In this document: in pieces, positions 1 to 21,521 of the stretch
How the letters are laid out: the number at the start of each line of letters is the position of its first letter
Numbering within the stretch: the first letter of the stretch is position 1
Virus record (IMG/VR): IMGVR_UViG_2645727635_000012
Strand: one strand, 5' to 3'
Length of the DNA: 21,521 nt
DNA from: a virus
Lineage: Duplodnaviria; Heunggongvirae; Uroviricota; Caudoviricetes
Made by a program: the position numbers and the translations under genes
The notes under the pieces: generated by a model
What the model was told of the DNA's origin: nothing
What the model saw: the letters and a program-made list of their open reading frames with translations, nothing else
The model's database searches: none

Positions 1-5
1 AAAGT

Positions 6-97
6 GATCTCCATCGATGTTATTCAGCGATCTGTTCAAATGTTATTACCCGATCTCGATGGAAGTTATTGAGTGATCTCCTTTCATGAAAATACGC
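6..97. repeat. Four tandem 23-bp direct repeats, each starting with GATC (GATC at 6, 29, 52, 75); first three share GTTATT at the same offset
   Basis: Read directly from sequence: GATCT-N8-GTTATT-N4 units in exact 23-bp phase, downstream of the G-like gene on the minus strand. Confidence 0.7.
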
Positions 98-149
98 ATC
101 CATGAAGCGTTTATGCTGTCACAGCCGATTACAGCGCGTTTGTCGCCAT

Positions 150-701
150 TCAGTCAATCACACGCGCAAAATAGCGGTTTGCAGTGTTTTCCAGCTCGTC
201 GATGTCGTCCTGCACAAGCTGAAGGAAGGGACGCGCGGGCATGTTGACCGTATACGCTCCGACCGTTGCGCTCTGCACAAAATTACTGTTGCGCTTTTTC
301 ACAAAGCGGGTGCTGACGCTGCCGTTTTTGTACTGTTTAAAATACAGGTTCTGCGTCCGTGCCTGATGGCGGATTTCGCCGCCTTCGTTGTGGATACGGG
401 CATAACGGACGTTTGTCCCGACCGTGGCCTCGTTATTGTTAACCGCAGAGCGGATACTGGCAGCCAGTCGCCCGGACTTCTGAAGGATTTGCCCGGGGCC
501 GCGCCGCTTCGCATAAGCCGGACTCCAGCCCATCCATTTCGGGCGACCCTGTTGTTCCAGGTTAGTCTCAACCGCATCCAGCATGGAACCCGCAAGTGCC
601 GTCATCAGGTCGCGCCGGTCCTTCACGGAGTGAATCAGTTTCCCCAGCGTGGTGTTATACGCGCTTAAATCAATCTTAATATCCAGTTTACCGCCGCTCA
701 T
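150..701 (-). CDS. Virion morphogenesis protein, Mu G-like
   Basis: 183-aa ORF immediately downstream of the F-like gene with 4-bp overlap; position and size match Mu G; family assignment by synteny. Confidence 0.6.
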   Translation of the reverse strand: MSGGKLDIKIDLSAYNTTLGKLIHSVKDRRDLMTALAGSMLDAVETNLEQQGRPKWMGWSPAYAKRRGPGQILQKSGRLAASIRSAVNNNEATVGTNVRYARIHNEGGEIRHQARTQNLYFKQYKNGSVSTRFVKKRNSNFVQSATVGAYTVNMPARPFLQLVQDDIDELENTANRYFARVID

Positions 702-1864
702 GATGCCTCCGGGGTGTCCTGCATAACCCAGTCTGTCAGCACGTCATCCTCCACCGTCGCCACTGACCAGCGGTCGCCCGACTGTAACGCATACCGCCAC
801 GCGTTGCCGTCCTGCGTGACATGCTCCGCCCGTTCGATGGTCTGCTGCATCAGCACATAGTCGGCGGCGGTCGGGGGCGTGTCTGTTGCACTGAGGCGCT
901 TCATGACGTCAGCCGTAAGGTTTACCGTCTGCCGTGCAGCGCCCGTGGCGGCGACCTGTTCCGGTGAACGGATGGCCAGCGGATATCGCTGGCGCGCATC
1001 CAGTTCGCTGACGTTCGCCAGCCCCCGGGCAAAATCCGGCCCGGTCAGGGTGCCGGTGACATACTGGCGGGCACTGCGGTAATCGTATTTTTCCGGTTCA
1101 GGCTGCCATGCCACTTTTCCGGGGTTAAAACCGAAGCCCGGGTCAGCGGTGTATACGGAGCCGTCCGGCATCTTCAGCCCCATTGTTCTGATGGTCTGGC
1201 CCGGCTGGCCATATTCCTGTTCAATCTCAACCAGTCGCCCCTCGCTGCTCTGCACCGTCAGGCCATATTTCTCCACATCAGACGCCGAACGCGCCCGGAT
1301 ACGGCAGCGGCATCCGTACCCGTCAGGCGCGTAGAAATACTCCCAGACCGGGTCATCCGCCCGGGCGGTAAAACCGTTCAGGGCGGCGTGTTTCGGGCGG
1401 GTGCGAAGGTCCATCACCGCCACGCGCTCAAAATAAGGCCGGTCAGCCACGTTCGCCATCTGTTGCTGATAACGCCCGGCGTTATATGACGACTGAATGT
1501 TGGTATCAAATATCGTGCGCAACCGGCGCGGCGTCAGTTGTCTGCCGTGCAGTTCGCCGGTGTCCTCGTCCACAATCAGTTTTTTACCCAGCCAGCCTTT
1601 TTTCTCCAGTAACGGCTCCAGTTGTGCAGCAAACTCCCGGAACGTCCCGCCGTCAGCCAGTGCCGCCGTCAGGCCATCACGGATATCCTTCAGCACATCC
1701 AGTTTCAGCACGCCCGCCACCGTGAACGCCCGGGCGTTGGCGATGTCCTTCACATCGTGCCAGCGGAAGCCAATAACGTACCCCTTGCTTTCGAAATACT
1801 TAATCGCTTCTTCCGGTTTCAGGGTGTACGCATAACCCAGGTCAACATCGTCAGCTGTCGGCAT
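698..1864 (-). CDS. Head morphogenesis protein, Mu F-like (gp30 family)
   Basis: 388-aa ORF directly after portal; size and sequence character typical of Phage_Mu_F family; synteny portal then F then G. Confidence 0.8.
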   Translation of the reverse strand: MPTADDVDLGYAYTLKPEEAIKYFESKGYVIGFRWHDVKDIANARAFTVAGVLKLDVLKDIRDGLTAALADGGTFREFAAQLEPLLEKKGWLGKKLIVDEDTGELHGRQLTPRRLRTIFDTNIQSSYNAGRYQQQMANVADRPYFERVAVMDLRTRPKHAALNGFTARADDPVWEYFYAPDGYGCRCRIRARSASDVEKYGLTVQSSEGRLVEIEQEYGQPGQTIRTMGLKMPDGSVYTADPGFGFNPGKVAWQPEPEKYDYRSARQYVTGTLTGPDFARGLANVSELDARQRYPLAIRSPEQVAATGAARQTVNLTADVMKRLSATDTPPTAADYVLMQQTIERAEHVTQDGNAWRYALQSGDRWSVATVEDDVLTDWVMQDTPEAS

Positions 1865-3446
1865 TCAGACGCCCCCAGATATCCGCCACAAAGAATGCCT
1901 GCGTCAGCAACTGCCGCAGCGTGTCATCCGGCAGTTCCGGCCATGCTTCCGCCAGTACGTTCATGGCCTCGTCTGCATCCCGGCCTTCCTGTATGGCCTG
2001 CACCAGTGGGGCCACCAGTTCGTTCATCCCCTGCGCGATGGCCTCTGCCGGAAGCTCTGCCCGGTCGATGGCGCGCTGTGCCGGGTCGTCCTCCCCGTTG
2101 TCCTGCTGACTGAGCGCGGCAACATTCAGCCGCTCACGCAGCTGGCTGAGGCCCGCCTGCACAGGGAGACGCTGTGCCACCGGCACCAGTACCTCTTCGC
2201 CGTCTTTCGGGGTGGGGATACCGGTTTTTTTGCGCACCCACGACGCCGGGATATCCTTCATCCCCACACTGTTGAGCAGCACGCTGACGGCTTCCGCCAC
2301 GCCCTTAATGTCGGCTTCCTGCTGCACATCAAACACCAGGCGCGGAAGACGGCGTGACGGGATATCCTGCCAGCCGTTGAGACTGGCCATCATCTGTATC
2401 AGACTGCTGAACATGCCGGACAGCTGGCGTGCATCAGCGGTCAGAATGTCGTGCCGGACCTCGTTATGGACATTACCCAGTGCGTTGGTGGAGGTTTTAC
2501 CGTCGGCCTGGCTGGTCAGCGTACTGCCCAGAATCACTTTTGAGGTGGTACGCTCCGCCCATTCCACCATCGACATGAACGCCTCCGGTCCGCCGGATGC
2601 GGCTTCCTTGAACTCAATCTCGTTACCCTGCGGCAGGGCTGCCACCGCTTCATGCCCCAGATTGACCAGCGCCTCAAGAATGTTATCCCGGTCTTCGTCA
2701 CTGGTGCCCTGTGCATAGTAGGCAATGCGCGCCGGAAGGCCGTAAATCTCCAGAAATTCCGCCATATCACGCAGCGCAAAGTTTTTAAACAGATACGGCC
2801 AGACCAGTACGCGGAACAGGCCGGATGAACCCAGGAACCCCGACCGGGCGTTGTAACGGTGAACCAGCCAGCCGAATGGCCACAATGCGGAACCGTCCTT
2901 ACCGTCTTCCCCACGGTTGCCGTCATCCAGCCGGAGTTCGTCATTGTGTTCCGGCAGGGTAATAAACCAGTTATGCGGGCGCAGCGTCACCGCATCCGGT
3001 AACCACGTTTTATCCACGAACGCCCAGCTGATTTCCTGACAACTGAAGCCATAACCGACACTGGTCATCCCGTTGAGGATGATGTCCTCCATGTCCGGGA
3101 TGCCGTGCAGCCACTCATCCACGGCGGCAGTCAGCTCCTTTTCTGCCTTCGAGGCATTGCGGGGAGGTTCCACCGACCAGTCCAGCGTCAGCAGCGCTTT
3201 TTTGCGCTTTTCCATCTCGGCGAACAGATGACCATCACGCTCTTCCATATCCGCAAACAGCATCGCCTGCGCCGGAAGATAACCGCGTTCGGCTGCTTCC
3301 AGAATGCGCGGCAGTTTTCTGATGTTCAGACCACGGGACGGGTGGTCGGGATAAATGCGCAGCCGTTCCGCCACTCTGACCGACTGCGTGGTTTTGAGTG
3401 CCTCACGTTTCAGCGGGCGTCCGTAAATATCAACAAGCTGTGCCAT
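1851..3446 (-). CDS. Portal protein, Mu gp29-like (DUF935 family)
   Basis: 531-aa ORF directly downstream of large terminase, 4-bp gap; size and position match Mu gp29. Confidence 0.85.
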   Translation of the reverse strand: MAQLVDIYGRPLKREALKTTQSVRVAERLRIYPDHPSRGLNIRKLPRILEAAERGYLPAQAMLFADMEERDGHLFAEMEKRKKALLTLDWSVEPPRNASKAEKELTAAVDEWLHGIPDMEDIILNGMTSVGYGFSCQEISWAFVDKTWLPDAVTLRPHNWFITLPEHNDELRLDDGNRGEDGKDGSALWPFGWLVHRYNARSGFLGSSGLFRVLVWPYLFKNFALRDMAEFLEIYGLPARIAYYAQGTSDEDRDNILEALVNLGHEAVAALPQGNEIEFKEAASGGPEAFMSMVEWAERTTSKVILGSTLTSQADGKTSTNALGNVHNEVRHDILTADARQLSGMFSSLIQMMASLNGWQDIPSRRLPRLVFDVQQEADIKGVAEAVSVLLNSVGMKDIPASWVRKKTGIPTPKDGEEVLVPVAQRLPVQAGLSQLRERLNVAALSQQDNGEDDPAQRAIDRAELPAEAIAQGMNELVAPLVQAIQEGRDADEAMNVLAEAWPELPDDTLRQLLTQAFFVADIWGRLNADS

Positions 3447-3449
3447 TAA

Positions 3450-5108
3450 TTACCATCCTCCTGAACCAAAACGCCCGCCACGGTCACGCCCGGTGCTGCG
3501 TGGGGTGTGTATCTGAAATTTTGCGCTGCGCGATACCGCCAGCGTCCACAGCATGTGCAGACAGTCCGGGCCATCATCGTGGTCGGCTTTGGGGTAGTGG
3601 CGCAGCTGGTCAATCAGCGTCTGATGTGTGTGGCTGATACGAATCAGGCCGTTGGCCATATGCGGCTGAAGGGATTCGATACGCAGTGCCTTATCCTCCA
3701 GCGGGATGACCGGCAGCGCCGGAACCGGCACACCCAGCGCCGCCGAACGCTCAACCAGCACGGTACGCAGAAACTCCTGAAACTGAACGGACTCAAACGA
3801 CCAGCACAGGCAGTGATATTCCCGCTGATACTTAATCACGTCCTCGATAAGTTTATTCGGCAGACGTCGGCGGATATCGGCTTCAACCACATCCAGAATG
3901 CCGGTAAAGCGGTTAAAGCCCCCCACGAGAATGGCCGACGGGTCGCGGTTTTTATTCTTCTTCCCGAGACTGGGGTCAACAGCGCCGTAGAACACCCATT
4001 CATCAAGACGGTTAACCCAGAACTTAATGCAGCCCGCAAACAGCGCATCTTCACCGCTGACCGGGTCGTTCTGGTATTCAGAATCAAAGGTGTCATGACC
4101 GTCACGGACACGAATTTTCATCAGCGCCAGCAGGGGACGCGCCGCCCATGACACCACCGACCCGGCGAGCATCTCAGCCTCGTTCTGTCGGTAAAGTGCC
4201 TCCGCTGCTTCCGGCTGTTTGTTGCGGATGAGTTCTTCCCACTCGTCCCACAGCTTCATGTTGGCAGGCCACTGAATAACGGCCTTAAAGCGGGCCGTTT
4301 TCCACATCGGGTTATTGAGTGTGCGCGACAGTACGGAGTCGTAATGCAGGATGGTCCCGATATAAATAATATCGGTTTTACCGCCAGCCTCACCCAGCGG
4401 CATCACGGTTTTGGTGAGCCAGTCATGCAGCTTGTCGCGCTGCTCCGGGTTACGCACCATCTCGTCGTTCTCGATATCGTCGAGGATGACCAGGTCAGGA
4501 CGGTACGGACCGTGGCGCAGACCACGCAGTTTTTTACCACTACCGGCAACGGTCACCTTGATATTGTTGGCTGTGACGATGGTCCCCATACGCCAGACGC
4601 GACCCTGCCCGCACACCTCCGGGAAATCGTTTTTTAAACGGGGGTTAAATTCCAGTTCAGCCTTGATGGCTTCCAGCATCGGATAAGCCTGGTCGATACT
4701 GTCCATAATGATGACCGGGTAATGCTTAATGGCCCGGATAATGTTCCACAGGGTAAACAGCTGAGTCACCAGCGTGGATTTTGCTTCACCACGAGGCGCG
4801 GCGATGGCGTCGTTCTCCGGGTCCGGGCTTGCCACAACCTGTGGCAGACGGCTGAACAGGTATTTATGCAGCTCACTTTTTGCCGGGTTGCGGACGTAAT
4901 GCGGGAAATAGTTTTCGACAAAATAATCGTAGCCCGTCACCGGGTCGCAGACTGCCGCCCGGCGGGCCTGTGTGGCCTGCGGGTTAACATCGAACCCCAG
5001 ACATTCAGCCTCGATGGTCTGGCGGAGGTTGGCGATGTACTCCTGCAGGCTTCTCTGAAACTCTTTAATGGAAAGTTTACGTTTTGCCACGTCACACCTG
5101 GTATACAA
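3450..5108 (-). CDS. Terminase large subunit, Mu gp28-like
   Basis: 552-aa ORF with ATPase-like segment (DLVILDDIENDE) and nuclease-like C-terminal half; alternative GTG start about 18 nt inside preceded by AGGTG. Confidence 0.85.
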   Translation of the reverse strand: MYTRCDVAKRKLSIKEFQRSLQEYIANLRQTIEAECLGFDVNPQATQARRAAVCDPVTGYDYFVENYFPHYVRNPAKSELHKYLFSRLPQVVASPDPENDAIAAPRGEAKSTLVTQLFTLWNIIRAIKHYPVIIMDSIDQAYPMLEAIKAELEFNPRLKNDFPEVCGQGRVWRMGTIVTANNIKVTVAGSGKKLRGLRHGPYRPDLVILDDIENDEMVRNPEQRDKLHDWLTKTVMPLGEAGGKTDIIYIGTILHYDSVLSRTLNNPMWKTARFKAVIQWPANMKLWDEWEELIRNKQPEAAEALYRQNEAEMLAGSVVSWAARPLLALMKIRVRDGHDTFDSEYQNDPVSGEDALFAGCIKFWVNRLDEWVFYGAVDPSLGKKNKNRDPSAILVGGFNRFTGILDVVEADIRRRLPNKLIEDVIKYQREYHCLCWSFESVQFQEFLRTVLVERSAALGVPVPALPVIPLEDKALRIESLQPHMANGLIRISHTHQTLIDQLRHYPKADHDDGPDCLHMLWTLAVSRSAKFQIHTPRSTGRDRGGRFGSGGW

Positions 5109-5142
5109 ATATCAGACGGCCCGGAAAACCGGGCCGCTGTGG

Positions 5143-5643
5143 TTAACTGAAATTATCCTCAAGCTCTTTAGCGAAGCCTTCGAGCACCTCAAGAAACGGG
5201 GCATACTGTGCCGGGTGACGCTCCTTGATGAACGCGCCGAGCCGCTGCACCACTTCCAGTGCCGTGGCGAGCCGGTCGGTTTCCGGCAGGATTTTTTTAC
5301 TGCTGGCCACCGCCTTACTGAGACTGTCAGACAGACTCGCCAGCAGTTCGACGGACTCCTGCGGCGGGATGTCCGGGTTCTGGTTCAGCCGTTCAAGCGT
5401 CGTCTGACACTTCACCACCAGACTGATAAGCACGGTGCGGGCGACACTTTCCAGCCCGTCACCGGCGAGCGCGTGCGCGGCCCGCAGCTTGTCCCAGTCG
5501 TCGCCGTTCTTCATCGCCTGCGTTTTCCAGCGCCGCGCGGTATCGTGCGGCACGGCGTATTTCATGGCGACGATATCCAGCGGAAGCTGGTCAAAGATGT
5601 ACCCGTTACGGACTTTGTCCCTGATATCCTGTGACCACGCCAT
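5143..5643 (-). CDS. Terminase small subunit candidate (Mu gp27-like)
   Basis: 166-aa ORF immediately upstream of TerL in the same orientation; N-terminal region looks like a DNA-binding domain; assignment by synteny. Confidence 0.5.
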   Translation of the reverse strand: MAWSQDIRDKVRNGYIFDQLPLDIVAMKYAVPHDTARRWKTQAMKNGDDWDKLRAAHALAGDGLESVARTVLISLVVKCQTTLERLNQNPDIPPQESVELLASLSDSLSKAVASSKKILPETDRLATALEVVQRLGAFIKERHPAQYAPFLEVLEGFAKELEDNFS

Positions 5644-5849
5644 TAAGTGTCCTTTTGAGCCTGTTCAATCAGGCATTTAACTTCGTCGGGATTTTCAAGA
5701 ACATACACGTTTTTCCCGGTATCCAGCTCAATGATCGTGCCACCATATGCACCACACTGACGGTAAAAATGGGTGATGCGTTCAGCGACTACCATGACAG
5801 CGCTGGTGCTCCCTGAGCCTGCGCATTCTGTAAATCTGATAATGCTCAC
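5643..5849 (-). CDS. Hypothetical small protein (68 aa), GTG start
   Basis: ORF with GAAGGT Shine-Dalgarno 8 nt upstream of GTG; overlaps TerS-like start by 1 nt. Confidence 0.45.
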   Translation of the reverse strand: MSIIRFTECAGSGSTSAVMVVAERITHFYRQCGAYGGTIIELDTGKNVYVLENPDEVKCLIEQAQKDT

Positions 5850-5869
5850 TGTGTCAGACCTTCAAAAAA

Positions 5870-5957
5870 TCAGTTCTGTGATGAACACTGCCGGATGCCG
5901 TCAATAATCCGGCAGACCTGCGCCACCGCATCAAAGAATTGGTAGCCTTGTTAAGTC
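5870..5957. repeat. Partial duplicate of the 3' end of the lipoprotein gene (copy A of a direct repeat; copy B at 6180..6266)
   Basis: About 92 percent identity over the first ~60 bp including the TGA stop, one 3-bp indel; minus-strand translation gives a remnant ...FFDAVAQVCRIIDGIRQCSSQN* paralogous to the lipoprotein C-terminus. Confidence 0.8.
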
Positions 5958-5958
5958 A

Positions 5959-6147
5959 TTAACCCAGTTTCGCCCGAACTAAAGCATCTTTTGCTTCCAG
6001 CAATTTACGTAACCCGACCGACTTTTCCGGCCCGTCTGGCAGAGACTCATCCATTTTTCTTGCCAGATCGCCAATCGGTTTACTCACTTCCTGTAACGAA
6101 GCCGGAAGATGTTCATAAGCGAAATATTTCATAACTGGTGATGCCAT
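5959..6147 (-). CDS. Hypothetical 62-aa protein inserted between the duplicated segments
   Basis: ORF with strong AAGGAG Shine-Dalgarno 5 nt upstream of ATG; flanked by repeat copies A and B. Confidence 0.55.
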   Translation of the reverse strand: MASPVMKYFAYEHLPASLQEVSKPIGDLARKMDESLPDGPEKSVGLRKLLEAKDALVRAKLG

Positions 6148-6179
6148 AACTTCTCCTTAGTGAAACAACTGGCAGATGT

Positions 6180-6362
6180 TCAGTTCTGTGAACACTGCCG
6201 GATGCCATCAACAATCCGGCAGACCTGCGCCGCCGCGTCAAACAGCTGGCCCGCCCTGTTAATGTCTGTGCATCCCACCGGAAGCAACATCATCAGAAAC
6301 AGGGCCAGAACACAGCGCGCGGCTTTACGTGGCGTCCTGTGGGTCCAGTGCTGACGCGTCAT
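6180..6362 (-). CDS. Putative lysis-associated small lipoprotein (o-spanin-like?)
   Basis: 60-aa ORF with basic N-terminus, hydrophobic stretch and Cys (LLPVGC); start overlaps the endolysin stop by 4 nt. Confidence 0.5.
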   Translation of the reverse strand: MTRQHWTHRTPRKAARCVLALFLMMLLPVGCTDINRAGQLFDAAAQVCRIVDGIRQCSQN

Positions 6363-6904
6363 ACCACCACGCGCTCCTTCAGCCAGCCATAAACAAACGA
6401 TTCGTTAGCCTCGCGTTTCTCGGCCAGCTCCAGATAGCGCTCACCCTGCGTGCAGTTCAGGGCTGTCAGCATCACCCGTTCACTGTCCTGACCGCGATTA
6501 TTCAGGAAGGCGCGCAATGCGCTGATAGTACGAGGTCCGATGCGTCCGTCTGCGTCCATATCCGGGTACAGCCTGCCGCGCAGGTTGAAAACGTTCAGCC
6601 AGCGTTGGAGCATTTTTGACGCCACGGATGGCCCCATATTCACACCGGTATCACACAGCTCTGCGGCAATATCAGGGGATAACGCTGCTACCTGGTCAAA
6701 TCGCGGGCCATACCAGTAATCGGCTTCAAGGATATCCAGCGCCTGTTCGCGGGTTAACTCACGCATATCGCCACGGTATCCGTGGGCACGGGCGACTTTT
6801 TCCGTAATGCCCCATTTGGTCGGACCGCCCTTATCGTCAGGGTGATTGACGTAACCGCCTTCTTTGCCCAGGACTTCATCAAAAATGTCATCTTTTGATT
6901 TCAT
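6359..6904 (-). CDS. Endolysin, glycoside hydrolase family 108 with C-terminal peptidoglycan-binding domain
   Basis: N-terminal motif EGGYVNHPDDKGGPTKWGIT is characteristic of GH108; C-terminal region resembles PG_binding_3; sits in the lysis cassette. Confidence 0.85.
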   Translation of the reverse strand: MKSKDDIFDEVLGKEGGYVNHPDDKGGPTKWGITEKVARAHGYRGDMRELTREQALDILEADYWYGPRFDQVAALSPDIAAELCDTGVNMGPSVASKMLQRWLNVFNLRGRLYPDMDADGRIGPRTISALRAFLNNRGQDSERVMLTALNCTQGERYLELAEKREANESFVYGWLKERVVV

Positions 6905-7190
6905 GTGGATGCCTCAGTAACGAAAGGATTTTTGACAAATTCCCGTGCGCCCACACGATAAGCGCACAGAAAACCAGATTCAGCGCCACAACCAGCCAGC
7001 TGGAGTGCGTGTATGTACCGGACAGCCAGCGGAACGGGATGATGATGTAGCCGAGCATCAGCCAGTACGCCAGCCAGGTAATCATCGGTTTATGCGCCGC
7101 ACCGTGGCGGCGATACACAAACAACCCCAGCACAATGGCGAGGCACAGCCAGACGTTCACGATACCGGCAAGGCTACTTTCCATTTCCAC
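6888..7190 (-). CDS. Holin-like membrane protein (100 aa, about 3 predicted TM segments)
   Basis: Strongly hydrophobic segments; immediately upstream of and overlapping the endolysin. Confidence 0.55.
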   Translation of the reverse strand: MEMESSLAGIVNVWLCLAIVLGLFVYRRHGAAHKPMITWLAYWLMLGYIIIPFRWLSGTYTHSSWLVVALNLVFCALIVWAHGNLSKILSLLRHPHEIKR

Positions 7191-7566
7191 CCCCTCCGCC
7201 GCGCAGTCTGGAAAACAGGCCGAACAGCGATGAAATTTCCTGTTGATAAAGAAAGGTCAGTATCTTGATGGATAACGCCGAGACACCGACCGCACACAAT
7301 GCATCGAGTGGCTTGTCGTTGTAGTGGGTCAGCCACTGCATCAGTGACGCAGCCACGCCAGCCCCCAGAACGCCAACCACAAACGCGACGAGCAGGTGGA
7401 TAGCCATTCGCCAGACCGGGATTTCTTTCTGCTGCGTGACAACAAAAAGCGCCCCGGCAAACGCGCCCACCACGACCCCGAAATCGGTATTGGTGAGAAG
7501 GCCAAACACACTGGCACCACCGATGGTGACTGCCACAGCTCCGCCGCCTGATAAGGGTTCAGACAT
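7174..7566 (-). CDS. Holin-like membrane protein (130 aa, multiple TM segments, Gly-rich C-terminus)
   Basis: Start trimmed to the internal ATG preceded by GGAGAAA; hydrophobic Gly/Ala/Val-rich helices; overlaps the next gene. Confidence 0.55.
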   Translation of the reverse strand: MSEPLSGGGAVAVTIGGASVFGLLTNTDFGVVVGAFAGALFVVTQQKEIPVWRMAIHLLVAFVVGVLGAGVAASLMQWLTHYNDKPLDALCAVGVSALSIKILTFLYQQEISSLFGLFSRLRGGGGGNGK

Positions 7567-7753
7567 GAGTTTCTCCTGTAAATCTGAGCCACTGACGGCC
7601 CGTAAATAACACCCTGTCAAAGGCACAAAAGCCTTTTGCAGGGCGCTATCCCTTAAGGTGCCTTGTGGTCTGAGTGGACAGGGTAAACGGTCTGGTGTGG
7701 TGGGTACTGCTGGGGGTGTTCAGCACCCCCGGCAGGTTGATTATCTGGATGGA

Positions 7754-8041
7754 TTAAAGGGAAGCGAGTTTTAATGGTGGCTTATAACATGCCCGCGCCA
7801 GCAGGTTAGCTCTTTCCACGGCATTACGCATTTCCCGTTCTGCGTCAATCATTCTGTTTACGGCGGACAGCACTTCATCATGATTCGTTACTGATTCCGG
7901 GCTTTGGGCCTGTTTCGCCAGGTAACTGGATAAATTGCACATTTCAGCATGTCGGCGACGGGCTGCATCCCGGGCCTTGTCTGAAAATGCGGTATATTCA
8001 CCGAGTACTGCATAGTCGATATCGGTGTCAGAACGCATCAT
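7754..8041 (-). CDS. Hypothetical protein (95 aa), first gene after the Mor/C-family activator
   Basis: ORF with AAGGAG Shine-Dalgarno 7 nt upstream of ATG. Confidence 0.5.
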   Translation of the reverse strand: MMRSDTDIDYAVLGEYTAFSDKARDAARRRHAEMCNLSSYLAKQAQSPESVTNHDEVLSAVNRMIDAEREMRNAVERANLLARACYKPPLKLASL

Positions 8042-8068
8042 TTCGTGTCTCCTTTTTTCTGAGGCCCA

Positions 8069-8536
8069 TTAATCAAAAAGCCCCACCTGGGTGGGGCTTT
8101 TCAGCGAAGTCTGTTTTTGTCGTCGGTGTATCAGCTGCCATGCGTACCGGTCTGAAATGCCGTAACGGGGACAGAGCAGTGCCAGCGCCTGCCGGTGTGA
8201 GCATCCGTCTTTTACATGCTGCTGTAAATCAGCCATAAAACGGGTGTTACGCAGGGCACGTAACGCATGATCGCAACGGGGAATGTAAAACGGAGCACCG
8301 CCAAGAAAGCGGATCAGTTTGTTGATTTCGTCTTCGGTCAGCACGTCATGTAACAGGGCATGGACACCGCCGGTGCGTTCGGCGTGTACGCCGGTTTTAC
8401 CGCTTAACGTCACGCCACCAAAAGAACGAATCAACCGGGTCAGGGCGGGGAAGCCAATCACGCTAATCAGTTGCTGCACGGAATCGGGCAGCAGTGCCTG
8501 CGCATCGCGAAGATCTGTTTCACTGAAGGTCTGCAT
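8069..8536 (-). CDS. Mor/C-family transcriptional activator (middle or late gene activator)
   Basis: 155 aa; C-terminal region LGGAPFYIPR...RYGISDRYAWQLI matches the Mor/C family signature; GGAGA Shine-Dalgarno; sits between early region and lysis genes. Confidence 0.8.
   Translation of the reverse strand: MQTFSETDLRDAQALLPDSVQQLISVIGFPALTRLIRSFGGVTLSGKTGVHAERTGGVHALLHDVLTEDEINKLIRFLGGAPFYIPRCDHALRALRNTRFMADLQQHVKDGCSHRQALALLCPRYGISDRYAWQLIHRRQKQTSLKSPTQVGLFD
8075..8101 (-). terminator. Intrinsic terminator overlapping the last codons and stop of the Mor/C-family gene
   Basis: GC-rich stem AGCCCCAC / GTGGGGCT flanked by A-run and T-run; on the minus strand the hairpin is followed by UUUUUGAUUAA. 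Confidence 0.6.
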
Positions 8537-8559
8537 GATGGCGTCTCCGGTAGTAACTT

Positions 8560-8595
8560 ACTGTTATTATAGTCATACATGATCGCCTGTACAGA
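8560..8595 (-). promoter_or_regulatory. Candidate activator-dependent promoter for the Mor/C-family gene
   Basis: Perfect TATAAT on the minus strand (plus 8566..8571) about 30 nt upstream of the start codon; poor -35 (CTGTAC), as in activator-dependent Mu middle/late promoters. Confidence 0.35.
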
Positions 8596-8597
8596 CC

Positions 8598-8625
8598 ACA
8601 AAAAAGCCCCTGCATGGCAGGGGCT
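8598..8625 (-). terminator. Intrinsic terminator downstream of the cargo gene
   Basis: Perfect 9-bp stem AGCCCCTGC-atg-GCAGGGGCT followed on the minus strand by a U6 run. Confidence 0.7.
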
Positions 8626-8635
8626 AAACTAAGTC

Positions 8636-9112
8636 TTATTTAGTCAGGTCTAGAATAACCAGGCCTTTTCTTGATTCTATTTGCTCTTTACCAAAAACAA
8701 ACGAATCAAAACAATCCATACGATATTCTTTAAACTGATTTCTTGAACGTTCCAGAAACTGCCTGTCATCCCTGATAACGTTAGACCAGTAATCCTGTAG
8801 CTGGTTTTTCATTTTTATGCAGGAACCATACACAGGATCAAGCGGGTCGTCCCCCAGTTTACTGGCCTGTTCATCCAGTTGTTTTAGTCCTTTTTTGATA
8901 TTCTTCCACTCTTCAATATTTCCCTGCTGATACTGCGATGCAGCTTCTGGCATAGCGTAATAAAGTTTTCCACTTTCCCGAAGTATCTGTTCAGCCAATG
9001 GCTTCATATCCTGATAACGTTTCAGTTCCTTTTGCGCCTGTTCCTCTGTCTGTGCCAGCACAGAACAAGAGAAAATAACCCCTACTAAACAAAACAACCA
9101 TTTTTTCATCAT
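8636..9112 (-). CDS. Secreted or periplasmic protein of unknown function (cargo gene, lower GC than neighbours)
   Basis: 158 aa with N-terminal signal peptide MMKKWLFCLVGVIFSCSVLA; visibly AT-rich codon usage; start overlaps GemA stop (ATGA); followed by its own terminator. Confidence 0.7.
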   Translation of the reverse strand: MMKKWLFCLVGVIFSCSVLAQTEEQAQKELKRYQDMKPLAEQILRESGKLYYAMPEAASQYQQGNIEEWKNIKKGLKQLDEQASKLGDDPLDPVYGSCIKMKNQLQDYWSNVIRDDRQFLERSRNQFKEYRMDCFDSFVFGKEQIESRKGLVILDLTK

Positions 9113-9507
9113 TGATTTCTCCTTCTTGAATCTTTAACCAGCGCCACCATCACTCCAAAAAGCTGTTCATCCGTCAGCCATTCGATCACATGTTGCTTAT
9201 ACATGTGAGATGCCAGTCCTTCCGCATACGCCCAGGAACGACCGGCATCAGCCAGTAACGCTTCAATTTTGGATAATACCGATTTTCTGCTCATTGCAAC
9301 ACGAGGGCGGCGACCTTTACCGGCGGGGGCCTTGCGCGGAAATCCCTGTTCATGCATGTATTCCCGGATGATGCGCAGTTCATCGAGATTGCAGCGTGTG
9401 GTGCTGGTTTTACCGGTCAGACGGGCCAGCGTCTGGCGATAAAGGGCATCATCCCACCCCAGATACGCCTGACCGGCTTTAATGGCCCCGATCATCTTTT
9501 TCAGCAT
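9109..9507 (-). CDS. gemA: GemA-like protein (Mu gp16 family, DUF1018)
   Basis: Start trimmed to the internal ATG with GAGGAT Shine-Dalgarno; motif GWDDALYRQTL...GKTS...LDEL...GF matches the gp16/GemA pattern; lies upstream of the Mor/C gene as in Mu. Confidence 0.75.
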   Translation of the reverse strand: MLKKMIGAIKAGQAYLGWDDALYRQTLARLTGKTSTTRCNLDELRIIREYMHEQGFPRKAPAGKGRRPRVAMSRKSVLSKIEALLADAGRSWAYAEGLASHMYKQHVIEWLTDEQLFGVMVALVKDSRRRNQ

Positions 9508-9757
9508 GTTTGTTATCCTCAAAACGCACGGTAAAACGTGAAACGCCAATTCCTGACAGGAACGCAGCGGCACGATCAAGAGACAGCCACGTCTTGTAAT
9601 CGCCACGGCGTTCCTGTAGAAAATAGGACACCCCGGCGCGGCGATTCACAGCGAAGAGGTGATACACACCACCGAACCGCTGCACGACGAACTCATCCAC
9701 GCCACCGCTTTCAGCCTGTTGCCTGAAAGCTGCCATTCCGACTTGTTCAATCTTCAT
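9479..9757 (-). CDS. Hypothetical protein (about 92 aa)
   Basis: ORF trimmed to the internal ATG at 9757; the alternative upstream ATG lies in the centre of the palindrome; overlaps GemA start. Confidence 0.5.
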   Translation of the reverse strand: MKIEQVGMAAFRQQAESGGVDEFVVQRFGGVYHLFAVNRRAGVSYFLQERRGDYKTWLSLDRAAAFLSGIGVSRFTVRFEDNKHAEKDDRGH

Positions 9758-9760
9758 AAT

Positions 9761-9806
9761 GACCAAAACACTACTTTTGGCAGACCAAAACATATGTTTT
9801 GGTCTG
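9761..9806. promoter_or_regulatory. Perfect 26-bp palindrome CAGACCAAAACATATGTTTTGGTCTG (9781..9806) plus an extra GACCAAAAC half-site (9761..9769); candidate operator
   Basis: Read directly from sequence; located between the small basic-protein genes and the 92-aa gene. Confidence 0.5.
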
Positions 9807-9824
9807 CTATTGGTTATTATTTAA

Positions 9825-10007
9825 TCACTTTGCGTTAGTGTGATTCTTCCAGCGGTTTTGCGCCGCACTGGGCTTTTTGCAACAACTGTGCCCCATCACC
9901 CCGCAACACCCTGTCAACCTCACTCGTCTGTTACTAATCCTCAACCATCGCCAGACCCCAACACCGTTTCTTCGAGCTAACAGAATCTTTGCTTTACGGT
10001 TTTTCAT
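9825..10007 (-). CDS. Small basic Cys-rich protein (60 aa; CCGVMGHSCC)
   Basis: ATG overlaps the stop of the upstream 57-aa ORF (ATGA); very basic composition. Confidence 0.4.
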   Translation of the reverse strand: MKNRKAKILLARRNGVGVWRWLRISNRRVRLTGCCGVMGHSCCKKPSAAQNRWKNHTNAK

Positions 10008-10177
10008 CGTTTTGCTCTCCTGCGTTTCTTTGCTTCGCGTCGTGCAGCTGCAATACCGGTATGGCGCTTTGGTGCCGGGATGATGCTGTCAGCCATCAGG
10101 GCATGTGGCTTTGCAATTAGCGCAGAAGCCCAAAAACGAGTCGGGTATGGTAATAAACCGATAAACGCTACACGCAT
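10004..10177 (-). CDS. Unannotated 57-aa protein: hydrophobic N-terminal half, poly-basic tail (RREAKKRRRAKR)
   Basis: Not in the ORF track (under 60 aa); strong AAGGAGG Shine-Dalgarno 5-6 nt upstream; ATG overlaps stop of the 165-aa gene (TAATG); manual translation. Confidence 0.45.
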   Translation of the reverse strand: MRVAFIGLLPYPTRFWASALIAKPHALMADSIIPAPKRHTGIAAARREAKKRRRAKR

Positions 10178-10674
10178 TACGCACCTCCTTTGGCGTCAAT
10201 ATTTACAGCCTGGCAAGCCTCGTTGAGTACCCAGTCAACCGCGTCTTTCCATGCTCCGGTTTCGACTGGCGGATTCTCACACTTTACCTGTTCATAGAAA
10301 CGCACTGCTTTAACTAGTCCTTCCGGCACTACCGACGCTGGCGGGGCAGCATAAAGCTCATGCATTCCATCAGGTAGCGAGTGACCTACATACTCACTGA
10401 ACCCATCAACACACATGCATCCATCTTCAACAATGCATGACGCTACTGGCAAAGCCACCTCCCGTGCCTCCAGTTCTTCTGCCCACTCCCGAAGCCCTTC
10501 AATCTCACCATTACGAGCTATCAGATCGCGACACAGTCTTTCGTTTTCATCCAGCAACGCCTGCACAACCTCCGGCGTAGCCGCAGCATGAAAAGCCTGT
10601 AGGTTCTGCCACGTCGTATCCCCCTTCGCGGCCTCTGTCACCTCACGCAGTGCCTGATAGTTAATCTCGCTCAC
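10177..10674 (-). CDS. Hypothetical protein, possibly ead/Ea22-like family (165 aa)
   Basis: N-terminus MSEINYQALREV...PEVVQALLDENERL resembles the ead/Ea22-like family from memory; Cys-rich middle; overlaps upstream gene. Confidence 0.5.
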   Translation of the reverse strand: MSEINYQALREVTEAAKGDTTWQNLQAFHAAATPEVVQALLDENERLCRDLIARNGEIEGLREWAEELEAREVALPVASCIVEDGCMCVDGFSEYVGHSLPDGMHELYAAPPASVVPEGLVKAVRFYEQVKCENPPVETGAWKDAVDWVLNEACQAVNIDAKGGA

Positions 10675-10930
10675 TGGTTGCCTCCTTTTCCCATGTTTTC
10701 AGACTTTCACCACAGAACGGGCAAAAACACATGGCAACACCACGACCGACATATTGGCCGGAGTGAATTTGAGCAATGTCTAAGCCTGGCTCGCTGGTGT
10801 TTATATTCACGCGTTCCGGGATAAATATGCCTTTACTCTTAAAGGCTGGATTTCCATATTCGAGTGCTTTTGCCAGTACCGCACACGGTTCTATCTGATT
10901 GCCATTAATTCGACACTTTAATTCACTCAC
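10661..10930 (-). CDS. Small zinc-ribbon-like protein (about 89 aa; CxxxxxxxxxC ... CFCPFC)
   Basis: Start trimmed to GTG with GGGAGGAG Shine-Dalgarno 5 nt upstream; four to five Cys in zinc-ribbon-like spacing. Confidence 0.55.
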   Translation of the reverse strand: MSELKCRINGNQIEPCAVLAKALEYGNPAFKSKGIFIPERVNINTSEPGLDIAQIHSGQYVGRGVAMCFCPFCGESLKTWEKEATSERD

Positions 10931-11091
10931 TTCAACTCCTCCCGACGACGTTCCTGAAGTTCCAGCATTGCGGCCCGGAAATCCTGCCACCATTCCTCAT
11001 CGGCAACGGGTGTGTTCCGCTCCAGCACCTTGTCAGCATCGGCAATCAGTCTGGTCAGGCTCTTATCGCTTATTCTGGTTTGCTGGTTCAC
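10927..11091 (-). CDS. Unannotated 54-aa acidic protein, GTG start
   Basis: Not in the ORF track; AGGAGG Shine-Dalgarno 7 nt upstream of GTG; start overlaps upstream stop and stop overlaps downstream start (GTGA both sides). Confidence 0.45.
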   Translation of the reverse strand: MNQQTRISDKSLTRLIADADKVLERNTPVADEEWWQDFRAAMLELQERRREELK

Positions 11092-11312
11092 TGCGCCGCC
11101 TCCTGTTTTGCCACTTTAAACGCCCGTAACATCGGAACCGTTTTACCGGTGATGACGGTTTTCATTAAAAGGCCACCGCCACTCTGGTGGCGCACTTCAG
11201 GAGCCACAAACAGCGCCGCATCCACAACCCGGCAATAGCGACGGAACTCCCAGAACCAGCAGGTAACAATGATTTTTGCGGTGACTCCGTAGTCATAAAA
11301 TTCAATATTCAT
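11088..11312 (-). CDS. Hypothetical protein (74 aa)
   Basis: ORF in the coupled chain; overlaps neighbours by 4 nt. Confidence 0.5.
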   Translation of the reverse strand: MNIEFYDYGVTAKIIVTCWFWEFRRYCRVVDAALFVAPEVRHQSGGGLLMKTVITGKTVPMLRAFKVAKQEAAQ

Positions 11313-11536
11313 TTGCAGTTAAACCTTCTTTTGTGACGTTCTACAGCGGCTTTCATGGCGTTGTGTACTGTTCTTTTAATAATCCGGTGTCCCGCACTGT
11401 CATAGAACCGCCACCGGGAAGCCCCCGGATATTTAGGGAACTCAACCGCCGCGCTACCGTCATTCATCCTGTATTCGTGGCGTTCTCCGGGAGGCTGGTA
11501 TATTGCTTCGGTAACACTGAGAAGTTTAAAAGCCAT
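11309..11536 (-). CDS. Hypothetical protein (75 aa)
   Basis: ORF in the coupled chain; starts 3 nt after the DUF2786-like gene. Confidence 0.5.
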   Translation of the reverse strand: MAFKLLSVTEAIYQPPGERHEYRMNDGSAAVEFPKYPGASRWRFYDSAGHRIIKRTVHNAMKAAVERHKRRFNCK

Positions 11537-11538
11537 CG

Positions 11539-12249
11539 TTACCCCCTCCCCAGTGCCAGCGGTCTGTTGCTCTGACCATTAACCCCCTGATGCAGCCTGG
11601 CGTTTTTCCCGGCGATAAAACCGGCAGTAGCGGCAAACTCTGCACCCCGACACGCTTTAGCTGTGCGCATATCCCCGTCGCGCAGTCCTTTAGTGCTGTG
11701 CAGGTTCTTTCTGTAAAGCTCAAGGCGGCTTTTTTCTTCCGGGGAGACGTCATACACCGCAATGACATCACGGGCACCAAAGACCCAGCCTTCGCAGAAC
11801 TGGTCGCCACGGGCTACCCGTGTGGACGGACCACAACGTCTGCAGTGTTTATCCTGATATTTCTTGCGCTCTGCCATCATCTGACGGGAAAGCACATCAA
11901 ACGCGTAGGCCGCAATTTCCGGGCGACTGTCAGGACCATAAAAACGAACGTAACGTTTGAGTGAACCAGAAGCCCGGTATTCACCTGAGATGTAACACTC
12001 GACACCGAAGGCTTTACATACCAGGTCACACAGGATGTGCATATAACGCGGCGGTGTACTGGCGTCACTCGGCGCACCCGCGCTGGCAGCTTCCTGAATG
12101 TCGAACAATTCCGCGTCGTTTTCGCTGATGCCATGCTGGCGCATATAAGCCTGGGCTTTTGCAATAGCGTTAGCGGCTTCTTCCGGGCTTGATGTTCCTC
12201 TGGCAAGGCGTAACAGTTTTTTGATTTTGGCAATGTATTTATCTTTCAT
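11539..12249 (-). CDS. DUF2786-like prophage early protein (236 aa)
   Basis: N-terminal KIKKLLRLA...SSPEEAANAIAKAQAYM is typical of DUF2786; common in prophage early regions. Confidence 0.65.
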   Translation of the reverse strand: MKDKYIAKIKKLLRLARGTSSPEEAANAIAKAQAYMRQHGISENDAELFDIQEAASAGAPSDASTPPRYMHILCDLVCKAFGVECYISGEYRASGSLKRYVRFYGPDSRPEIAAYAFDVLSRQMMAERKKYQDKHCRRCGPSTRVARGDQFCEGWVFGARDVIAVYDVSPEEKSRLELYRKNLHSTKGLRDGDMRTAKACRGAEFAATAGFIAGKNARLHQGVNGQSNRPLALGRG

Positions 12250-12262
12250 GGTCGTCTGAACC

Positions 12263-12445
12263 TCAGCATCCTGAATTCTGAATTACGCAACTTCCGGCAC
12301 GGCCTTCAGGAGCGTGGGGAGCTCGTTCTGGCTGCGGCGCTGAATGAACATCTGCTGTTGATTGAGAACTGGTCGCAAGACGATTAAAACAAACGATTGT
12401 CAGATTAATTTCGCGGGCGAATTTTTTTTGCTTAGCGATATTCAT
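12263..12445 (-). CDS. Possible small protein (60 aa), weak call
   Basis: ORF with GAGGAAG Shine-Dalgarno 8 nt upstream; low-complexity composition. Confidence 0.3.
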   Translation of the reverse strand: MNIAKQKKFAREINLTIVCFNRLATSSQSTADVHSAPQPERAPHAPEGRAGSCVIQNSGC

Positions 12446-12464
12446 AAATAAACTTCCTCAGATT

Positions 12465-12508
12465 CAGGCGTAAGCCAGCCCCGGCGGGTTTACGCCTGTT
12501 TTAAATAA
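12465..12508 (+). terminator. GC-rich hairpin with downstream T-run on the plus strand
   Basis: 9-bp stem CAGGCGTAA / TTACGCCTG with 16-nt structured loop then GTTTTAAATAA; the U-tract is only on the plus strand, opposite to the flanking genes. Confidence 0.4.
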
Positions 12509-12527
12509 CAATTAAAAACAAATTAAA

Positions 12528-12719
12528 TTAATGCGGTGCTTTCAGTGTTTCGACTTTTACGAAATAAGGCTCGACATTAATTTCAACCACACAACCACAT
12601 TTAAAATCTCTGGCAGGTGAAACGGTTTTCACTACACGACCACCACGCAACGCAGGATGTGCAGTGTGCATGAAGCGTGTCCCTACCGGATACTGCTTAT
12701 TAAAGTTCTTCGCATTCAT
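12528..12719 (-). CDS. Hypothetical protein (63 aa)
   Basis: ORF in the early region. Confidence 0.45.
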   Translation of the reverse strand: MNAKNFNKQYPVGTRFMHTAHPALRGGRVVKTVSPARDFKCGCVVEINVEPYFVKVETLKAPH

Positions 12720-12933
12720 GGCGTGGCCTCCAGCCCTTCAGGTGAGCGTTAGCGCAGAACTCCGCACGATGTTCAGCCCAGATGCGGCGCAGGGTGCTAC
12801 ACGGGCTTTGCGCTGCCTTACGCCACAGTTTTTCAGCCTCAGCATAATCGCCGCGTTGTTCTGCTCTGGATGCGCCCAGCGAATACGCTGCGCAACTATT
12901 TCCGGCTCTGTACTCTTTGATATCCTGATGCAT
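12700..12933 (-). CDS. Hypothetical protein (about 77 aa)
   Basis: Start trimmed to the ATG 1 nt after the upstream TAA stop (TAACATG). Confidence 0.45.
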   Translation of the reverse strand: MHQDIKEYRAGNSCAAYSLGASRAEQRGDYAEAEKLWRKAAQSPCSTLRRIWAEHRAEFCANAHLKGWRPRHECEEL

Positions 12934-12934
12934 G

Positions 12935-13579
12935 TTAAACCCCTGCAATATCCAGCGGGATTGCGCGGTATTCATCAGAATCACCGACGCGCTCATATAC
13001 GCGGATATAGCTCTTGCTGCCAATCACCTGGACGGCTTCACCAATCAGCGTCATGGCGTTATTCCAGCGTTCGTCCTCAATTTCAAGGCGACGCAAGGCC
13101 AGAACGCGCCCGGTGTTAATGTTGCCTTCCTTGTCCGTGCTGAATGCCTCGCTGATGATGGCTTTGATTTCAGGGCGTGCACCTTCCGTCCAGTCAGCCA
13201 GGCAATCATCAATCAGCGACTTCGCGGTCTGAATGCGTTCATCAAACGCGATACGGTCCTGCATGGCGCGCTGAATCTTGTAACGCCCGTCAAAGCTGTA
13301 AAGCGTGATATTCCCTTTTTTGCCGCCTTTCACAGCGCCGTATTTCTCCGCCGACAGGTCAATAAATGCCTGGATATCACCAAACGCACGCAGTTTCAGT
13401 TCCCGCAGTGAGGCGGAGGCAGCAATCACCATCTCCACAAGCTCACCGACCAGCTGCTCGCGGTCGCGGTCAATATCTTTGATAAGGCTTTCAGGTGTCA
13501 TTACGCCACGGGCATCCACCCAGTAACCTTCAGGCGCTTGAGTTTTCGTGTATTGCTTAACTTTATTTTCAGTCGTCAT
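12935..13579 (-). CDS. Conserved Mu-like early-region protein, possibly DUF3164 family (214 aa)
   Basis: Size and location typical of DUF3164 proteins in Mu-like prophages; family recalled, not searched. Confidence 0.6.
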   Translation of the reverse strand: MTTENKVKQYTKTQAPEGYWVDARGVMTPESLIKDIDRDREQLVGELVEMVIAASASLRELKLRAFGDIQAFIDLSAEKYGAVKGGKKGNITLYSFDGRYKIQRAMQDRIAFDERIQTAKSLIDDCLADWTEGARPEIKAIISEAFSTDKEGNINTGRVLALRRLEIEDERWNNAMTLIGEAVQVIGSKSYIRVYERVGDSDEYRAIPLDIAGV

Positions 13580-13608
13580 AATTAAATTACCTCAGTGATA
13601 TTTACAGA

Positions 13609-13824
13609 TTAATGTGTGTTATGCGCGCAGGGGGCCACGCCAACAGAAAATAAATCAACGCCGTTAAATTCTTTATTAAGCGTTTGATTCATTACCTCCC
13701 ATAACCGTTGTCTTACTCCGACCTCTTTATCCGTAAATCCTTTTTTATCAATAGCCCCCATACTCCTGACACGAAGCGTGCCGTTTTCATCGGTATAGAT
13801 GATTACCTCTAACTTAACCGCCAT
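13609..13824 (-). CDS. Hypothetical protein (about 71 aa)
   Basis: Start trimmed to the internal ATG with AAGGTGG Shine-Dalgarno 5 nt upstream. Confidence 0.45.
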   Translation of the reverse strand: MAVKLEVIIYTDENGTLRVRSMGAIDKKGFTDKEVGVRQRLWEVMNQTLNKEFNGVDLFSVGVAPCAHNTH

Positions 13825-14005
13825 GTTTTCCACCTTTGAAATCAAACGATTTAAAAATAATTTCGTTCATAAAACAGTGAGTTTTTATGATAATGTCGGA
13901 AACCTGCTCTCCCGTGACATCAGGCGGCAACTGATACGTCGCGACAGCTTTCTCCGGTTTACCAGGCCTGTCCAGGCTGAAGGTTAAGTCAGGCTCTAAT
14001 GACAT
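13814..14005 (-). CDS. Hypothetical protein (63 aa)
   Basis: ORF in the early region; overlaps the next gene by 11 nt. Confidence 0.4.
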   Translation of the reverse strand: MSLEPDLTFSLDRPGKPEKAVATYQLPPDVTGEQVSDIIIKTHCFMNEIIFKSFDFKGGKHGG

Positions 14006-14015
14006 TTTTCACCTC

Positions 14016-14267
14016 TCAATGCATTTGTGTCTCTTGAGGAATATACGGACATCCCTGTGCCAGTTGTTTCACGTAATCATGGTAGATTTGCAGATCAAGC
14101 CGTTCATTTCCGTGTTTCTCTTTCAGAATCGTACAAATAGCGCCAACAGTCCCCAGAGTTCTTGCCGCTTCTTCGAGTGTGGCATTGTCGCCATTTTCCA
14201 CCCGAATAAGGTTATGGCACTGGTTATTACCCAGGTCGGTAAATACTATTGTTAATTTCACGCTCAC
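14016..14267 (-). CDS. Hypothetical protein (83 aa), GTG start
   Basis: ORF in the early region downstream of B. Confidence 0.45.
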   Translation of the reverse strand: MSVKLTIVFTDLGNNQCHNLIRVENGDNATLEEAARTLGTVGAICTILKEKHGNERLDLQIYHDYVKQLAQGCPYIPQETQMH

Positions 14268-14282
14268 TTTTAATTCCTCGTT

Positions 14283-14507
14283 TTATTGCCATACGACGGT
14301 GCAGCCGTCGATACAGGACGTTTTAACCACACGACGCAGGCCGCTGAATGTCTGGATGATTTCCGTTATCGGCCATACAGGACCGCCCACGGGCGGGCAG
14401 GCATAAACCACAGGTAAACGGTGATGTTGCCCAGTTACGCGACCGCCGGTGGTGTGGATGGCTACACGGGCACGGGAACGGACGGCGTTAATGGTCTGCT
14501 TGTCCAT
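14283..14507 (-). CDS. Small protein immediately downstream of B (74 aa); position and size match Mu Kil
   Basis: Start trimmed to the internal ATG with GGAGAA Shine-Dalgarno 7 nt upstream; Kil assignment is positional only. Confidence 0.4.
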   Translation of the reverse strand: MDKQTINAVRSRARVAIHTTGGRVTGQHHRLPVVYACPPVGGPVWPITEIIQTFSGLRRVVKTSCIDGCTVVWQ

Positions 14508-14521
14508 CGTCTTGTTCTCCA

Positions 14522-15415
14522 TCAGTGAATTAACATTTCTGAATATTTATCAATGGCCTGCACACTGACCGGTGCATCGCTGATATCACAAATCCGGTAC
14601 ACACCGCGCGCCAGCTTGAACAGACGACGGGCATTGCCCAGCGAACGTGTGTAAAGTGCCTCACCAATTTCCGGGTCTGCCGCTTCCGGCATCATGTCTG
14701 TGGCAATCTTGTTAAAATCTTCCTGCGTCAGCGTATCGCCCAGGTTAAGCGCCAGCGCCACGCGGCTGTATAATTGAGCGAACTCACCACAACGGCCCTT
14801 AAGGTTAATCAGAAGGTGAGGCATACCCGCCAGGACAATCCCGATACCCGCTTTGTCATGCAGACGGCGCAATACCTCCAGTGCACGATAGGGAAGCAGT
14901 TCAGCCTCATCCACCATCAGCAGACGACCTGACCCACGCAGTTCACGCACACAGGCATCAATCTTCTCGCGAATATCGCCGTGAACCTTTATACCCAGCT
15001 GACGGCACAGTTCATCGAGTAACTTTCTGGCCGTATAGCCAATATCGGCTTCAATGAGCACTACATCCCGGTTTCTGGCAGCATACTCACTCAGAATCAT
15101 GCTTTTACCCAGACCCGCCGCGCCATACAGCACGCAAATATCACACTCCAGATGGGCGTAGGTCAGCACCTCCAGCCCTTTGGCGGCCATGCCGGTGGTG
15201 ACAAATCGCACTTTAATACGGCGGTTGTTTTCCTTTTCCCATTCACGGGTCACAAAGGCAGAAATGCGTTCTTCAATATCAGCCATATCGCCCTGATATT
15301 TACCCTGCAAATACTGGTTAATAACGGCGCTGCTACGACCAATAGCACGGGCAACGTGGGTCTGCGTAAAGCCGCGACGGGCCATTACGTCATTTAATTG
15401 CGTAATTAAACTCAT
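14522..15415 (-). CDS. B: DNA transposition ATPase B (MuB-like, AAA+)
   Basis: 297 aa; N-terminal helix-turn-helix-like region; Walker A LYGAAGLGKS; directly downstream of the transposase. Confidence 0.9.
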   Translation of the reverse strand: MSLITQLNDVMARRGFTQTHVARAIGRSSAVINQYLQGKYQGDMADIEERISAFVTREWEKENNRRIKVRFVTTGMAAKGLEVLTYAHLECDICVLYGAAGLGKSMILSEYAARNRDVVLIEADIGYTARKLLDELCRQLGIKVHGDIREKIDACVRELRGSGRLLMVDEAELLPYRALEVLRRLHDKAGIGIVLAGMPHLLINLKGRCGEFAQLYSRVALALNLGDTLTQEDFNKIATDMMPEAADPEIGEALYTRSLGNARRLFKLARGVYRICDISDAPVSVQAIDKYSEMLIH

Positions 15416-15433
15416 AATTAAATACCTTTTAAA

Positions 15434-17476
15434 TTAACGATTATTTGTGCCGTTTTTCTTTAAATTGCGCTCACGGTCAGACACGAATAAATAAAGTTCT
15501 TCTTTTTCCTTTTTCTCCTGGCGTTCCAGTCCATATCCCAGATTAAAGTCAGGCTTCTGCGTAATAGCCGGGGTAAGCTCGCGTTTAGCCTCTTCGATTT
15601 TCTGCGTGGCCCGTGCAATGCGGCCTCTGGCGCGTTTCTCCTGCTGCTGTTCGATAACAGCTTTCGGGAACGCATCAACCTTATTACCGTTCCAGATGGC
15701 ATCGCAGATATAAGAACCGTCCATCCGCCTGACAATCACGCTGTTTGCGTCGTGAATGTCGTAACAAACCCTGACTTCATTTCCATGCTCTGCTGCCAGT
15801 TCTGTGGAGAAATAGATGTTTCTGAATAACACCACTTCACCGCGTCGCACTGTGCAGATGCTTTCCGGTCGGAACATTTCGTGAAGTTCTTCCGGCGACA
15901 GCATGTCAATTTCAGTCTTCTGCTCTTTTATCAGTTTCCGGCGATACGCTGCCGGGCTGTAATGTTCGCCATCCTCTTTGCGGGGAAGGCTGCTGTGTGG
16001 CCGGTTGTTATACCGTTTCACCTCCAGCTCTATTGCGGCCAGCAGTTGCTCAAAGGTGGGGACTTCTCCCATCGCTTTAACCTGCCGTTTTGTCAGCTCT
16101 TTCCCTTTGTGGGTGGCCTTAATGGCTGACTGTGTGATGCGTTGCTGCATCATCACCGTTTCCTTGTCTGCATTTTTTGAGCAGTACGTCTGGAAACTCA
16201 GAGCCACATCTTTGGGTATTCCTTTGTTTGCTCGTTCTATTACCCCGCGCCCCTGCGGGTTACCAGGTATCCCCGTGTGATGCTCCACACCCAGCCGGGG
16301 CAGAATCCCGGTAATATCGGCATCAAGTACCTGGTTTTTTTCACCGCCCCCGTTATCGGAGTAATAAATCAGCGGTATTCCGTGTTGTGACATGCCATGA
16401 CGCAATGCATCAGCGACGGCCACCACGTTCTCCGACAGGGACAGCGACCAGCCCACAATAAAGCGTTGCCCAGCATCCATAACCAGCGTCACTTCTGGCC
16501 GGAATGTATTCCCGGTGGCAGGGTTGAATGCCATCAGTTTCATACAGTGACCATCCCCGACCCATACCGCATTAACCGGTAATGTGCTCCAGTCGCGCCG
16601 CACAAAGGGATTGAGCGAACGCCAGGCTGAACCCGTGGAGCGGAAACGCTCTTTAACAATCACCGGGACGCTGCTTAACACCCGTCTTACTGCGTGAACT
16701 GAAGGCAGTGCCGCCAGCATTCCCGCATCGTTCGCGTGTTTTTCATGCCACCAGGCTGAAAACTCACGATACGCATATTCAACGGTCGGGCGCTTCCATG
16801 AGCGATAGAACATAAAGAAATCGCTCAACCACCAGACCTGCTCCCACGGTGTTCCCTTATGATGACCGGGAGCCAGTAACGCCAGTAACTGATTGGCATC
16901 ACCGCGCGCCATCACCCAGCTGGAGTACCAGCTATCCAGGCTGCCGGTGCTGACACCGGTTCGCTTTCCCTGACGTGCATTTGCAGTATTAGCTGCTTCG
17001 ATAATGCGGTCAGGTAACGCCCCCATGCGCACACCATCAACGATGTGCTTTAACGCGGCCTTCCTGGTCATTCCGGCGTATTCGCGCAGTTTATGCACTT
17101 CAGTAGCCAGCAATATCCGCGCATCAGCGATGGCCTTTTGCTTGTCAGTCAGTGCCTGGACTTCGCGTAATGCCAGTTCCGGGCATTTGACCATCACCTC
17201 CAGTTCATCGCGAACGGCGACGTTTTTAACTGCCTTCTGCTCAACCACGGCGGGCAGTTGCGTATCTTCCAGGACCTGATGGGTCAGGCGCTTACGTAAA
17301 ACTTTCTGCGCTTCAGCGGGCAGGCAGTCGATGTGATACTCGAATGCTTTGGTGCCTTCACGCTTGCGCTTCCATTCCGGGTGCGTCTCTGTGATCCGAT
17401 TGAGCGTCCAGCGCACCCCCTGAACTGTACCGGGCAAACCAGGAAGACCGGCCAGCTCATTGGCTGAATAAAACAT
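15434..17476 (-). CDS. A: DDE transposase A (MuA-like)
   Basis: 680 aa, between ner and B; size and synteny match MuA; start overlaps ner stop (TAATG). Confidence 0.9.
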   Translation of the reverse strand: MFYSANELAGLPGLPGTVQGVRWTLNRITETHPEWKRKREGTKAFEYHIDCLPAEAQKVLRKRLTHQVLEDTQLPAVVEQKAVKNVAVRDELEVMVKCPELALREVQALTDKQKAIADARILLATEVHKLREYAGMTRKAALKHIVDGVRMGALPDRIIEAANTANARQGKRTGVSTGSLDSWYSSWVMARGDANQLLALLAPGHHKGTPWEQVWWLSDFFMFYRSWKRPTVEYAYREFSAWWHEKHANDAGMLAALPSVHAVRRVLSSVPVIVKERFRSTGSAWRSLNPFVRRDWSTLPVNAVWVGDGHCMKLMAFNPATGNTFRPEVTLVMDAGQRFIVGWSLSLSENVVAVADALRHGMSQHGIPLIYYSDNGGGEKNQVLDADITGILPRLGVEHHTGIPGNPQGRGVIERANKGIPKDVALSFQTYCSKNADKETVMMQQRITQSAIKATHKGKELTKRQVKAMGEVPTFEQLLAAIELEVKRYNNRPHSSLPRKEDGEHYSPAAYRRKLIKEQKTEIDMLSPEELHEMFRPESICTVRRGEVVLFRNIYFSTELAAEHGNEVRVCYDIHDANSVIVRRMDGSYICDAIWNGNKVDAFPKAVIEQQQEKRARGRIARATQKIEEAKRELTPAITQKPDFNLGYGLERQEKKEKEELYLFVSDRERNLKKNGTNNR

Positions 17477-17712
17477 TACGCCGCCTTACTGGCATACCGG
17501 CTTGGCCAGATCTCCGCAGGTTCCACACCAATAGCATCGGCTATGATGCGTTCATATTTAGGGCATGAGCGATACAGTGCATTTTTTAAAGAGTCTTTTT
17601 TTAGACCAGCGCGTTCAGAAAGTTCACGCAATGTAAAACCTTTGGTGTGCACAGCGGCAACGATGTACTCGCGGTGCCAGTCTTTGTTCATTACTTCATT
17701 TCTAACCATCAT
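17476..17712 (-). CDS. ner: Ner-like DNA-binding regulator
   Basis: Contains DWHR...IWPSRY, matching Mu Ner; start trimmed to ATG with AAGGG Shine-Dalgarno; divergent from the repressor gene. Confidence 0.85.
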   Translation of the reverse strand: MMVRNEVMNKDWHREYIVAAVHTKGFTLRELSERAGLKKDSLKNALYRSCPKYERIIADAIGVEPAEIWPSRYASKAA

Positions 17713-17728
17713 TAGGTTACCCTTAAAA

Positions 17729-17771
17729 GTTATCCGTGCGGATAACACCGCCGTGTTATCCCTTCGGATAT
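17729..17771. promoter_or_regulatory. Candidate operators in the ner/c divergent region: GTTATCCG-tg-CGGATAAC (17729..17746) and imperfect TTATCC-cttc-GGATAT (17756..17771)
   Basis: Inverted repeats sharing the GTTATCC half-site, in the ner 5' leader; another inverted repeat CTTTCTTT...AAAGAAAG lies about 50 bp upstream of the repressor start. Confidence 0.5.
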
Positions 17772-17880
17772 AAGTATTGATCTACAAATAGAAAATTACA
17801 AGCTTTCTTTTCTTTCTTTGATGAAAAGAAAGTCTTTTTGTAGAAATACATTGTAAATCAATATATTGCGAGGAAAGAAA

Positions 17881-18528
17881 ATGAGTAAACAAACCGCCGA
17901 TGATTTTTCCTTTTCTCAGAATAGAAAAGAAAGCATTCAGGACAGAATCAAGCAACTGGTTGGCACTAGGAGTCTGCGTAAAGCCACCTCAGACTGGGGG
18001 TTGCCGTACTCGACCATAAATAACTACTTTGAGAAAGGCACCACTCCCGGCCTAAATGTGGTCGCTACGATAGCAAAATTAGAGAATGTATCACTGGAAT
18101 GGTTGGTCTACGGTGAGAGCAGGCATGATCCAATAATAGAAAAAAAGGTGCCTACAGAAGACGTTAACCGCCCAAACACAAGTATTGTCGATGAAATACT
18201 AAGGCGAGCTACTCCAGAAGATAGAGAGCGTCTTATTGATATGCTGTGTTGTATTGGCATCAAAGGAGTCCTGGAACGCCTACAGCAACCCACCAGGCAA
18301 ACCAAGCAAGCCGATAGCGAACTTGAGGAACAAAGGAAGGCCATTCAAAGCCTGAACATCAGGCAATCGCTTAAAGACGCTGTTTGCATGGCATTAGCTG
18401 GCGATGAGGAAAATGACAAAGAGATTTTGCGCCGCGCCAAAGCTATTTTCTGTGCTGGAACACCAGGTGATCGCGTTCCCGTCACACCGGAGCAAGAAAC
18501 TAAGCCTGTAAACAAGAAATCAGCATAA
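17881..18528 (+). CDS. Prophage repressor (Mu c-like position; CI-type helix-turn-helix N-terminus, no peptidase domain)
   Basis: Start trimmed to ATG with AGGAAAG Shine-Dalgarno; N-terminus ...GLPYSTINNYFEKGTTPGLNVVATIAKLENVSLEWLVYGE resembles phage CI-type DNA-binding domains; divergent from ner. Confidence 0.65.
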   Translation: MSKQTADDFSFSQNRKESIQDRIKQLVGTRSLRKATSDWGLPYSTINNYFEKGTTPGLNVVATIAKLENVSLEWLVYGESRHDPIIEKKVPTEDVNRPNTSIVDEILRRATPEDRERLIDMLCCIGIKGVLERLQQPTRQTKQADSELEEQRKAIQSLNIRQSLKDAVCMALAGDEENDKEILRRAKAIFCAGTPGDRVPVTPEQETKPVNKKSA

Positions 18529-18689
18529 GCGCCTCGTTTTGGCGGGGCGTGTGCTGTTAGCTAATCAGCAATAACCACAACAAAACCGAACACACAGATG
18601 AGAACAAATTGAGGAAAACGGGTAAGGATAAAACACTTTTTTAAAAGCATTTAAAACCCGTTAAGTTTGTAGCAGAACCAGATCAAAAG

Positions 18690-18840
18690 CGCCCAGAAAA
18701 AAGCGCAAAAAAAAGCGTTTTTGGTCATTTCTCACAAATCCGCCCAGAATCACACTAAATCACCACACCCCGCGCCACACAAGGCTTGCTGGTTCTACCA
18801 GGCTGCACTAACTCCGCCCAGAATTGATCACTACCCCACA
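18690..18840. repeat. Candidate Mu-like left end: three same-orientation CGCCCAGAA repeats (18690, 18741, 18815) and putative terminus ...CCCCACA at about 18840
   Basis: Repeats read from sequence; in phage orientation the end reads 5'-TGTGGGGTAGTGATCAATTCTGGGCGG, beginning TG like Mu ends; boundary is inferred. Confidence 0.35.
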
Positions 18841-18861
18841 GGTTATTTGCCGTTAAACTGT

Positions 18862-19413
18862 TCATGCGTTAGTTTCTCCACAGACACAAAACGCCACGAC
18901 GCCCGGAGCTGCACACTCGCGGGCGTTACTCTTTTCTGGAGCGCAGAAGATTTTGTAGACCAGTGCTGCATGCTCCTGGAGCTTCGAAATTGACAGATAC
19001 AACTCATCATTAATTGCTGTCTGCTCGTGTGGCTCCACTACCCCATCTTCGATTGCCGAACGAATCTGCTTTGAGTAACTCCCGATCTGTTCGATGACTT
19101 CCAGCAGGCGCTGGTTTATATCGGCGTTCTCTACTTCCTCAATTTCTGGAAGTGATACAAACACCCCACCAGCAGACTGTGCGACAGCATCCGCAATGTG
19201 GTGAGTACCAGCCGCACGCTGTAAAACCATTGCCCATCCCAACGGAAAAAACTGATCGCCATCGGCACGAAGGCGGTTGAATAAAGCGTTCTCTGTTACA
19301 TCCAGCCACTCAGCAGCTTCAGCGTAACCCCCCGGCAACACCGCGATAGTTTTTCTGACAGCTTTCACGTACCACTCAGGCTGTTTTTCCACTTTCCAGT
19401 GATGCTTACCCAC
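18862..19413 (-). CDS. Hypothetical lambdoid early protein downstream of cro (183 aa)
   Basis: ORF overlapping the cro stop by 8 nt, same orientation. Confidence 0.55.
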   Translation of the reverse strand: MGKHHWKVEKQPEWYVKAVRKTIAVLPGGYAEAAEWLDVTENALFNRLRADGDQFFPLGWAMVLQRAAGTHHIADAVAQSAGGVFVSLPEIEEVENADINQRLLEVIEQIGSYSKQIRSAIEDGVVEPHEQTAINDELYLSISKLQEHAALVYKIFCAPEKSNARECAAPGVVAFCVCGETNA

Positions 19414-19666
19414 GGCTTACCTCCTGTTCCTGTGGTTTTAACTCATTCCGGTTTTGACTAGATTGAAAGCGTGCAGGATAGAGAATCTGCATTTCGCTGA
19501 TTTCTCCCTTAAAAAAATTGGCCAGACGTTCTGCAAGCTCGATAGATGGAATTTGTTCCAGTCTTTCAATACGACTCAGCGTCGCTGGATTGACCTGAAC
19601 GCCCGCAGCAACATGCTGCAAAGTAAATCCGTGCGCCTTACGCACATTCCGTAATGGTGATTGCAT
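19406..19666 (-). CDS. Cro-like helix-turn-helix regulator (XRE family)
   Basis: 86 aa with helix-turn-helix-like segment; divergent from the CI-like gene; GGAGG Shine-Dalgarno. Confidence 0.75.
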   Translation of the reverse strand: MQSPLRNVRKAHGFTLQHVAAGVQVNPATLSRIERLEQIPSIELAERLANFFKGEISEMQILYPARFQSSQNRNELKPQEQEVSRG

Positions 19667-19680
19667 ATAACCTCCACATA

Positions 19681-19743
19681 TTGCGTGATGAGCATATTAT
19701 TTCACGCAAATATTTTGCGCAAGTTGATTTGCTTAACGCGCAA
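19681..19743. promoter_or_regulatory. OR-like operator/promoter region between cro-like and cI-like genes
   Basis: TTGCGTGA...TCACGCAA inverted repeat (19681..19709), palindrome TTGCGCAA (19715..19722), TTGCTTAACGCGCAA (19729..19743); cI-like ATG has no obvious Shine-Dalgarno, so its transcript may be leaderless. Confidence 0.55.
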
Positions 19744-19763
19744 TAAAGAAATGTAATAAACGC

Positions 19764-20456
19764 ATGAACATAGGAAATCGAGTCAGACAACTTCGCCAGG
19801 CGAAGAACATGAAAATCGCCGATCTCGCTGAAGCAATAGGAGTGGATGCGGCGAATATCTCGCGCCTCGAAACAGGTAAGCAGAAACAATTCACTGAACA
19901 AGCCCTGAGTAATATTGCCAGGAGCTTAGGTGTTGATATTGCTGATCTCTTTACCTCAGACCTCAAAAGTAATACTGTATGTAAAAACAGTATTAGTGAG
20001 GATGTTGCGCAGGTGAAGGATGTATTCCGTATTGAAATGCTGGATGTCAGTGCCAGTGCGGGAAATGGCCTTATCCAGGGCGGTGATGTCATTGATGTGA
20101 TTCATGCCATTGAATACAGAACTGATAATGCTGTATCGATGTTTGGTGGACGACCAGCAAATCACATTAAAGTTATCAACGTTCGTGGGGACAGTATGTG
20201 TCCAACCATTGAGCCAGGAGATCTCATCTTCGTTGATATCAGTATCAATCAGTTTGATGGGGATGGTATATATGTATTTGGTTTTGATGATAAAATTTAC
20301 GTCAAACGACTGCAAATGATACCTGATAAACTGCTGGTAATTTCTGATAATCAGATTTACCGCGAATGGGGAATTACCAGCGAAAACGAACATCGGTTTA
20401 TGGTCTTTGGAAAGGTCTTAATCAGTCAGTCACAAACCCTTAAGCGACACAATTAA
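19764..20456 (+). CDS. CI-like repressor with LexA-type S24 peptidase domain
   Basis: N-terminal helix-turn-helix (IADLAEAIGVDAANISRLETGK); C-terminal S24 signature VRGDSMCPTIEPGDLIFVD with downstream catalytic Lys context (YVKRL). Confidence 0.85.
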   Translation: MNIGNRVRQLRQAKNMKIADLAEAIGVDAANISRLETGKQKQFTEQALSNIARSLGVDIADLFTSDLKSNTVCKNSISEDVAQVKDVFRIEMLDVSASAGNGLIQGGDVIDVIHAIEYRTDNAVSMFGGRPANHIKVINVRGDSMCPTIEPGDLIFVDISINQFDGDGIYVFGFDDKIYVKRLQMIPDKLLVISDNQIYREWGITSENEHRFMVFGKVLISQSQTLKRHN

Positions 20457-20477
20457 CCCCCTACCTCAACATCAATT

Positions 20478-20498
20478 AGCCACCAGAAGGTGGCTTTT
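20478..20498 (+). terminator. Intrinsic terminator after the cI-like gene
   Basis: Stem AGCCACC-agaa-GGTGGCT followed by TTTT. Confidence 0.7.
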
Positions 20499-20511
20499 CA
20501 TTACCCACCAA

Positions 20512-20551
20512 ATTGCATATCTCGCAATAAAAACACTTGCATAATGCGCAA
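20512..20551. promoter_or_regulatory. OL-like operator region downstream of cI
   Basis: ATTGC-atatctc-GCAAT (20512..20528) and TTGCATAATGCGCAA (20537..20551), the latter matching the OR motif at 19729..19743 at 12 of 15 positions. Confidence 0.4.
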
Positions 20552-20976
20552 CTTCATTTTATCTTTCTTTCCAGACCTACAAACAAGGTACTAACAAAAT
20601 TTGGTTGTAACACGGCGTATGGCACATGCGTCGTTAGCGGTCTGGGGACGTTAAAGGGGACAATCCACTCCTTGCTCGGGCAAACAAACCAGGTAGCCGG
20701 AATGTGCAAGTCAATGAGGATGCTGATAAGACGCCTAACCAGCGTGGCGATTCGGTTTGACGCCTGGGAAGAGACCAGGGTGCAACGATGAGGGCATTTA
20801 TGGAACCGCGACAAAGTGTGGTGCCGTAACTGGCTAAGTGCTCTCAGCGTTGTGGTAATCCGCGAAATGGCGCGGCGGTAAGTATGGCGGGGTTATTCCT
20901 TCCCCGTTGAGGACACCGGGTTGTCAGGTTGACCATACGCTTAAGTGACAAGCCCACCACAACAGCCACTGCTTTG

Positions 20977-21022
20977 GCGGTACCAGTTTGTACACTTGCT
21001 TCCGGCTGGTACCGCTCTTTTT
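20977..21022 (+). terminator. Intrinsic terminator in the leader upstream of the 21160 gene
   Basis: Perfect 10-bp stem GCGGTACCAG / CTGGTACCGC with 19-nt loop, followed by TCTTTTT. Confidence 0.65.
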
Positions 21023-21159
21023 ACAAAACAGAGAAGAGCATCACCGGACGACGGGCTCATAACCCAATCCACCCGGGCGGCTGCCACCGCAGGTGTTCTT
21101 CTCTGTTTTGTGGAGAAACCAACCGACCTTGCAGGGTCGATATGATGAGGAGCAGCAAA

Positions 21160-21521
21160 ATGGCTAGCGAACGCAGTACTGATGTGCAGGCATTTATCGG
21201 GGAGCTGGACGGCGGCGTATTTGAAACCAAAATCGGCGCAGTTCTCAGTGAAGTCGCTTCAGGTGTGATGAACACGAAAACCAAAGGTAAGGTCTCACTC
21301 AACCTGGAAATCGAACCATTTGATGAGAACCGTGTGAAAATCAAACACAAACTCTCATATGTTCGCCCGACTAACCGCGGGAAAATTTCCGAAGAAGACA
21401 CCACCGAAACGCCGATGTATGTCAATCGCGGTGGTCGCCTGACTATTCTGCAGGAAGACCAGGGACAATTACTGACTCTTGCCGGTGAACCTGACGGAAA
21501 ACTCCGCGCAGCAGGTCATTA
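21160..21521 (+). CDS. Hypothetical protein, 5' partial (runs off the window end)
   Basis: ATG preceded by GAGGAG Shine-Dalgarno 7 nt upstream; open frame to the window end; not in the ORF track because no stop is present. Confidence 0.6.
   Translation, partial: MASERSTDVQAFIGELDGGVFETKIGAVLSEVASGVMNTKTKGKVSLNLEIEPFDENRVKIKHKLSYVRPTNRGKISEEDTTETPMYVNRGGRLTILQEDQGQLLTLAGEPDGKLRAAGH

What the first reader, a model, noticed from the sequence alone, without database searches (positions are those of the whole stretch)
5870..6266. Duplicated gene end flanking a small inserted gene in the lysis cassette
The last ~88 bp of the lipoprotein gene (6180..6266) recur at 5870..5957, about 92 percent identical over the first ~60 bp, with a 3-bp indel and a decayed in-frame remnant. 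Between the copies lies a 62-aa ORF with a strong AAGGAG ribosome-binding site. Both copies carry a conserved 9-bp-stem inverted repeat CTGCCGGAT...ATCCGGCAG. This looks like a recent cassette insertion; the 62-aa product has no obvious family.
Basis: seen in the sequence. Interest (0 to 1): 0.6.

Follow-up and report, generated by a model that had tools for sequence, protein, structure and literature searches.

The report
Small gene inserted, leaving duplicated scar
A Mu-like prophage has picked up a 62-amino-acid gene of unknown function from lambda-like phages at the end of its lysis genes, leaving an 85-base duplicated scar; the insertion is ordinary phage mosaicism, but the gene belongs to a very large uncharacterised phage family that is sometimes fused to known immune-signal 'sponge' proteins.

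Summary
Window 5870-5954 repeats 6180-6262, the 3' end of a 60-aa lipoprotein gene on the minus strand: 72 of 82 aligned bases match, with indels of 3 nt and 1 nt. Between the copies lie 225 unique bases: a spacer with an AAGGAG ribosome-binding site, and a 62-aa ORF.

Closely related E. coli Mu-like prophages have the exact empty site, 307-310 bp shorter with one intact lipoprotein gene. So this is a presence/absence polymorphism.

The insert has 45% GC against 55-57% in the flanks. It varies little among carriers and sits on different flanking haplotypes. Lambdoid prophages carry a homologous lipoprotein + 32-nt spacer + 62-aa gene module. Homology to the window stops at the 62-aa stop codon. 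Synonymous divergence is about 0.4 for the 62-aa gene and about 1.5 for the adjacent lipoprotein gene. Most likely the spacer and ORF were copied in by short-homology recombination or template switching, which duplicated the gene end.

The protein has thousands of phage homologues from Proteobacteria to Actinobacteria, under strong purifying selection. It has no Pfam or PDB match. It occurs fused to Sequestin and Acb2 sponge domains, so it is a candidate anti-defence protein. That function is untested.

The 9-bp hairpin is present but unremarkable.

The parts
6359..6904 (-). Endolysin (GH108 plus PG_binding_3). Context: last enzyme gene of the lysis cassette; its stop codon overlaps the lipoprotein start (ATGA).
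   Evidence: Pfam PF05838 6.7e-27 and PF09374 2.8e-26; ORF list.
6180..6362 (-). Intact 60-aa probable lipoprotein gene (Lp): basic N-terminus, hydrophobic core, then ..LLPVGC. The lambdoid homologues have a canonical LVGC lipobox.
   Evidence: ORF; phrog_7528 2.4e-42; no Pfam or NCBIfam match; alignment with homologues.
6180..6262 (-). Repeat copy B: the genuine 3' end of the Lp gene.
   Evidence: Apart from two loop positions it is identical to the empty-site alleles L001 and L002.
6195..6222 (-). Hairpin in copy B: 9-bp perfect stem and 10-nt loop, inside the codons for C-R-I-V-D-G-I-R-Q-C.
   Evidence: I8. RNA fold z = -1.6; 14 of 200 shuffles fold at least as well.
6148..6179 (-). 32-nt spacer carrying the AAGGAG ribosome-binding site. 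It is part of the imported segment and is homologous to the 32-nt spacer of the lambdoid Lp'-62aa modules.
5959..6147 (-). 62-aa ORF: a cytoplasmic all-helical protein (short N-terminal helix plus a helical hairpin) with the invariant motif R-K-L-L-E-A-K-D. Candidate anti-defence protein; function untested.
   Evidence: phrog_1761 1.7e-33; 3381 homologues; 4416 representative clusters; dN/dS 0.04-0.17; AF2 pLDDT 94.5; no Pfam, NCBIfam, PADLOC or PDB match.
5955..5958 (-). Right-hand junction (TGAC after TAA), next to a 7-of-8-nt patch shared by the lambdoid 3' flank (AGGCATTA) and the resident Lp gene (AGACATTA).
   Evidence: Alignments. The role of the microhomology is an inference.
5870..5954 (-). 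Repeat copy A: non-coding remnant of the Lp 3' end, followed by the native stop codon, T-run and ribosome-binding site of the next gene.
   Evidence: The stop-proximal ~50 nt carry the same polymorphisms as the empty alleles; the junction-proximal ~36 nt carry 8 substitutions plus 1 indel shared by all filled alleles.
5888..5915 (-). Hairpin in copy A: the same 9-bp stem.
   Evidence: I6. RNA fold z = -1.8. The stem is unchanged in all 10 filled alleles, while the loop and flanks vary.
5643..5849 (-). 68-aa ORF (phrog_7691), the first gene downstream of the insertion. Its upstream context is the same as in the empty alleles.
5143..5643 (-). DUF1804 (Mu gp27-like) gene, marking the start of the packaging module. 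Context only.
   Evidence: Pfam PF08822 2.8e-52.

Best explanation
This is the scar of a gene acquisition in a Mu-like (transposable) prophage.

Ground state, still present in most relatives: holin, holin, endolysin, a 60-aa lipoprotein gene (Lp), then directly the 68-aa gene and the packaging genes.

The acquisition: a 225-bp segment was copied in immediately after the Lp stop codon. It consists of a 32-nt leader with a ribosome-binding site, the 62-aa ORF, and 4 nt. The source was the homologous 'Lp' + 32-nt spacer + 62-aa gene' module found in lambdoid prophages of E. coli, Salmonella and Citrobacter.

Inferred mechanism: the exchange entered the donor at the short identical stretch at the very end of the two Lp genes (..GGCAGTGT...CAGAACTGA). 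It returned to the resident genome about 85 nt upstream of where it left, at a short patch similar to the donor's 3' flank (AGGCATTA against AGACATTA). Short-homology recombination or replicative template switching of this kind duplicates the skipped-back 85 nt. That leaves one intact Lp gene upstream of the new gene and a dead copy of its 3' end downstream.

Later history: the cassette spread among Mu-like prophages by ordinary homologous recombination in the flanks. It can be lost precisely by recombination between the two direct repeats.

Expression (inferred): the 62-aa gene has no promoter of its own here, so it would be translated from the late lysis/head transcript.

The product: a small cytoplasmic helical protein of a very large, strongly conserved phage family. 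The most likely role, which is inferred and untested, is counter-defence. It may act as an oligomeric binder or 'sponge' for a conserved host immune signal or factor.

The 9-bp hairpin is a resident feature of the Lp 3' end and was duplicated as a passenger.
For: Insertion and empty site
- 32 complete E. coli genomes match the flanks in two pieces spanning 1041-1044 bp, against 1351 bp in the window.
- Alignment with L001 and L002 shows a clean 307/310-bp gap and one intact Lp gene.
- 20 of 21 IMG/VR loci with this Lp are empty.

Foreign origin and single origin
- The insert has 45% GC against 55-57% in the flanks.
- Pairwise diversity is 0.006 in the insert, 0.026-0.036 in the repeats and about 0.15 in the flanks.
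- All filled alleles share the same junction and the same decayed distal remnant.

Spread by recombination
- Filled alleles sit on different flanking haplotypes, including a different endolysin (M15) in L009.
- The window's downstream flank is 99.4% identical to the empty alleles L001 and L033, which also share the TCA triplet of the window's remnant.

Donor module
- L041, L043-L050 and L057 carry Lp', a 32-nt spacer and the 62-aa gene with the same spacing.
- DNA homology to the window ends at the 62-aa stop codon.
- For the same pairs, the 62-aa gene has dS about 0.42-0.76 (86-89% nt identity), while the adjacent Lp has dS about 1.5-1.9 (65% nt identity). This places the left breakpoint near the Lp stop codon.

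Loss by repeat recombination
- The empty allele L020 combines the copy-B-type loop (GTTGAT) with a copy-A-type tail (TCGCAG).

The gene is real
- dN/dS is 0.04-0.17.
- There are thousands of homologues and 346 phage genome records across Vibrio, Acinetobacter, Erwinia, Mycobacterium, Gordonia, Brevibacterium and Ruegeria.

Counter-defence lead
- Among 77 longer representatives, the domain is fused to Sequestin PF21825 in 4 and to the Acb2/Tad1 hairpin PF24729 in 1, always as separate domains.
- Fusion to known sponges is the criterion by which Sequestin itself was discovered (PMC12265669).
- Natural tandem two-domain versions exist and are predicted to form a compact unit (pTM 0.82). This suggests the single-domain form acts at least as a dimer.
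- One of 90 neighbour clusters is Tad2-like.
Against: - The direction of change cannot be proved for any individual allele. Empty alleles could be deletions.
- The actual donor was not found; the best lambdoid copies are only 86-89% identical.
- The junction-proximal part of the remnant is far more diverged (8 substitutions and 1 indel in ~36 nt) than expected for a recent event. The changes show no codon-position bias, and I cannot explain this with confidence.
- The microhomologies are short and the junction is not a perfect hybrid of donor and resident.
- The diversity estimate is biased, because L003-L010 were retrieved by exact protein identity.
- The RefSeq E. coli collection contained no filled allele at all, although GenBank complete genomes carry it. 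Frequencies are therefore unreliable.
- On function: the window protein does not match Sequestin, Acb2 or any PDB chain by sequence or fold.
- Neighbouring genes are mostly structural, lysis or packaging genes rather than anti-defence genes.
- Late-operon expression is not what one would expect for an inhibitor of early immune signalling.
- Other fusion partners (RyR, Clp_N, FtsK_gamma, RMF, Com zinc ribbon) point nowhere in particular.
Confidence: 0.6

Rival explanations
1. The filled arrangement is the older state in this phage group, and the common 'empty' alleles are secondary deletions made by recombination or slippage between the two 85-bp direct repeats. On this view the finding records a gene being lost rather than recently gained.
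For: - Recombination between the repeats would regenerate the empty structure exactly.
- The empty allele L020 is a copy-B/copy-A chimera.
- The distal remnant is strongly decayed, which suggests age.
- The Lp + 62-aa pair is conserved in lambdoid relatives.
Against: - The insert has foreign GC content and very low diversity compared with the flanks.
- Synonymous divergence from the lambdoid copies is 3-4 times lower for the 62-aa gene than for the adjacent Lp.
- Empty alleles are the large majority and are diverse.
- A duplication-creating insertion is still needed at the origin.
Confidence: 0.2
2. The 62-aa protein is a lysis or packaging accessory, such as a lysis-timing regulator or a partner of the lipoprotein, and not a counter-defence protein.
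For: In enterobacterial prophages it nearly always sits directly after the lysis cassette and before HNH or terminase. It is often 32 nt after the Lp gene, in the late operon.
Against: - It has no signal peptide or transmembrane segment.
- Homologues of 50-72% identity occur in phages of Actinobacteria, which lack an outer membrane, and in early or other regions of N4-like, jumbo and Mu-like phages.
- Many lambdoid phages carry it without Lp, and most Mu-like relatives lyse without it.
- The lysis-terminase boundary is a generic accessory-gene slot.
Confidence: 0.12
3. The 62-aa protein binds a conserved host macromolecule, for example a component of transcription, translation, proteolysis or DNA metabolism, rather than an immune signal. 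It would then be a host-takeover factor.
For: - Conservation across bacterial phyla is extreme, including an invariant charged helix face RKLLEAKD..VR.
- Occasional fusions to RMF, Clp_N and FtsK_gamma domains are seen.
- No positive evidence for nucleotide binding exists.
Against: - The commonest identifiable fusion partners are immune-signal sponges.
- The single-occurrence fusions may be gene-calling artefacts.
- No target can be named.
Confidence: 0.2
4. The hairpin CTGCCGGAT(N10)ATCCGGCAG is a site-specific recombination or cassette-capture site (attC-like or REP-like) that directed the insertion.
For: A perfect 9-bp inverted repeat lies in both repeat copies. It is loosely reminiscent of REP arms (GCCGGATG...ATCCGGC), a comparison from my own recollection that was not tested. 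The stems are unchanged in every filled allele and carry a single C-to-T change in one empty allele (L023), while the loop and flanks vary.
Against: - The hairpin lies in the middle of the duplicated segment, not at either junction.
- It is present in all empty alleles.
- Its folding energy is unremarkable (z = -1.6 and -1.8).
- The lambdoid Lp' genes have only a degraded version, yet they carry the same downstream gene.
- No integron-type integrase or RAYT gene was seen near the site.
Confidence: 0.03

Closest known systems
Phage 'morons': accessory genes inserted between conserved modules of temperate phages (concept of Juhala, Hendrix and colleagues; cited from my own knowledge)
   Same: - A small extra gene that is present or absent between otherwise collinear relatives.
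- Located at the lysis/packaging boundary.
- Base composition differs from the flanks.
- In lambdoid carriers the gene is bracketed by an upstream terminator and a downstream conserved hairpin.
   Different: - In the Mu-like allele no promoter or terminator of its own is detectable.
- The insertion is flanked by an ~85-bp duplication of the neighbouring gene's end.
- Any benefit to the lysogen is unknown.
Sequestin (Pfam PF21825, crAss001_48-like) anti-Thoeris sponge (PMC12265669)
   Same: - About 60-80 aa, all-helical, mostly stand-alone, widespread in phages of many phyla.
- Found fused to other sponge domains.
- The 62-aa domain is itself fused to Sequestin in several natural proteins.
   Different: - The window protein and 25 homologues give no PF21825 match.
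- The conserved residues differ: H13, S22, R47-K48, E51, K53-D54 and R58 here, against R8, E12, Q47 and R61 in SequestinA.
- No ligand binding has been shown.
Acb2 / T4 Vs.4 cyclic-oligonucleotide sponge (Acb2/Tad1 hairpin domain, PF24729)
   Same: - A small helical phage protein with a broad host range.
- One natural protein (P0130) carries an Acb2 hairpin domain followed by the 62-aa domain.
- 3 of 25 homologues give sub-threshold PF24729 hits, best E = 0.025.
   Different: - The window protein gives no significant match.
- Profile comparison with T4 Vs.4 has probability 0.2.
Insertions flanked by duplications, as produced by short-homology or template-switch events (illegitimate recombination, MMBIR/FoSTeS-type; relaxed Rad52-like recombination between phages; from my own knowledge)
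   Same: - Foreign DNA bounded by a direct duplication of target sequence.
- Short identities at both breakpoints.
- Mutations clustered near one junction.
   Different: The mechanism is inferred from sequence only. The junction is not a perfect hybrid, and no intermediate or donor was recovered.
Transposon target-site duplication and integron cassette insertion
   Same: Direct repeats flank an inserted promoterless ORF, and an inverted repeat lies nearby.
   Different: - The duplication is 85 bp and gene-derived, far longer than a target-site duplication.
- There are no terminal inverted repeats, transposase, integrase or attI.
- The repeats are diverged and include an indel.
- The inverted repeat is internal to the duplication.

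Membership tests
Phage moron (accessory gene cassette) | Present in some phages and absent from closely related phages at the same map position | tested here: met
   Empty sites in L001, L002 and 20 IMG/VR loci; filled sites in the window, L003-L010 and L019.
Phage moron (accessory gene cassette) | Nucleotide composition distinct from the flanking phage genes | tested here: met
   Unique insert 45.3% GC against 55.1% and 56.6% in the 700-bp flanks (profile).
Phage moron (accessory gene cassette) | Own promoter and terminator, allowing expression from the repressed prophage | tested here: not met
   No sigma-70-like promoter in 5000-8200 and no terminator after the ORF in the window. Lambdoid carriers have an upstream terminator and a downstream conserved hairpin but no room for a promoter.
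Sequestin (PF21825) | Significant match to the Pfam PF21825 model | tested here: not met
   No hit for the window protein at E <= 0.1, and none among 25 homologues at E <= 1. PF21825 appears only as a separate fused domain.
Sequestin (PF21825) | Binds and sequesters 3'cADPR and inhibits type I Thoeris | not testable with these tools
   Requires biochemistry and phage assays (PMC12265669).
Acb2 / Tad1 hairpin (PF24729) | Significant sequence or structural similarity to Acb2 or Vs.4 | tested here: not met
Viral immune-signal sponge (generic class) | Short protein (<100-200 aa) of phage origin that forms homo-oligomers | tested here: inconclusive
   62 aa and phage-borne. Natural tandem duplications are predicted to form a compact unit (pTM 0.82), which suggests dimerisation, but no multimer model or experiment was possible.
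Viral immune-signal sponge (generic class) | Positively charged inter-protomer pocket that binds a nucleotide signal | not testable with these tools
   Invariant R47, K48, K53 and R58 are compatible with this, but coordinates and ligand modelling were not available.
Transposable element insertion | Short target-site duplication, terminal inverted repeats, and a transposase or passenger structure | tested here: not met
   The duplication is 83-85 bp and diverged. No terminal inverted repeats bound the 225-bp insert, which holds only the 62-aa ORF.
Integron gene cassette | An attC recombination site at the cassette's 3' end, with an integron integrase and attI nearby | tested here: inconclusive
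   No attC-like element at the junctions: the only inverted repeat is internal to the duplicated gene end and is present in the empty alleles. No integrase was seen next to the site. I did not run a dedicated attC model.
o-spanin (Rz1-like), for the duplicated lipoprotein gene | Outer-membrane lipoprotein encoded with a partner i-spanin (embedded, overlapping or adjacent) in the lysis cassette | tested here: not met
   No Rz/Rz1 Pfam hit for Lp. No overlapping or adjacent ORF with a transmembrane domain on the same strand. The relatives show the same gene order without an i-spanin.

The most novel reading that the evidence does not exclude
The 62-aa protein would be the founding example of a new, very widespread family of phage counter-defence proteins. 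It would be structurally unrelated to Acb2, Tad1, Tad2, Acb4, Sequestin and Lockin. It would act as a small helical oligomer that sequesters a conserved immune signalling molecule or another universal defence component, and it would spread between unrelated temperate phages as a minimal 225-bp cassette.
Probability: 0.3. Interest if true: 0.7.

Novelty: new member of a known kind. Interest (0 to 1): 0.4.

Why it matters
The locus is an unusually clean natural record of how a temperate phage gains, and can precisely lose, a single accessory gene. The empty site, the filled site, the likely donor module, both breakpoints and the duplicated scar are all recoverable from sequence.

The cargo matters more than the scar. 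It belongs to a family with thousands of members, from phages of E. coli to Mycobacterium. The family has no annotation, no Pfam model and no structural relative, yet it is repeatedly fused to experimentally proven immune-signal sponges. That makes it a cheap and well-motivated candidate for anti-defence screening.

If the prediction fails, the finding remains an ordinary example of phage mosaicism.

Tried and rejected
- Sequestin and Lockin identity. No PF21825 hit, and Lockin is a beta-sheet hexamer.
- Fold search with the natural tandem protein as a pseudo-dimer. No significant match.
- PADLOC and NCBIfam. Nothing for the 62-aa, Lp or 68-aa proteins.
- Literature searches for phrog_1761, the RKLLEAKD motif and papers citing Sequestin. 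No description of this family was found.
- Hairpin as a terminator or structured RNA. It has no T-run, z is only -1.6 and -1.8, and there is no Rfam match.
- Search for an intact Lp allele carrying the remnant's diverged distal sequence. Only the window's own IMG/VR contig matched, and a species-representative genome scan found just four Lp loci.
- Neighbourhood enrichment for anti-defence genes. Neighbours are mostly structural, lysis and packaging genes, with a single Tad2-like neighbour. The 80 loci were dominated by one phage group, so the test is weak.
- Megablast of the region against deposited phage genomes. No match.
- Frequency estimate in RefSeq E. coli. That collection holds no filled allele, although GenBank genomes do, so I do not use it for frequencies.
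Full report
**1. The observation**

All genes in this part of the window run on the minus strand. In order of transcription they are:
- a Phage_holin_8 protein (7174-7626);
- a 3-TM holin (6888-7190);
- a GH108/PG_binding_3 endolysin (6359-6904);
- a 60-aa ORF with a lipoprotein-type N-terminus (6180-6362, here 'Lp');
- a 62-aa ORF (5959-6147);
- a 68-aa ORF (5643-5849);
- a DUF1804 (Mu gp27-like) protein (5143-5643);
- the large terminase.

The repeat finder reports 5882-5942 against 6189-6249 (61 nt, 89%) and 5870-5881 against 6180-6191 (12/12). It also reports the perfect 9-bp inverted repeat CTGCCGGAT/ATCCGGCAG in both copies. A global alignment of 5870-5954 with 6180-6262 has 72 identities in 82 aligned columns, with one 3-nt and one 1-nt indel. 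Its local score is 58, against at most 20 in 500 shuffles. The AAGGAG ribosome-binding site lies 5 nt before the ATG of the 62-aa ORF. The description is therefore correct. The only adjustment is that the secure duplication is about 83-85 nt rather than 88.

**2. The element is an insertion/deletion polymorphism in a Mu-like prophage**

Relatives of the locus carry Mor, GemA, MuB, Mu-type portal and Mu F genes. A megablast of 5600-6950 against complete E. coli genomes found 32 genomes that match both flanks at 93-97%, but over only 1041-1044 bp instead of 1351 bp.

Alignment with two of these (L001 and L002) shows a single clean gap of 307 or 310 bp. The empty alleles have one intact Lp gene followed directly by the T-run, ribosome-binding site and 68-aa gene. 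Of 21 IMG/VR loci that encode this Lp, 20 are empty and one (L019) is filled. L019 is identical to the window in the 700-bp flanks and the insert that I compared. Eight further filled loci from independent assemblies (L003-L010) have the same structure.

**3. Where the insert came from**

The 62-aa gene occurs in many lambdoid prophages. In Klebsiella and Enterobacter phages it stands alone between the spanin genes and HNH or terminase. There it is preceded by a terminator and followed by a conserved hairpin.

In other lambdoid prophages of Salmonella, E. coli and Citrobacter, which have the same type of lysis cassette, it is preceded by a homologue of Lp (57-60 aa, 56-60% identical). The 32-nt spacer is the same length as in the window.

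DNA similarity between the window and these modules runs through Lp, the spacer and the 62-aa gene, and stops at the 62-aa stop codon (window 5959). What follows in the lambdoid phages is the conserved hairpin. What follows in the window is the remnant of Lp.

The two adjacent genes have different histories. Against the same lambdoid loci:
- the 62-aa gene is 86-89% identical, with dS about 0.42-0.76;
- Lp is only about 65% identical, with dS about 1.5-1.9.

The unique 225 bp have 45% GC against 55-57% in the flanks. Among ten filled alleles they differ at 0-3 positions (pairwise 0.006), while the repeats differ at 0.026-0.036 and the flanks far more. This comparison is biased, because eight of the loci were fetched by exact protein identity. 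Together the data indicate that the spacer and ORF were imported into a resident genome that already had Lp.

**4. How the duplication probably arose (inference)**

The left breakpoint coincides with the last bases of Lp. Resident and lambdoid genes are identical there (GGCAGTGT ... CAGAACTGA).

The right breakpoint lies 4 nt after the 62-aa stop codon. The lambdoid 3' flank at that point reads TAAGGCATTACAG, and the resident Lp about 88 nt before its end reads CAGACATTAACAG. This gives a 7-of-8-nt patch.

An exchange could leave the resident genome at the end of Lp, copy the donor's spacer and ORF, and re-enter the resident about 85 nt upstream of the exit point. That produces exactly the observed structure: intact Lp, new gene, then a dead copy of the last 85 nt. 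Short-homology recombination between co-resident prophages, or replicative template switching, would both do this. The sequence cannot tell them apart. The junction is also not a perfect hybrid.

**5. Later history**

The stop-proximal ~50 nt of the remnant carry the same polymorphisms that segregate in the intact genes of empty alleles:
- the TCA triplet of L001 and L033 is in the window's remnant;
- the GGT...TCGCAG variant of L021, L026, L034 and L036 is in the remnants of L009 and L010.

Filled alleles also sit on different flanking haplotypes, including one with an M15 endolysin instead of GH108. The cassette has therefore moved among these prophages by homologous recombination.

The junction-proximal ~36 nt of the remnant are shared by all filled alleles. 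They differ from every intact allele at 8 positions plus one indel, with no bias toward third codon positions (2:3:3). I read this as decay or junction-associated mutation rather than descent from a diverged functional allele. I cannot decide between those, and it is the main reason to be careful with the word 'recent'.

Recombination between the two repeats would restore the empty allele precisely. One empty allele (L020) has the copy-B loop variant joined to a copy-A tail variant, as such a deletion would produce. Some empty alleles may therefore be secondary losses.

**6. The hairpin**

The 9-bp stem lies inside the coding sequence for C-R-I-(I/V)-D-G-I-R-Q-C. It is present in every empty allele and sits in the middle of the duplicated segment, not at a junction. 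As RNA it folds no better than roughly 5-7% of shuffles (z = -1.6 and -1.8). It has no T-run and no Rfam match.

There is a weak hint of constraint. Across about 35 copies the stems show a single C-to-T change that keeps a G-U pair, while four loop positions vary. The stems are also intact in all non-coding remnants. These copies exchange sequence with each other, so I give this little weight. The hairpin is best treated as a passenger of the duplication.

**7. The 62-aa protein**

The gene is real. dN/dS is 0.04-0.17, and dN is only about 0.09 even where synonymous sites are saturated. The family is very large:
- 3381 homologues at 90% clustering;
- 4416 representative clusters at 50% identity;
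- at least 584 IMG/VR loci;
- 346 deposited phage genomes, all annotated 'hypothetical'.

The phage genomes include hosts in Vibrio, Acinetobacter, Erwinia (jumbo phages), Alteromonas, Ruegeria and Dinoroseobacter, and the Actinobacteria Mycobacterium, Gordonia and Brevibacterium, at 50-79% identity. A Xanthobacter prophage copy is 89% identical.

The family corresponds to phrog_1761 and phrog_5120. It has no Pfam, NCBIfam or PADLOC model. Invariant or nearly invariant residues are F9, H13-L14-P15, L18, S22, A29, L36, E41, G45, R47-K48-L49-L50-E51-A52-K53-D54, V57 and R58.

**8. Functional lead**

Among 77 longer family representatives:
- four carry a C-terminal Sequestin domain (PF21825, best E = 1.8e-19);
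- one carries an N-terminal Acb2/Tad1 hairpin domain (PF24729, above its curated cut-off).

In each case the extra domain is clearly separate from the 62-aa domain. Single cases are fused to RyR, Clp_N, FtsK_gamma, RMF and a Com zinc ribbon.

Sequestin and Acb2 are experimentally established sponges for Thoeris and CBASS signals. Fusion to known sponges was the criterion that led to Sequestin's discovery (PMC12265669).

Natural tandem duplications of the domain exist. One is predicted to fold as a compact two-domain unit (pTM 0.82), which suggests the single-domain protein works at least as a dimer. That pseudo-dimer has no PDB match either.

Against this reading:
- the protein is not detectably related to any known sponge;
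- its neighbours are mostly structural, lysis or packaging genes, with one Tad2-like exception;
- in these prophages it lies in the late operon.

I therefore put the counter-defence reading at roughly one in three. A role in lysis is less likely, given the Actinobacterial homologues, the absence of any export signal, and the many relatives that lyse without it.

**9. Verdict**

The claim that the product has no family is wrong.

As a phenomenon this is a well-documented instance of a known kind: accessory-gene gain by illegitimate recombination, followed by spread through homologous recombination. The added value is twofold. The event can be reconstructed completely. And the cargo is a very widespread, unannotated and structurally orphan phage protein that is linked by domain fusion to immune-signal sponges.

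Noticed in passing
L011:3690-3730, L012:3690-3730, L045:3190-3230, L049:3211-3250 and others (lambdoid relatives); absent from the window: Directly after the 62-aa stop codon, all lambdoid carriers have a conserved two-tier hairpin: G(G/C)CATTAC, a 9-10-bp inner stem, then GATAATG. Seven of its 15 pairs show compensatory changes, z is -4.7 to -5.5, and it has no T-run and no Rfam family. The same element follows Lp in a Citrobacter prophage (L056) that carries different filler DNA instead of the 62-aa gene. It looks like a conserved boundary or 3'-end element of this accessory slot.
   Followed up: partly
window 6180-7626 (lysis cassette); same in L001, L004, L043: The cassette has two holin-family genes, an endolysin and only a 60-aa orphan lipoprotein. 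No i-spanin/o-spanin pair or unimolecular spanin is recognisable. Mature Lp would be about 30 residues with two further conserved cysteines, which is too short to span the periplasm. In the Mu-like alleles the lipobox has Pro at -3 (LLPVGC); in the lambdoid homologues it is the canonical LVGC.
   Followed up: partly
window 5108-5143 compared with L001:1757-2497 and L009:5049-5789: A second presence/absence polymorphism. Some relatives carry a 246-aa N6/N4 DNA methyltransferase gene between the DUF1804 gene and the large terminase gene. The window has only a ~35-nt gap there, containing a GC-rich hairpin (5116-5137, minus strand).
   Followed up: no
L016:3501-3689 and L017 (Xanthobacter prophage): An alphaproteobacterial prophage encodes a copy of the 62-aa protein that is 89% identical in protein and 71% in DNA, with saturated synonymous sites. 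It lies between head and tail genes rather than next to lysis genes. Mycobacterium phage Phayonce gp71 is 72% identical. This is unusually high conservation for a 62-residue phage accessory protein.
   Followed up: partly
L011-L015, about 20-45 nt upstream of the 62-aa ATG: In lambdoid carriers without Lp, the gene is preceded by a conserved intrinsic terminator (GCCTCGCAATAGCGGGGCTTTTT) only ~20 nt before the start codon. That leaves no room for a promoter, so expression would depend on antiterminated late transcription.
   Followed up: no
E. coli genome collection compared with L003 (CP057408.1) and L006 (CP057075.1): The RefSeq complete-genome E. coli collection returned no match to the 62-aa gene by megablast. 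In distant mode it returned only 12 lambdoid-type copies. Yet GenBank complete E. coli genomes carry the identical filled allele. Frequencies of filled against empty alleles from that collection are therefore not trustworthy.
   Followed up: partly
L003:1-2554 and L006:1-2554: In two E. coli genomes the filled Mu-like prophage has an IS66-family element (TnpA, TnpB and DDE transposase) inserted immediately upstream of, and apparently truncating the start of, the first holin gene. This suggests these prophage copies are decaying.
   Followed up: no
L011:1496-1567: A Klebsiella lambdoid prophage carrying the 62-aa gene has a strong match to the isrJ Hfq-binding sRNA family (77 bits) and a tRNA gene between the Q antiterminator and the lysis genes.
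   Followed up: no
P0197, P0232, P0262; P0191, P0264; P0173, P0225; P0137, P0265 (family representatives): There are several recurrent N- or C-terminal fusion partners of the 62-aa domain with no Pfam match. Examples are a ~75-aa module ending ..GY(L/V)VEYxxGYxSWSPKxxFEEAY, and a module containing ..AIE(I/L)CGASPELTxAV... If the 62-aa domain proves to be an anti-defence module, these partners are further candidates.
   Followed up: no

Follow-up and report, generated by a model that had tools for sequence, protein, structure and literature searches.

The closest described counterpart of the locus considered here is the mor - gp18/gp19/gp20 - C interval of bacteriophage Mu, the likeness consisting in gemA, an activator gene, small accessory ORFs, a second activator gene and the lysis genes. 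In Mu, gp19, encoded between mor and C, is an envelope protein with several hydrophobic segments, and promoters of the Mu activator-dependent type possess a -10 hexamer without a -35 element, the activator dyad being centred at -43.5 (PMC4287176). A second precedent is found in Mu-like phages of Pseudomonas, which contain regions of genomic plasticity, including an anti-CRISPR locus (Cazares et al. 2014, PMC4378225). These are fixed intervals between core genes in which there may be no accessory ORF or up to several, and such ORFs are often AT-rich and confined to that group of phages (PMC4378225).

We analysed a viral DNA stretch of 21,521 nucleotides (IMG/VR record IMGVR_UViG_2645727635_000012; hereafter, the window), in which a 158-aa gene, whose homologues we call family A, follows gemA (Table 1). 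The locus differs from that of Mu in several respects: the upstream activator is absent, the intervening gene belongs to the early operon and lies upstream of the terminator, and its product is predicted to be soluble and exported and is unrelated to gp18-20.

The morons of lambdoid phages, in the classical concept of Hendrix and Juhala, come with a promoter and a terminator of their own and are expressed while the prophage is repressed. Like them, the 158-aa gene is an extra gene of atypical composition that is present or absent at the same place in close relatives. Unlike them, it has neither a promoter nor a terminator of its own: its start overlaps the gemA stop, a scan gave no promoter-like site, and its terminator is shared with empty-slot relatives.

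Table 1. Features of the gemA-activator region of the window
Feature	Coordinates	Strand	Basis
gemA, last conserved early-operon gene	9109..9507	minus	Pfam GemA 1.5e-18
Shine-Dalgarno AAGGAG of the 158-aa gene, inside the gemA 3' end	9119..9124	minus	sequence reading
158-aa gene (family A)	8636..9112	minus	ORF reading, dN/dS, AlphaFold model
Predicted signal peptide, codons 1-20, MMKKWLFCLVGVIFSCSVLA, cleavage before Q	9053..9112	minus	family alignments, hydrophobicity and charge heuristics (16 members)
Mature protein, 138 aa, 16.4 kDa, pI 5.7, GRAVY -1.0	8639..9052	minus	AlphaFold model, alignments
Intrinsic terminator of the early operon; right recombination joint	8600..8625	minus	folding, slot-state comparison
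Activator-gene promoter, TGTACA-16-TATAAT	8566..8593	minus	promoter scan, comparison of loci
Sole Mor/C-family activator, downstream (C-equivalent) clade	8069..8536	minus	Pfam Mor 1.7e-6, phrog_836 3.5e-42
95-aa ORF, phrog_7152 (unknown function)	7754..8041	minus	PHROG match, gene order

Mor/C-family activators and the early terminator

An initial annotation of the window proposed that it contains only one Mor/C-family gene, so that either the cascade is reduced to one activator or a cargo gene replaced mor. The count of one stands. The next-best match in a phmmer --max search of all six-frame ORFs of the window had an E of 1.2, no Mor match came from Pfam scans of the remaining small ORFs, and the annotation of the near-identical prophage of E. 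coli E2348/69 lists no further Mor gene. The two paralogues of a Mu-type two-step cascade, the first of them in the early operon, are thus found neither in the window nor in the whole E2348/69 prophage.

The comparison of gemA-to-C intervals suggested in the same annotation favours a reduced cascade. Mu-like prophages of Xenorhabdus, Photorhabdus and Morganella each encode two paralogous Mor-family activators, the first coupled to gemA in the early operon and the second following a gap of ~90 nt, and the position corresponding to that of the 158-aa gene (hereafter, the slot) lies exactly between them. The window's activator is 48-55% identical to the downstream activators and 36-39% identical to the upstream ones, and a bit-score matrix separates the two clades; the window's protein falls into the downstream clade, and therefore the missing paralogue is the upstream, mor-equivalent one. 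This assignment was made by comparison within the lineage, as a comparison with the Mu proteins gave scores of only about 26 bits for either (26 and 27 bits) and did not tell Mor from C. The ancestral order was likely gemA - upstream activator - slot - downstream activator, and a parsimony argument from about ten loci suggests that the upstream activator was likely lost here rather than gained elsewhere. In two loci, L033 and L040 (metagenomic or read-assembly prophages), it is the upstream activator that is kept, as opposed to the downstream one in the window's lineage; it appears that each member of the Mor-then-C cascade has been lost independently.

Replacement of mor in the window's prophage by a horizontally acquired cargo gene would agree with the AT-richness of the 158-aa gene and with its location directly downstream of the place where two-activator relatives have the upstream activator. 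Yet family A coexists with the upstream activator, and directly follows it, in Xenorhabdus and in L033 and L040, and this activator is missing as well from near-identical E. coli prophages whose slot is empty. Composition gives no date of acquisition either, because family A is AT-rich in every relative and lineage compared, and low GC is therefore no mark of a recent arrival. We consider such a replacement very improbable.

The terminator had been ascribed to the 158-aa gene itself. Its hairpin (8625-8605), with the T-run, has a folding energy of -17.6 kcal/mol (z = -3.0), and where the slot of a relative is empty, gemA is followed directly by this hairpin and this promoter; both elements are thus part of the prophage backbone. 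A GC-rich dyad with a T-run after the early operon is also a feature of Mu (PMC4287176).

Across the 35 loci that share the window's gene order, the activator-gene promoter is conserved without exception, the window having A instead of G at 8573 (position -14). Of the TATAAT with a poor -35 described initially, the TATAAT is confirmed, and the -35 is mediocre rather than absent: TGTACA matches at four of six positions, without TTG, giving 10/12 overall with the 16-nt spacer. Such a partial -35 may set the promoter apart from the Mu type. In Mu, the activator dyad is ~34 bp upstream of the -10 centre, the Mor site being at -43.5 (PMC4287176); the only dyad near the window's promoter is the terminator stem, the centre of which lies ~45 bp upstream of the -10 centre, i.e., ~11 bp further upstream than the Mor site of Mu. 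In a lineage that would have lost its upstream activator, the remaining one would be driven from this conserved sigma-70-like promoter after the terminator. The activator ends in QVGLFD, which resembles the clamp-binding motif as defined in PMC12867686, and in the window's lineage the 95-aa ORF is always the next gene after it. The palindrome CTGTACAG was considered as a shared operator and rejected: it has one exact copy in the window, and one-mismatch copies occur at chance level. An Rfam scan of the whole window gave no match.

The slot and its occupants

The initial description of a low-GC gene for a signal-peptide protein overlapping gemA is confirmed. The ATG of the 158-aa gene (9112-9110) overlaps the gemA stop TGA (9111-9109) as ATGA. 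The GC content of the gene is 0.398 (GC3 0.390), in contrast to 0.52-0.55 in gemA, the Mor-family gene, MuA and MuB, and only 1.5% of all 477-nt segments of the window are equally GC-poor. Between alleles dN/dS is 0.08-0.14 with saturated synonymous sites, which indicates purifying selection on the ORF. The lack of a family match in any library might be expected of a spurious ORF in an AT-rich spacer, but besides the dN/dS values, the strong Shine-Dalgarno sequence, a confident structure model and the conservation of length, signal peptide, two Cys residues and one Trp down to 25% identity make the probability of this negligible. This ORF is a real accessory gene, dispensable to the Mu-like prophage that carries it.

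The contents of the slot vary. In 58 E. coli genomes, with states assigned by span and checked on loci L002-L006, the slot holds family A in 23, the unrelated families B and C in 11 and 5, respectively, and nothing in 19. Among IMG/VR records there are six slots with family A, five with family B, one with a family C hybrid and seven empty ones, and a further family, D, occurs in Xenorhabdus ehlersii, Photorhabdus and Morganella. Members of all four families carry signal peptides and have 32-43% GC; the families show no mutual similarity, and no described family matches any of them. With four unrelated families and an empty state, the position between gemA (or the upstream activator) and the terminator is a region of genomic plasticity. 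It differs from the Pseudomonas regions in host group and position, in that all occupants seen are predicted to be exported, and in that the joints are ORF-precise. Every occupant seen is a predicted exported protein, and selection at the slot thus appears to be for envelope functions in lytic growth.

The final ~8 codons of gemA differ between slot states and mark the left recombination joint, and the exchanges replace whole ORFs precisely, the terminator of the operon itself being reused. In locus L029 the gene consists of a family A signal peptide joined to a family C mature domain. The dS of family A alleles is 1.0-2.8, versus 0.04-0.42 in gemA and the activator. The slot is therefore an exchange hot spot bounded by the gemA 3' end and the terminator. 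The cargo idea put forward initially is borne out in part, in that the gene is dispensable and changes places with unrelated exported proteins, but its composition does not point to a recent acquisition; nor is this a conserved core gene with typical GC in relatives, the other outcome then envisaged, since it is low-GC in every relative and absent or replaced in near-identical prophages.

Family A is narrow: a search of 5.8 billion proteins gave only 10 clusters, and one of 1.84 billion gave 11 representatives; the E2348/69 variant, one residue away from that of the window, is present on about a thousand assembled E. coli contigs. A tblastn search of 50,697 phage records returned no homologue, a megablast of the region against phages matched only an Ea22-like gene, and a literature search found no paper dealing with the 158-aa gene or the slot. 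The genomic contexts were obtained from contigs encoding family members, and every member whose context was read lies inside a Mu-like prophage, other contexts not being found, as the last gene ahead of a 75-100-nt gap at the early/late boundary. It directly follows gemA in the window, in E. coli, Yersinia and Salmonella and in loci L035-L039, and directly follows the upstream activator in L031-L033 and L040. Family A is a recurrent resident of one position in Mu-like prophages. Among the pathogens that carry the gene is EPEC E2348/69.

The encoded protein

The predicted signal peptide contains two basic residues (KK) and a 12-residue hydrophobic core with a mean Kyte-Doolittle value of 2.5, and the predicted cleavage site falls between VLA and Q. 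By the same heuristics, a basic n-region, a 12-residue core (Kyte-Doolittle 2.0-2.7) and VLA before Q, or equivalents, are found in 16 of 16 family A members, despite identities of 25-30%. The protein thus has the features expected of a substrate for Sec export and signal peptidase I, as judged heuristically from its sequence. A lipoprotein was considered and rejected, since several members have Phe or another residue in place of Cys16, which moreover stands in a context (IFSC) atypical for a lipobox.

In the mature protein Cys98, Cys134 and Trp109 are invariant. The AlphaFold model (pLDDT 85.8) consists of four helices, with the two cysteines 17-18 residues either side of the H3-H4 turn, a spacing that would fit a disulfide staple, and the chain ends after helix 4. 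The fold, as modelled, is a generic periplasmic four-helix bundle. It resembles the periplasmic four-helix domains of Tar, PcaY, NarQ and QseE in fold only, as the 158-aa protein has no second transmembrane helix, no signalling module and no sequence-family match. A 4HB_MCP or sensor-domain identity was rejected because the Pfam match is absent and the Foldseek matches are non-significant; talin and designed bundles score against the model like the sensor domains do, as any four-helix bundle would.

A profile search and structure prediction had been proposed as a check on the protein, and they yielded a fold but no known family. With the model as query, Foldseek gave no match to PDB or viral structures at E <= 0.001, and a profile search of PDB sequences gave nothing below E 0.04, the best matches being designed helical bundles. 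Scans of the protein and 16 aligned members against Pfam, PHROG, NCBIfam and PADLOC returned noise only, with no PADLOC defence model matched by the 158-aa protein, and distant family A members matched two PHROGs of unknown function. The protein has no Pfam match to the Mor domain (PF08765), and a Mor/C activator was rejected as its identity, the phmmer --max comparison with the window's activator (E = 7.3) being noise.

Expression and possible roles

Within gemA, a scan found no promoter-like site on the strand of the 158-aa gene. The gap 5' of family A genes is 0-10 nt, behind two unrelated genes in different lineages. Together these findings leave no room for a dedicated promoter. A weak TTGCAA-15-TATTAT match in gemA (~9299-9273) was read by eye and is below the scan criteria.

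Judging from this layout, the 158-aa gene would close the early operon and have its translation initiated at its own Shine-Dalgarno sequence, with transcription through it stopping at the backbone early terminator. The protein would thus appear once infection or induction has switched on the early promoter. As sequence and model suggest, it would be exported by Sec and cleaved by signal peptidase I to give a soluble 16 kDa periplasmic four-helix bundle, probably stapled by a disulfide.

Alternatively, the gene could serve lysogenic conversion in the lysogen, its product modulating the host from the periplasm or acting as an orphan immunity protein, directed against either a bacteriocin or a peptidoglycan-targeting type VI effector. 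The predicted product is exported, disulfide-containing and all-helical, the gene is AT-rich like many morons, it varies between otherwise identical prophages and occurs in pathogens such as EPEC, and the weak match inside gemA might be taken for a promoter. However, no upstream intergenic space or promoter-like site passing the scan was found, a promoter embedded in the upstream gene would need two origins, as this gene differs in other lineages, and a PADLOC defence match is absent. We regard lysogenic conversion as unlikely.

It is also conceivable that the protein is a lysis-timing component that regulates holin or endolysin action from the periplasm, in analogy to the periplasmic domain of T4 RI. 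The product is predicted to be periplasmic and helical, the gene lies two genes upstream of the window's two holin-like genes, and an endolysin gene directly follows family A in L033 and L040. Against this, the terminator places the 158-aa gene in a transcription unit different from that of the lysis genes, the lysis cassette varies (GH108, GH24 lysozyme, Amidase_2, M15 peptidase) as family A stays, and near-identical prophages that have the same holins lack the gene or carry another in its place. A role in lysis timing is, in our opinion, quite unlikely.

Our best guess for the function is that of an early-expressed envelope protein used in phage-phage conflict. T5 Llp and T4 Imm and Sp are early-expressed envelope proteins that block superinfection, and these proteins and P1 Sim are small exported or membrane proteins that act in the envelope against incoming phage or protect progeny. 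The likeness of the 158-aa protein to them is in hypothesised function only and not in sequence or fold. As candidate roles, the protein might keep the DNA of competing phages out of the cell or mask a receptor in the course of lytic growth. The slot is either empty or holds family A or a member of at least three further, unrelated AT-rich families of predicted exported proteins, and exchangeable cassettes together with old alleles would reflect different targets.

The role in exclusion, immunity or host modulation suggested initially is plausible; exclusion in particular we would propose only tentatively. As a counterpoint, prophage exclusion genes usually pay off by protecting the lysogen, and the 158-aa gene could not do so if it is silent in lysogens. 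We are highly confident of the anatomy and evolution of the gene and slot as described here, and we lean slightly towards the whole explanation of a dispensable early accessory gene for an exported, envelope-acting conflict protein.

An unannotated "hypothetical protein" thus becomes testable, as a predicted exported 16-kDa helical protein found so far at one prophage position, and near-identical prophages with a divergent allele, one of three other cassettes or an empty slot constitute natural controls. That Mu-like phages have accessory hot spots and that transposable phages may have a single activator are both already known concepts, and the locus is not a new kind of system.

A broader and rather speculative possibility is that the interval between the mor and C equivalents of enterobacterial Mu-like phages is a dedicated cassette site for early-expressed exported proteins. 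If so, the slot families, at least four in number, would be unrecognised periplasmic phage-conflict factors (such as DNA-entry or receptor blockers), of which the four-helix bundle would be the most widespread, swapped as cassettes at ORF-precise joints, one of them inside the shared signal peptide. Alongside this reading, either activator paralogue would be dispensable, and timing could come from the clamp-binding motif of the remaining activator; the single-activator lineages are natural material on how late timing is kept with one activator.

A gene for a predicted exported protein behind gemA

The relevant genes, all on the minus strand of the window, make up the left half of a transposable Mu-like prophage; past the activator gene it continues with a 95-aa ORF, two holin-like genes, GH108 endolysin, DUF1804, the large terminase subunit and head genes. 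E. coli E2348/69 contains the same prophage at 98-99% identity, located in eutC.

Features of the Mu-like prophage in the window
Feature	Coordinates	Strand	Position or property
Repressor	17866-18528	plus	
Ner-like HTH	17476-17748	minus	
Transposase A	15434-17476	minus	
Transposase B	14522-15415	minus	
Ead/Ea22-like gene	10177-10674		
gemA	9109-9507	minus	after small early ORFs
158-aa ORF (family A)	8636-9112	minus	after gemA
Hairpin and T-run	8625-8600		3' of the 158-aa ORF
Promoter TGTACA-16-TATAAT	8593-8566		after the hairpin
Mor-family activator gene	8069-8536	minus	after the 158-aa ORF
60-aa ORF	6180-6362		after endolysin; lipobox-like LPVGC

The initial annotation described the 158-aa ORF as a low-GC gene of a secreted protein translationally coupled to gemA, and these properties are borne out. 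Its ATG (9112-9110) overlaps the gemA stop codon (9111-9109) as ATGA and has AAGGAG 6 nt upstream. The GC content is 0.398 (GC3 0.390) versus 0.52-0.55 in flanking genes, and only 1.5% of equally long segments are as GC-poor. The N-terminus of the protein, MMKKWLFCLVGVIFSCSVLA/QTEE, shows the tripartite build of a predicted signal-peptidase-I signal peptide, with all three parts kept in 16 of 16 aligned members of its family, family A, despite 25-30% identity. A lipoprotein reading was rejected since Cys16 is not conserved in the family A alignment. The mature product (138 aa, 16.4 kDa) is acidic and hydrophilic. Between family A alleles dN/dS is 0.08-0.14, and the ORF is therefore a real gene under purifying selection.

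The AlphaFold model obtained with the family alignment (pLDDT 85.8, pTM 0.75) consists of four helices: residues 3-62 (signal peptide included), 67-84, 96-114 and 117-151. Cys98 and Cys134, invariant in family A, are placed 17-18 residues either side of the turn between the third and fourth helices, which would fit an interhelix disulfide. A Foldseek search with the model matched no PDB or viral structure at E <= 0.001, and the predicted fold is best called a "periplasmic-type helical bundle", with no further identity.

Family A is an undescribed protein family, with 10 clusters among 5.8 billion proteins and 11 representatives among 1.84 billion; its members, from E. coli, E. albertii, Salmonella, Yersinia enterocolitica and Xenorhabdus, are all named "hypothetical". 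In every context read, the gene occupies the early/late boundary of a Mu-like prophage, either directly after gemA or 8-10 nt after a Mor-family gene, the latter in Xenorhabdus (L031, L032) and in L033 and L040, prophages from read or metagenome assemblies. The gene is AT-rich in every relative (GC 0.35-0.44 vs 0.44-0.54) and keeps the same position across lineages; thus family A is neither a conserved core gene with typical GC nor a fresh import, but a long-standing optional resident of this position. In one E. coli genome (P0010), a protein of 106 aa aligns with family A in two parts around a scrambled middle and appears to be a frameshifted copy reading through the terminator.

Exchange of slot occupants between gemA and the terminator

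The 9-bp GC-rich hairpin (-17.6 kcal/mol) and T-run do form a terminator, but not the gene's own, as had been supposed. When five states of this slot were aligned across the gemA-to-activator region, the hairpin (or a second variant) and the promoter through the activator start codon were common to all five, and the variable segment began ~8 codons before the end of gemA and stopped just short of the hairpin. With the slot empty (locus L002), the terminator directly follows gemA, with a gap of 119 nt. The promoter string CTGTACA...TATAAT is present in 35 of 35 loci with this gene order, even in lineages whose activator is only 66% identical. The terminator and the activator promoter do not belong to the 158-aa gene.

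Among 5,426 complete E. coli genomes, 58 carry this prophage type, and their gemA-to-activator spans have four lengths, each identified from fetched examples, with the occupants exchanged.

Slot occupants in E. coli genomes and IMG/VR contigs
Occupant	E. coli genomes	IMG/VR contigs
Family A (158-aa gene)	23 (12 allele 1, 11 allele 2)	6
Family B, 112 aa	11	5
Family C, 174 aa	5	1 (hybrid locus)
Empty	19	7

Families B and C also start with predicted signal peptides. Allele 2 of family A has 76% nucleotide and 70% amino-acid identity. Synonymous sites are saturated between family A alleles (dS 1.0-2.8), against a dS of 0.04-0.42 in gemA and the activator gene, which makes the alleles old lineages that were recombined into young backbones and not products of fast local evolution. 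Direct evidence for recombination comes from the hybrid gene of locus L029 (2401-2901), where the first 12 residues of the family A signal peptide, beginning MKKWLFCLVGVI, are fused to a mature domain of family C that shares 35% identity with the one of L004; one recombination joint therefore falls within the sequence coding for the signal peptide. The slot is a hot spot for such exchange.

Proposed reciprocal loss of two activator paralogues

Only one Mor/C gene is present in the window, as first reported: in a phmmer --max search of all six-frame ORFs the next-best hit had an E of 1.2, Pfam detected no Mor in the other small ORFs, and no gene elsewhere in the E2348/69 prophage is annotated as Mor/C. 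In Xenorhabdus, family A is followed by a 152-aa protein with no Pfam match on record that is 54% identical to the window activator, and the Mor gene ahead of family A is only 36% identical to it. The bit-score matrix separates two clades, with downstream activators scoring 109-213 bits among themselves, upstream activators 143-282, and pairs between clades 62-108; either clade scores only 20-30 bits against Mu Mor or Mu C. When species-representative genomes were scanned with the downstream clade, Xenorhabdus ehlersii, Photorhabdus cinerea and Morganella morganii each yielded a prophage; GemA of the Morganella one shares 55% identity with that of the window. All three prophages have both activators, and between them family D, a fourth unrelated predicted exported protein (175-176 aa, GC 0.32-0.39).

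In the simplest history, the ancestor would have had the order gemA - upstream activator - slot - downstream activator, paralleling gemA - mor - gp18-20 - C of Mu. The window lineage would then have lost the upstream copy and the L033/L040 lineage the downstream one, since an endolysin gene directly follows family A there. The two clades and this order support one explanation offered initially, a cascade reduced to one activator, here the downstream-clade one, and refute the other, replacement of mor by a cargo gene: family A coexists with a Mor-family gene directly ahead of it in Xenorhabdus, L033 and L040. The simplified Mor/C cascade of the window lineage is of a known kind.

Mu Pm is without a -35 element and depends on the binding of Mor to a dyad that spans -51 to -36 (PMC4287176); this dyad and a T-run directly follow mor. 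The window promoter, initially described as a TATAAT with a poor -35, does have the TATAAT, but its -35 matches at 4 of 6 positions at 16-nt spacing, and the terminator stem, the only dyad present, is displaced upstream by about one helical turn relative to the dyad of Mu. These differences suggest that the promoter may be activator-independent or autoregulated. The window activator ends in QVGLFD (8069-8092) and upstream-clade activators in QHDLF, QCDLF, QSSLF or QDSLF, resembling the beta-clamp-binding motif QL[SD]LF / QPDLF of the Mor/C family, which is required for Mu C activity (Ho and Harshey, PMC12867686). Coupling to replication through such a motif could thus supply timing for the remaining activator.

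Several variants of these control regions were seen. At promoter position -14 (8573), the window, the identical IMG/VR contig L012 and L028 have A (GACTATAAT), versus G in the other 32 loci (GGCTATAAT; GGTTATAAT in L037), where it would occupy the G position of an extended -10 (TGn) motif. The -35 region reads CTGT-N8-ACAG in L037 (6535-6563) and CTG-N10-CAG in L035, L036, L038 and L039, a LexA box core but with a GC-rich centre, while the window has CTG-N10-CAT; SOS control of the activator is possible in some lineages. In prophages with the upstream activator, the motif CCACTGAAC(C/A)C lies just past the family A stop (L031 6469-6490, L033 6454-6475, L040 2670-2690), followed by a hairpin and T-run abutting the next start codon. 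A similar CCACTCAGACC is found upstream of the window's holin gene (7680-7690), and both motifs may be activator-dependent promoter elements.

Possible role of the slot proteins and neighbouring mosaic segments

In neither arrangement does the 158-aa gene have its own promoter, and we therefore infer its expression with the early operon. Families A, B, C and D are all AT-rich, optional and exchanged between near-identical phages, and their proteins are all predicted to be exported, which leads us to favour, tentatively, an envelope-level conflict function during lytic growth. That the protein is instead a conversion or immunity factor expressed by the lysogen seems doubtful, and a factor of lysis timing less probable still. 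T5 Llp and T4 Imm/Sp block DNA entry by superinfecting phages or mask the receptor, and the 158-aa protein could act in a like manner. The feature holds up and has more structure than the sequence-only view showed, but is of known kinds: in this Mu-like phage the 158-aa gene is accessory and occupies a plasticity region comparable to those described (PMC4378225). Worth following are the restriction of the slot to predicted exported proteins and the proposed reciprocal loss of activator paralogues.

The large terminase subunit/DUF1804 junction is a second presence/absence slot: the two genes adjoin in the window (5108-5143) and in STEC316, and a 741-nt DNA methyltransferase gene separates them in E2348/69, 08-00022 and the Yersinia loci. 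The Ead/Ea22-like gene, with 92% nucleotide identity to phiV10 and 79-85% to P1 and Stx phages, is a mosaic segment common to unrelated temperate phages, and the 60-aa ORF may encode a spanin component. Near 18840 the Mu-like prophage seems to stop; the following 2.7 kb (18841-21521) match lambdoid-prophage early genes (XRE regulator, ymfL, yfdP, Rha) of many E. coli genomes at up to 100% identity, and the element therefore appears to sit inside another prophage, unlike the E2348/69 copy.

Follow-up and report, generated by a model that had tools for sequence, protein, structure and literature searches.

The early operon of a Mu-like prophage carries, in the 67-nt gap in front of a 92-aa gene (positions 9758-9824, minus strand), two closely spaced dyads that together form a candidate tandem operator for a dimeric, sequence-specific DNA-binding protein. 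Judged from the way it varies among relatives, the element is a genuine, selected cis-element; for its being an operator of this kind, the chances appear to us about even. We infer that its ligand is a protein, that this protein binds duplex DNA and that the effect of binding is repressive. Positions refer to the window, by which the whole analysed stretch of 21,521 nucleotides is meant; it belongs to the prophage, whose early operon lies on the minus strand.

In the orientation of the genes, dyad 1 is distal from the ATG of the 92-aa gene (9785-9802, CCAAAA-CATATG-TTTTGG) and dyad 2 is proximal to it (9763-9780, CCAAAA-CACTAC-TTTTGG on the plus strand), ending 5 nt before the ATG; 4 nt lie between the two, which gives a start-to-start distance of 22 bp. 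Dyad 1 forms the core of the perfect 26-bp palindrome to which the sequence-only reading had drawn attention, and which is borne out as CAGACCAAAACATATGTTTTGGTCTG at 9781-9806. This palindrome consists of dyad 1 with its CAGA/TCTG flanks, and grows to 28 bp if g9780 and c9807 on either side are included; 14 pairs are counted in the terminator scan. The third half-site proposed in addition is present as a copy of GACCAAAAC at 9761; it is not an orphan, however, but belongs as left arm to another dyad, itself complete. The placement of the element was also correct, as it fills the gap that separates the 92-aa gene from a 60-aa basic ORF, and the central CATATG of the palindrome does contain an ATG on each strand, which has no bearing on the matter: the corresponding centres in relatives read AGTATT, CATGTT or CATACG. 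The upstream 17-18 nt of the gap (9807-9824) are A+T-rich and semi-conserved (π = 0.27 over the upstream 17 nt). A possible mini-ORF of five codons, (G/A)TG TTT TGG TCA TTA TGA (9754-9771, minus strand), starts in the dyad 2 spacer and overlaps the ATG of the 92-aa gene with its stop codon; it occurs in the E. coli type only, where all six variants of the dyad 2 spacer end in RTG, and is absent from the other lineages.

Within the window, the element stands alone. GACCAAAAC occurs exactly three times, at 9761, 9783 and 9796 (other strand), always inside the element; CCAAAA-N6-TTTTGG with at most one mismatch is found at the two dyads only in 21.5 kb, where shuffled sequences lead to an expectation of 0.16 (2 of 100 shuffles reach two matches); and the looser patterns CCAA-N10-TTGG and CCA-N12-TGG with A/T in the inner arms likewise identify nothing else in the window. 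By simple arithmetic (21521/4^13), chance would produce ~3e-4 perfect palindromes of 26 bp in a sequence as long as the window. The search for further copies of the motif returned none elsewhere in the window, and none in one full-length related prophage.

The genes around the element follow an order that begins with a CI-type repressor gene (17866-18528, plus strand) and a Ner-like gene (17476-17748), continues with two large ORFs (15434-17476 and 14522-15415), read as the Mu-type transposase and its ATPase from their position and from homologues in relatives, and proceeds through a run of small accessory ORFs to an Ea22-like gene (10177-10674), a small basic ORF (10004-10177) and the 60-aa basic, Cys-rich ORF (9825-10007, minus strand). 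The latter is part of a mosaic module, and unrelated genes are found in its place in relatives; of the genes beside the dyads, only the 92-aa gene (phrog_7844; 9479-9757, minus strand) stays constant across Mu-like and related prophages. Its end is overlapped by a gemA homologue directly downstream (9109-9510, minus strand; Pfam GemA, E = 1.5e-18), which would share regulation by anything acting at the dyads. There follows a 158-aa ORF (8636-9112), which was considered among the candidate binders and found to be unrelated to Mor, and then a Mor-family gene (8069-8536), located 1.2 kb further downstream behind a terminator-like hairpin and a promoter-like site of its own. In some relatives, a Mor-family activator also lies directly downstream.

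Related loci were fetched via the 92-aa protein and not via the motif, so that the test of conservation is not circular. All family members down to ~57% identity show the layout N4-6-N6-6-N4-6-N6-6, placed 2-10 nt before the ATG; it is present with fixed spacing in ~11 lineages, comprising the E. coli type, Intestinirhabdus alba (L004), Leminorella grimontii (L055), two prophages of Erwinia psidii (L176, L178) and the metagenomic lineages L022/L023, L057, L058, L059 and L179. The motif, whose absence from the orthologous position in related prophages the sequence-only reading would have counted against its proposal, is thus found there. In L059 and L179, which are not typical Mu-like prophages, the dyads and the 92-aa family gene are followed by terminase genes, and neither gemA nor mor occurs in the fetched 3 kb to either side; it is with the 92-aa gene, then, and not with gemA or mor, that the dyads travel. 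At the far end of the family, a 56%-identical homologue in another type of prophage (L177) is preceded by one related dyad only, not by the tandem layout, and the layout is also absent from the homologues on Yersinia plasmids (38-44% identity). Phage Mu has no such dyads, and a different, G+C-rich hairpin precedes its gemA.

Among complete E. coli genomes, 51 of 5426 (~1%) contain the element together with the start of the 92-aa gene. None of the isolated phages in the collection encodes the 92-aa protein or carries the lambdoid version of the element described below. When all viral contigs were scanned for the tandem pattern, 22 matches appeared, 20 of them in this prophage family, one in a lambdoid contig and one in an unrelated iteron array; the latter, in a low-G+C contig (L035), consists of four identical 22-bp units, CCAAAAAGTGGGGTTTGG plus 4 nt, beside a 442-aa ORF that we take to be replication-initiator-like, and we treat this array as unrelated. 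The scan for the single dyad ACCAAAA-N6-TTTTGGT was uninformative, with matches in more than 100 contigs, mostly A+T-rich environmental ones and with no common context, and a full-text literature search for papers containing both hexamers returned nothing relevant.

The pattern of variation within the element is that of a sequence-specific site. In 22 distinct haplotypes of the E. coli type, none of the 24 arm sites is variable (π = 0), in either dyad, while 9 of the 12 spacer sites are (π = 0.19; 5 of 6 in dyad 1 and 4 of 6 in dyad 2), as compared to 50 of 93 third codon positions in the adjacent gene (π = 0.10). Arithmetically, the probability for all 24 arm sites to be invariant at the third-codon rate is ~1e-8; the arms are thus under strong purifying selection, and the spacers roughly neutral. 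Across lineages, 28 half-sites from seven representatives yield the consensus R-C-C-A-W-W-n, in which the C-A of the CCA core is invariant, its first C is found in 25 of 28, and the inner positions are A or T. The CAGA/TCTG flanks of dyad 1 are nearly invariant in the E. coli type and unconserved in the other lineages; the extended 26-28-bp palindrome is an elaboration specific to the E. coli-type lineage. The right arm of dyad 2 is often degenerate in relatives (GAATGG, GATTGG), where it shares bases with a Shine-Dalgarno-like GGA sequence. Conservation concerns the identity of the bases at a fixed spacing, beyond the mere ability to pair. The proposal that the palindrome is the site of a dimeric DNA-binding protein predicts just this, with invariant arms, free spacers and fixed spacing, and to that extent it is supported; the site itself stays a candidate.

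The same arms could act in RNA, and the position of the element gives reason to consider this. It always ends 2-10 nt before an ATG, with its last arm overlapping the Shine-Dalgarno-like bases, and in four lineages the upstream ORF, examined by eye, reads through dyad 1 and stops inside dyad 2. Translation of the 92-aa gene could then be controlled by alternative foldings, in the manner of ermC-type translational attenuation or of autogenous translational operators: pairing of L1:R1 and L2:R2 would hide a weak ribosome-binding region in R2, pairing of R1:L2 would free it, and a protein (perhaps the 92-aa protein, directed at its own mRNA) or ribosomes that reach the end of the upstream ORF would decide between the two. 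Alternative foldings of comparable energy do exist, the R1:L2 helix is slightly better than in shuffles (15/500), and the few stem changes within the E. coli type yield G-U pairs in the sense RNA. The 92-aa model also finds its best structural matches, at modest scores, in small RNA-binding proteins of the ribosome and the signal recognition particle (eL38, SRP9/14).

The folding of the RNA itself is less favorable to such a control. Taken over 22 distinct cores of 46 nt, 86% of cells pair in the two hairpins, which however show no covariation when compared to column shuffles, 121/500 of which reach the observed pairing and 311/500 the covariation score; in the ATG-proximal hairpin, formed by dyad 2, the inner three pairs are broken in 7-10 of the 22 sequences. 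Over the 76-78 nt around the site, folding of ten lineages is significant only in the E. coli type, whose RNA is very stable (z = -5.05, with a range of -4.7 to -5.05); the other nine range in z from -1.3 to +0.7 and have differing minimum-energy shapes, with no common fold. An Rfam scan of 9500-10100 produced a plastid 3'UTR model as its sole match, at 19.8 bits against a gathering score of 55.8. The absence of covariation, of conserved stability and of an Rfam family favors recognition of a sequence motif, most simply of duplex DNA by a dimer. Stems that are conserved in sequence and loops that are free are moreover the reverse of what most RNA-protein hairpin sites show, and downstream of the lambdoid copy there is no gene in that orientation that it could regulate. 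Control at the RNA level is therefore possible but unlikely.

Simpler roles for a hairpin in the transcript are also conceivable. The 76-nt region has a minimum free energy of -23 kcal/mol and a stable stem of 12-14 bp, which could serve, without any specific ligand, as a partial terminator, as a processing site for RNase III/E or as a stabilizer of the 3' end of the upstream transcript. On the plus strand, it does have a terminator-like pattern, with a stem at 9778-9809 followed by TTGGTTATTA; no evident gene was seen on that strand. Along the coding (minus) strand, what comes after the hairpin is CCAAAAGUAGUG and not a U-tract, and the structure of the hairpin is not conserved in relatives, which agrees with the earlier judgement that a terminator is unlikely and departs from what is expected of an intrinsic one. 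Furthermore, the stable form is confined to the E. coli type, and the arm sequence is frozen, whereas an element kept for its structure alone should show compensatory changes. To a plain hairpin we thus give only a slim chance.

Turning back to the operator, promoters around the dyads form no uniform picture. A weak σ70-like match, ATCACA-17-AATAAT (9816-9844, minus strand; 9/12 matches), would start transcription just before dyad 1; it sits in the module that is swapped in relatives, and two sites of this quality were found in the scanned region against an expected 3.3. The comparison across lineages revealed no promoter-like site that holds one position. The clearest arrangement is seen in the metagenomic lineage L057, where TTAACC-16-TATATT comes after a terminator-like hairpin; its -10 falls within dyad 1, and dyad 2 is located at about +1, the classical place for an operator.

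A near-identical tandem element, GGAA-CCAAAA-GTGTTG-TTTTGG-CTTA-CCAAAA-CGATCG-TTTTGG-TAGC, occurs in a lambdoid nin-region contig (L030) that has no homologue of the 92-aa protein; an 87-aa ORF near this copy was considered as one and rejected for lack of homology. The E. coli version of this lambdoid region (L060) is 22 bp shorter and contains a single unit, which is located after two hairpins that look terminator-like by eye (the scan called none) and ~110 nt before an antitoxin-Doc pair. This version is present in only 6 of 5426 complete E. coli genomes; other prophages have hokD in that place, with a different sequence upstream of the same antitoxin, and the dyad is thus not simply the operator of the antitoxin. 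The occurrence of perfect arms without the 92-aa gene argues for a trans factor other than the 92-aa protein, or for a recent transfer.

Both the lambdoid and the Mu-like copies lie at junctions, which raises the question of recombination. The point ~20 nt before dyad 1 is where at least five upstream modules, unrelated to one another, meet the conserved element; the one in the window (9840-10192) is common to phiV10, Stx and P1-type phages, and homology of the upstream module with lambdoid and P1-type phages ends ~20-35 nt from the dyads. In the lambdoid region, it is the Doc toxin-antitoxin cassette and hokD that alternate at the junction, and the 22-bp unit is present once or twice. The element could thus mark a crossover point for the exchange of cassettes, by site-specific recombination or through a brief stretch of homologous sequence. 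In its 11-6-11 geometry, the 28-bp palindrome matches tyrosine-recombinase cores such as dif and lox, and invariant arms with free spacers would suit recombinase sites as well. The resemblance to dif is weak, however, as the arms agree by eye in 5-6 of 11 positions with the XerC and XerD arms, and the extended palindrome is confined to the E. coli type. The transposase of the prophage is of Mu type, and no integrase, resolvase or invertase is present among the genes scanned or seen annotated. In addition, the distance to the downstream ATG is fixed even where the upstream gene is homologous between lineages. A role as a recombination site or module boundary is for these reasons very unlikely.

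As to the protein that would bind the dyads, the regulators suggested at the outset (Ner-like, repressor, zinc-ribbon) find no support. The repressor and Ner were rejected as binders, as their own control region bears different dyads of the form TTATCCG..CGGATAA: the intergenic region between their genes contains GTTATCCGTGCGGATAAC, a second copy 26 bp away, and other inverted repeats. The upstream genes of zinc-ribbon type are interchangeable between relatives. End or enhancer sites of the Mu transposase were also rejected, since the left end of the prophage bears AAAAGCG-type repeats and the operator region the TTATCCG..CGGATAA dyads. No recognizable DNA-binding domain was detected in the ten small early ORFs scanned, and none of the familiar consensus sequences of host transcription factors appears to fit the element. 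The 92-aa protein has no helix-turn-helix fold, belongs to no Pfam family and has no PDB match by sequence; it shows a weak, nearly full-length similarity to the NCBIfam model ParC, 'partition-associated protein', at E = 0.003, far below the cut-off. On plasmids, ParC has no known function (PMC12421886).

A further candidate is the Mor-family protein encoded 1.2 kb downstream, which would bind the dyads as an activator of the Mor/C type and fire a promoter. The Mor site of Mu is a 16-bp element with 5-bp inverted repeats and a 6-bp spacer, centred at -43.5 (PMC4390567), and each dyad contains CAAAA-N6-TTTTG, with the same geometry as in Mu Pm (PMC4390567); the C protein of Mu binds as two dimers (bioRxiv 10.1101/2025.05.02.651988), for which a tandem of dyads would provide. 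In the E. coli type, the promoter-like match CTGCCA-16-CATTAT places dyad 1 near -44. This promoter, however, would start inside the 92-aa ORF and have its -35 covered by dyad 2; its candidate -10, CATTAT, is poor, overlaps the ATG and exists in the E. coli type only, with none correctly spaced in the other lineages. Nor does any CCA-N12-TGG precede the Mor-family gene or the first late genes of the window. The dyads of L059 and L179 are not accompanied by gemA or mor in the fetched sequence, and Mu itself has no such dyads. Activation by the Mor-family protein is accordingly highly improbable.

The candidate operator would thus comprise two dyads of 18-20 bp with the consensus A-CCA-w-w-N8-w-w-TGG-T, spaced by 22 bp, or about two helical turns; with this period, two dimers could be aligned along one side of the helix and bind in a cooperative manner. 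Once occupied, the operator would reduce expression of the final early genes, namely the 92-aa gene, gemA and, in those prophages that have it, the 158-aa gene. The bound site would act in the E. coli type as a roadblock within the operon to transcription reading through from upstream; in L057, it would cover the local promoter. Candidates for the binder are the 92-aa protein, which would then regulate its own gene, some other protein of the prophage, and a host factor. Several observations count against an operator. The roadblock that it requires in the E. coli type is a less common arrangement, no σ70 promoter is conserved at the site across lineages, and the closeness to the ATG (2-10 nt) with the Shine-Dalgarno overlap would also fit a role in RNA. 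The most distant homologues (L177 and the Yersinia plasmids) are without the tandem layout, and the lambdoid copy, which has no 92-aa homologue beside it, speaks against simple autoregulation by the 92-aa protein.

That the ParC-like 92-aa protein, small, of α/β type and with no helix-turn-helix, is itself the ligand of CCA-N12-TGG, with dyads and gene forming a portable two-part module, is doubtful and to be regarded as quite unlikely. If it were so, the module would serve, where the early operon ends, as a self-limiting gate that sets the amount of GemA; the ParC 'partition-associated' family would gain its first function and its first DNA (or RNA) target; and the lambdoid copy would be a site by which one prophage acts on another in the same cell. 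The significance of the element as such is that it marks a point of control, not annotated before, in the early operon of these Mu-like prophages, a clade present in E. coli and other Enterobacterales. Being short, sharply defined and under selection, the site offers an easy handle for finding its regulator, and could also yield the first function for the 92-aa ParC-like family. It is an element of a familiar kind and not of a new one, a well-supported lead more than a surprise.

Among known systems, iterons of plasmids and phages share with the element the 22-bp period of the unit, and the sequence-only reading had named them as an alternative to an operator. This comparison fails: the element has only two units, at a single locus in the full-length related prophage, with no replication gene nearby, and it resides in a transposable prophage of the Mu type. 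In attenuators of the ermC type, as potentially here, four segments pair either 1:2 and 3:4 or 2:3, the last of them covering the ribosome-binding region; unlike these, the element is without covariation, conserved RNA stability or a conserved leader peptide. The sites of Mor and C in Mu have equally short arms around a 6-bp spacer (PMC4390567), two dimers can take up neighbouring sites there, and the element does belong to a Mu-like genome in which a Mor-family gene is close by. It differs from them in its A+T-rich arms, in the missing -10 at the correct spacing in most lineages, in its absence upstream of the late genes of the prophage, and in that phage Mu does not have it.

The operators of type II toxin-antitoxin systems and the Aca-controlled promoters of anti-CRISPR genes resemble the element in their inverted repeats directly upstream of a small phage gene, and in that repeats and gene travel as a portable module, for which L057, with its succession of terminator, promoter, dyads and gene, provides an instance. 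The module described here differs in having no partner gene with a helix-turn-helix; the distant plasmid homologues of the 92-aa gene are preceded by an Xre-type gene, yet have none of these dyads. In lambda (OR1-OR2), P22 and 434, two dyad sites of 14-18 bp stand about two helical turns apart, with conserved half-sites and a free spacer. The element is located outside the immunity region and not between divergent promoters, no promoter is conserved with it, and its sequence is unrelated to the repressor/Ner region of its own prophage, all of which sets it apart from these operators; it shares with them the tandem geometry suited to the cooperative binding of two dimers, with conserved inverted half-sites held at a fixed spacing around a spacer that is free to vary.

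Public-data gene calls begin the 92-aa minus-strand gene at the palindrome's central ATG, which yields 104-aa forms (for example P0001 and P0002, two database forms of the protein; window 9479-9793). Because the 12-residue N-terminal extension of these forms is not conserved, as seen in relatives in which the palindrome centre differs, the true start of the protein is likely at 9757, judged from the sequences compared. Every E. coli-type haplotype has RTG as the last three spacer bases of the ATG-proximal dyad; this opens a candidate mini-ORF of five codons (M/V-F-W-S-L; window 9754-9771, minus strand), whose TGA and the start codon of the 92-aa gene overlap as ATGA. The mini-ORF is absent before the gene in lineages other than the E. 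coli type.

On the upstream side, a mosaic module (window 9840-10192) comprises the pair of small basic ORFs together with the beginning of the Ea22-like gene; it is common to phiV10, O157 typing phages, many Stx phages, and P1-type phages at 79-92% identity; its homology ends about 20 nt short of the end of the 60-aa ORF. A distant homologue of the 92-aa protein (38% identity) is found in Yersinia pseudotuberculosis plasmid p_153kb (locus L182, 2236-2752), where its gene and a 91-aa Xre-type helix-turn-helix gene make up a two-gene unit, overlapping at the end of the latter. A short near-palindrome, CCAAAATATTTGG, lies about 30 nt ahead of the start of this homologue, within the upstream gene.

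The CCAAAA-N6-TTTTGG dyad also occurs in a rare variant of the lambdoid nin region, with two copies in L030 (5942-5981) and one in L060 (2706-2723), and no homologue of the 92-aa gene is found near them in the DNA fetched. This unit is flanked by an antitoxin-Doc pair on one side and by two hairpins, terminator-like by eye, on the other; its position is occupied by hokD in other prophages. The 6-6-6-4 layout of the window's dyads recurs in four identical 22-bp units, CAACCAAAAAGTGGGGTTTGGG, of an 85-kb viral contig of low G+C (L035, 5914-6000). A replication-initiator-like ORF of 442 aa lies immediately downstream of this array, which is probably an origin unrelated to the prophage dyads.

Within the window, the intergenic region between the repressor and Ner genes carries a further dyad pair, GTTATCCGTGCGGATAAC and GTGTTATCCCTTCGGATA (17729-17770), the copies being 26 bp apart; these overlap the start of the Ner-like gene, and their motif differs from CCAAAA-N6-TTTTGG. 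Other inverted repeats, TCTACAAATAGA / TCTTTTTGTAGA and CTTTCTTTTC / GAAAAGAAAG, lie nearby (17775-17863), and the inverted repeats of this region probably represent the immunity operators. The stretch at 18660-18785, probably the left end of the prophage, reads TGTGTGGCGCGGGG... in reverse orientation and carries AAAAGCG(C) repeats resembling sites bound by the transposase.

The early operon apparently stops short of the activator gene of the Mor/C family: AGCCCCTGCCATGCAGGGGCT forms a strong hairpin resembling a terminator, TTTTTTG comes after it, and a near-consensus promoter, TGTACA-16-TATAAT, follows directly, ahead of that gene (all in window 8566-8625, minus strand). The gene is the single Mor/C-family member in the window, which holds no second one able to activate this promoter. 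Such an ending of the early operon ahead of the activator gene would resemble that at t9.2/Pm-C in Mu.

Follow-up and report, generated by a model that had tools for sequence, protein, structure and literature searches.

On the minus strand of the 21,521-nt stretch of DNA analyzed in this study (IMG/VR record IMGVR_UViG_2645727635_000012; henceforth the window), positions 9825-11091 are tiled by five ORFs, which we designate genes A to E, and direct reading of the sequence found a Shine-Dalgarno (SD) motif before each of them. All five had been claimed in an earlier note made from the same DNA, and all are present in this interval. The chain extends three genes upstream of A, to position 12249. 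The features are as follows.

11539..12249, minus strand: DUF2786/DUF7168 gene, heading the tightly packed run; Pfam PF10979 (5e-13) and PF23771 (2.5e-29)
11309..11536, minus strand: gene for a 75-aa basic protein; phrog_9400, identical sequence in NCBI as a hypothetical protein
11088..11312, minus strand: gene for a 74-aa protein; phrog_1001, final codons CAG GAG GCG serving as the SD of A
10927..11091, minus strand: gene A, 54 aa, acidic; GTG start, AGGAGG 7 nt upstream
10661..10930, minus strand: gene B, 89 aa; GTG start, ribosome-binding site GGGAGGAG
10177..10674, minus strand: gene C, 165 aa, Ead/Ea22-like; GTG start, AAGGAGG
10004..10177, minus strand: gene D, 57 aa, pI 12; ATG start, AAGGAGG
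9825..10007, minus strand: gene E, 60 aa, pI 11.9; ATG start, AGGAG; last gene of the putatively coupled chain
9761..9809, no strand assigned: two adjoining palindromic units, including a perfect 11-bp hairpin immediately past the stop codon of E; they mark the end of the chain

Between 12249 and 9825, the eight genes are separated by no more than 2 nt, the largest spacer being the gap between the stop codon of the DUF2786 gene and the start codon of the 75-aa gene, and the other start codons lie at, or at most 14 nt before, the preceding stop codon. Each of the seven consecutive junctions is a stop-start overlap or a near-abutment with the SD located within the upstream gene. The overlap is ATGA between the 75-aa and 74-aa genes and between D and E, GTGA between the 74-aa gene and A and between A and B, and TAATG between C and D. 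The overlaps of these three types proposed for the five genes thus hold for A/B, C/D and D/E but not for B/C, where the GTG of C (10674) precedes the stop codon of B (10661-10663) in a 14-nt overlap of none of the three types. The SDs are encoded by the C-terminal residues of the upstream proteins, namely Q-E-A in the 74-aa protein, R-E-E in A, K-E-A in B, K-G-G in C and R-R-R in D; the tail of C (...IDAKGGA) encodes the SD of D (AAA GGA GGT), and the final Arg codons of D (CGC AGG AGA) are the SD of E. Three of the genes were, as had been noticed, missing from or mis-started in the ORF list because of a length cut-off combined with a first-start rule: A and D fell under the 60-aa cut-off, and B was listed as a 110-aa ORF from the ATG at 10993.

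The minus strand between 9825 and 12249 contains six SD-led ORFs of 50 aa or longer and four coupled junctions, while the plus strand contains none. Among 1000 dinucleotide shuffles, the mean number of SD-led ORFs was 0.30 ± 0.54 (maximum 3) and the mean number of coupled junctions was 0. No shuffle reproduced the chain, and its arrangement exceeds chance. Judging from the geometry of the junctions, the chain is likely translationally coupled: a ribosome ending one gene would start the next, and a long early transcript would serve for the joint production of all the proteins. This transcript would start at a single early promoter, as suggested by what is generally known of the organization of Mu and by the absence of strong terminators inside the chain. 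A compensatory stem change was found in the palindromic units of the prophage of E2348/69.

Ead/Ea22-type genes and the D-E pair

Gene C matches Pfam PF13935 (Ead_Ea22) over residues 2-96 (1.5e-14; score of 55.2 bits, cut-off 27), in agreement with its previous description as an ead/Ea22-like protein, and it shares 43% identity with lambda Ea22 over the first 61 residues. The protein is modular, as its N-terminal part matches PHROGs 250 and 368 and its C-terminal part PHROGs 26213 and 660; a PDB sequence search with C found nothing significant. Ea22 has been described as a conserved N-terminal/coiled-coil part followed by a lineage-specific C-terminal domain and a tail of the basic-Gly-Glu type (PMC7093339), and this modular architecture was reported together with a prolysogenic role (PMC7093339, PMC10834534, PMC8614690). 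The tetramer formed through the coiled coil and the prolysogenic phenotype are known only for the Ea22 of lambda and Stx phages (PMC7093339, PMC10834534).

The tail of C, K-G-G-A, is a variant of K-G-(G)-E. At the DNA level, the tail codons AAA GGA GGT GAG TAA TG are near-invariant behind at least 10 unrelated C-terminal domains, and AAGGAG is retained where the tail peptide of the Ea22-like protein becomes KESA or KENA. The "+GE" tail of Ea22 is thus probably explained by the ribosome-binding site of the next gene, which the C-terminal codons encode. On the other hand, lambda Ea22 keeps the tail ...GIRIKGE though no D or E lies downstream (remnants of the two genes were sought after lambda ea22 and none was found), implying that the tail may have an additional role at the protein level or be a vestige.

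Gene A is a stand-alone copy of a segment that some full-length Ead/Ea22 proteins carry behind their coiled coil. The segment occurs internally and in the same frame in a 121-aa protein and in two Ead_Ea22 proteins, L043 and L010. L043 matches Pfam Ead_Ea22 at residues 2-88, and A aligns with its residues 87-138 at 60% identity (E = 5e-21). In a search with a degenerate DNA pattern, the GTG and SD of A recurred in several contexts.

Two of the features attributed earlier to D and E need correction. The supposedly hydrophobic N-terminal half of D, for which 78 homologue clusters were found, is proline-rich (five prolines in residues 10-36), and its maximum 19-residue Kyte-Doolittle mean of 1.25 is below the transmembrane threshold; D lacks the predicted transmembrane helix (about 19 or more hydrophobic residues) of a type I toxin-like peptide. 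Likewise, the label "Cys-rich" for E reflects an accident of this allele, as no cysteine column is conserved in the family, and other alleles and the E' paralogue carry zero to two cysteines elsewhere. What is invariant in E are the motifs MKNRKAK.L, SNR and KPSAAQNRWKNH, the center being variable. The exact sequence of E was not found in a collection of 15 billion proteins, and a search of its profile against 1.84 billion representatives retrieved 40 small relatives only, with no link to a larger family. A PDB sequence search with the E profile gave nothing significant, the AlphaFold model of E was poor (pLDDT 65, pTM 0.22), and a literature search on the peptide sequences found no paper.

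Judging from gene order and junctions, D and E constitute a two-gene cassette behind Ea22-like genes in lambdoid Stx phages, the P1-like RCS47, the epsilon15-like phiV10 and the present Mu-like phage. The two genes occur together in 148 of the 162 loci examined. In 75 of 78 loci, D is joined to the gene upstream by TAATG or TAGTG; 59 of these 78 upstream genes match Pfam Ead_Ea22, and the D/E junction is ATGA in 59 of 86 loci. The order Ead/Ea22-like gene, D and E is annotated in phiV10, Stx2-86 and RCS47. In E. coli M8, E-family genes were found with neither C nor D, and association with Ea22 is therefore not a requirement.

Prophage setting and putative roles

The closest record is the prophage of E2348/69, in which a Mu transposase, an AAA ATPase, DUF3164, DUF2786, GemA/gp16 and Mor are annotated around the same genes, and profile matches confirmed GemA and DUF2786 within the window. 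We thus regard genes A to E as part of an early, non-essential accessory operon of a Mu-like Escherichia prophage, a mosaic built around an Ea22-type gene, and put the probability of this reading at roughly three in four. The operon would be flanked by the genes for transposase, ATPase and DUF2786 on one side and by those for GemA and Mor on the other. Its parts are a detached Ea22 segment (A), a four-cysteine protein (B), an Ead/Ea22 protein with a C-terminal domain of its own (C) and a very basic pair (D and E). By analogy with the Ea22 of lambda and Phi24B, the block would most likely be dispensable and act early to modulate host physiology or the choice between lysis and lysogeny, with D and E as possible partners that bind nucleic acids or Ea22.

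A bolder proposal, to which we give a low probability, is that the Ea22-like gene, D and E are one mobile functional module spread among four unrelated types of temperate phage. A constant D/E would be combined with a swappable Ea22 C-terminal domain, the hypervariable parts would reflect an arms race (anti-defence or exclusion), and the "+GE" motif would, as a by-product, be no more than the ribosome-binding site of the coupled gene downstream. If so, the swappable domain could target different factors of the host or of rival phages.

A related proposal, which we consider rather improbable, is that the acidic Ea22-like protein and the basic D and E form a toxin-neutralizer or an anti-defence/exclusion module, with the variable C-terminal domain and the center of E engaged in an arms race. 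The net charges are complementary (-18 in C against +12 in D and +16 in E), and the genes are tightly linked and laid out for co-expression. At least 10 unrelated C-terminal domains are found upstream of D and at least four central alleles in E, tandem E paralogues are present in about 27 loci, and the slot in Mu-like prophages is a site of variable cargo. Nevertheless, the alleles of D and E assort freely with the types of Ea22 C-terminal domain, with no co-variation, and E occurs without its presumed partners in E. coli M8. The center of E is under purifying selection within allele E1 (ratio of 0.27), and the sole ratio above 1 (2.66 in E2) rests on very few synonymous changes (pS of 0.011). 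The phenotypes published for Ea22 are prolysogenic, not defensive (PMC7093339). The defence-system models of PADLOC matched none of A to E, NCBIfam gave no meaningful match for any of the five, and Pfam matched C only; together with the absence of a predicted membrane helix in D, these results give no sign here of the genes for host take-over, anti-defence or small toxic peptides that, according to the earlier note, concentrate in such early regions.

Coding status and start sites of the small frames

Comparative sequence evidence indicates that all five ORFs are translated frames and real protein-coding genes. Profile searches, proposed in the earlier note as a check, linked all five to full-length PHROGs albeit not to any defence or NCBIfam family. 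Essentially the whole profile was covered by full-length matches in A (phrog_14672, 6e-34), B (phrog_4030, 5e-29), D (phrog_13831, 2e-36) and E (phrog_1380, 8.5e-30). A to D have already been deposited in NCBI as hypothetical proteins. Altogether, A to E fall in catalogued phage families that carry no assigned function, and the observation of small coupled genes at this locus is correct but ordinary.

D and E are intact and stop-free in 86 distinct phage loci. We nonetheless weighed the possibility that A, D and, as a borderline case, E are untranslated, their conservation being due to recent horizontal spread of DNA or to a role in cis at the joints of the mosaic, whether as recombination linkers or as RNA structure. 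The DNA of D is about 90% identical across very different phages and, as expected of a recombination linker, is located between two hypervariable segments, namely the Ea22 C-terminal domain and the center of E. RefSeq skips E in E2348/69, where the gene is intact and is the only one of A to E left unannotated in the lineage, and the E' paralogue is skipped in M8. The pN/pS values, however, were lowest in the proposed frames (0.36 in D and 0.44 in E), with no stop codon in 55-60 distinct sequences. Four of the other five frames gave about 0.9-1.6 with stop codons, and the antisense frame that shares wobble positions gave 0.42 over D, where it is almost free of stops, and 0.53 over E. Moreover, conserved residues change codon family (Ser28 of E is encoded by AGC, AGT and TCA, Arg30 of E by five codons and Arg14 of D by four), indels comprise whole codons, and start codons, SDs and overlap junctions are kept across related loci. 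Diverged E paralogues retain the protein motifs, A sits in-frame within larger proteins, and an Rfam scan of the whole window matched no RNA family. We thus regard the untranslated alternative as very unlikely. The claim that the small ORFs are real and arranged for translational coupling is sustained by purifying selection in D and E, the recurrence of the B start, the conservation of A and the Pfam match of C.

For gene B, a start at the ATG at 10993, which would yield a 110-aa protein overlapping A, has next to no probability and was rejected in favor of the GTG at 10930: the ORF is open from that ATG and one GenBank entry (P0139) has that length, but conservation does not reach into the 21 additional residues. 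In more than 10 other contexts, the peptide encoded in-frame upstream either shows no relation to them or meets a stop codon within 4-11 codons, whereas AGGAGG and a GTG or ATG are retained at the start position of the 89-aa form. Moreover, the PHROG and the 43 homologues align from residue 1-2 of that form, and RefSeq has the 270-nt form. At least 10 different upstream sequences were found to precede the GTG and AGGAGG of B, and B is often the upstream neighbor of Ead-like genes. Cysteines C6, C16, C70 and C73 are invariant in the 43 homologues across Enterobacterales, whereas C68 is not conserved. The four invariant residues probably form a Zn site, and their arrangement in two pairs is in line with the earlier term "zinc-ribbon-like". 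The ribbon itself found no such backing, as neither fold nor profile was similar to a known zinc-ribbon family, the AF2 model (pLDDT 70) had no match in PDB, and a PDB sequence search with the B profile returned nothing significant.

Significance and comparison with known systems

The practical value of these findings lies in annotation, as small, GTG-started and overlapping phage genes are called inconsistently: E was missed in E2348/69, E' was missed in E. coli M8, and B was over-extended in one GenBank record. Comparative evidence settles the frames and starts of such genes. Beyond annotation, Ea22 of the lambda exo-xis region, which has been studied for its effect on the induction of Shiga-toxin prophages, moves together with two conserved small genes for very basic proteins, pieces of Ea22 occur as free genes (gene A), and the "+GE" tail, unexplained in the literature, falls on the ribosome-binding site of the gene downstream. 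The general understanding of such operons is unchanged.

The 1-4 nt stop-start overlaps (ATGA, TAATG and GTGA) with the SD inside the upstream gene are the same as those of translationally coupled operons in phages and bacteria, and apart from the single 14-nt overlap at B/C there is nothing unusual in this arrangement compared with textbook cases. In genome position, past the transposition genes and ahead of GemA/Mor, the block corresponds to the semi-essential early region of Mu (kil ... gemA, mor), which it also resembles as a run of small, dispensable early genes. None of A to E matched a named Mu early gene, and the cargo in this slot varies even among close Mu-like prophages.

The exo-xis region shared by lambda and the Stx phages (orf60a, orf63, orf61, orf73, ea22 and variable ORFs behind it) is likewise an early, non-essential block of small genes centered on ea22. 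In contrast to that region, the block in the window lies between DUF2786 and GemA of a Mu-like transposable prophage rather than between exo and xis, and orf60a, orf63, orf61 and orf73 are missing from it, while lambda has no homologues of A, B, D and E. Lambda Ea22 and C share the Ead_Ea22 N-terminal region, and the two systems also have in common a variable Ea22 C-terminal domain and a tail of the K-G-(G)-E kind (PMC7093339). In Stx phages such as Stx2-86, D and E are among the "variable downstream genes" after ea22 (PMC8614690).

A further likeness is to phiV10 p48-p51, VT2-Sa p08 and RCS47 gp058-gp056. These loci differ from the window in the Ea22 C-terminal domains and the neighboring genes, some have an extra E paralogue, and the genes are annotated as hypothetical only. 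In all of them, an Ead/Ea22-like gene is followed by D (p49 of phiV10, 177 nt) and E-family genes (p50 and p51 of phiV10), overlapping on the same strand, and the DNA is 85-92% identical to positions 9840-10192 of the window.

Gene layout and junctions of the chain

The five small genes A to E were confirmed with the coordinates, start codons and Shine-Dalgarno sequences (SDs) that the earlier note described, and the chain was found to extend beyond these five genes to a DUF2786 gene. The last codons of each preceding gene hold the SD of the next one.

Genes of the chain in order of reading, and the GemA gene beyond it (window positions)
11539-12249, minus strand: DUF2786/DUF7168 gene (Pfam match), ending 2 nt before the 75-aa gene
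11309-11536, minus strand: 75-aa gene, ATGA overlap with the 74-aa gene
11088-11312, minus strand: 74-aa gene, GTGA overlap with A
10927-11091, minus strand: A, GTG start, SD AGGAGG (CAG GAG GCG within the end of the 74-aa gene)
10661-10930, minus strand: B, GTG start, SD GGGAGGAG (GGG AGG AG within the end of A)
10177-10674, minus strand: C, Ead_Ea22 gene (Pfam match), GTG start, SD AAGGAGG (AAG GAG GCA within the end of B)
10004-10177, minus strand: D, ATG start, SD AAGGAGG (AAA GGA GGT within the end of C)
9825-10007, minus strand: E, ATG start, SD AGGAG (CGC AGG AGA within the end of D)
9109-9606, minus strand: GemA gene (Pfam match)

The claimed short junctions were seen at A/B (GTGA), C/D (TAATG) and D/E (ATGA), whereas B and C overlap by 14 nt and share no 4-nt junction. 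The minus strand of 9825-12249 contained six SD-led ORFs of at least 50 aa and four coupled junctions, while the means in 1000 dinucleotide-preserving shuffles were 0.30 ± 0.54 and 0, respectively; neither SD-led ORFs nor coupled junctions were found on the plus strand of the same interval. Some of the genes had been said to be missing or mis-started, and this holds for the mechanical ORF list, in which A (54 aa) and D (57 aa) fall below the 60-aa threshold and B is given as 110 aa from the ATG at 10993. The RefSeq counterpart of the 74-aa gene (11088-11312) in E2348/69 is a DUF4752 family protein of 104 aa; the gene in the window permits no upstream extension, and no Pfam DUF4752 match was found for it at E < 0.1.

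Coding status of the small genes

Among 162 IMG/VR loci with D or E, 148 possessed both, yielding 86 distinct D-E regions. Both frames were intact across all 86 regions, with indels of whole codons, and pN/pS in the proposed frames was 0.36 for D and 0.44 for E. Four of the five alternative frames contained stops and gave values of approximately 0.9-1.6, and the antisense frame sharing wobble positions gave 0.42 (D) and 0.53 (E), an expected artefact. Conserved residues are written in several codon families (AGC, AGT and TCA for Ser28 of E, five codons for Arg30 of E, and four for Arg14 of D), showing that selection acts on the protein and not on the DNA; on this codon-level evidence we reject non-coding conservation. 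D codons 53-55 show no variation even in the DNA, and thus the poly-Arg tail of D is partly dictated by the SD of E.

In 43 loci, the start codon of the B homologue is the same GTG (or ATG), 6-8 nt past AGGAGG. This start is kept behind at least 10 unrelated upstream sequences, of which the in-frame translation is not conserved; thus, we regard the 110-aa form of B as an over-extension. C6, C16, C70 and C73 were invariant in a set of 43 homologues from Escherichia, Salmonella, Citrobacter, Kosakonia, Enterobacter and Yersinia. An Ead-like gene often follows B with the same 14-nt overlap, even at only 36-39% identity to C. In one related locus (L208, 2501-3088), an in-frame deletion has joined the initial 26 codons of B to C, the Ead-like gene.

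The same GTG- and SD-bearing gene A was found in several contexts. Its 50-residue sequence also occurs inside the full-length Ead/Ea22-like proteins of the related loci L043 and L010, directly past the coiled coil, and as the C-terminal part of a 121-aa protein. A matched residues 87-138 of the L043 protein (60% identity, E = 5e-21), residues 2-88 of which are Pfam Ead_Ea22. A is a detached Ea22 segment. Altogether, the selection and codon variety in D and E, the conserved start of B and the several contexts of A bear out the claim that the small ORFs are real genes.

A mosaic around an Ea22-type gene

A to E and the two genes upstream of them (74 aa and 75 aa) had full-length PHROG matches of unknown function, and NCBI already lists the exact sequences of A to D as hypothetical or ead/Ea22-like proteins. 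All genes of the block fall in catalogued, uncharacterised families, and together they form a mosaic assembled around an Ea22-type gene. C joins an N-terminal Ead_Ea22 region, in which 61 residues align with lambda Ea22 at 43% identity, to a C-terminal domain of its own. D and E travel as a mobile cassette of two genes: phiV10, Stx phages and P1-like phages match the DNA of 9840-10192 at 79-92% identity, and in phiV10, Stx2-86 and RCS47 the cassette lies directly behind an ead/Ea22-like gene. Of 78 distinct loci, 59 have Pfam Ead_Ea22 in the gene upstream of D, and 75 have TAATG or TAGTG as the junction before D; the D/E junction is ATGA in 59 of 86. The Ea22-like proteins upstream of D bear at least 10 unrelated C-terminal domains and nevertheless share the tail ...AAGIRIKGGE or ...KGGA.

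All Ea22 proteins have been reported to end in a basic-Gly-Glu motif ('+GE') of unknown significance (PMC7093339). The K-G-G-E/A tail (window 10177-10200; 3' ends in the related loci L008-L162) coincides with AAGGAGG, the SD of D. The stretch AAA GGA GGT GAG TAA TG showed almost no synonymous variation, and AAGGAG is kept where the tail peptide differs (KESA, KENA). An embedded SD would be a simple explanation of the tail, although lambda ea22 itself ends in ...GIRIKGE (AAA GGA GAG TGA) with no D or E behind it.

The earlier description of E as Cys-rich did not hold for the family, since the four cysteines are allele-specific and other alleles carry MKYYGMMDCGFC, YRYLGFREWSSIRFYGVW or FSFSGIAREGV; only the motifs MKNRKAK.L, SNR and KPSAAQNRWKNH do not vary. 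E (pI 11.9, net charge +16) gave an uninformative predicted model. The family is narrow: only 40 of 1.84 billion representatives belong to it, and these are all small. The exact sequence of E was not found in a collection of 15 billion proteins. E2348/69 has an intact 62-aa allele without annotation. In this lineage, E represents a new member of phrog_1380 that had gone unannotated. Intact E-family genes lacking RefSeq annotation lie at 2805-2981 of the E. coli M8 locus (L225) and 6060-6250 of the E2348/69 locus (L001). In approximately 27 loci (e.g., L080, L116 and L152), a 58-aa tandem paralogue, E' (MKNRKAKRLFLQRPVRVVELVISNHK...QNRRKKGYAVR), lies between D and E (D-E'-E), in most cases with ATGA at both of its junctions; p50 and p51 of phiV10 are such an E'/E pair.

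Position in the prophage and possible function

A Mu-like (transposable) prophage lies on the minus strand of the window. The closest complete record, the E2348/69 prophage (94% identity across 9700-11400), is annotated in the order of Mu transposase, AAA ATPase, DUF3164, ANR regulator, DUF2786, small-gene run, GemA/gp16, Mor, holins and terminase. This order and the Pfam matches in the window place 9825-11091 in the early accessory region, with the transposition genes on one side and GemA/Mor on the other, which corresponds to the semi-essential early region of Mu. The same slot in the Mu-like prophage of E. coli M8 is occupied by A' (62 aa), an unannotated E' (58 aa) and E (60 aa), in that order, with B, C (or any Ead gene) and D absent, and that of STEC313 by unrelated genes; thus, the slot is a variable cargo site.

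Beyond E, a pair of neighbouring palindromic units, GACCAAAAC-ACTAC-TTTTGG and GACCAAAAC-ATAT-GTTTTGGTC, occupies 9761-9809 at 22 nt spacing. The pair includes a perfect 11-bp hairpin just past the stop of E, and E2348/69 shows a compensatory stem change (C:G to A:T). No U-tract was found there on the coding strand, and the palindromes may act as an operator or form an RNA hairpin ending the coupled chain. The next gene (9479-9793) has two candidate starts: its longest ORF (104 aa) begins at an ATG within the hairpin loop, RefSeq relatives begin at a downstream ATG (92 aa, MKIEQ...), and both lengths occur in the protein cluster.

Further on, the region 8566-8625 holds a strong intrinsic terminator (AGCCCCTGC-CAT-GCAGGGGCT and a T-run) and, behind it, a good sigma-70-like promoter (TGTACA-16-TATAAT) immediately before the Mor gene, which suggests that the early transcript would stop there and that mor would have its own promoter. 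As 8605-8625 is the only strong minus-strand terminator nearby, the block would be carried on one long early transcript, as in the organisation of Mu, and the junction geometry is consistent with coupling of successive genes by reinitiation.

A toxin-neutraliser or anti-defence module seems improbable. A PADLOC search gave no match, selection within the E1 allele of E is purifying, E alleles combine freely with the C-terminal domain types, and E occurs in the absence of C or D. Neither does D possess a membrane helix: the N-terminal half, described earlier as hydrophobic, contains five prolines and reaches a 19-residue hydropathy maximum of 1.25. Such a layout is ordinary for the early accessory operon of a phage. 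In this operon, D (pI 12, net charge +12) and E might, speculatively, bind nucleic acids or the acidic C (net charge -18) as partners of Ea22. The most useful outcomes, in our view, are the corrected gene starts, the recognition of an Ea22-D-E cassette and of A as a segment detached from Ea22, and the proposed origin of the Ea22 tail in an SD. Ea22 of lambda and Stx phages is early, dispensable and prolysogenic (PMC7093339, PMC10834534, PMC8614690), and, purely by analogy, the block may function in a similar manner.

Follow-up and report, generated by a model that had tools for sequence, protein, structure and literature searches.

Evidence that a boundary between Mu-like and lambdoid DNA is the left end of a transposable prophage inserted into the rha gene of a lambdoid prophage

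The DNA analyzed here, referred to as the window, is a stretch of 21,521 nucleotides from a virus record in the IMG/VR collection. Its interval 18529-18861 is flanked by two open reading frames, one for a 215-aa protein on the plus strand (ATG at 17881, ending at 18528) and one for a 183-aa protein on the minus strand (stop codon at 18862-18864). The motif CGCCCAGAA is found three times in the window, always on the plus strand, at 18690, 18741 and 18815. The spacing of 51 and 74 bp and the shared orientation are as reported in a preliminary description of this DNA. By chance, a mean of 0.30 copies is expected, and none of 100 dinucleotide-preserving shuffles gives three. A repeat finder extends the unit to 15 nt, with the consensus AA(A/C)(T/A)(C/G)CGCCCAGAA(T/A). 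The sequence ...CCCCACA ends at 18840, 17 bp past the outermost copy of the motif; the same description had proposed an element terminus near this base, and homology on both sides does break at 18840/18841.

The outer 164 bp of the interval (18677-18840) are identical or nearly so in 10 relatives of the element, and are retained at 93-95% identity even in copies where the inner part and the repressor differ. This conserved stretch is exactly the part that holds the three repeats, which are named L1, L2 and L3 from the terminus inward. The inner part, 18529-18676, is not kept in copies that carry other repressor alleles. One terminator-like hairpin overlaps L3, which has a T-rich flank similar to that of R1, the first site at the opposite end of the element. 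The features are collected in Table 1.

Table 1. Features at and around the boundary, in window coordinates
Feature	Position	Strand	Basis or remark
MuB-like AAA+ transposition ATPase, 297 aa	14522..15415	-	PF13401, PF05621; 31% identity to Mu B, E = 4e-20 (BLASTP)
DDE transposase, MuA homologue, 680 aa	15434..17476	-	PF09299 Mu-transpos_C, 57.7 bits; PF02316 Mu DNA-binding domain, 40.1 bits
Ner-like regulator	17476..17748	-	PF13693 HTH_35, E = 1.4e-25
Prophage repressor, 215 aa	17881..18528	+	PF07022 CI-type HTH, 25.8 bits against a cut-off of 22
Inner variable part of left end, repressor stop to L3	18529..18676		A/T-rich, terminator-like hairpins
Conserved attL core of Mu-like prophage	18677..18840	-	Contains three putative transposase-binding sites and the terminus
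L3, putative transposase site	18685..18699	-	Core TTCTGGGCG 143-151 from terminus, reading inward
L2, putative transposase site	18736..18750	-	Core TTCTGGGCG 92-100 from terminus, reading inward
L1, putative transposase site	18810..18824	-	Core TTCTGGGCG 18-26 from terminus, reading inward
Terminal CA-3' of element (5'-TG on opposite strand)	18839..18840	+	Homology breakpoints at 18840/18841
GGTT, one copy of 4-bp target-site duplication	18841..18844		Empty site, reciprocal junction, flanks of relatives
5' stub of interrupted Rha-family gene	18841..18865	-	ATG 18865-18863, then 8 codons + 1 nt
YmfL, cII-type (CP76) regulator of lambdoid prophage, 183 aa	18862..19413	-	PF06892, E = 1.8e-14; annotated ymfL in 100%-identical DNA
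Cro-like HTH protein of lambdoid prophage, 86 aa	19406..19666	-	PF01381
cI-like repressor of lambdoid prophage, 230 aa, HTH + S24 self-cleaving peptidase	19764..20456	+	PF00717, PF01381

The genes to the left of the interval are those of a Mu-like phage. The 215-aa repressor is without an S24 peptidase domain and is transcribed toward the left end. It had been described as c-like, which is right as to its end at 18528 and its Mu-c-like location; no similarity to Mu c is detectable, so that position alone corresponds, and the protein has a CI-type helix-turn-helix domain instead. The Ner-like gene starts at an internal ATG in annotated relatives, to give a product of 78 aa. Both Pfam scores of the transposase exceed their cut-offs. 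By BLASTP, it is about 22% identical to MuA in the catalytic core only (E = 9e-8), with D308 and D374 aligned to MuA D269 and D336, and its DNG...E stretch aligns to retroviral integrase cores.

The nearest transposases from isolated phages are 40-50% identical over more than 90% of the length, and come from Pseudomonas phage VW-6B, Klebsiella phage ST405-OXA48phi1.1, Yersinia phages vB_YpM_5 and vB_YpM_6, Mannheimia phage 3927AP2 and Haemophilus phage SuMu. Mu itself falls outside the best 25 phage matches. DNA identity to Yersinia vB_YpM_5 reaches 74% across the ner-A junction, and no isolated phage in the collection matches the DNA of the element beyond about 2% coverage. As judged from these comparisons, the element would work like Mu, yet it is no close relative, and its similarity falls below that expected within the genus Muvirus.

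To the right of the interval lies a lambdoid immunity region with the layout of a divergent cI-like repressor, a cro-like gene and then a cII-type gene. The Pfam assignments bear out the cro/cI-type module that had been proposed to adjoin the Mu-like end. This DNA is 98-100% identical to that of mEp460, SfV, the cdtI phage and E. coli prophages. In the uninterrupted prophage of E. coli CD45 (record L002), the Rha coding sequence runs from 4865 to 6025 on the minus strand, and starts 4 bp inside the ymfL stop codon as an ATGA overlap. In the coordinates of that record, the insertion point is 6000/6004, at codon 8/9 of rha, nucleotide 21-25. The window holds the first 25 nt of rha, and this stub now reads on into the Mu-like end. 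Insertion about 21 bp past the stop of the 183-aa gene had been predicted, and the distance is correct; the site is not intergenic, but falls in codon 8/9 of the overlapping rha gene.

The rha-ymfL junction is uninterrupted in about 990 complete genomes, and in uninterrupted prophages rha is followed by replication-region genes and an antiterminator. The 35.7-kb insert would therefore cut off the lambdoid early promoter from all that follows ymfL. Because the early operon is split after its second gene, the lambdoid prophage is very probably disabled.

Database matches to the two sides of 18840/18841 are to different phages. Lambdoid matches begin at 18841 and extend rightward only, to mEp460, SfV, the cdtI phage, many Stx phages and E. 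coli CD45, the last at 100% identity, and the DNA to the left of 18840 matches a Mu-like prophage in other E. coli genomes. The 312-bp end region is present in 49 of 5426 complete E. coli genomes (about 1%). Among the matches listed, similarity ends at 18840, or one to two bases further by chance. The copies sit in unrelated host genes, including mhpT, eutC, ypdF, an RHS gene, phnJ and genes for an aldehyde dehydrogenase and a TonB-dependent receptor, as well as in two other prophages. Such a spread over many unrelated sites is the result of transposition, not of site-specific integration.

The junction at 18840/18841 of the window is absent from complete RefSeq E. coli genomes, in which the best coverage stops at the boundary, and a scan of a collection of species-representative genomes found neither this junction nor the predicted reciprocal one. 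The sole metagenome match to a 20-mer across the junction (L012) was rejected as a chance match, given that it lies in an apparent ribosomal RNA gene and diverges right after the pattern.

Insertion into another prophage was also seen in two of the 10 relatives examined, NZ_CP082831.1 (L005) and UMNF18 (L009), with an HK97-type protease/capsid gene as the target in one case and a P2-like tail gene cluster in the other. Therefore, prophage-in-prophage insertion is frequent for this Mu-like element.

Both ends of the element were extracted from nine complete or internally deleted relatives. All nine read 5'-TGTGGGG...GAAGTTACA-3', with element lengths of 35.6-37.5 kb, apart from one internally deleted derivative of 12.5 kb. 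The motif of the left end recurs at the right end in inverted orientation, with R1 as far from its terminus as L1 is from the left terminus, and with R3 flipped. Read inward from each terminus, the 8-nt core TTCTGGGC lies at 18-25 (L1), 92-99 (L2) and 143-150 (L3) on the left, and at 18-25 (R1), 40-47 (R2) and 68-75 (R3, inverted) on the right. In Mu, the 7-nt core, measured on NC_000929 (core CGAAA), lies at 20-26, 125-131 and 165-171 for L1 to L3 and at 20-26, 42-48 and 57-63 for R1 to R3. The comparison made earlier with the geometry of Mu L1 is thus borne out, and the step from R1 to R2 in the present element is 22 bp. In whole elements of about 36 kb, six of the seven copies of TTCTGGGC are within 150 bp of an end, and one copy is elsewhere.

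The most divergent complete relative, UMNF18, has the same base of the motif changed at all six sites, from GGGC to GGAC at five of them and from GGGC to GGAT at L2. The UMNF18 transposase shares 91.5% identity, and the residues that differ cluster at 137-188, directly behind the N-terminal Mu DNA-binding domain. That the sites changed in concert is the strongest evidence available, though indirect, that one protein may read all six. The transposase would accordingly be the protein that binds the TTCTGGGCG sites; given its identity of about 22% to MuA, the Mu mechanism is transferred to it only by analogy.

The element is flanked by 4-bp direct repeats in all nine relatives. A fifth base disagrees in six of them, where the base of the left flank is not A, and the base that follows GTTAC is A in nine of nine and so belongs to the element. 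The preliminary description had put forward GGTTA as a 5-bp duplication, and had suggested that the other end be checked for inverted repeats and a direct repeat of GGTTA, and that an uninterrupted lambdoid prophage be compared. The inverted repeats are present, and the direct repeat is GGTT (18841-18844) rather than GGTTA. The empty site in E. coli CD45 reads gacaaacGGTTatttgcc, with a single GGTT within the annotated Rha coding sequence.

The 4-bp rule and the CD45 empty site together predict a reciprocal junction, acaaacGGTT/TGTAACTTCGCG (the slash marks the joint), which was used for an exact search of IMG/VR. The predicted junction acaaacGGTT/TGTAACTTCGCGTTTTT is present in two contigs from sibling genomes (L014 and L015), where it reads gacaaacGGTT/TGTAAC and leads on into the right-end sequence. 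These contigs hold the remainder of rha, joined to the right end of the element. The lambdoid side of the two contigs matches CD45 up to L002:6004 and that of the window matches it from L002:6001. Because the reciprocal junction was found and the CD45 matches overlap at L002:6001-6004, the sequences indicate a simple insertion that duplicated GGTT, not GGTTA.

The junction of the window itself recurs in a third IMG/VR contig (L013), which is 100% identical to window positions 12152-21115 and belongs to a different IMG genome entry. By genome entry, the left junction is found in 2645727604 and the right junction in 2645727635 and 2654587726. A search for contigs that encode exactly the same repressor protein returned 10 places, which are 10 other insertion sites with none beside ymfL, and no molecule with both junctions. 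For the genome of the window itself, the GGTT duplication is therefore deduced from the sibling assemblies and the 4-bp rule of the family.

The flanking repeats indicate that the stagger in the lineage of this element is 4 bp. The scar of transposable phages is given as 5 bp (Mu) or 6 bp (B3) in a review-type source (PMC8705779). A literature search, with most subscription journals outside its reach, found no paper that states a 4-bp duplication in Mu-like phages; such a duplication is on record only in the feature table of GenBank LC727895, as a 'duplication due to insertion' for a related Mu-like insert. A 4-bp stagger may define an E. coli lineage of Mu-type transposases.

With high probability, then, 18529-18840 represents attL, the left end of a transposable prophage of the Mu type, about 35.7 kb in length, that inserted into the rha gene of a lambdoid prophage. 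This reading draws on what is documented above: where the element terminates, how the repeats are arranged at either end, the 4-bp duplication, the site of insertion and the genes present. The repressor, ner, transposase and MuB-like genes are found just inside attL, at 14522-18528. The three CGCCCAGAA repeats, which read TTCTGGGCG inward, would be the L1, L2 and L3 binding sites of the 680-aa DDE transposase, and together with R1-R3 would assemble a transpososome that cleaves after the terminal CA-3' and links the ends to target DNA. The present copy inserted at rha codon 8/9, with duplication of GGTT. The target is the third gene of the rightward early operon (cro-like, ymfL/cII-like, rha ...) of an SfV/mEp460/e14-like lambdoid prophage.

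In principle, the repeats could serve as operators for the repressor of the prophage, or form some other array for regulation or replication such as iterons, given that they lie just downstream of the repressor gene and that L3 overlaps a terminator-like hairpin. This is very improbable. The same core recurs 35 kb away at the opposite end, where it is inverted and equally far from the terminus; the sites are kept in copies with different repressor alleles and a different inner region, and they changed together with the transposase in UMNF18. Operators would also be expected in the divergent promoter region between repressor and ner (17749-17880), not at the left end. It is likewise very improbable that 18840/18841 is a mosaic recombination joint of phage modules, or a border between tandem prophages, instead of a junction made by transposition into a prophage. 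Mosaicism is pronounced in lambdoid phages, and the window by itself offers one junction only, but dozens of unrelated loci carry this end sequence and break off at the identical base, and the reciprocal junction carries the duplicated GGTT, with flanks that are contiguous in uninterrupted prophages. The other end has both the repeats and the duplication, and the Mu-like and lambdoid genes are not contiguous elsewhere. The Mu-like left end of the preliminary description is upheld by the termini, the repeats on both sides, the duplication and the Mu-type genes. Of its two placements, beside or within a prophage, the second is correct, since the lambdoid sequences that flank the element on either side form one continuous stretch in uninterrupted prophages.

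Another reading keeps the insertion but takes the duplication to be the canonical 5 bp, as in Mu, with one terminus misplaced by one base. In three of the nine relatives, an A does precede the left 4-bp repeat and so matches the final base of ...TTACA. The other six have a different base there, whereas the base after GTTAC is A in all nine, which makes it part of the element. Moreover, the empty site cGGTTa gives GGTT/TG on one side and CA/GGTT on the other, which makes the 5-bp reading impossible at this locus, and the independent annotation of a related Mu-like element in GenBank LC727895 also gives a duplication of 4 bp. A misplaced terminus is thus most unlikely, and the 4-bp duplication of GGTT is retained.

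The orientation of the Mu-like insert within the lambdoid operon allows for a speculation that is unlikely to be right, in which SOS induction of the lambdoid prophage would switch on an SOS-insensitive Mu-like phage by read-through. The genes ner-A-B, on the minus strand, lie directly downstream of the lambdoid early rightward operon and are co-directional with it. That operon is under the control of an S24-type, presumably SOS-cleavable, cI-like repressor, and the Mu-like repressor is without S24. Transcription that ran on across the rha stub and attL would yield RNA antisense to the gene of the Mu-like repressor but in the sense orientation for the transposition genes, and the 35.7-kb insert would meanwhile cut off the lambdoid prophage from its own replication and antiterminator genes. 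Counting against this, the terminator-like hairpin at L3 lies on the read-through strand.

Like phage Mu, the element has 5'-TG...CA-3' termini and three repeats at each end. In both phages, the cores of L1 and R1 lie equally far from their termini, at about 18-26 nt, a long spacer separates L1 from L2, R2 follows R1 at 22 bp, and R3 is inverted. As in Mu, the repressor, ner, A and B genes adjoin the left end, and insertion sites are essentially random. The site sequence, TTCTGGGCG, is unrelated to the (C/T)(A/G)CGAAA of Mu, and the step from L1 to L2 is 74 bp and that from L2 to L3 is 51 bp, compared to 105 and 40 bp in Mu. The duplication is 4 bp instead of 5, the repressor is of a different family, and the transposase and B protein share only the low identities given above (about 22% and 31%). 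The prophage in eutC of E. coli E2348/69 (EPEC) is of the same phage type, with 97.8% identity in attL.

Sp18-like elements (Sp18 of O157 Sakai and relatives) differ from the present element in their transposase, which is about 45% identical, and in their end repeats (TTTGATACC). The Sp18-like element of LC727895 is similar in its annotated 4-bp duplication and in a repeat core 18-26 nt from each end. This element (LC727895.1, 6093-45429; L018/L019) lies inside an Stx1a phage, and one of its termini is annotated as TA, not CA. Sp18-like and other Mu-like phages in STEC have been reported within Stx or lambdoid prophages and other mobile elements, and in closed CC119 genomes six of 10 Mu-like phages are in mobile elements, several of them Stx phages (PMC10132054). 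Compared to the Sp18-like inserts, the present copy is in a different lambdoid gene, rha, and in a non-Stx immunity region of the SfV/mEp460 type. It is a new instance of an already documented event, a Mu-like phage inside a lambdoid prophage, with ends that are now precisely defined.

The current understanding of transposable phages is unchanged by this result, and its value is for annotation. The left terminus, the six repeats of the end sites and the 4-bp rule are fixed for a type of prophage that is found in about 1% of complete E. coli genomes. The limits of each copy can now be set to the exact base, and a prophage nested in another need no longer be mistaken for a single large or mosaic phage. 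Searches for transposable prophages that assume a scar of 5-6 bp should heed the 4-bp duplication.

Several further features of this prophage family were observed. Internally deleted remnants occur in TUM9812 (L006), in Eco_23-3571 (L010) and in two other records (L024 and L030), either as an element of 12.5 kb or with a truncated transposase gene fused to tail genes. The remnants keep the left end, and that in TUM9812, where checked, keeps both ends and the 4-bp repeat. In several relatives (CFS3292, AZ146 and E2348/69), a gene of some 740 bp, annotated as a DNA-methyltransferase, separates the DUF1804 gene from terL; the comparison was with 14407-15149 of record L001. It is missing from the copy in the window (5100-5108) and from UMNF18, which makes it a presence/absence polymorphism within the family.

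At the start of the window (1 to about 108), the first 100 or so bases are not from the Mu-like prophage, but match the terminal region upstream of istA of ISEc12, of the IS21 family, a sequence found at 5086 places in 1703 E. coli genomes. Homology to the prophage relatives starts at 97, in the spacer between a virion-morphogenesis gene and a protease gene. It therefore seems that an IS element, with its terminus placed approximately, has split the Mu-like prophage, which would make a nest of three, the IS within the Mu-like and the Mu-like within the lambdoid prophage. Such an insertion would explain why the window and its sibling IMG/VR contigs all break at the window start. Finally, window positions 9840-10192, in the early region of the Mu-like prophage with ead/Ea22-like genes, are 79-92% identical to phiV10, Stx phages, phage P1 and RCS47, and this similarity suggests a module exchanged between unrelated temperate phages.

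Follow-up and report, generated by a model that had tools for sequence, protein, structure and literature searches.

RNA modules in the early-left leader of a lambdoid prophage, with a conserved cloverleaf-like RNA in a tRNA slot

DicF is one of the oldest known bacterial sRNAs. There are also sRNAs that come from the trailers of tRNAs, such as 3′ETS-leuZ in E. coli, and the leader of the lambda N gene contains an RNase III hairpin. In the Qin prophage, DicF has been reported to bind Hfq and to be processed by RNase E and RNase III: RNase E makes its 5′ end, and its 3′ end is made either by termination, giving 53 nt, or by an RNase III cut of the readthrough RNA, giving 72 nt (PMC5069750, PMC9438474). 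Phage HK022 has put, an antiterminator RNA that works in cis by binding RNA polymerase, at the beta-prime zinc-binding domain, and so suppresses terminators downstream. The put RNA consists of two stems in about 70 nt, stands at the start of the transcript and has copies in both early operons (PMC9378689). According to the titles and abstracts of the sources, GOLLD and ROOL are large structured RNAs often found near phage tRNA genes, and YrlA is a bacterial Y-RNA-like RNA (PMC4201824, bioRxiv 2024.12.08.627333).

Here we present an analysis of the 650-base gap between a phage repressor gene and yfdP in a window of 21.5 kb (the whole stretch of DNA analysed, 21,521 nucleotides). The gap is a chain of RNA modules which, read 5′ to 3′, consists of module U, a 13-nt leader, a 115-nt cloverleaf, a terminator of the DicF family and a 25-bp hairpin, followed by yfdP. 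It is the non-coding early-left (PL-type) leader of a lambdoid prophage, and over 20572-21160 its folding beats 100 of 100 shuffles (z = -4.1). The features are as follows.

19764-20456: cI-like gene
20478..20500, plus strand: intrinsic terminator of the cI-like gene, AGCCACC-agaa-GGUGGCU then UUUUC (terminator scan, sequence reading)
20513..20551, plus strand: OL-type operators TTGCATATCTCGCAA (20513-20527) and TTGCATAATGCGCAA (20537-20551), from the TTGC-N7-GCAA pattern
20537-20542 and 20560-20565, plus strand: putative PL, -35 TTGCAT and -10 TATCTT with a 17-nt spacer (sequence reading)
20600..20799, plus strand: module U, a conserved structured RNA of about 200 nt (homology, covariation)
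20836..20848, plus strand: shared 5′ leader AAGUGCUCUCAGC, directly before the slot (motif scan, identity in phiV10 and mEp460)
20849..20963, plus strand: cloverleaf-like "tRNA-slot" RNA, 115 nt, four helices and a pseudoknot (covariance model, covariation)
20976..21022, plus strand: DicF-family intrinsic terminator, GGCGGUACCAG, 19-nt loop, CUGGUACCGCU, CUUUUU (folding, sequence reading)
21018..21116, plus strand: long hairpin with a 25-bp stem, arms 21023-47 and 21087-111 (folding)
21147..21521, plus strand: ribosome-binding site GAGGAG (21147-52) and yfdP-like gene from the ATG at 21160, running off the window end

A sequence-only reading had seen in this region a long, structured leader without coding function, with OL-like operator repeats and an intrinsic terminator ahead of the next gene. 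Our results bear that description out and set the leader behind a PL-type promoter under repressor control, and every feature listed was found in its place. It had further taken the layout for that of a PL-type promoter with an antitermination or regulatory RNA element; the PL-type leader with elements of regulatory-RNA type stands, while antitermination gained no positive evidence. That reading overlooked that its two GC-rich hairpins are part of a single 115-nt pseudoknotted RNA, that a second structured RNA, module U, lies at 20600-20799, and that the whole unit is laid out like a phage tRNA gene.

The covariance-model search against Rfam that had been proposed as a check did not identify a family. 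Rfam 15 at gathering thresholds gave no match over the entire window, and at E <= 10 the only match in 20400-21300 was a chance one to the hairpin ribozyme (17.5 bits), with nothing for module U or the cloverleaf; on the mEp460 variant, also at E <= 10, nothing meaningful was found. Like GOLLD, ROOL and YrlA, as these appear from titles and abstracts, the RNAs of this leader are phage-borne, structured and non-coding or of unknown function, and they may associate with tRNA genes or mimic tRNA; their sizes and folds seem unrelated to those RNAs, and they have no Rfam match. The leader sequences were not found in the papers searched; Faubladier and Bouché 1994 (J Bacteriol 176:1150) or the P1 genome paper may describe a "dicF-like region". 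A literature search on dicF with antitermination, tRNA-like or readthrough returned nothing relevant. The sRNAs of the Pas sRNA preprint are late-region ones.

Repressor terminator, operators and coding potential

The terminator scan recovered the cI terminator of the sequence-only reading as a hairpin at 20478-20495 followed by TTTTC. The repeats which that reading called OL-like follow the pattern TTGC-N7-GCAA, which occurs three times in the 21.5-kb window, the third time at 19729-19743 in the cI/cro intergenic region. This count alone is not significant, as 8 of 100 shuffles reach 3, and it is through placement that the operator assignment becomes convincing. The candidate PL is weak, agreeing with the consensus at 7 of 12 positions, and was not called by the promoter scan; transcription would start near 20572. 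Because phages with other repressors share sequence with the window only from about 20593, the immunity region ends near this candidate promoter.

The region is non-coding, in agreement with the earlier statement that it holds no convincing ORF. The longest ORFs between the cI-like gene and the ATG at 21160 have 84-86 amino acids, and these either overlap each other, on different strands, or begin, like the 84-aa plus-strand ORF, before the point where transcription probably starts. RefSeq has no feature under the cloverleaf in K-12 or O157. That one or more small proteins are nevertheless encoded here, by the 66-aa plus-strand ORF at 20945-21145 or by the minus-strand ORFs annotated in mEp460 and cdtI, we regard as most improbable. 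Several phage records do annotate hypothetical proteins at this place, and in the hairpin region the PHROG profile phrog_33599 matches the plus-strand ORF (E = 6e-18) and phrog_3651 a minus-strand ORF of 48 aa (E = 2e-27). These two matches, however, are opposite strands of the same palindromic DNA, and the phrog_3651 profile has 162 residues against the 48 aa of the window ORF, despite DNA about 98% identical to that of relatives. Annotations of near-identical phages disagree on which ORFs are present and on which strand, a Pfam search of the leader ORFs gave no match, and the variation that is observed is of the RNA type, with compensatory pairs.

Two conserved and covarying RNA structures

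Module U is a conserved, covarying RNA structure. It is 78-88% identical to the ban-operon sequence of P1, P7 and D6-type elements, where its counterpart begins 2 nt after tRNA-Ile, and to the epsilon15-like phages phiV10 and Tyrion. A long-range pairing (20614-16/20710-12, 20622-27/20702-07, 20631-33/20698-20700 and 20637-44/20690-97) is followed by hairpins at 20731-45 and at 20763-79, the latter with the loop GAAGAGA. In the module U alignment (A8), its 27 pairs are 99% paired and 7 of them show compensatory changes, a covariation score that none of 500 shuffles reached.

The two GC-rich hairpins of the sequence-only reading, at 20860-20875 and 20888-20906, are real and turn out to be helices P1 and P2b of a larger conserved structure. 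This cloverleaf is closed by helix P0 (20849-56/20956-63), which encloses the P1 hairpin (20860-75), P2a (20876-79/20915-18) with the P2b hairpin, and P3 (20919-29/20939-53), and a pseudoknot joins UAUGG (20883-87) to CCAUA (20933-37). The covariance model matches the window with 141 bits. An alignment of 72 distinct sequences (A7) shows that the structure is conserved and covaries: over 38 pairs, pseudoknot included, 95.7% of the pair cells are standard and 14 pairs are compensatory, while none of 500 shuffles reaches any of these measures and slid controls pair at 32-55%. In Izhakiella, for example, GGGUAACCA/UGGUUACCC stands against GGGUUGUCA/UGACAA(G)CCC in the window, and in phage P1 the pseudoknot reads CAUGG/CCAUG and P2b reads CUGGG/CCCAG. 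Because of the pseudoknot, single-sequence folding of the cloverleaf core is uninformative (z = -0.7), and the structure comes from the comparative data only.

Some pairings and loci were tried and rejected. The P1 loop, AAAUGG, was considered as the partner of CCAUA; its 6 nt vary freely (ACAGG, AAACGG, AAAUGA), whereas UAUGG in the P2 internal loop covaries. An extension of the pseudoknot by UAAG/CUUA has an A-C mismatch in more than half of the sequences. About half of the 39 loci of a genome-collection scan were chance matches in GC-rich genomes; all of those that were scored were rejected by the covariance model, and the rest were dropped on reading their sequences.

The DicF-type terminator, the long hairpin and the Qin locus

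The strong terminator of the sequence-only reading has a perfect 10-bp stem (20977-20986/21006-21015) followed by UCUUUUU and folds with -21.5 kcal/mol (z = -3.1); owing to its 19-nt loop it escaped a simple terminator scan. The trailer between it and the cloverleaf is about 12-13 nt in the window. A terminator follows the cloverleaf almost invariably, lying 25-125 nt 3′ of it in 125 of 128 copies, and is mostly DicF or a variant with UUGGCGG...CCGCC-UUUUU; differing terminators follow the element in P1 and P7 (GCCCAUCUUCGGGUGGGCG) and, of yet another kind, in Salmonella F1055.

A complex conserved fold in a 5′ leader, with a terminator close behind, might suggest a riboswitch-type attenuator, in which the cloverleaf would sense a ligand, a protein or a tRNA and its fold would decide whether the terminator forms. 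The invariant GGCGGUA of the cloverleaf recurs in the 5′ arm of the terminator stem (GGCGGUAYCAG) and might pair with the 3′ arm in its place. Nonetheless, we judge this very unlikely: the terminators of P1/P7, of F1055 and of the DicF-type copies are unrelated in sequence, no alternative pairing is conserved, the spacing between cloverleaf and terminator varies over the range given above, the slot can hold a tRNA, and no Rfam riboswitch matches.

The option of an sRNA, which the sequence-only reading had left beside the others, gains support from homology with the Qin dicF locus (ydfC-dicF-dicB). Over 107 nt (20849-20955), the cloverleaf core shares 97% identity with Qin sequence directly before dicF, ending about 25 nt short of that gene, and both loci have, in order, a repressor-controlled early promoter, the structured element, a short trailer, a GGCGG-type terminator, a long-range stem and the first gene. 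The window terminator carries the UUUGGCGGUAYCAGUUU of the DicF stem; the Rfam DicF model itself (RF00039, gathering 48 bits) has no match in 20400-21300 even at E <= 10, whereas Qin, as the positive control, scores 76.7 bits. Unlike Qin DicF, the window lacks the 5′ arm UUUCUGGUGAC and the loop that pairs with ftsZ. We looked for this pairing (AGUUUUACUCCG with CGGAGAGAAACU), and the window loop, GUUUGUACACUUGCUUCCGG, has no CUCCG; with the ftsZ initiation region it forms at best a scattered duplex of -11.9 kcal/mol, as against -16.9 kcal/mol for DicF. Duplex folding of the full-length candidate sRNA with ftsZ did not discriminate, shuffles being equally good, and the loop-only comparison was used instead. 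Before the element, Qin has the three small genes ydfABC where the window has module U, and the downstream gene is dicB in Qin and yfdP in the window. The K-12 annotation is blank over the 340-nt untranslated stretch before dicF; this stretch holds a conserved, covarying, pseudoknotted RNA in a slot that real tRNAs occupy in related phages. The terminator hairpin of the window is a candidate source of a hairpin sRNA of about 50 nt. Such a hairpin-only RNA from the window trailer may not be a functional sRNA.

The 13-bp inverted repeat that had been reported before the ribosome-binding site is real and longer than claimed, with arms of 25 nt at 21023-21047 and 21087-21111 that are 84% complementary. 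The hairpin at 21018-21116 folds with -48.2 kcal/mol (z = -7.1), overlaps the U-tract of the terminator and may serve as an RNase III site when transcripts read through. It resembles the RNase III hairpin of the lambda N leader in being long and almost perfectly paired and in standing between the leader elements of the early-left operon and the first gene's ribosome-binding site; unlike that hairpin, it leaves the ribosome-binding site uncovered, 30 nt downstream. Directly behind DicF, a comparable long-range stem pairs AGUGAAUUUUGUGAUG with CAUCACAAAAUUCAUU in Qin, and RNase III reportedly generates the 3′ end of the 72-nt form there (PMC5069750). STnc100 and PasD are prophage sRNAs; the Qin stem gives a sub-threshold STnc100 match of 34 bits, and the window hairpin does not match STnc100 at E <= 10. 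Homologues of the downstream gene are named YfdP in RefSeq and phage annotation and are followed by YfdQ/DUF2303; no Pfam domain was found in the first 120 aa of the YfdP-like protein.

A slot shared with tRNA genes

The helices P0, P1, P2 and P3 follow one another in the order of the acceptor, D, anticodon and T arms of a tRNA. By any sequence criterion, however, the cloverleaf is not a tRNA: P0 has 8 bp with no CCA after it, where a tRNA has a 7-bp acceptor stem plus NCCA; there is no T-loop motif (GTTCRANYC), the P3 loop being UGACCAUAC; the P2b loop has 9 nt against 7 in an anticodon loop; and ARAGORN found no tRNA anywhere in the window. Phage phiV10 has module U, the identical leader, a tRNA-Arg(UCU) that starts inside GUUGUGG, and then a DicF-like terminator, and tRNA-Arg(UCU) occupies the identical slot there and at 14 distinct viral-contig loci. 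In mEp460 and phiSTEC1575, with flanks about 99% identical to the window, a different RNA lies between GUUGUGG and CCACAAC. Among viral contigs, the motif AGTGCTCT-N3-CGTTGTGG stands before 121 distinct cassettes, which hold 21 cloverleaves, 36 alt-type RNAs, 14 tRNA-Arg, 19 others with a canonical T-loop motif and 31 others. The slot of the cloverleaf is thus equivalent to the slot of a real tRNA in related phages.

Compared with the tRNA-Arg(UCU) gene of phiV10, the window has the same cassette, with module U, AAGUGCUCUCAGC, a slot from GUUGUGG onwards and a DicF-like terminator; its four helices are ordered as in a cloverleaf, the closing one being acceptor-like, and its terminator and trailer take the place of the tRNA 3′ external spacer. 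Unlike phage tRNAs, the cloverleaf lacks the T-loop and D-loop consensus, the 7-nt anticodon-type loop and the CCA, it is 115 nt long instead of 76, and its tertiary contact joins the P2 internal loop to the P3 loop by a Watson-Crick pseudoknot. The best reading, to which we give about even odds (roughly 50%), is that the unit is an immediate-early stable-RNA gene laid out like a phage tRNA gene and placed in the early-left leader. The weak promoter, the cloverleaf without tRNA hallmarks and the trailer without the DicF 5′ arm speak against it.

For this stable-RNA gene we infer the promoter and start site, partial termination, the nucleases with their cut sites and the stability of the products. 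Once the cI-like repressor leaves both operators, RNA polymerase would start near 20572 and transcribe, in order, module U, the short leader and the 115-nt pseudoknotted RNA in the slot that in phiV10-type units holds tRNA-Arg(UCU). The DicF-family terminator would stop part of the transcripts, giving a primary RNA of about 450 nt. By analogy with the Qin dicBF leader, where RNase E makes the DicF 5′ end, RNase E would cut the trailer; a further cut, by RNase P at the acceptor-like P0, may occur but is uncertain because P0 has 8 bp and reaches into what is single-stranded leader in a true tRNA. Processing would yield a stable cloverleaf RNA together with a terminator-hairpin RNA of about 50 nt. 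Polymerases that read through would form the 25-bp hairpin at 21018-21116, an RNase III-type substrate, and continue to yfdP, yfdQ and the other early-left genes.

The cloverleaf could be either a cis-acting processing module or a trans-acting tRNA mimic. As a mimic, the excised cloverleaf and the other slot RNAs would act in trans to decoy or hijack host proteins that bind tRNA, and might be aimed at anticodon nucleases and other defences that attack tRNA, at enzymes that modify or process tRNA, or at proteins of the Ro/Rsr type. We consider this rather unlikely; it is compatible with the stable-RNA gene and does not exclude it. Equivalence with the slot of a real tRNA, the four helices in cloverleaf order and the long-range loop contact favour it, as do the sister cassettes, many of which keep canonical D-arm and T-arm sequences but carry large insertions. 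Of 118 alt-type RNAs, 14 lie within 500 nt of a tRNA gene, mostly on the same strand, against about 4 expected, and in one P1-like plasmid the same operon holds the gene for Tad2 (Thoeris anti-defence) beside module U. The immediate-early position fits as well, in that a mimic role would explain why the RNA is made first, from an early promoter. On the other hand, excision, stability and a protein partner would all have to be supposed, and the cloverleaf has lost every sequence hallmark of a tRNA. True tRNA mimics would be a new class of immediate-early phage effectors.

Processive antitermination of the put or nut kind would assign the same RNA a role in cis: the nascent cloverleaf or module U would bind RNA polymerase in place of the missing N, perhaps with Nus factors recruited through the boxA-like UGCUCUC, and the polymerase would pass 21022 and later terminators. 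No N-like gene lies between the promoter and the first ORF, a strong terminator precedes all early-left genes as one follows nearly every copy of the element, and in P1 and P7 the element directly follows the C1-controlled Pban of a long operon. The units of the window, mEp460, phiV10 and Tyrion all have module U, which also stands before ban in P1. The string UGCUCUC at 20839-20845, within the leader AAGUGCUCUCAGC, agrees with UGCUCUU at 6 of 7 positions in our boxA test (CGCUCUUA or UGCUCUUUAACA), and in most lambdoid copies of the cloverleaf UGCUCU(U/C) precedes P0 by a constant distance; a UGCUCUU-like string also has a fixed position in 25 of 112 alt-type copies. Like HK022 put, this is a structured RNA followed by terminators in the early-left leader of a lambdoid phage without an N gene, and there is a short similarity between putL GCGCGGCGGGUUCAGGAUGAAC and the window GCGCGGCGG...GGGUUGUCAGGUUGACC, of the form GCGCGGCGG...GGUU(G)UCAGG(A/U)UGA.

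Even so, antitermination appears unlikely to us, and put-like antitermination is not supported. The same slot, leader, terminator type and layout hold tRNA-Arg in phiV10 and an unrelated RNA in mEp460, so readthrough in those phages cannot depend on the cloverleaf, and the boxA-like string is also the 5′ leader of the phiV10 tRNA-Arg. Four helices and a pseudoknot contrast with the two-stem put RNA, the covariance model finds nothing in the HK022 immunity region, and the window RNA lies about 280 nt from the start, in a slot interchangeable with tRNA. Unlike HK022, with putL and putR, the window has a single copy: a covariance search with filters off found no second one, behind the right-operon promoter or elsewhere, in the 21.5 kb, which take in the cro side and about 19 kb beyond it. 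A polymerase-modifying RNA would be the second kind of RNA-only antiterminator after put.

Membership in the put family was itself a rejected candidate: with putL and putR located by eye in HK022, only a short GC-rich similarity was seen and no covariance-model match. The boxA/nut idea was weakened by finding the same leader before a real tRNA. A 15-nt boxB hairpin with a GNRA-like pentaloop and an arginine-rich N encoded closely behind it were looked for and not found: the P1 loop is unconstrained and has 6 nt, no ORF lies between the promoter and yfdP, and the N-terminus of the YfdP-like protein (MASERSTDVQAF...) is not arginine-rich. Two further points count against the stable-RNA gene. A dedicated antiterminator would explain more simply a strong terminator before all early-left genes of a phage without an N-like gene. 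In P1 and P7, where the shared leader is missing and P0 pairs poorly, the Pban start is 20-30 nt upstream of the element, a position that looks more like that of a promoter-proximal regulatory element than of a tRNA-type gene.

A wider reading, which we put forward tentatively and think doubtful as a whole, would place these RNAs in a superfamily of "tRNA-slot" RNAs of 90-220 nt that replaced the tRNA in a conserved cassette, made of module U, the leader AAGUGCUCU, the acceptor-like stem GUUGUGG/CCACAAC and the DicF-type terminator. The superfamily would be enterobacterial and, through the alt-type frame (141 phage records and at least 120 loci in the viral-contig scan), would extend to many other phages, with the window cloverleaf as one highly derived class. 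Its RNAs would be excised by the tRNA-processing machinery and serve in early infection as tRNA mimics, for example as decoys or hijackers. DicF would then be the 3′ trailer and terminator of a tRNA-slot gene, and a version of the leader, mostly its cloverleaf segment, would stand unannotated directly before dicF in most E. coli genomes. This gives a testable account of the origin and processing of DicF-type sRNAs, in which they would derive from tRNA-like genes as their trailers. Two RNA motifs without an Rfam family, the cloverleaf and module U, are defined here, and the alt-type frame is a third, much more widespread. Some part of the leader is matched in 4786 of 5426 complete E. coli genomes; among the rows sampled, the commonest partial match is the cloverleaf segment, which lies beside dicF and dicB in the two loci examined.

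The repressor-proximal leader

The window, a lambdoid prophage of the SfV / e14 / mEp460 / cdtI type, has a gene-free stretch of about 700 bases after its cI-like gene.

Genes around the leader
19406-19666, minus strand: cro-like gene
19764-20456, plus strand: cI-like repressor gene, LexA/S24-type
21160 (start): yfdP (RefSeq name), with yfdQ next in relatives

The early-left operon is oriented like the repressor gene, an arrangement also found in lambda, and the leader therefore occupies the place of lambda PL, nutL and N. The sequence-only reading had placed a structured non-coding leader with OL-like operator repeats here, downstream of a cI terminator, and both signals are borne out: a terminator scan returns a hairpin at 20478-20495 followed by TTTTC, and the window has just three copies of TTGC-N7-GCAA, at 20513, at 20537 and, in the cI/cro intergenic region, at 19729. 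The best promoter candidate, TTGCAT-17-TATCTT (20537-20565), shares bases with the second operator and would place the transcription start near 20572; it is weak by consensus. From about 20593 on, many phages with other repressors (cdtI, Ayreon, 2H10 and Stx2c phages among them) share the leader at 97-99% identity, so that the immunity region ends about 20 nt into the putative transcript.

The leader region is non-coding. It contains no convincing ORF, as had been noticed earlier; the longest reach 84-86 aa and overlap on opposite strands, and ORF annotation differs, strand included, among near-identical phages. Translations of the palindromic hairpin DNA (20941-21145) hit two PHROG families of unknown function (phrog_33599, phrog_3651), and the profile of one has 162 residues against a 48-aa ORF in the window; both families probably stem from over-called ORFs on conserved non-coding DNA. 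A protein-coding leader is unlikely, because these matches, like the longest ORFs, fall on opposite strands and a Pfam search of the leader translations gave no match.

A cloverleaf RNA ahead of a terminator

Two RNA structures with covariation lie in the leader. One is a pseudoknotted RNA of 115 nt with four helices (20849-20963), here called the cloverleaf, whose structure was derived from variants in 120 viral contigs and from genome matches; the two GC-rich hairpins seen by the sequence-only reading, at 20860-20875 and 20888-20906, reappear as its P1 and P2b.

Elements of the cloverleaf
P0: 20849-56 with 20956-63
P1 hairpin: 20860-75
P2a: 20876-79 with 20915-18
P2b hairpin: 20888-20906
P3: 20919-29 with 20939-53
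Pseudoknot: UAUGG 20883-87 with CCAUA 20933-37 (P3 loop)

A covariance model was built and 72 distinct sequences were realigned to it; in this alignment, which is fitted to the model and holds many closely related members, the 38 pairs are 95.7% paired and 14 of them show changes on both sides. None of 500 shuffles reached any of five measures, pairing falls to 32-55% when the partners are slid by 1-3 columns, and P1, P2a, P2b and P3 were proposed independently by RNAalifold. Compensatory changes occur in P3 (GGGUAACCA/UGGUUACCC in Izhakiella, GCCA/UGGC in phages P1 and P7), in P2a (C-G in phage P7 versus U-A in others) and in the pseudoknot (CAUGG/CCAUG in phage P1), and P2b is found as CUGGG/CCCAG, CAGGUG/CACCUG and CCGGG/CCCGA; helix P1 has one-sided changes only, and P0 is poorly paired in the P1/P7 phage group. 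A single cloverleaf sequence does not fold significantly better than its shuffles, as expected of a pseudoknotted RNA. An Rfam 15 search gave no match for it.

Some part of the leader is matched in 4786 of 5426 complete E. coli genomes; in the rows sampled, the partial match seen most often is 20849-20955. In K-12 this segment lies in the Qin prophage between ydfC and dicB, ends about 25 nt before dicF and carries no annotation in RefSeq or the curated MG1655 record; judged by sequence, the cloverleaf is a homologue of this stretch upstream of dicF. In phages P1 and P7 the element sits 20-30 nt downstream of the C1-controlled Pban start, where the record marks a 'dicF-like region', and further carriers are Salmonella phage F1055, a phage deposited as Actinobacillus phage, and prophages of Citrobacter, Trabulsiella, Erwinia, Izhakiella and Serratia. 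The deposited Actinobacillus phage (L008, vB_Apl-pPE4; cloverleaf match 84% identical) has an immunity region with a DicA-like repressor, YdaT toxin, Kil and exonuclease VIII; this region and the cloverleaf with its DicF-like terminator both look typically enterobacterial, and the host assignment may be questionable or a recent transfer may have taken place. Metagenome-assembled genomes of the non-enterobacterial taxa Veillonella parvula (L154), Collinsella (L159) and Bacillota (L152) hold E. coli-type or P1-type cloverleaves identical to the E. coli versions; contigs of Enterobacteriaceae prophages or plasmids that contaminated the bins are the most likely source.

The cloverleaf almost always has a terminator behind it: a hairpin with a U-run follows within 25-125 nt in 125 of the 128 copies with enough downstream sequence. 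Most of these terminators are DicF itself, others have in common UUGGCGG...CCGCC(C)UUUUU with different loops, and that of phages P1 and P7 is unrelated in sequence; a riboswitch is unlikely, since the terminators after cloverleaf copies differ. The intrinsic terminator noted in the window is real, with a perfect 10-bp stem (20977-86 with 21006-15) followed by UCUUUUU (-21.5 kcal/mol, z = -3.1). It shares UUUGGCGGUAYCAGUUU with DicF but has neither the DicF 5' arm nor the loop pairing with the ftsZ ribosome-binding site, and it is not matched by the Rfam DicF model (76.7 bits on Qin), which rules it out as DicF itself; it is a DicF-position hairpin. The 13-bp inverted repeat noted beyond it proves to be the core of 25-nt arms (21023-47 and 21087-111) in a hairpin at 21018-21116 (-48.2 kcal/mol, z = -7.1), whose 5' arm includes the terminator U-tract, so that it would form only in readthrough RNA. 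Qin likewise has a long-range stem directly after DicF, AGUGAAUUUUGUGAUG with CAUCACAAAAUUCAUU, with a sub-threshold STnc100 match (34 bits), and RNase III reportedly creates the 72-nt form of DicF there (PMC5069750). By analogy, the window hairpin may be processed by RNase III.

A slot shared with tRNA

The cloverleaf stands in a slot, directly after a 13-nt motif (20836-20848), that is equivalent to one occupied by a tRNA. In phiV10 the order is module U (the second structured RNA of the leader), the identical motif AAGUGCUCUCAGCGUU, tRNA-Arg(UCU), a DicF-like terminator and a small gene; the tRNA is bona fide, and its acceptor stem begins within GUUGUGG. On both flanks of the slot, phages mEp460 and phiSTEC1575 match the window at about 99% identity, and they carry a different sequence of ~120 nt, the alt-type RNA, between GUUGUGG and CCACAAC. 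A scan for the motif gave 121 distinct copies.

Cassettes after the motif (distinct copies)
Cloverleaf: 21
Alt-type RNA: 36
tRNA-Arg: 14
Other, with canonical T-loop motif: 19
Other: 31

Several T-loop-motif cassettes also keep the D-arm and have large insertions. Since the slot is shared and GUUGUGG...CCACAAC-like stems close nearly all cassettes, P0 is the counterpart of the tRNA acceptor stem. The four helices of the cloverleaf follow in tRNA order, but it has no T-loop and no CCA, its P2b loop is 9 nt, and ARAGORN calls no tRNA there; these sequence criteria rule it out as a tRNA.

At least a dozen further cassette types lie behind AGUGCUCU-N3-CGUUGUGG with CCACAAC-like closing strands (viral loci L293-L374), some with canonical D-arms and T-arms and insertions of 50-100 nt, others without any tRNA hallmark; L319 has a chimera-like look, with a P3-like CCAGGUUGACCAG loop.

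The alt-type RNA has near-invariant ends, GAAUGCGCAGGCUGAUGCGC on the 5' side and GCCGGAGAUCAGCRCCGGCC on the 3' side, around a variable middle of 40-170 nt, and its closing stem covaries. The loops of its two hairpins, GGCUGA and AUCAGC, are complementary to each other, and a kissing contact between them is possible. It is matched in 141 phage records, with at least 120 loci in the viral-contig scan, in hosts including Klebsiella, Aeromonas, Pseudomonas and Stenotrophomonas and also in T1-like phages and HK620 (L001, mEp460, about 3414-3548; L169, HK620, 1501-1590; L170, HC6, 1501-1630; L171, RCS47, 1501-1635; viral loci L172-L288). A tRNA gene is found no more than 500 nt from it in 14 of 118 cases versus about 4 expected, a moderate enrichment, and an Rfam search with this RNA gave no match.

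Module U (window 20600-20799; L006, phage P1, 5266-5470; L289, L290, L291, L292) precedes the slot motif in about 40% of surveyed copies. It is 78-88% identical to P1, P7 and D6-type phage-plasmid sequence running from 2 nt after tRNA-Ile to ban, and is similar in some Klebsiella phages and in epsilon15-like phages, where a small divergent unit lying between terminase and portal genes begins with it. Its 27 predicted pairs reach 99% pairing across 15 diverged sequences, with compensatory changes in 7 of them (CCUGG/CCAGG versus CCUCG/CGAGG and GCCGG/CCGGC; UCUG/CAGG versus UCCG/CGGG), and no shuffle reached its covariation score; an Rfam search gave no match for it. In the P1-like plasmid p1_000533 (L290, 2954-3529), a Thoeris anti-defence Tad2 family gene directly follows module U at the place of ban in P1, and accessory or anti-defence cargo is apparently exchanged at this part of the operon.

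The literature searched contains neither cloverleaf nor module U sequences. The conserved 'dicF-like region' may already be covered by Faubladier and Bouché 1994 and by the P1 genome paper. A catalogue with 10,006 candidates for structured viral RNAs mentions one that 'only sometimes' overlaps tRNA-Arg (PMC10690425), which could be this locus. Because of these older papers and this candidate our claim to novelty is limited: neither Rfam 15 nor the RefSeq and K-12 annotation has the motifs, and the tRNA-slot relationship was not found in the literature searched.

A proposed processed stable RNA and its rivals

We propose, with about an even chance that the whole scheme is right, that the PL leader is a processed stable-RNA gene. 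Upon loss of repressor, PL would transcribe module U and the cloverleaf first, and polymerases would stop in part at 21022; the RNA of ~450 nt would be cut in its trailer, as RNase E does for DicF, possibly with an additional cut at P0 by RNase P, to give the cloverleaf as a stable RNA, along with a hairpin RNA of ~50 nt. Readthrough RNA would be cut in the 25-bp stem, with yfdP and later genes expressed. A cloverleaf acting in trans as a tRNA mimic is compatible with this scheme. Instead, the leader RNA might act by antitermination, as put (of HK022) or nut does, in an operon that is blocked by a strong terminator and has no N gene; we regard this as doubtful, because the same flanks also hold a plain tRNA or an unrelated RNA in the slot, the cloverleaf fold is unlike put, and a second copy was not found on the cro side. 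Were antitermination at work, module U would be a better candidate than the cloverleaf.

In Qin of K-12 (L003, 4196-4336), GUGGUGAAUGCGGCUGAGCGCACGCGG stands directly after DicF, inside the stem with the STnc100 match, and is similar to a further slot-cassette type, present in L301 and L361; Qin may thus hold two tandem cassette remnants around DicF.
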